Positions 1 to 20,152 of a stretch of 20,152 nt of DNA are shown here, piece after piece. Numbering within the stretch: position 1 is the stretch's first letter; every line of letters starts with the position of its first letter. The notes under the pieces are model-generated. The model did no database searches, was not told where the DNA came from, and saw only the letters and a list, made by a program, of their open reading frames with translations. The DNA is from an uncultured Lachnospiraceae bacterium (GTDB lineage Bacteria > Bacillota > Clostridia > Lachnospirales > Lachnospiraceae), in the NCBI GenBank assembly GCA_948494895.1, contig CAOOBR010000029.1:1-20152 (forward strand), given 5' to 3'. A program made the position numbers and the translations under genes.

Positions 1-31
1 CATGAGACTGACTGAGCTGGCTACGCAATAA
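1..31 (+). CDS. Possible 3' end of an upstream plus-strand gene (partial; reads ...RLTELATQ*)
   Basis: Only frame 2 is open from the window edge; it runs atg aga ctg act gag ctg gct acg caa TAA, with the stop at 29-31. The other two frames hit TGA within 15 nt. It is followed by a plus-strand intrinsic terminator at 136-167. The fragment is too short to identify. Confidence 0.25.
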   Translation, partial: MRLTELATQ

Positions 32-95
32 AGTGGTATTCTCTTTGCATGCTATAGGGTAAATTTGTGTGTAGATGCTGTTTTTATAATAGAAG

Positions 96-129
96 AAAAA
101 AAACTCCCGCTAAAAAAGTAGGAGTTTTT
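96..129 (-). terminator. Rho-independent terminator for htrA (minus strand); half of a bidirectional terminator pair
   Basis: Inverted repeat aaaaactcc (99-107) / ggagttttt (121-129) with a 13-nt loop. On the minus strand the stem is followed by an 8-U run (96-103), about 100 nt past the htrA stop. Confidence 0.55.
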
Positions 130-135
130 CAGTGT

Positions 136-167
136 CCTTGAAAATATATTATTTTCAAGGGTTTTTT
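136..167 (+). terminator. Rho-independent terminator (plus strand) for the gene ending near position 31
   Basis: Perfect 11-bp inverted repeat ccttgaaaata (136-146) / tattttcaagg (150-160) with a 3-nt loop, followed by gTTTTTTg (162-167). Confidence 0.6.
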
Positions 168-231
168 GCCTTTCTTATTCTAATTTGCAGTATTTGCAGT
201 AAAAGCTAGGACTATGCCAAAAGCCAAACCA

Positions 232-1434
232 TCAGTCCGTCCTAGCCGTTAATGAAACGGAAACCTCCTTTTCCAAATACCCGCCGTTGTCCGCTACCTG
301 AACTGTAACCATTACCGCATCTCCAACCTGATAATCCCTGAGCGCCTCTTTTAAATCGTCCATGGACACGATTTCCTTATCTCCCACTTTCGTAATAATA
401 TTGCCCTCGATTATGCCGGCTGCCTCGGCTCCGCCGCCTTCAATCACCTGCGCAACATAAACGCCACGCGGCATCTGGTACTGGCTGGAAACTTCTTCCG
501 TTACCTCTTTTCCATAAATGCCAAGATATGGGCTGCCTGTCGTCGTCACTTTCCCGTTTGCAACCAAATCTTCCAAAATCGGGCCTGCCGTCGCGATTGG
601 AATCGCAAAGCCCATACCCTCTACCTTCGTATCTGAATATTTTGAAGAATTAATCCCGATTACCTCGCCTTTTGTATTAATCAGCGCTCCGCCGCTGTTG
701 CCCGGATTAATTGCCGCATCCGTCTGAATCAGACGGCTCATTACGGTCTCTCCGGTAGATTCATCCTGAAATGTCACCTCACGCCCTAATGCGCTAATCA
801 CGCCAGTTGTCACCGACTGACCGTACCCTAACGCGTTACCGATAGCGATCGCGGAATCCCCGACAGAAATCTTTTCCGAATCGCCCATAACCGCAAGTTG
901 TATTGTTTTCAAAGTTTCCTCTGTCAAATCTGACAGCTTTATCTGGACAACCGCCAAATCATCGGCCGGATCTGTGCCGCGCACCGTTGCGGGAGCCGTC
1001 GTCTCATCGGAAAACTGCACCGTCAAAGCATTCGCGCCTTCTACCACATGATTATTCGTCGCAACATACAAATACTCGTCATCTTTATCAATCAAAATTC
1101 CGGAACCGCTGCTCTCACTTTCAAACATTCTGTTCTGTCCAAAAAAGCTTAAAATTTCCTGCTGCGTCATGCTCGTAATAGATACAATCGATGGCATAAC
1201 GTCTTTTACCACGCCTGAAATATCTGTGGAAGCGGAAGTCGCCCCTGTGCTCACCGGCTGAATCTTGTCGGAATCAATCGTCTTTCCCTCCTCAGTCACT
1301 TCTTTTCCATCTGCAAAGAGATTACTTTCCATAAAATAATTCGCTCCGGAAAACGCTGTTCCTCCAACCACTCCAAACACCAGAGCCAGAGCCGCGCATT
1401 TCGTTACCTTACCCATAAATTTTGAACTTCCCAT
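232..1434 (-). CDS. htrA: HtrA/DegP-family trypsin-like serine protease with N-terminal membrane anchor and C-terminal PDZ domain
   Basis: 400 aa. Catalytic triad motifs TNNHVV (His), DLAVVQI (Asp) and GNSGGALIN (Ser) are present. N-terminal hydrophobic segment KCAALALVFGVVGGTAF. PDZ-like C-terminus (GVYVAQVIEGGGAEAAGI...). RBS AAGGAG lies 8 nt before the ATG at 1434. Stop is TGA. Confidence 0.9.
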   Translation of the reverse strand: MGSSKFMGKVTKCAALALVFGVVGGTAFSGANYFMESNLFADGKEVTEEGKTIDSDKIQPVSTGATSASTDISGVVKDVMPSIVSITSMTQQEILSFFGQNRMFESESSGSGILIDKDDEYLYVATNNHVVEGANALTVQFSDETTAPATVRGTDPADDLAVVQIKLSDLTEETLKTIQLAVMGDSEKISVGDSAIAIGNALGYGQSVTTGVISALGREVTFQDESTGETVMSRLIQTDAAINPGNSGGALINTKGEVIGINSSKYSDTKVEGMGFAIPIATAGPILEDLVANGKVTTTGSPYLGIYGKEVTEEVSSQYQMPRGVYVAQVIEGGGAEAAGIIEGNIITKVGDKEIVSMDDLKEALRDYQVGDAVMVTVQVADNGGYLEKEVSVSLTARTD

Positions 1435-1560
1435 ATAAAAAACGCTCCTTTCTTAAAACCCTTTATCCTGCTTTCTTCTGTTTTCGTTTACAAAAGTAAG
1501 TATATGGCGAATTTATGTTAAGATTTTGATGAAAATATGAAAAAAGTATGTTTTCATCAG

Positions 1561-4500
1561 TTAAATCACAACTTCCCCGCCAAGCGCAAACGAGTAAATA
1601 ATTTTTTCTTTGACTTTTTTGCCCAGATTTTGTTCCAAAGCTTCCTGATAAAGTTCAAGCTGCTTTCGATACCGCCGTATCAATTCTTCTTTCGTTTTCA
1701 CTCTGTCCGTTTTATAATCAATTAAAACAATGCCGTCTTTCTCGATAAAGAAAGCGTCAATAATTCCCTGAATTAACACCATGGTATTGCTTCCGTCATG
1801 CTCAATTTCATCTGCGGGCCGTCCCATAACAAAAGGCTGTTCCGTATAAAGCTCCTTTTCTTTTGCCGCTTGTTTCATACGGAAAGCCAGAGGGGACTTA
1901 TAAAAACAGACTAATTTTGGCATCTGTATGTAAGACCGCGCTTCTTCATTGATTTTTCCGGATTCCGTCAGCCTGTTTAACCATTGTTCCAAGAGTTCTT
2001 CCAGATCCGGCTTTCCGGCAATCTGTTCAATTGGAAGGCATTCCACCGCGCGATGCATCGCGTTTCCATATAGCGTCCCAAAACTTCGTTCCGTTTCCCC
2101 TCCGGCAAAACGTGGGATATAAGGCGCGTATTCCTCCATTTTCTCTTGCCCTACAGGCAATTCCTCCGGTTCATACACCGCCAGAGCCGATCTGTGCTTT
2201 AATTCGGATACGGAATATTTTGTTTTACGCGTCGTTTCCACTATATCTGGATAGTTATAAGACAACTTCCGATCAACATATGCATCAAACTTTTCGTTTG
2301 GCTTGGAAAAGTCTGACAAAAGCGCGCTTATGCCTTCAGCCTCGTCCAATTTGTCTTCCGCTTCTTCTTCCACCAAATCAGTCACGTTCCATACTTGAAG
2401 GAGATCCGTAAAACCTGCCGCCGCCACAGCCGGCAAAAGCCAGTCCAAATAAGAATTTGCGCCCGCCCGCTGAAAAAAGGATAACGGCTGCCTTTCCTGC
2501 CGTTTCATTTTTTCCAGCCGTTTCTTCATATCTTTCGATACGCCTGTTACCACCAGTTTTTCTTTGGCGCGGGTAAGCGCGACGTAAAGCGCGCGGAGCT
2601 CCTCACCAGAATTTTCCAGCTCTAACTGCTTTGCCGCCGCTTTTTTATAAAGAGTTGCGCCGCGGATGCGAAGCTCTGGATCAATATATTCTAACGCCGC
2701 CCCTAAATCCGGATGGATAATCAAACTGCTTCTGGCATCCATACGGTTAAACATTTTTGCTGCGCCGCACAAAAAAACGACGGGAAATTCCAAACCCTTG
2801 CTTTTATGAATCGTCATAATCCTGACTGCATTGGCATTTTCAGCCACTACGTCCGCTTCCCCGTAATCCACCTGATATTTCTGTAATCTGTCAATGTAAC
2901 GGATAAAATGGAACAAACCACGGTAACTTGTTTTCTCATATGCGGCGGCTTTCTCTAACAACATTTCAATATTTGCCTTTTTTTTCGTCCCATTTGGCAT
3001 AGCCGCCGCATAACGGGCGTATCCGGTTTCCTCTAAAATCCGGTACAGCAGTTCATGAATTGGAAGCGCAGGCACAAGGGCGCGGAATTTGGACAGTTCC
3101 TCTAAAAAACAGTTTAACTTGCCATATAAGCCCTCCGAAAGACTGGATGCATCGGATTCCAATACACAGCAATGAAATGCTTTTTTCATTCCGGCTGTTT
3201 TTAAAATGGCTAGTTCTTCATCGGTAAATCCTCCAATGGGCGAACGCATCACCGCCGCAAGCGGAATATCCTGCCTTGGATTATCCAGTATCCGAAGCAG
3301 ACTTAAAATTGTCTGAATCTCCGGCGCCTGAAAATATCCGGTCTTTGACGTTGCATGGGCAGGGATTTTCTTTTGCCCAAACACTTCTAAAAATGTGTCG
3401 GCATAATTCCCAAAACTGCGAAGCAAAATAACAATGTCGGAATAGCGGATCGGGCGGAGCTTTCCTGTCTTCTTGTCTGTTACCTGCTGCTCTTTCATCA
3501 TTCTCCGGATTCTCGAAGAAACAATTTCCGCTTCAAGACGGATCGGATCAGAAAGTCCCGCTTCTGCGGCAAATTCGTCCTGACTGTCAGAAACGATAAG
3601 TTCCGCCTGCATGGAGCCGCTTTCGGGATAGACGGCTCCGCAATAGAGGGCGGCGGCATCGTTGTATTCAATATTCCCCAGATCTTTTTTCATAATCTGA
3701 TAAAAGATCCCATTCGCAAAATCAAGCGTCTCTACACGGCTCCTAAAGTTTTTATGCAATTCTATTTTCTGGCAGGAAGAAGCTTCCTCTGTGTAAGTTT
3801 CATATTTTTCCATAAACAGCTCTGGTCTTGCCAGACGGAAGCGGTAAATGCTCTGTTTCACGTCCCCGACCATAAAGCGGTTAAATTCTCCCGTCTCCTC
3901 TCTCGAAACAGCCCGCATCAGACATTCTTGGACAAGATTGCTGTCCTGATACTCATCAATCATCACTTCTTCAAATAGTTTCCTGCATTGGATCGCGGCT
4001 TCTGTCGGCTCTTTTGTCTCCTCATCAAGCAGGATTTTTAATGCAAAATGCTCTAAATCATCAAAATCCAAAATATTTTTTTCACGTTTCTTTTTCTCAA
4101 ACGCATCGATAAATTCCGCTGTCAGACGCGTCAGTTCTCCGGCAACTGGAGCCATCTGCCACATACGTTCCATCAATGCGTCTTCGTCTGCAAAAAAGAA
4201 CTCCGTTTTCATTTTTTTCATGGCGGACTTAATCGTATCCCGCTGTTCCTTCAACAATTCTAATTTTTCAATGCTTCCTTCATACCCCCGTTTTGACGGC
4301 AGCCTGTCCAAAGAAAAGCCTGCCGCCAGCGCAGATATGCTCCGGTAATCTGAAGCGTTTGCCAAATGCCGGATACGCAAAGCGTCCCGCTCTGCCGTCT
4401 CTTTCAAATAATCCGGCCCGTCGGGCTCGCTTGCCAGCCTGATATTGCTCTGCGCGATAGCGCTTATGCTTTCTAACATTTTTTGTAAATAATCCATCAG

Positions 4501-5139
4501 AGCCTTCATAAATGGCTTTTGCTCCAGTTCCTCAAATGTCTGAAACTGATAGTCCGCCGATGCTTTATCAAGCCATTCTTTTGGCCATGGGTTGCTCATG
4601 GCAAACTGATACATTTTTAACGTCATATCTTTTAATTTTTCATCTGTTTTCCCAACTGCAAAACATTCCACAAAACGCAGAAAGGATTCGCCTGCTTCCT
4701 CATAATTTTTATTTAAAACCTCTGCCATGACGTCTTCCCGAAGCAGATTCAGCTCTCCTTCTTCCGCAATCCGAAAATTCGGCTCTAAATCAACGCGGTG
4801 GAAATAACTGCGGATTAAATACAGGCAAAAACTATGGATTGTCGTAATCTGCGCGTGATGCACAAGAGCCGCCTGCTTTTGCAGATGGCTGTCGTAAGGA
4901 TTTTCCTCCAATGCAGTTTCTATCGCCGCTCCGATACGCTCCCGCATTTCCGCGGCGGCGGCGGAAGTAAATGTCACAACCAGCATACGGTCAATATCCA
5001 TTGGATGCGTTTGATCTAAAATCCTGCCAATGATCCGCTCAACCAAAACGGCTGTTTTGCCGCTTCCCGCCGCGGCGGAAACCAAGATATTCCTGTCCCT
5101 TAAGGTAATTACCTGCTTTTGTTCGGTTGTCCAGTCCAT
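1561..5139 (-). CDS. addA: ATP-dependent helicase/nuclease subunit A (AddA; UvrD-like helicase plus C-terminal PD-(D/E)xK nuclease)
   Basis: 1192 aa. N-terminus MDWTTEQKQVITLRDRNILVSAAAGSGKTAVLVERI carries a Walker A motif and is the canonical AddA/RexA start. UvrD helicase motifs run throughout, with a C-terminal nuclease-domain region (DYKTDR...). The ATG at 5139 sits 1 nt after the addB stop (TGAcATG), suggesting translational coupling. Stop is TAA. Confidence 0.93.
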   Translation of the reverse strand: MDWTTEQKQVITLRDRNILVSAAAGSGKTAVLVERIIGRILDQTHPMDIDRMLVVTFTSAAAAEMRERIGAAIETALEENPYDSHLQKQAALVHHAQITTIHSFCLYLIRSYFHRVDLEPNFRIAEEGELNLLREDVMAEVLNKNYEEAGESFLRFVECFAVGKTDEKLKDMTLKMYQFAMSNPWPKEWLDKASADYQFQTFEELEQKPFMKALMDYLQKMLESISAIAQSNIRLASEPDGPDYLKETAERDALRIRHLANASDYRSISALAAGFSLDRLPSKRGYEGSIEKLELLKEQRDTIKSAMKKMKTEFFFADEDALMERMWQMAPVAGELTRLTAEFIDAFEKKKREKNILDFDDLEHFALKILLDEETKEPTEAAIQCRKLFEEVMIDEYQDSNLVQECLMRAVSREETGEFNRFMVGDVKQSIYRFRLARPELFMEKYETYTEEASSCQKIELHKNFRSRVETLDFANGIFYQIMKKDLGNIEYNDAAALYCGAVYPESGSMQAELIVSDSQDEFAAEAGLSDPIRLEAEIVSSRIRRMMKEQQVTDKKTGKLRPIRYSDIVILLRSFGNYADTFLEVFGQKKIPAHATSKTGYFQAPEIQTILSLLRILDNPRQDIPLAAVMRSPIGGFTDEELAILKTAGMKKAFHCCVLESDASSLSEGLYGKLNCFLEELSKFRALVPALPIHELLYRILEETGYARYAAAMPNGTKKKANIEMLLEKAAAYEKTSYRGLFHFIRYIDRLQKYQVDYGEADVVAENANAVRIMTIHKSKGLEFPVVFLCGAAKMFNRMDARSSLIIHPDLGAALEYIDPELRIRGATLYKKAAAKQLELENSGEELRALYVALTRAKEKLVVTGVSKDMKKRLEKMKRQERQPLSFFQRAGANSYLDWLLPAVAAAGFTDLLQVWNVTDLVEEEAEDKLDEAEGISALLSDFSKPNEKFDAYVDRKLSYNYPDIVETTRKTKYSVSELKHRSALAVYEPEELPVGQEKMEEYAPYIPRFAGGETERSFGTLYGNAMHRAVECLPIEQIAGKPDLEELLEQWLNRLTESGKINEEARSYIQMPKLVCFYKSPLAFRMKQAAKEKELYTEQPFVMGRPADEIEHDGSNTMVLIQGIIDAFFIEKDGIVLIDYKTDRVKTKEELIRRYRKQLELYQEALEQNLGKKVKEKIIYSFALGGEVVI

Positions 5140-5140
5140 G

Positions 5141-8100
5141 TCACTTCTCCTTTTTCTCTCTAATCCTGAATAAAAGTTCCTCCTCGGACAGCTCCTCTAA
5201 TTTCCGGTACGCATATCCCGGCGCCCTTACGTCAAATTGGCAGACGCTTTTGAACTCACAGTAATCACAGCCTGTCTTCCCGTCCAGCGAATACGGGTTT
5301 GAGCCAATATCCCCCTGAATTATGCGCTGTCCCAAATGCAGTATCGTCTCATTGACATAAGAGGACAGCGCCCCAAAGTCTTCTGCCGTCAAAGTTTTGG
5401 AAGTCTTTTTCAAACTGCCGTCTTTGTTAATTCCAACCGGAATTACGCTGGAATTTTTGCCCTCTCCTTCTCTAAGAGAAACATCCAAACTTTCGATCAC
5501 GTCCCTGTCTGCATTGACAACGCCGTTTAGCTTTAACTCACGGAATATTTTTTCATTTAATTCTTCCTCTACAAGCGTTTCATCTGCTTCAACCATCGGA
5601 TCATTGACATGGTAATAGAAAATGCCTGCCGGAACGGCAGTAATTTCAGGATAGCGTTTCTCCATCAGTTCTAATGCGGCGTTCATATAGACAACTAACT
5701 GAAGCTGAAGCCCATGGTAGACGTTTAAGAACTGAAAACTGGTATTTCCCGACTTATAATCAATAATTTTCACATATAATTTTTCGTTTTCCTTTAATGT
5801 GTCTATGCGGTCAATCCGTCCCCGCAGACGCATTCTTTCTTCTTCACTCAGACGGAAATTAACAGCATTTAAATCTTCTGTGTACGAAAACGAAACTTCA
5901 AACTCATCCGGCGTAAACCTCCCCTGCCGGACCTGATACAAAAGGGCATGGACTGTCCGTTTTAATATCCGTCGCATCCGCTCTTTGGCATAGTTGCTCC
6001 TCGCATTTTCATACAACGCCAAATTGTGGTTTTTCTCCAACGCCAAAGCCATGGATTCTTCCAGAAGGCTCTCACTCTCCTCTTTCGTAATGGTATGCCA
6101 GCTATAATTGTTCTGACGGATGCCCTCAGCAAACAACTGAAGCGCGTCATGGAAAATATTCCCATAATCCACGGCATAAAAACCGCTTTCTATGCGTTCC
6201 TTTAAATTTAACCCATAAGTAAGGAAATGGGCAAACGCGCAAGATGCAAAATTCTCCAGACGCGTCACGCTGTTTTCCAATTCCACGCCATAGAGGGCTT
6301 TCGTCACGGAAGCGGAAATCGGCATATCGGCATAGACATACTTTGCCGCCTCAAACAGACGCTTAGCTTCCTGCCTCCATTCTTCCTTAGATAAATACCA
6401 ACGGCAGAGAGCCGACCAACAGCGGATTTCATCTTCCCGCTTTTTCCGTTTCCACTCCGCCGCGGATTGCAATCCTTCCACTAAAAGCCCACGGGAGCTT
6501 TCCGGCGTGGCAATGCGTTCCAGAAAAGGCTCGTCCTCCACTTCGCAGATGCTTAAATTTTCATATAGCTTTAAAATCGTATGGATTAAATAGGAACTGC
6601 GCATTGCGCTTCCGTCCCCGCTCACCCTTGCATAAGAAAGGTAAAGCTTCTCTGATGGCTTTGTCAAAGTCAGGTACAAATAAAACTTCTGAATAAACGT
6701 CTGTTCCCGCACAGTCGGCGCAAGCTCAAGATTAAAACCCGCCAACTGTTCCCGCTCTGCCGCAGAAAGGATGCCGTCCGCCCCCTGAGCTTTCGGAATT
6801 ATGCCATCGTTGACCCCGACGAAAAACAACGCCTTTATATGCTCAAGACGCGTCCGCTCAATGTCCCCAAAGACAAGGCGGTCATATCCCGGAGGGATAA
6901 TCCCCACCTTTGCGGCTTCATATCCGGAATCCAAAATACGCGCATATTCTTCCAGCGGAATCGTCTCGCCGCCTAATAGCTCCGCCATTTTATCAAACAA
7001 ATCCATGATAATCTGGTAAATCTGGGCATATTCTTTGGCATTCTTTAAATCCCCCGCTTGTTCATACGCCAATTCCCTCTGCTTTAGCTGCCTCTCGGCG
7101 TCCCTGTCACAGATAAAACGGTAAAATGCTTTTGTCCGCTGCTCCACGGTCAGATTCTTTTCTTTCATAATATCATAAAAATCCGCAAACTGGCCTGCTG
7201 CTTTTTCACGGATTTCATTCACCGCCATAAGAGATTCCTCGTCGTATCCTTTCGGCAGATAGCAAAACGCTTCCTTCCATTTCCGATAACCGCGAATGCC
7301 TGCCGCCAGACAATAATTCTCTAATATGTCCACTTCCTTATCCGGAATCTGGGACAAACCGCTTCTTAAATACCGAAATATGCTCTCCATCGAAAAATCA
7401 TAAAGGACTGTCTCTAACGCGGCGCGTAAAAATTCCACAAACGGGTGGAACAGCGCCGTCGATTTCTGATCGAGAAACAATGGTATCCGGTATTTTGCAA
7501 ACACTTCCTTCGCATAATTGGCATACCCCGCCAAATCCCCGCAGACTACGGCTATCTCCCGATAATGGAAGCCTTCCTGTGTCAGGCGGTTTATTTCCCT
7601 TGCCACAAAGTGAAGCTCCGCTCTTGGATTTTTAAAACTGTATAGTTTCAGATCCGGCTCGTCTGAAAGCGTAAACCGCGTTCCCTTTTGCCGGAACAAG
7701 TTCTGTTCCAAAAAAAGGAGCTCTTTGGAATGCCCAAAACGGCTCTCTTTGGAATGTGGCAGTACAATGGGCTCTCTGACCGGAATATGTATCCTATCCG
7801 CCATTTCCCGCAATGATTTTATCATTTTCTTGCTCATTGCAAACAGTTCATGGCTGCCTGCGCACTGATAGAAACTCTCCCTAACGTCAATCGTCACTGT
7901 AACATAAACTTCCTCGGCAATGGCAAACAAACGGTTCAGCAGCAAATTTTGAATCGGCGTAAATCCGGTAAACCCGTCAAAAAAGATTACGCTTCCTTTT
8001 AAGATTTCCGACTGCCCTGCCACATCGGTTAAAAGTTCCAAAATTTCTTCCGCCGTGACAAACCGCCCTTCCAAAAAATCCAAAAATCCCTGATACATAA

Positions 8101-8578
8101 TCTGCACATCATGCAGTTTATGCGAAAAACTGCCATCTAAAATATTCTCCGATGCATCCAATAACTGGGACGGCGCAACATTATACTGTGACAATTCCGA
8201 AATCAGGGATTTTAATTCTTCAATATACCCCATTTTCGTGATATTCTTTTTTAAAACAGTCAGTTCGTCCGCTTTTTCCTCCGCCACCCGCCTTAAAACC
8301 AGATTTTTCCCCGTCTCCTCTAAGACCTGCCCGCGGAAACTGCCAAGCTCGTCAAAAATACGGTACGCCAGACGGTTAAAACTTAACACGTCAATATTTA
8401 AAATACTGTGATTTTTATGTACCGCCGCCAATTCCCTCTGCGTCTGCAATGTAAACTGTTCCGGCACTAGAAACAAAAAATTTTTCTTTGGCGAATCTGC
8501 CGCCAATTCAACTACTTTATGAGATATAAAATGCGTTTTGCCGCTGCCGGAATTGCCAAAAATAAATTGTAATGCCAT
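5141..8578 (-). CDS. addB: ATP-dependent helicase/nuclease subunit B (AddB) with C-terminal Fe-S cluster nuclease domain
   Basis: N-terminal Walker A MALQFIFGNSGSGKTHFI. C-terminal cysteine cluster GCDYCEFKSVCQF (C-x2-C-x5-C, plus an upstream Cys), typical of the AddB iron-sulfur nuclease domain. The ORF track begins at a TTG at 8635, but the in-frame ATG at 8576-8578 (MALQ...) with upstream AAGGATAAGGGA is the plausible start. The TTG overlies the promoter -10 element. Confidence 0.9.
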   Translation of the reverse strand: MALQFIFGNSGSGKTHFISHKVVELAADSPKKNFLFLVPEQFTLQTQRELAAVHKNHSILNIDVLSFNRLAYRIFDELGSFRGQVLEETGKNLVLRRVAEEKADELTVLKKNITKMGYIEELKSLISELSQYNVAPSQLLDASENILDGSFSHKLHDVQIMYQGFLDFLEGRFVTAEEILELLTDVAGQSEILKGSVIFFDGFTGFTPIQNLLLNRLFAIAEEVYVTVTIDVRESFYQCAGSHELFAMSKKMIKSLREMADRIHIPVREPIVLPHSKESRFGHSKELLFLEQNLFRQKGTRFTLSDEPDLKLYSFKNPRAELHFVAREINRLTQEGFHYREIAVVCGDLAGYANYAKEVFAKYRIPLFLDQKSTALFHPFVEFLRAALETVLYDFSMESIFRYLRSGLSQIPDKEVDILENYCLAAGIRGYRKWKEAFCYLPKGYDEESLMAVNEIREKAAGQFADFYDIMKEKNLTVEQRTKAFYRFICDRDAERQLKQRELAYEQAGDLKNAKEYAQIYQIIMDLFDKMAELLGGETIPLEEYARILDSGYEAAKVGIIPPGYDRLVFGDIERTRLEHIKALFFVGVNDGIIPKAQGADGILSAAEREQLAGFNLELAPTVREQTFIQKFYLYLTLTKPSEKLYLSYARVSGDGSAMRSSYLIHTILKLYENLSICEVEDEPFLERIATPESSRGLLVEGLQSAAEWKRKKREDEIRCWSALCRWYLSKEEWRQEAKRLFEAAKYVYADMPISASVTKALYGVELENSVTRLENFASCAFAHFLTYGLNLKERIESGFYAVDYGNIFHDALQLFAEGIRQNNYSWHTITKEESESLLEESMALALEKNHNLALYENARSNYAKERMRRILKRTVHALLYQVRQGRFTPDEFEVSFSYTEDLNAVNFRLSEEERMRLRGRIDRIDTLKENEKLYVKIIDYKSGNTSFQFLNVYHGLQLQLVVYMNAALELMEKRYPEITAVPAGIFYYHVNDPMVEADETLVEEELNEKIFRELKLNGVVNADRDVIESLDVSLREGEGKNSSVIPVGINKDGSLKKTSKTLTAEDFGALSSYVNETILHLGQRIIQGDIGSNPYSLDGKTGCDYCEFKSVCQFDVRAPGYAYRKLEELSEEELLFRIREKKEK

Positions 8579-8626
8579 AATCGATCCCTTATCCTTTTCT
8601 GCCAGAACTGCTTGTATCCTACAATA

Positions 8627-8655
8627 ATTATACAAAAAAGTATCTTACATTACAA
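8627..8655 (-). promoter_or_regulatory. Sigma-A type promoter for addB-addA
   Basis: On the minus strand: -35 TTGTAA (8655-8650), exactly 17-nt spacer, perfect -10 TATAAT (8632-8627), about 50 nt upstream of the addB ATG at 8578. Confidence 0.55.
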
Positions 8656-8666
8656 TAATTTCTCAT

Positions 8667-10724
8667 TTATTCAAAGCCAATCACATAACCCGCTTCATTT
8701 TCAAACAATACCGGATACTCCTCTAATGCTTCTTTATGCTTTTTTATAAAATCACTCTTTTTTAAAATAACCGCGTACAAAATCCCTTTTTCTTTTATCC
8801 GCTTAAAGATCTCCTCTTTCGGATACCGCCACCCGTAAAACTCTCCCAAATCATAGCCGGCCACGCCTTCATAAAAACAACAGTCCGCATAATCTTCTTT
8901 TTCCGTCAAAAGCGGCGTTTCCAGTCCGTCTGTCCGGCAATTTGCCATCACCCATTCATACAACGCAAGCTGCCCTTTTGACGGATCTGACCGCCCCCCA
9001 AGATCGGTAAATCCGGTTCCACGCATAAAGCTCAAACGCCTCACTGTAATGCCTGTCTACGCCGTTCCTTTCGTCCATGGAAGAAACAAACCTCCCATCA
9101 ATGCCGCTAAAAACCAAAATGCCGCAGAGCAAACAGCATCCTAAATTTGCCGCCGCTAATTCCCTGTTCTTTTTATATAAAATAGAAATCCCGCAAAAGA
9201 AAAAATACCAGCTAAATGCCCAAAGAGGATAATAATTCTTATAAAAATAATATTCTGAAATCCTGCCATACAGCGCGCCAAGCAGCATACACGCCGCAAA
9301 AACCAAAAATCCGGTAAAACACACTGCCTGAGGCTGTTTTTTCCTGATCCCCCGTATCCACCCATACCCCGCCATTGGCATTAAAAGAATAAAATTTCCA
9401 AATAAATTTGAATAAATCCCGCCTTCATTTTGAATGCTTCCTAAAATACTTGTTCCCTGACCGAAGAAAAAATCAAAATAGCAGAAATAAATCCCCAATG
9501 CGCACGGCAGTAAAAACACAAAATGCGTCTCTTTACATTTGGCAGAGAAACGCCTTTTTTTCTCCCCGCCCCACATCAATTCCAGCCAGACGCAGACAAA
9601 CGCCACAGGCGCAAACAACATATAGCAGACGCAAAGGGAAAAGCAGGCAAGCATAAGCTGGGCTAAAACAATTGAACGGCGCTCCATACGCTCCCTCTCC
9701 CTTTGCAGAAGTAGCAAAATATATATTAATAACAATACGCCCAATCCCCAGTAAGTGAATGAAAAATAAAAACTATGGATCGGATACGCCAGATAATAGA
9801 AAGGCACAGTAAGACAAACAAGCGCCGTCAAAAATTTACCTGCCGCAAGCTTCTTTATCCAAACAAAAAAAATCAAAATCTCCAGCCATTGAAACGCAAT
9901 ATCTGCGGCAATATATCCTTTGTACCATGTTACTTCACGCAAAAAGGCTGTAAAATTTCAAACACCATTGCAAACTGAAAATGCGAAAAAAACATTCCTT
10001 CCACCTGATTTGTCCGCAAGACCATAGTCGCTTCCCGCAAATGAAGCCCCGCATCAGAATTGGTATAGCGGTATTCTGTAAGAAACAGCCCCTGACAGCG
10101 CAACAAACAGCAAACTGAATATTCTGGCTGAATATGCAGTCCATACGCCATTCCAATGCAAAAGCCTTGCAATAGTAATCCCACACGCAGGCGCCAAATA
10201 AACGGGAAAAGGAACTGTTTGCTCTGCTTTTTTCCTTGTATACGAAACTGTCTGGGAATCCACTTTTTCAGTTGAAAACATTTTTCGGTAATAACCCGCA
10301 AATTCTTTTTCTCCATAAGTGTATGTCTGACCCTTCCTGTCCTCCTCCCGCATGACAGTGTATCCCTTGGCATCCGTCTCTTGCTTTTTCATCATTCGAT
10401 TCGACAAACGGTATGCGCTTGCAAAATGCGTATCTTCATCTGGAGCGGAAAAGGCAGGCAATACTAATTGGTACATTATGCCAATGATCAGCAGCATCCA
10501 AAAAAGCGGACTTCCATCTTACTTTTTTTCTTTTTATCTCTATACAGTTCTACGAAACCCAAAAGAGTCATGGACAAAAACGCCAATGCCAAATAGACAT
10601 TTTTTATAAGAAAGAAGTCTTGTTCTGGAATAAATTGCTTTATGCCAATATTCCAGAAAAACAGATAGAGCAATGCCAGACCCGCTTCAAAACCCAAACA
10701 TGCGAAAACTTTTTTCTTCTCCAT
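8667..10724 (-). pseudogene. Disrupted gene for a large polytopic membrane protein (GT-C-fold-like glycosyltransferase-type topology; PDExxH-like loop motif SAPDEDTHF) with a C-terminal soluble domain
   Basis: Fragments on the same strand: 10488..10826 (frame a; likely true start MEKKK at 10722-10724 with RBS GAGGTGGGA); 10054..10497 (frame b); 8956..9942 (frame b, about 9 TM helices); 8667..9044 (frame c, soluble). The frame a to b switch coincides with an A6 homopolymer at about 10500-10505. Adding one A fuses the frames and creates a 21-residue TM helix, VRFFWMLLIIGIMYQLVLPAF. Frame b stays open across 9943-10053 apart from two TGA codons (10054-10056 and 9958-9960). The frame b to c switch lies within 8956-9044. 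Elsewhere in the window TGA is a normal stop (htrA, addB). Confidence 0.5.
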
Positions 10725-10931
10725 TCCCACCTCTTTGCAGTTATTTTTCAATCCATATCCCCCAAAATTAAACACAAAAATAGAATACCCCCACGCTATC
10801 TGAGCAAGCATTCTATCTCTCAACAAAATCTACATACTTTTATATAAATTTACTCTTTCCTAACTGCCAAAAACCTTTCCTAATCTTTACAGATAAGTCC
10901 TTTGCAAAATTTATACTATAGAATATACATA

Positions 10932-10960
10932 ATAATACCACAGAATATTATTTCTGTCAA
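10932..10960 (-). promoter_or_regulatory. Strong sigma-A type promoter driving the disrupted membrane-protein gene
   Basis: On the minus strand: perfect -35 TTGACA (10960-10955), 17-nt spacer, -10 TATTAT (10937-10932). It lies immediately downstream of the ackA-operon terminator and about 200 nt upstream of the MEKKK start codon. Confidence 0.55.
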
Positions 10961-10968
10961 TTAGGCAT

Positions 10969-11030
10969 AAAAAAACACGAAAATTGTGGCTTTACATCAC
11001 ATAAAGTCATGCAAAGCACAATTTTCGTGT
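10969..11030 (-). terminator. Rho-independent terminator of the ackA-AIM24 transcription unit
   Basis: Long inverted repeat acacgaaaattgtg (10975-10988) / cacaattttcgtgt (11017-11030), extended by an imperfect inner stem gcttt(a)cat / atg(c)aaagc. On the minus strand it is followed by a 7-U run (10975-10969). It sits 45 nt past the stop of the 224-aa gene. Confidence 0.7.
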
Positions 11031-11075
11031 ATATTATTAATATTACAATACTCAGATCATTCCGGCAAAAACTCT

Positions 11076-11750
11076 CTATTTTGCCGGAAGGTACGGAATC
11101 AGCGTTCCTGCCATCTGTCCAATCGGCATAGACTGAAGCAACACGCGTCCCGGTCCCGTCACAACTGTATTAAATACGCCTTCCCCGCCGAACAGCATAT
11201 TCTTCACGCCCGGCACTTTCTGGATTTCAATAGAGCAGGTCGCATCCATTGCCGCCAAATATCCGGTGTCAATGACAATCGACTGTCCTGGAGCAAGGTT
11301 ATACTCTTTGATATAACCGTCAAATTCCACAAACGCCACGCCGCTTCCCGACAGTTTCTGCATAATAAACCCTTCTCCGCCGAACAGCCCACTTCCAACT
11401 TTTTTCTGGAAATGCACAGAAAACTCCACTTTATCCGTAGAAGCCAAAAACGCTGTTTTCTGGCAGATCATATCACGTCCCGGTGAAATGTCAAATGCGC
11501 GGATTGCGCCCGGAAAACTAGAAGCGAACGCAATCTCTCCCGGTCCTCCCATCGCGGTATAGTGGTTGACAAACATACTCTCTCCACTGAACATTCTGCC
11601 AAACATCTTGCCAACGCCGCCGCCCACAGTCTCCATTTTCATATTCGGGGACATCCATGACATTGCCCCTTTTTCCGTAATCATTTTTTCATTTTGCTCT
11701 AACTGGCAGATAACAACTGGCAGCGGTTCTCCTTCGATTGAATATTTCAT
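11076..11750 (-). CDS. AIM24 / TIGR00266 (DUF124) family protein of unknown function
   Basis: 224 aa. N-terminus MKYSIEGEPLPVVICQLEQNEKMITEKGAMSWM, the Gly-rich repeats and overall length match the bacterial AIM24/TIGR00266 family as I recall it. RBS GGAGGA before the ATG at 11750. Starts 13 nt after the ackA stop. Confidence 0.7.
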   Translation of the reverse strand: MKYSIEGEPLPVVICQLEQNEKMITEKGAMSWMSPNMKMETVGGGVGKMFGRMFSGESMFVNHYTAMGGPGEIAFASSFPGAIRAFDISPGRDMICQKTAFLASTDKVEFSVHFQKKVGSGLFGGEGFIMQKLSGSGVAFVEFDGYIKEYNLAPGQSIVIDTGYLAAMDATCSIEIQKVPGVKNMLFGGEGVFNTVVTGPGRVLLQSMPIGQMAGTLIPYLPAK

Positions 11751-11763
11751 AACTAATCCTCCT

Positions 11764-12954
11764 CTATTTCAACAATGCAACCGTTTCCCGGCAAATTGCA
11801 AGTTCTTCATTGGTCGGCGCTAACAACACCGTCACTTTCGAATCAGGGGTCGAAAGAACAGTTTCCTCGCCGCGTTTCTTGTTCGCTTCTGAATCCAACG
11901 CAAGACCCAGATAGCCCAGATAGCTGCAAATCATTTCACGGACTTTCCCGTCATTTTCTCCGACTCCCGCCGTAAAACAAATCACGTCCACGCCATTCAT
12001 CGCCGCTGCGTAAGAACCGATATATTTTGCCGCCCGGTAACAGAACATCTCCCTAGCCGTTTTCGCGCGCGCATTCCCTTCGCTTACCGCTTGATCCAAA
12101 TCCCTAAAGTCGCTCGACAGTCCCGAAATGCCGTAAACTCCCGACTCTTTATTCAACACGTTTAACATTTCTTCTAAGCTCAAGTTTTCCTTTTTCGCCA
12201 AAAATTCTATGGCGGAAGGATCAATGTCTCCGGAACGCGTCCCCATAATCAGCCCCTCTAACGGGGAAAGCCCCATGGAAGTGTCAACAGACTTGCCATT
12301 TTTCACTGCGCAGATGCTTGAGCCGTTTCCCAGATGGCAGACAATCGTTTTTAAACTGTCATAGGGTTTTCCCAAAAACTCCGCCGCCCGTTTCGACACA
12401 TAACTGTGGCTCGTGCCGTGAAAGCCGTATTTCCGCGCCTTATATTTTTCATAATATTCATATGGAATGCCATACAGATACGCTTCTTTCGGCATTGTCT
12501 GATGAAATGCCGTGTCAAACACGCCCGCCATCGGCACATCTTTCAATACCTCCTGACAGGCTCTCACGCCGATTAAATTCGCCGGATTATGCAAAGGCGC
12601 TAAATCCGAACATTCTTCCACTGCTGTAATGACTTCCTCATTAATTAAAACAGAAGCCGCAAACTTTTCACCGCCATGCACAAGACGATGCCCTACAGCT
12701 TCAATTTCATCTAAACTCTGAAAAATTCCTGTGTCCGGATTCACTAAGGCATCCAAAACCATACGGACCGCCTCCGTATGCGTCGGCATCGGCGCCTCCG
12801 TAATCTCCTTTTCGCCGTCTTTCGGCTGATAAACCAATCTGCCGTCAATCCCTATCCGCTCACAAAGCCCCTTTGCAAGAACTTCTTCACTTTCTGAATT
12901 GATCACCTGATATTTCAGCGACGAACTGCCGCAGTTAATTACTAATACGTTCAT
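11764..12954 (-). CDS. ackA: Acetate kinase
   Basis: 396 aa. N-terminal MNVLVINCGSSSLKYQV (acetate/propionate kinase signature 1) and conserved internal acetokinase-family motifs. RBS GGAGGG upstream. Stop is TAG. Confidence 0.93.
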   Translation of the reverse strand: MNVLVINCGSSSLKYQVINSESEEVLAKGLCERIGIDGRLVYQPKDGEKEITEAPMPTHTEAVRMVLDALVNPDTGIFQSLDEIEAVGHRLVHGGEKFAASVLINEEVITAVEECSDLAPLHNPANLIGVRACQEVLKDVPMAGVFDTAFHQTMPKEAYLYGIPYEYYEKYKARKYGFHGTSHSYVSKRAAEFLGKPYDSLKTIVCHLGNGSSICAVKNGKSVDTSMGLSPLEGLIMGTRSGDIDPSAIEFLAKKENLSLEEMLNVLNKESGVYGISGLSSDFRDLDQAVSEGNARAKTAREMFCYRAAKYIGSYAAAMNGVDVICFTAGVGENDGKVREMICSYLGYLGLALDSEANKKRGEETVLSTPDSKVTVLLAPTNEELAICRETVALLK

Positions 12955-13117
12955 ATTAGCGGAATCCCTCCTTCATACAATTTCTTTATAAAAAGTATAA
13001 TCCTTTTTGAAATGGGAAACAATGTCAAATAACTTTTTTCATGTATTAAATTTGAAACATCTGGCACTCCATGTTAGAGTAGAGGAAGCATGCTAGAACA
13101 AACGGGGAGGAAACCAA

Positions 13118-14368
13118 ATGAAAGCCGTCGGAATTATCGCAGAATACAATCCATTCCACAATGGACACGCCTATCAGCTCACACAGGCAAAAAAACTGGC
13201 AAAAGCCGATTATGCCATTGTTGCTTTAAGCGGAAATTTTACGCAAAGGGGCGCGCCCGCCATTCTGGATAAATTCAGCCGGACCGCTATGGCGCTGCAT
13301 AACGGCGCGGATTTCGTCTTTGAACTCCCTACGCTTTGGGCGGTTTCGTCCGCTGAATACTTTGCCGCGGCAGGCGTCACCCTTTTTCATCTGCTCGGCT
13401 GCATCGATACGCTCTGTTTCGGCTGTGAAACGCCGGATTTCCCGCTGATCGGCCTGACTGCAAGACTGCTCGCCGAAGAACCGGACGCATATCAAGATTC
13501 CGTTTCCCGCTTTTTAAAACAGGGGGTTTCCTTCCCTGCCGCAAGAGAGCAGTCCCTGCTTTCCATTCTCAAACAACAGTCCCCAAACACAAAAGAGAGC
13601 GATTTACGGGCGCTCTTACAGTCCCCAAATAATATTCTCGCCCTAGAATATCAAAAAGCCCTTATCCGGCTCCATTCCCCGATTTGCCCGCTTCCCATTT
13701 TACGGGACGGCTCCGGCTACCACGATACAAAATTAAACAAAACGCATTGTTCCGCTTCCGCCCTCCGCCGCCATCTTCTACAGCCGCGCCGCCCCCTAGC
13801 AGAAATTGCCGCCTATGCCCCGCCTGAAACAATACGCCAATTAAATGCGGCGGAAGGATATTTTTTATCCGAACAGGATTTTTCCCAAATCCTATTTTAC
13901 AAATTACTCTCAGAACGGGCGGAAGGATTTTCCGGTTATGCCGACAACTCAGAAGATCTTTCCAACAAAATTATAAAACGCATCCGCAATTTTACGGATT
14001 TTACAGCTTTTTGCAAAGAGCTCAAAAGCAAAGACGTCACCTATACGCGTATAAGCCGAGCTCTGACGCATATCCTGTTAAACCATCGGAAAAAAGACTA
14101 TGAATCCGCCAGAAACTGCGGAACCGTCCCTTATCTGCGTTTGTTAGGCTACCGGAAAGACGCCGCGGATTTTTTCCCTGAAATCAAAAAAAATGCCGCC
14201 GTCCCAATCGTTGCAAGGCCTGCAAAAGACGCCGCGGCGCTTTCAAAAGACGCCGCGGCATTGTTTCAGCATGATGTATTTGCATCTGATTTATACTATG
14301 GCGTTTTTGCCCAAAAAAGCAACACTCCGCCCAAAAATGAATTACAGCAAAAACTGCTTATCGTTTAA
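13118..14368 (+). CDS. tmcAL: tRNA(Met) cytidine acetate ligase (TmcAL / YlbM, DUF795 nucleotidyltransferase)
   Basis: 416 aa. N-terminus MKAVGIIAEYNPFHNGHAYQ carries the HxGH nucleotidyltransferase motif and closely resembles B. subtilis YlbM/TmcAL. RBS GGGGAGGAAA precedes the ATG. Stop is TAA at 14366-14368. Confidence 0.85.
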   Translation: MKAVGIIAEYNPFHNGHAYQLTQAKKLAKADYAIVALSGNFTQRGAPAILDKFSRTAMALHNGADFVFELPTLWAVSSAEYFAAAGVTLFHLLGCIDTLCFGCETPDFPLIGLTARLLAEEPDAYQDSVSRFLKQGVSFPAAREQSLLSILKQQSPNTKESDLRALLQSPNNILALEYQKALIRLHSPICPLPILRDGSGYHDTKLNKTHCSASALRRHLLQPRRPLAEIAAYAPPETIRQLNAAEGYFLSEQDFSQILFYKLLSERAEGFSGYADNSEDLSNKIIKRIRNFTDFTAFCKELKSKDVTYTRISRALTHILLNHRKKDYESARNCGTVPYLRLLGYRKDAADFFPEIKKNAAVPIVARPAKDAAALSKDAAALFQHDVFASDLYYGVFAQKSNTPPKNELQQKLLIV

Positions 14369-15543
14369 TGATGGAACAAACGAAGTCCGGTAAAACTCAT
14401 CACCATTTTGTATTTATTGCAAGTGGCGATCACATGGTCGTCCCGTACAGAACCGCCCGGCTGCGCCACATACTTCACGCCGCTCTTATGCGCGCGTTCA
14501 ATATTGTCGCCAAACGGGAAAAACGCATCCGATCCAAGCGTGACCCCTGTCATCTGATCCAGCCATGCCCGCTTTTCCTCTTTTGTGAAAACGTCCGGCT
14601 TTACTTTAAAAATGGTTTCCCAAACGCCGTCCGCTAACACATCTATGTATTCCTCCCCGATATAAAGATCAATCGCGTTGTCCCGATCTGCGCGGCGAAT
14701 CCCCTCTACAAACTGTAGGTTCAACACCTTCGGCGACTGACGTAAAAACCAGTTGTCTGCTTTCTGCCCTGCCAGCCTTGTGCAATGGATACGGCTCTGC
14801 TGGCCCGCCCCGATGCCGATTGCCTGTCCGTCTTTGACGTAGCAGACGGAATTAGACTGTGTATATTTTAGCGTAATCATGGAAATTGCCAAATCAATTT
14901 TTGCCTGCTCTGTCAGTTCTTTTTCTTCCGTCACAATATTTTGGAAAAATGCATCATCGATCTTTAGTTCATTTCTTCCCTGTTCAAACGTAACGCCAAA
15001 TACCTGTTTCTTCTCAATCGGATCAGGTTGATAAGAAGGATCTGCTTCAATGACATTGTAAGCGCCACTTTTCTTCGCTTTTAAAATTTCAAGCGCTTCC
15101 GGATCATACCCCGGCGCAATTACGCCGTCTGAAACTTCCCGCTTTATAATGAGCGCCGTCTCCTTGTCACAAGTATCCGAAAGCGAAATAAAATCACCAA
15201 AAGAGGACATGCGGTCCGCCCCTCTCGCCCTTGCATAAGCGTTGGCAAGCGGCGTAAATTCCATATCCATGTCTTCCACCCAGTAAATCTTTTTCTCTAC
15301 TTCCGATAATGGAAGCCCGACAGCCGCGCCGGCCGGAGAAACATGCTTAAACGAAGCCGCCGCCGCAAGTCCCGTGGCCTCTTTTAATTCTTTCACCAAC
15401 TGCCAGCCGTTTAATGCATCCAAAAAATTAATATATCCCGGCTTGCCGCTCAATACCTTAATTGGCAATTCCCCATTTTCCACATAAATCCGCGATGGTT
15501 TCTGATTCGGATTGCATCCATATTTTAACTCTAATTCCTTCAT
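14365..15543 (-). CDS. purH: Phosphoribosylaminoimidazolecarboxamide (AICAR) formyltransferase, stand-alone AICARFT domain (PurH C-terminal-domain homolog lacking the IMP cyclohydrolase/MGS domain)
   Basis: 392 aa. Starts directly with the AICARFT domain: LKYGCNPNQK (compare LRYGENPHQ in PurH), ASFKHVSPAGAAVG, GGSVRDD, and a C-terminus TGLRLFHH typical of PurH ends. No N-terminal MGS-like IMPCH domain. RBS GGAGAG. Confidence 0.8.
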   Translation of the reverse strand: MKELELKYGCNPNQKPSRIYVENGELPIKVLSGKPGYINFLDALNGWQLVKELKEATGLAAAASFKHVSPAGAAVGLPLSEVEKKIYWVEDMDMEFTPLANAYARARGADRMSSFGDFISLSDTCDKETALIIKREVSDGVIAPGYDPEALEILKAKKSGAYNVIEADPSYQPDPIEKKQVFGVTFEQGRNELKIDDAFFQNIVTEEKELTEQAKIDLAISMITLKYTQSNSVCYVKDGQAIGIGAGQQSRIHCTRLAGQKADNWFLRQSPKVLNLQFVEGIRRADRDNAIDLYIGEEYIDVLADGVWETIFKVKPDVFTKEEKRAWLDQMTGVTLGSDAFFPFGDNIERAHKSGVKYVAQPGGSVRDDHVIATCNKYKMVMSFTGLRLFHH

Positions 15544-15561
15544 CGTTTTACACTCTCCTGC

Positions 15562-16275
15562 TTAACTGTTCTTGTTGATAATTCTGGATTCATAAGCCCC
15601 TGACGCTAAGTCAATATAACGCGCAAATAAAGAGACTTTATTCTGGGCATTCAAATTCTCCCAAATTTTGCCTGCAAACGTGTCGATGTCTCCTTCTATC
15701 GCCACCCGCTTCGGCTCTCCCTCAAAAGATGGCAGAGGGTTGCCGTCCTGTTGGTAGGTATGGATAAAATGCCCTTCCCCATTCAGCGGATTCTCATACG
15801 CAAACGTATAACGGCAGCAAGAAGCCGGATTGCCGTCACTGCTTTTTAAAATAGACATCGCATAGTTATATCCGCCGTTCTCAATATGCAAAATACCGGA
15901 AATCCTTGGCGTGAAATTTGGCGCATCCGGTTCAAATTCACGGCTTCTAAGCGCCTGTTCAAATGTCTGCTGCCTGTCCATCCCTTCGTAAATCGTATCC
16001 GTCTGGTCTCCGTTCGTGACAATCGTCTTGTTTCCAAGCACACGGACCGGAGCATAAATAATCAGGCTTGGATCGCTTAATTTCGCCGGATCAAAAGCCT
16101 GTGTGCGTATGCCCTCCCCATCTTCTACAAAGATACGGTTCCGGCTGTTTTCACTTCTCCCCATAATAAAATATGCCATTACGGCAAACAAGCCGTCTTT
16201 GCTCTTTCCAATTATAATTCCCCTGCCCGGATAAGGATTGTTTGAAAGCTGTCCTTCTAATGATTGTAATTCCAT
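15562..16275 (-). CDS. purO: IMP cyclohydrolase, archaeal PurO type (PF07826-like)
   Basis: 237 aa. YPGRGIIIGKSKDGLFAVMAYFIMGRSENSRNR, IIYAPVRVLGNKTIVTNGDQTDTI and FTPRISGIL align with conserved blocks of archaeal PurO as I recall them (YLGR..VG...G.F.AYRVSSRSFPNR; VSNGSHTDTI; NTPRIA). RBS AGGAGG. Sits 18 nt upstream of the AICARFT gene. Confidence 0.7.
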   Translation of the reverse strand: MELQSLEGQLSNNPYPGRGIIIGKSKDGLFAVMAYFIMGRSENSRNRIFVEDGEGIRTQAFDPAKLSDPSLIIYAPVRVLGNKTIVTNGDQTDTIYEGMDRQQTFEQALRSREFEPDAPNFTPRISGILHIENGGYNYAMSILKSSDGNPASCCRYTFAYENPLNGEGHFIHTYQQDGNPLPSFEGEPKRVAIEGDIDTFAGKIWENLNAQNKVSLFARYIDLASGAYESRIINKNS

Positions 16276-16287
16276 AAGTTCCTCCTG

Positions 16288-16557
16288 TCAATCTTCTGTT
16301 TTCTTTTCCTCAACGGCTTTTGCATCTTCTCTCGCCTGTATATCCTGTTTCCTGACTTTATTCATCATATAAAAGCCAAACGCAATCATGCCTATCCCAA
16401 TCACCAAAAACCCAATGATTGCGGCTATGACTGCCAGATATTCCCCTCCAGAGCTTTCCTCCTTATTCCGGAACATCTGGTAGGCAAGATATAAAAGATA
16501 AATGCCGCCCATTTCATAAATTGCGCTGCGCAAATTTGTCTTTACCCTTTCATTCAT
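16288..16557 (-). CDS. Small hypothetical membrane protein (2 predicted TM helices, acidic C-terminal tail)
   Basis: The ORF track gives 16288..16590 (100 aa), but the ATG at 16555-16557 (MNERVKTNLR...) has a proper RBS, GAGG plus 7 nt. The 16590 ATG lies inside a hairpin with no RBS. Two hydrophobic helices, GGIYLLYLAYQMF and YLAVIAAIIGFLVIGIGMIAFGFYMM. Ends 12 nt before purO. Confidence 0.5.
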   Translation of the reverse strand: MNERVKTNLRSAIYEMGGIYLLYLAYQMFRNKEESSGGEYLAVIAAIIGFLVIGIGMIAFGFYMMNKVRKQDIQAREDAKAVEEKKTED

Positions 16558-16585
16558 AAAAAACCTCATTTCTAAGAATGGAATT

Positions 16586-16612
16586 GCCATGGAACCGGAA
16601 CGATTCCATGGC
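16586..16612 (-). promoter_or_regulatory. Intergenic stem-loop / palindromic element between mglC and the small membrane-protein gene
   Basis: gccatggaa-ccggaacga-ttccatggc is a perfect 9-bp inverted repeat built on CCATGG. The flanking gaatggaattgcc allows an alternative pairing (AUGGAAU/AUUCCAU). It lies 17 nt past the mglC stop. There is no clean U-tract. Confidence 0.35.
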
Positions 16613-16628
16613 AGCCCCCAAACTATAT

Positions 16629-17699
16629 TTATTTACGAACCAAATATTTTCTCATATCAATCGCGCACGCTACAAGGATAATCACGCCCTTGATGACATA
16701 CTGCCAGTTCTGGCTGATAGATAAGAAAATCAATGCGCCGAAGATAATACGAAGCACGAATACGCCTAATACAACGCCGCTGATTTTACCGGTACCGCCT
16801 ACGAAAGACACGCCGCCGATAACGCAGGCTGCAATCGCATCACACTCGTAGTTCTGTCCGGTCGTCGCTGAGTTAGAGCCAACGCGGGCAGCTTCGATAA
16901 ATCCGGTAATTCCATACATTGCCCCAGCAAGCGTATGCACTAAAATTGTCGTTCTGGCAACGTTTACGCCGGATACATTTGCGGCTTCCGGATTCGATCC
17001 TACGGCAAACATATTTTTGCCGAAAGAAGTCTTATTCCAGACATACCACATAATAATGACAACAAGAACTGCAAACCATACATAATTCGGAATAGGCGTC
17101 CCTCCGATTCCAATAATGCTTCCTGTTACGAAATCTTTAAAAGACTGATCCAAACCGGAAAGCGGCTGGCCATTGTTGCCGTTAATCATAATATACATCA
17201 ACAGGATACCATATACAATAAGCTGTGTCGCCAATGTTACGATAAATGGATGCAGTCCAAACTTTGCAACGAAGAAACCATTTACCCAGCCGACAACGCC
17301 GCCGACTGCAAGCACAATTAAGATAACTACCGGAATTGGAAGCGGCTTCATATCGCCAAACATTCTAGTTGCATAATCCATCGACTGAAGCAGCGATGCA
17401 GAGATACATGCGGTCAGACCAACGACACGCCCTGCCGAAAGGTCGGTTCCCGTTAATACGATACATCCTGCAATTCCGCAGGAAATCGGTATGTATGCCG
17501 CAACAAGCGAAACAATGTTAATAATTGAGCTGACACCCAAAAATTTTGGATTTTGTATTGTCGTATAAATTACTACAAGAATTAGAAGGATATACATCGC
17601 GTTGTTCATCAACGATTCCTTCCAAAATGTCTTTTTATCTCTGCTATCCAGCTCCTGATAAGCTGCATATTTGTTTTTCATATTGTCAATAGCTTTCAT
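16629..17699 (-). CDS. mglC: Sugar ABC transporter permease, CUT2 family (MglC/RbsC-like, BPD_transp_2)
   Basis: 356 aa with about 8-10 TM helices. CUT2 permease signature GTDLSAGRVVG (compare GIDLSVGS in RbsC/MglC). RBS AGGAGG. Its start region overlaps the mglA stop (TAA at 17715-17717). Confidence 0.8.
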   Translation of the reverse strand: MKAIDNMKNKYAAYQELDSRDKKTFWKESLMNNAMYILLILVVIYTTIQNPKFLGVSSIINIVSLVAAYIPISCGIAGCIVLTGTDLSAGRVVGLTACISASLLQSMDYATRMFGDMKPLPIPVVILIVLAVGGVVGWVNGFFVAKFGLHPFIVTLATQLIVYGILLMYIMINGNNGQPLSGLDQSFKDFVTGSIIGIGGTPIPNYVWFAVLVVIIMWYVWNKTSFGKNMFAVGSNPEAANVSGVNVARTTILVHTLAGAMYGITGFIEAARVGSNSATTGQNYECDAIAACVIGGVSFVGGTGKISGVVLGVFVLRIIFGALIFLSISQNWQYVIKGVIILVACAIDMRKYLVRK

Positions 17700-17714
17700 T
17701 TTGCTCTGCCTCCT

Positions 17715-19208
17715 TTATACATATTTTGCAGCGTAAGTCATAATTTCTTCCTGCGTGGTATTCTTTGCGTCTACCTCTCCGGCAAGCCGTCCGCCGGACA
17801 TTACAAGGATACGGTCACAAATTCCAAGAAGCTCCGGCATCTCGGAAGACACTACAAGGACAATTTTACCTTTATTTGCCAAATCAAGGATCAACTGGTA
17901 AATCTCATATTTCGCCCCAACGTCAATTCCTCTGGTCGGTTCATCTAAAAGAAGCACTTCCGGCTCCGTCAAAAGCCACCGGCCAAGGATAACCTTCTGT
18001 TGGTTTCCACCGGAAAGAGAACGGATCTGCGTCTCCTGAGTCGGCGTCTTGGTGCGCATGGCGTCAATAGACCATTGCGTGTCGTCCCGCATCGTCTTAC
18101 CGTTTAGGAAAAGCGCATTGTGTTTCTTTAAGCTGGAAATTACCGTGTTTTCCCGAATATTTAAAATGCCAAAAATACCTGTCGCCCGGCGTTCCTCCGT
18201 CAGCATGGCAAACCCGTTCGCAATGGATTCTCTCGCATTGCGGTTTTTTACCTCTTTGCCGTGAAGCTTAATTACGCCGTCCCTGCGCGTCGCAATGCCG
18301 AAAATATTCTCTAAACATTCGGTCCGCCCGCTTCCGTCGAGCCCGGCAAACCCTATAATTTCACCTTGGCGCGCTTTAAAAGACACGTCTTTCAACAGAG
18401 AATACTGCGCAGTAAGCCCTTCCACTTCTAACGCCACATCCCCCGGTTTATTTGTCTTTGGCGGGAACTGGTTGCCCAGTTCACGTCCTACCATCAAACG
18501 GATAATCTCATCCATCGTCAGCTCTTTTGCCGGTTTTGTAGCGACATACTGACCGTCGCGCATGATGGTAACGTCATCAGATATACGCAGGATTTCAGCC
18601 ATTTTATGTGATATATAAATAATCCCACAGCCCTGATCACGCAGCATATTTATAATTTTGAATAAGTGTTCCACTTCCTCTTCGGTCAAGGAGGAAGTAG
18701 GCTCATCAAATACAATTATTTTCGAATTAAAGGAAACTGCTTTTGCAATTTCTACCATCTGTCTTTGGGACACTGGCATAGTGCTCATGATCCTTCTCGG
18801 ATCTACTGTAATCTCTAGTTTCTTAAAAAGCCCCATTGTATCATCATACATTTTCTTTTCATTGATCATAACGCCGCCGATTTTGGGGTAGCGCCCAAGC
18901 CAGAGATTATCCTGAACGCTTCGTTTTAATGCCTGATTTAATTCCTGATGTACCATGGCAACGCCATTTTCCAATGCCTGTTTTGAATTAGCGAAGTTTA
19001 CTTCCTTCCCCTCAAGGAAAATCTGTCCGGCATCTTTGTTGTACATACCAAACAGACACTTCATAAGCGTAGACTTTCCGGCTCCGTTTTCACCCATCAA
19101 CGCATGGACAGTCCCTCTCCTGACAGTCAGGGAAACATTATCCAACGCTTTTACGCCCGGAAACTCTTTACATATACCTGTCATCTGTAATAGAACATCA
19201 TGTTCCAT
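17715..19208 (-). CDS. mglA: Sugar ABC transporter ATP-binding protein with duplicated NBDs (MglA/RbsA-like, CUT2)
   Basis: 497 aa. Two Walker A motifs (GENGAGKST and GLDGSGRTE) and two LSGG signatures ([10 protein letters not shown] region and LSGGNQQKV). The size and organisation are typical of MglA. RBS GGAGGG. Confidence 0.88.
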
Positions 19209-19257
19209 AATCTGCCCTCCAATCTCTTGTTATGCCTTATCTACCATTCGTATAGCA

Positions 19258-19294
19258 TAAAAGAGGCCGCCACCCTTGGACGGCCATCTTTTAT
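19258..19294 (-). terminator. Intercistronic GC-rich hairpin plus U4 between mglB and mglA (partial terminator/attenuator)
   Basis: On the minus strand: AAAAGAUGGCCG-UCCAAGGGUGG-CGGCCUCUUUU, a 5 G-C bp core plus A-U extension, followed by UUUUAU. It sits in the 115-nt mglB-mglA spacer. Confidence 0.5.
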
Positions 19295-19323
19295 GATCCT
19301 AATTCAATTTTATATTTCTGTGA

Positions 19324-20152
19324 TTATTCTCCTGTATATGGCTGATATGGAATGAAAATCTTGTTGGAAACATTTTCTGAAATATTATAGGAATCTGTTC
19401 CATCCATAACGTCTTTGCCAGTTGCGCAGTTCTCTGTCAAGAAAGCGATACAGTCTGCCATACCTTCTGCATCCTGCTTAATGGTTCCTACCATCTTGCC
19501 GTCTTTAATTAACTGTTTTGCTGCATCCGTTGCATCTACGCCGAATACCGGGATTGTCTTGGAGTTTCCGTCTCCTAAGTTATATCCCTTATCGTTTAAT
19601 GCGGAGATTACGCCTTCTGCCATACCGTCATTGTTGCAGATTACAAGCTCAATCATGTTATTGCTGTTTTCATTAAACTGGGAAAGGTTTGTATTCATAT
19701 AGTTGTTTGCGGCAGTTGCGCTCCAGTTACCATCTTGGTCTACCTGATATTTGTCAGGATTGGAAGAATCGAAAAATTCCAATTCCGGTTTTCCAGCTTC
19801 CGTGATGACTTTGTTCGCATCTTCTACGCCATACTGTGTACGCGCGATTGCTTCCACATTGCCCAACTGACCCATGAACATTGCATAAGAGATTTTTCCA
19901 TCGCCGTTTAAGTCAATGGATTCAAAATTATCCACTACATATTCGCCAACCATCTGGCCCTGCATATGGCCTGCTTCCGGAGCGTCCGTTCCTACGAATG
20001 CGCACTTGTCATAGCTGCCAAGAACTTTTCCTTCATCATTCTCGCCTTCCACTGCGCGGTTAAAGAAGATAACCGGAACGCCTGCTGCATTTGCTTTGTC
20101 TACAATCTGCTGGGATGCGTCTACAGAACCGGAAGTTACGATATTTACGATT
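19324..20152 (-). CDS. mglB: Periplasmic-binding-protein-type galactose/glucose-binding lipoprotein/SBP (MglB-like), 5' end outside the window
   Basis: The frame is open to the window edge (…IVNIVTSGSVDASQQIVDKANAAGVPVIFFNRAVEGENDEGKVLGSYDKCAFVGTD…). It aligns block-by-block with E. coli MglB ([29 protein letters not shown]…SYDKAYYVGTDSKESG…IEVVIANNDAMAMGAVEAL…IPVFGVDA). The GTG at 20052 given by the ORF track is internal. Stop is TAA at 19324. Confidence 0.85.
   Translation of the reverse strand, partial: IVNIVTSGSVDASQQIVDKANAAGVPVIFFNRAVEGENDEGKVLGSYDKCAFVGTDAPEAGHMQGQMVGEYVVDNFESIDLNGDGKISYAMFMGQLGNVEAIARTQYGVEDANKVITEAGKPELEFFDSSNPDKYQVDQDGNWSATAANNYMNTNLSQFNENSNNMIELVICNNDGMAEGVISALNDKGYNLGDGNSKTIPVFGVDATDAAKQLIKDGKMVGTIKQDAEGMADCIAFLTENCATGKDVMDGTDSYNISENVSNKIFIPYQPYTGE

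Follow-up and report, generated by a model that had tools for sequence, protein, structure and literature searches.

A probable scar of a three-gene operon between an AIM24-family gene and addB in a gut Lachnospiraceae bacterium

The stretch of DNA analysed here (the window, 20,152 nucleotides of contig CAOOBR010000029.1 from an uncultured Lachnospiraceae bacterium) carries four overlapping minus-strand ORFs, at 10488-10826, 10054-10497, 8956-9942 and 8667-9044, and the question raised by this locus is which gene or genes they descend from. An earlier note, made from the sequence alone, took them for consecutive pieces of one membrane protein of about 700 aa, interrupted by a frameshift, two TGA codons and a second frameshift. 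The ORF listing contains all four at exactly these coordinates, and the SAPDEDTHFASAYRLSN loop singled out in that note is visible, together with hydrophobic segments, in the three-frame translation of the window. The region is flanked by an AIM24-family gene and addB, and the neighbouring ORFs of 1192 and 1164 aa are both intact, as had been observed. An Rfam scan of the window gave no match. The explanation that we propose, and in which we have considerable confidence, is that positions 8667-10960 (minus strand) represent the scar, no longer functional, of an operon of three genes that was located between the AIM24-family gene and addB.

Two protein families in the fragments

When the concatenated translation of the four ORFs was used as a query, two disjoint sets of homologues were obtained, and no full-length homologue of the concatenated protein was found (the best coverage was at most 67%). 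The first set comprises DUF2142 proteins of 509-529 aa (e.g. P0003, 97% identical), whose similarity is limited to the first ~31% of the query. The second is composed of proteins of 578-616 aa without a Pfam domain (P0001, P0002 and P0004, with identities of 96%, 67% and 44%, respectively), which match only its distal part. Within a DUF2142 protein of 512-529 aa, the first two ORFs cover no more than the N-terminal ~216 residues, and the last two correspond to residues ~160-587 of an unrelated protein of 587 aa.

The earlier suggestion of a DUF2142-type protein holds for the N-terminal pieces, since the Pfam DUF2142 model (PF09913) matches the second ORF with a score of 42.5 bits, above the gathering threshold of 30.1. 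The window fragment covers only positions 1-144 of the 395 in this profile, and the remainder is encoded by a deleted segment of 3,061 bp, described below. No significant Pfam match was obtained for the distal ORFs, and an hhalign comparison of their family (referred to here as the B/C family) with DUF2142 returned a probability of 1%. Matches to separate families are the very outcome that the earlier note had named as contradicting its one-gene reading. In NCBI records one of the fragments is named “DUF2142 domain-containing protein” and another “restriction endonuclease subunit S”.

The intact locus and the deletion allele

The comparison with sister strains that had been recommended in the earlier note revealed the genes in an intact form. 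In six related metagenome contigs (L001-L006, which encode P0003) the order is the AIM24-family gene, A, B, C and then addB. Gene A encodes a DUF2142 protein (529 aa as called, 512 aa from an MEKKK start), while B and C encode proteins of 597 and 587 aa. Two blocks of the window can be aligned to L001, at ~97% identity: 11687..10076 corresponds to L001 1..1617, and 10075..8000 to L001 4679..6754. The 3,061 bp in between (L001 1618-4678) have no counterpart in the window. The missing segment contains the last 889 nt of A, a 27-nt spacer, B in its entirety and 355 nt from the start of C, i.e. the 3′ 58% of A (42% of this gene survives) and the first 118 codons of C. At the junction (10075..10076, minus strand), where TTCTTACAG is followed directly by AATACCGC, codon 216 of A meets codon 119 of C in a different reading frame. 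Microhomology was looked for at this junction and none was found. Only an imperfect TCTTCCTT(TT)GC is present, immediately within the deleted segment at each of its two ends. All other length differences within the 3.7 kb aligned to L001 are confined to homopolymers.

The remnants can be followed along the minus strand. The A remnant starts, with the N-terminus MEKKK, at an ATG at 10724, just before which lies the AGAGGTGGG ribosome-binding site noted earlier. Its codons 1 to ~73 (10507..10724) are read in the frame of ORF 10488-10826, and codons ~74-216 (10076..10499), which include the PDEDTH extracytoplasmic loop, in that of ORF 10054-10497. The two parts are separated by frameshift 1 (10500..10506), where a run of T8 in the intact allele is replaced by CTTTTTT, with the loss of one base and two T>C changes. 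Beyond the junction, the A frame is closed after six codons by the TGA at 10054-10056. Codons ~119-161 of C (9946..10075) are encoded in the frame of a fifth minus-strand ORF (9930-10373), which contains YRYTNSDAGLHLREATMVLRTNQVEGMFFSHFQFAMVFEILQPF and is the true C coding frame for 10075-9946; this piece carries the family-invariant SD...H motif (YTNSDAGLH). Frameshift 2 (9941..9945, T5 as opposed to T6 in every intact allele) is followed by codons ~162-475, the transmembrane core (9000..9940, frame of ORF 8956-9942). Frameshift 3 lies in a poly-G tract (8994..8999, G6 in this assembly as opposed to G5 in the intact alleles), after which codons ~476-587, the C-terminal soluble domain (8667..8993, frame of ORF 8667-9044), extend to the stop codon at 8667-8669.

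Relative to L001, the remnant is interrupted by one 3,061-bp deletion and three frameshifts, and it has no continuous reading frame colinear with the intact homologues. The first and last of the four lesions proposed earlier are real single-base homopolymer indels. The remnant contains no nonsense substitution: the TGA stops result from out-of-frame reading across the junction, and the lesions attributed to them are in fact the junction itself, between 10076 and 10075, and the loss of 1 bp from the T run at 9941-9945. None of the fragments keeps a complete GT-C core. The A remnant is devoid of positions 145-395 of the DUF2142 profile, and the C remnant lacks the first four transmembrane helices and has its invariant Asp/His loop in a separate frame.

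The comparison shows a single illegitimate-recombination event, in which a deletion of 3,061 bp linked codons 1-216 of A, in the wrong frame, to the part of C that begins at codon 119, with the complete loss of B. Three single-base homopolymer slips account for the splitting of the leftover sequence into the observed ORFs. The promoter reported earlier does correspond to a promoter-like site, the best in the region (10932..10960, minus strand, TTGACA-17-TATTAT with TG before the -10 hexamer, 11/12 matches), whose counterpart in the intact allele is TTGACA-17-TAATAT. A second promoter-like site, TTGTAA-17-TATAAT (8627..8655, minus strand), is located just upstream of addB. In agreement with the earlier note, no terminator-like site or hairpin was found between the remnant, including its last ORF, and addB. 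The promoter and the ribosome-binding site are left over from the intact operon, and transcription through the remnant into addBA probably continues; such a transcript would yield no functional enzyme.

The deletion allele is abundant. A junction-spanning ORF of 147 aa, which starts after frameshift 1, was found in exactly the same form in 931 index blocks and on 439 contigs (up to 337 kb in length) derived from ENA, NCBI MAGs, JGI and Logan, and bears the NCBI organism label “Eubacterium sp.” (MAG, MCI9427784-89). The junction 28-mer was also detected in one further metagenome contig. Contigs with the intact genes are fewer, of which 69+39 carry C, ~139 carry B and ~70 carry A. The locus is therefore polymorphic for the presence or absence of these genes in a gut Eubacterium species, and the deletion allele is the most frequent one. 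The view that inactivation was recent can be retained in so far as the remnant sequence is still clean, but the allele is already the prevailing one, present in hundreds of assemblies. Moreover, an independent second lesion was identified in another lineage (L023-L025), in which a 73-bp deletion within A (L001 1811-1883) is accompanied by intact B and C.

Two other explanations of the disrupted frames have to be considered at this point. That the deletion and the indels are errors of assembly, with the genes intact in the organism, was put forward earlier as an alternative; all three small lesions are situated in homopolymers, which are classic sites of sequencing error, and the length of the poly-G tract varies between assemblies. 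However, the same junction and the same frameshift 1 recur on 439 contigs from four independent sources, which excludes an assembly artefact as their origin, and T5 at 9941-9945 is common to all 12 deletion-allele contigs covering the site. Runs such as G6, T5 and T6 are short enough to be read reliably, and the flanking genes contain no indels in comparison with their relatives, so that we regard this explanation as highly improbable. Even less credence can be given to a single GT-C-like gene of ~700 aa disrupted by frameshifts at two sites and nonsense mutations at two others. It would agree with the contiguity of the four ORFs on one strand, with the DUF2142 character of the first pieces and with the polytopic nature of the later ones, which end in a soluble C-terminal domain. 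Against it stand the division of the homologues into two sets (~510-530 aa DUF2142 proteins and 578-616 aa proteins), neither extending over more than 67% of the query, the negligible profile-profile similarity of the two families, the presence of three separate genes in the intact allele, and the gap of 3,061 bp, located exactly between the two sets of homologues. The single-gene candidate was rejected on these grounds. The idea of a dead membrane gene of surface-glycosylation type was right as to the dead remnant, but this consists of parts of two genes, a third having been removed.

Decay, recombination and the poly-G tract

Relative to the intact allele, dN/dS is still low in the remnants of A (0.09) and C (0.12), at a dS of ~0.11 (the ratio for addB is 0.03), which indicates that most of the divergence predates the inactivation. 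Decay beyond the four lesions seems to be slight, and one of the fragments may have kept a residual role. When the amino acid changes in the C remnant were polarised with outgroups, eight were found to be derived on the window lineage and two on the intact lineage, which might be a weak sign of relaxed constraint.

The site table shows ~95 positions that differ between the window and the intact haplotype, all of them between 11391 and 8621. Outside this interval, hardly any differences separate the window from L023 and L024, two contigs with intact B and C. Such an island of ~3% divergence in a near-identical background is a signature of allele exchange by recombination. Four contigs (L026-L029) combine the deletion with an intact first T run, and contain a patch of the intact type (10976 to 10491) in a background of the window type. 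The order of events that these contigs had seemed to indicate, with the deletion preceding frameshift 1, was withdrawn, because the frameshift may have been repaired by recombination.

The poly-G tract at 8994-8999 behaves as a hypermutable simple sequence. In otherwise identical deletion-allele contigs it is present as G6, G8, G9, G10, G11 or G13, and six such contigs, which match the window over 2.5 kb with at most one mismatch, are otherwise distinguished by the length of this tract alone. The approximate numbers of contigs are 245 for G6, 46 for G9, 41 for G7, G10 and G13 taken together, 11 for G8 and 19 for G11, and the tract is in frame in ~8% of the deletion-allele contigs. Such a low proportion implies that the remnant ORF is not maintained. 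In the intact allele the tract is G5 in all seven of the contigs with intact C that cover it, so its variability must have arisen after inactivation. The leader contains another poly-G tract (10788..10792, minus strand, ~65 nt 5′ of the start codon), whose length ranges from 5 to 10 across alleles (G5 in the window, G9 in L001, and G7, G8, G9 or G10 elsewhere).

Phase-variable glycosyltransferase genes with poly-G tracts are known from the contingency loci of Campylobacter and Haemophilus. The locus described here is similar in that a G tract within a glycosyltransferase frame varies in length among otherwise identical sequences. It differs in that the functional allele has a stable G5 and the variation is restricted to the truncated remnant, which is in frame in only a small minority of cases. 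We weighed the possibility that the remnant is still used, i.e. that a truncated C′ or A′ product is expressed and switched by slippage of the poly-G tract, as in a phase-variable contingency gene. This would be consistent with the observed range of tract lengths, with the preserved promoter, with the low dN/dS of the remnant, and with the fact that G8 and G11 (~30 contigs) restore an ORF of 425/426 aa that starts from a TTG at 9942. The resulting C′ protein, however, lacks the first ~160 residues, which include four transmembrane helices and the invariant D125/H129 loop, so that variation of the tract does not switch a complete functional product. In addition, the in-frame fraction is well below the ~33% expected from random slippage, the tract is fixed in the seven intact-C contigs, and the low dN/dS mostly reflects divergence that preceded the deletion, the changes on the window lineage being in excess. 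Continued use of the remnant is therefore improbable, and the variation looks like unconstrained slippage in a dead sequence rather than a maintained switch.

The lost proteins and their relatives

The product of the intact gene A matches the full DUF2142 profile (147.5 bits); no match of gene A to solved structures was detectable by sequence. B and C are related to each other as paralogues, with 26% identity over their whole length (E 3e-46), and no model of Pfam or NCBIfam, including YfhO and PMT_2, matches either of them. In a HMMER search with the C orthologue P0002 (cut-off E<=1e-3), their family was found to contain 570 representative clusters (at 50% identity), nearly all of ~580-600 aa. 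Nine residues (K23, D125, H129, Y269, P274, G328, Y385, Y386 and K389) are invariant in an alignment of 72 members, for which a search against Pfam gave only scattered sub-threshold matches. Comparison of the B/C and DUF2142 profiles with the PDB by sequence also gave no match.

An AlphaFold model of P0002, built on the 72-member alignment, has a pLDDT of 94.5 and a pTM of 0.94, and the predicted polytopic fold can be superposed on solved GT-C enzymes. The sequence identity to these enzymes (AftA, ALG12, AglB/STT3 and ArnT) is only 8-11%. The B/C proteins are further distinguished by three additional helices at the N-terminus, ahead of the helix that leads into the conserved Asp loop (with the topology assigned by the positive-inside rule), and by a small C-terminal domain of about 110 aa. 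In the model, D125 and H129 are placed in the loop after helix 92-113, whose location outside the membrane is given by the positive-inside rule only. On this basis, we infer that the lost products of A, B and C were three membrane glycosyltransferases of the GT-C type.

A scan of genome contigs with protein C revealed only relatives with 22-30% identity in Clostridia MAGs. In a Roseburia MAG, orthologues of B (38%), A (44%) and C (44%) are situated side by side amid quite different flanking genes, which indicates that the trio is a conserved module. A Pfam scan of a 743-aa neighbour in the Roseburia locus was empty. In distant Clostridia MAGs a B/C-family gene is preceded by ruvB and, one position further upstream, by a 314-aa GT2 gene, an arrangement that might be a weak hint of a lipid-sugar-synthase partner. 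Neither a GT2 lipid-sugar synthase nor a GtrA-type flippase gene adjoins the locus, and this holds for both the window and the intact allele.

Among known systems, the closest parallel to gene A is provided by WpsI and WpsJ of the lactococcal cwps cluster, which are DUF2142 proteins (PMC12599335), described as GT-C-fold proteins involved in the transfer or polymerisation of a C55-P-linked oligosaccharide outside the membrane (PMC9574508). The protein encoded by gene A is likewise a polytopic DUF2142 protein, with the acidic/His motif PDEDTH in its first large extracytoplasmic loop. Unlike wpsI and wpsJ, gene A is located outside a rhamnan/cwps cluster, in a neighbourhood free of rml, rgp, Wzx and GT2 genes, and lies between the AIM24-family gene and addB beside the two predicted GT-C genes B and C. 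The B/C proteins may be compared with the GT-C enzymes of three-component glycosylation systems (CsdB/CsdD/CsdG, YfhO, GtlB, GacL), which are polytopic and decorate wall polymers from a C55-P-sugar donor. The GT-C fold predicted by the model would be common to both groups; the locus differs from these systems in grouping three putative GT-C genes instead of one GT-C gene with a GT-A partner, and in having no adjacent GT2 or GtrA gene in this species.

By analogy with WpsI, WpsJ and the three-component enzymes, the lost enzymes would move sugars or oligosaccharides from a polyprenyl-phosphate carrier to a polymer of the cell envelope, at the outer face of the membrane, and one structure or decoration among the surface glycans is probably missing from strains with the deletion allele. 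In lactococci, the loss of a GT-C glycosylation system blocks infection by phage TP901-1 (PMC9733650), and loss of three-component systems alters phage susceptibility (PMC9733650, PMC9574508). Selection by phages or host immunity may fit the two inactivations and the spread by recombination; relaxed selection is equally compatible with them. The two independent deletions, the recombination island of ~3% divergence and the hypermutable poly-G tracts lead us to mention a broader interpretation, which we consider tentative and rather unlikely, namely that the trio constitutes an undescribed module for extracytoplasmic glycan assembly or decoration in gut Clostridia, the repeated loss of which is driven here by phage or host-immune selection.

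The loss of genes from surface-glycan loci is common and expected, and the event itself is ordinary. For annotation, the results mean that the region should be described as pseudogene remnants of two different genes, and not as four ORFs or one large pseudogene. The analysis has also brought to light a sizeable GT-C family outside the Pfam and NCBIfam models. Finally, it shows that three putative GT-C glycosyltransferase genes are naturally present in some strains of a single gut species and absent from others, and this series of alleles offers a way to identify the envelope glycan concerned, and to ask whether its loss affects phage sensitivity or recognition by the host.

Haplotypes and deletions at the DUF2142 locus

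Comparison of the window with L001, which carries the intact operon, and with L023 and L024 revealed an island of approximately 3% divergence (positions 11391-8621; about 95 sites) that spans the whole cluster and exists as two haplotypes. Its flanks, comprising ackA, the AIM24 gene and, in L023 and L024, addB, are nearly identical. Four further contigs with the 3,061-bp deletion (L026-L029) carry the window-type allele containing an intact-type patch of about 500 bp (10976-10491). The locus recombines frequently.

A 73-bp deletion within the DUF2142 gene (L023:8843|8844; also in L024 and L025) arose independently, in a lineage in which the downstream B and C genes are intact. It splits the DUF2142 gene into ORFs of 294 and 192 aa, and is present on approximately 37-46 contigs.

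The alleles also differ in a second poly-G tract, located in the minus-strand leader between the promoter and the DUF2142 start codon (window 10788-10792). Its length is G5 in the window, G7 in L023, G8 in the alleles of proteins P0018 and P0019, G9 in L001 and L026, and G10 in L024. The upstream extension of the DUF2142 ORF to MLAQIAWG... by gene callers depends on this length.

Annotation of the C remnant and the addB start

The soluble domain at the C-terminal end of the C remnant gives rise to a 98-aa ORF, P0045 (MCI9427789.1; window 8667-8960), which NCBI labels "restriction endonuclease subunit S"; this ORF is evidently a misannotated pseudogene fragment.

The mechanical ORF of addB begins at a TTG (8635) and encodes 1164 aa. 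Since the gene is called as 1145 aa in identical contigs, its true start is at the ATG at 8578 (MALQFIFGNSGSGKT), which leaves space for the promoter-like site at 8655-8627.

The B/C protein family and its neighbourhoods

A Roseburia MAG carries, ahead of its B-A-C module, a gene for a 743-aa polytopic protein (L030:4401-6632) that had no match in Pfam and contains a DDLQFHLMRI motif resembling GT-C/YfhO-type loops. This protein may belong to the module as its fourth component. Gene order is conserved around distant family members in Clostridia MAGs (L017:7670-11698, L018:3041-8809 and L020:7709-11761), where a GT2 gene (314-358 aa) is followed by ruvB and the GT-C gene; in L018, another 587-aa copy lies immediately downstream.

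The B and C genes (L001:2534-4327 and L001:4324-6087) represent a family of membrane proteins of about 590 aa, predicted to adopt the GT-C fold and comprising 570 clusters at 50% identity. D125 and H129, within a YxxSDxxxH motif, are invariant in the family alignment (A1). Neither Pfam nor NCBIfam has a model for these proteins, which could be defined as a new family.
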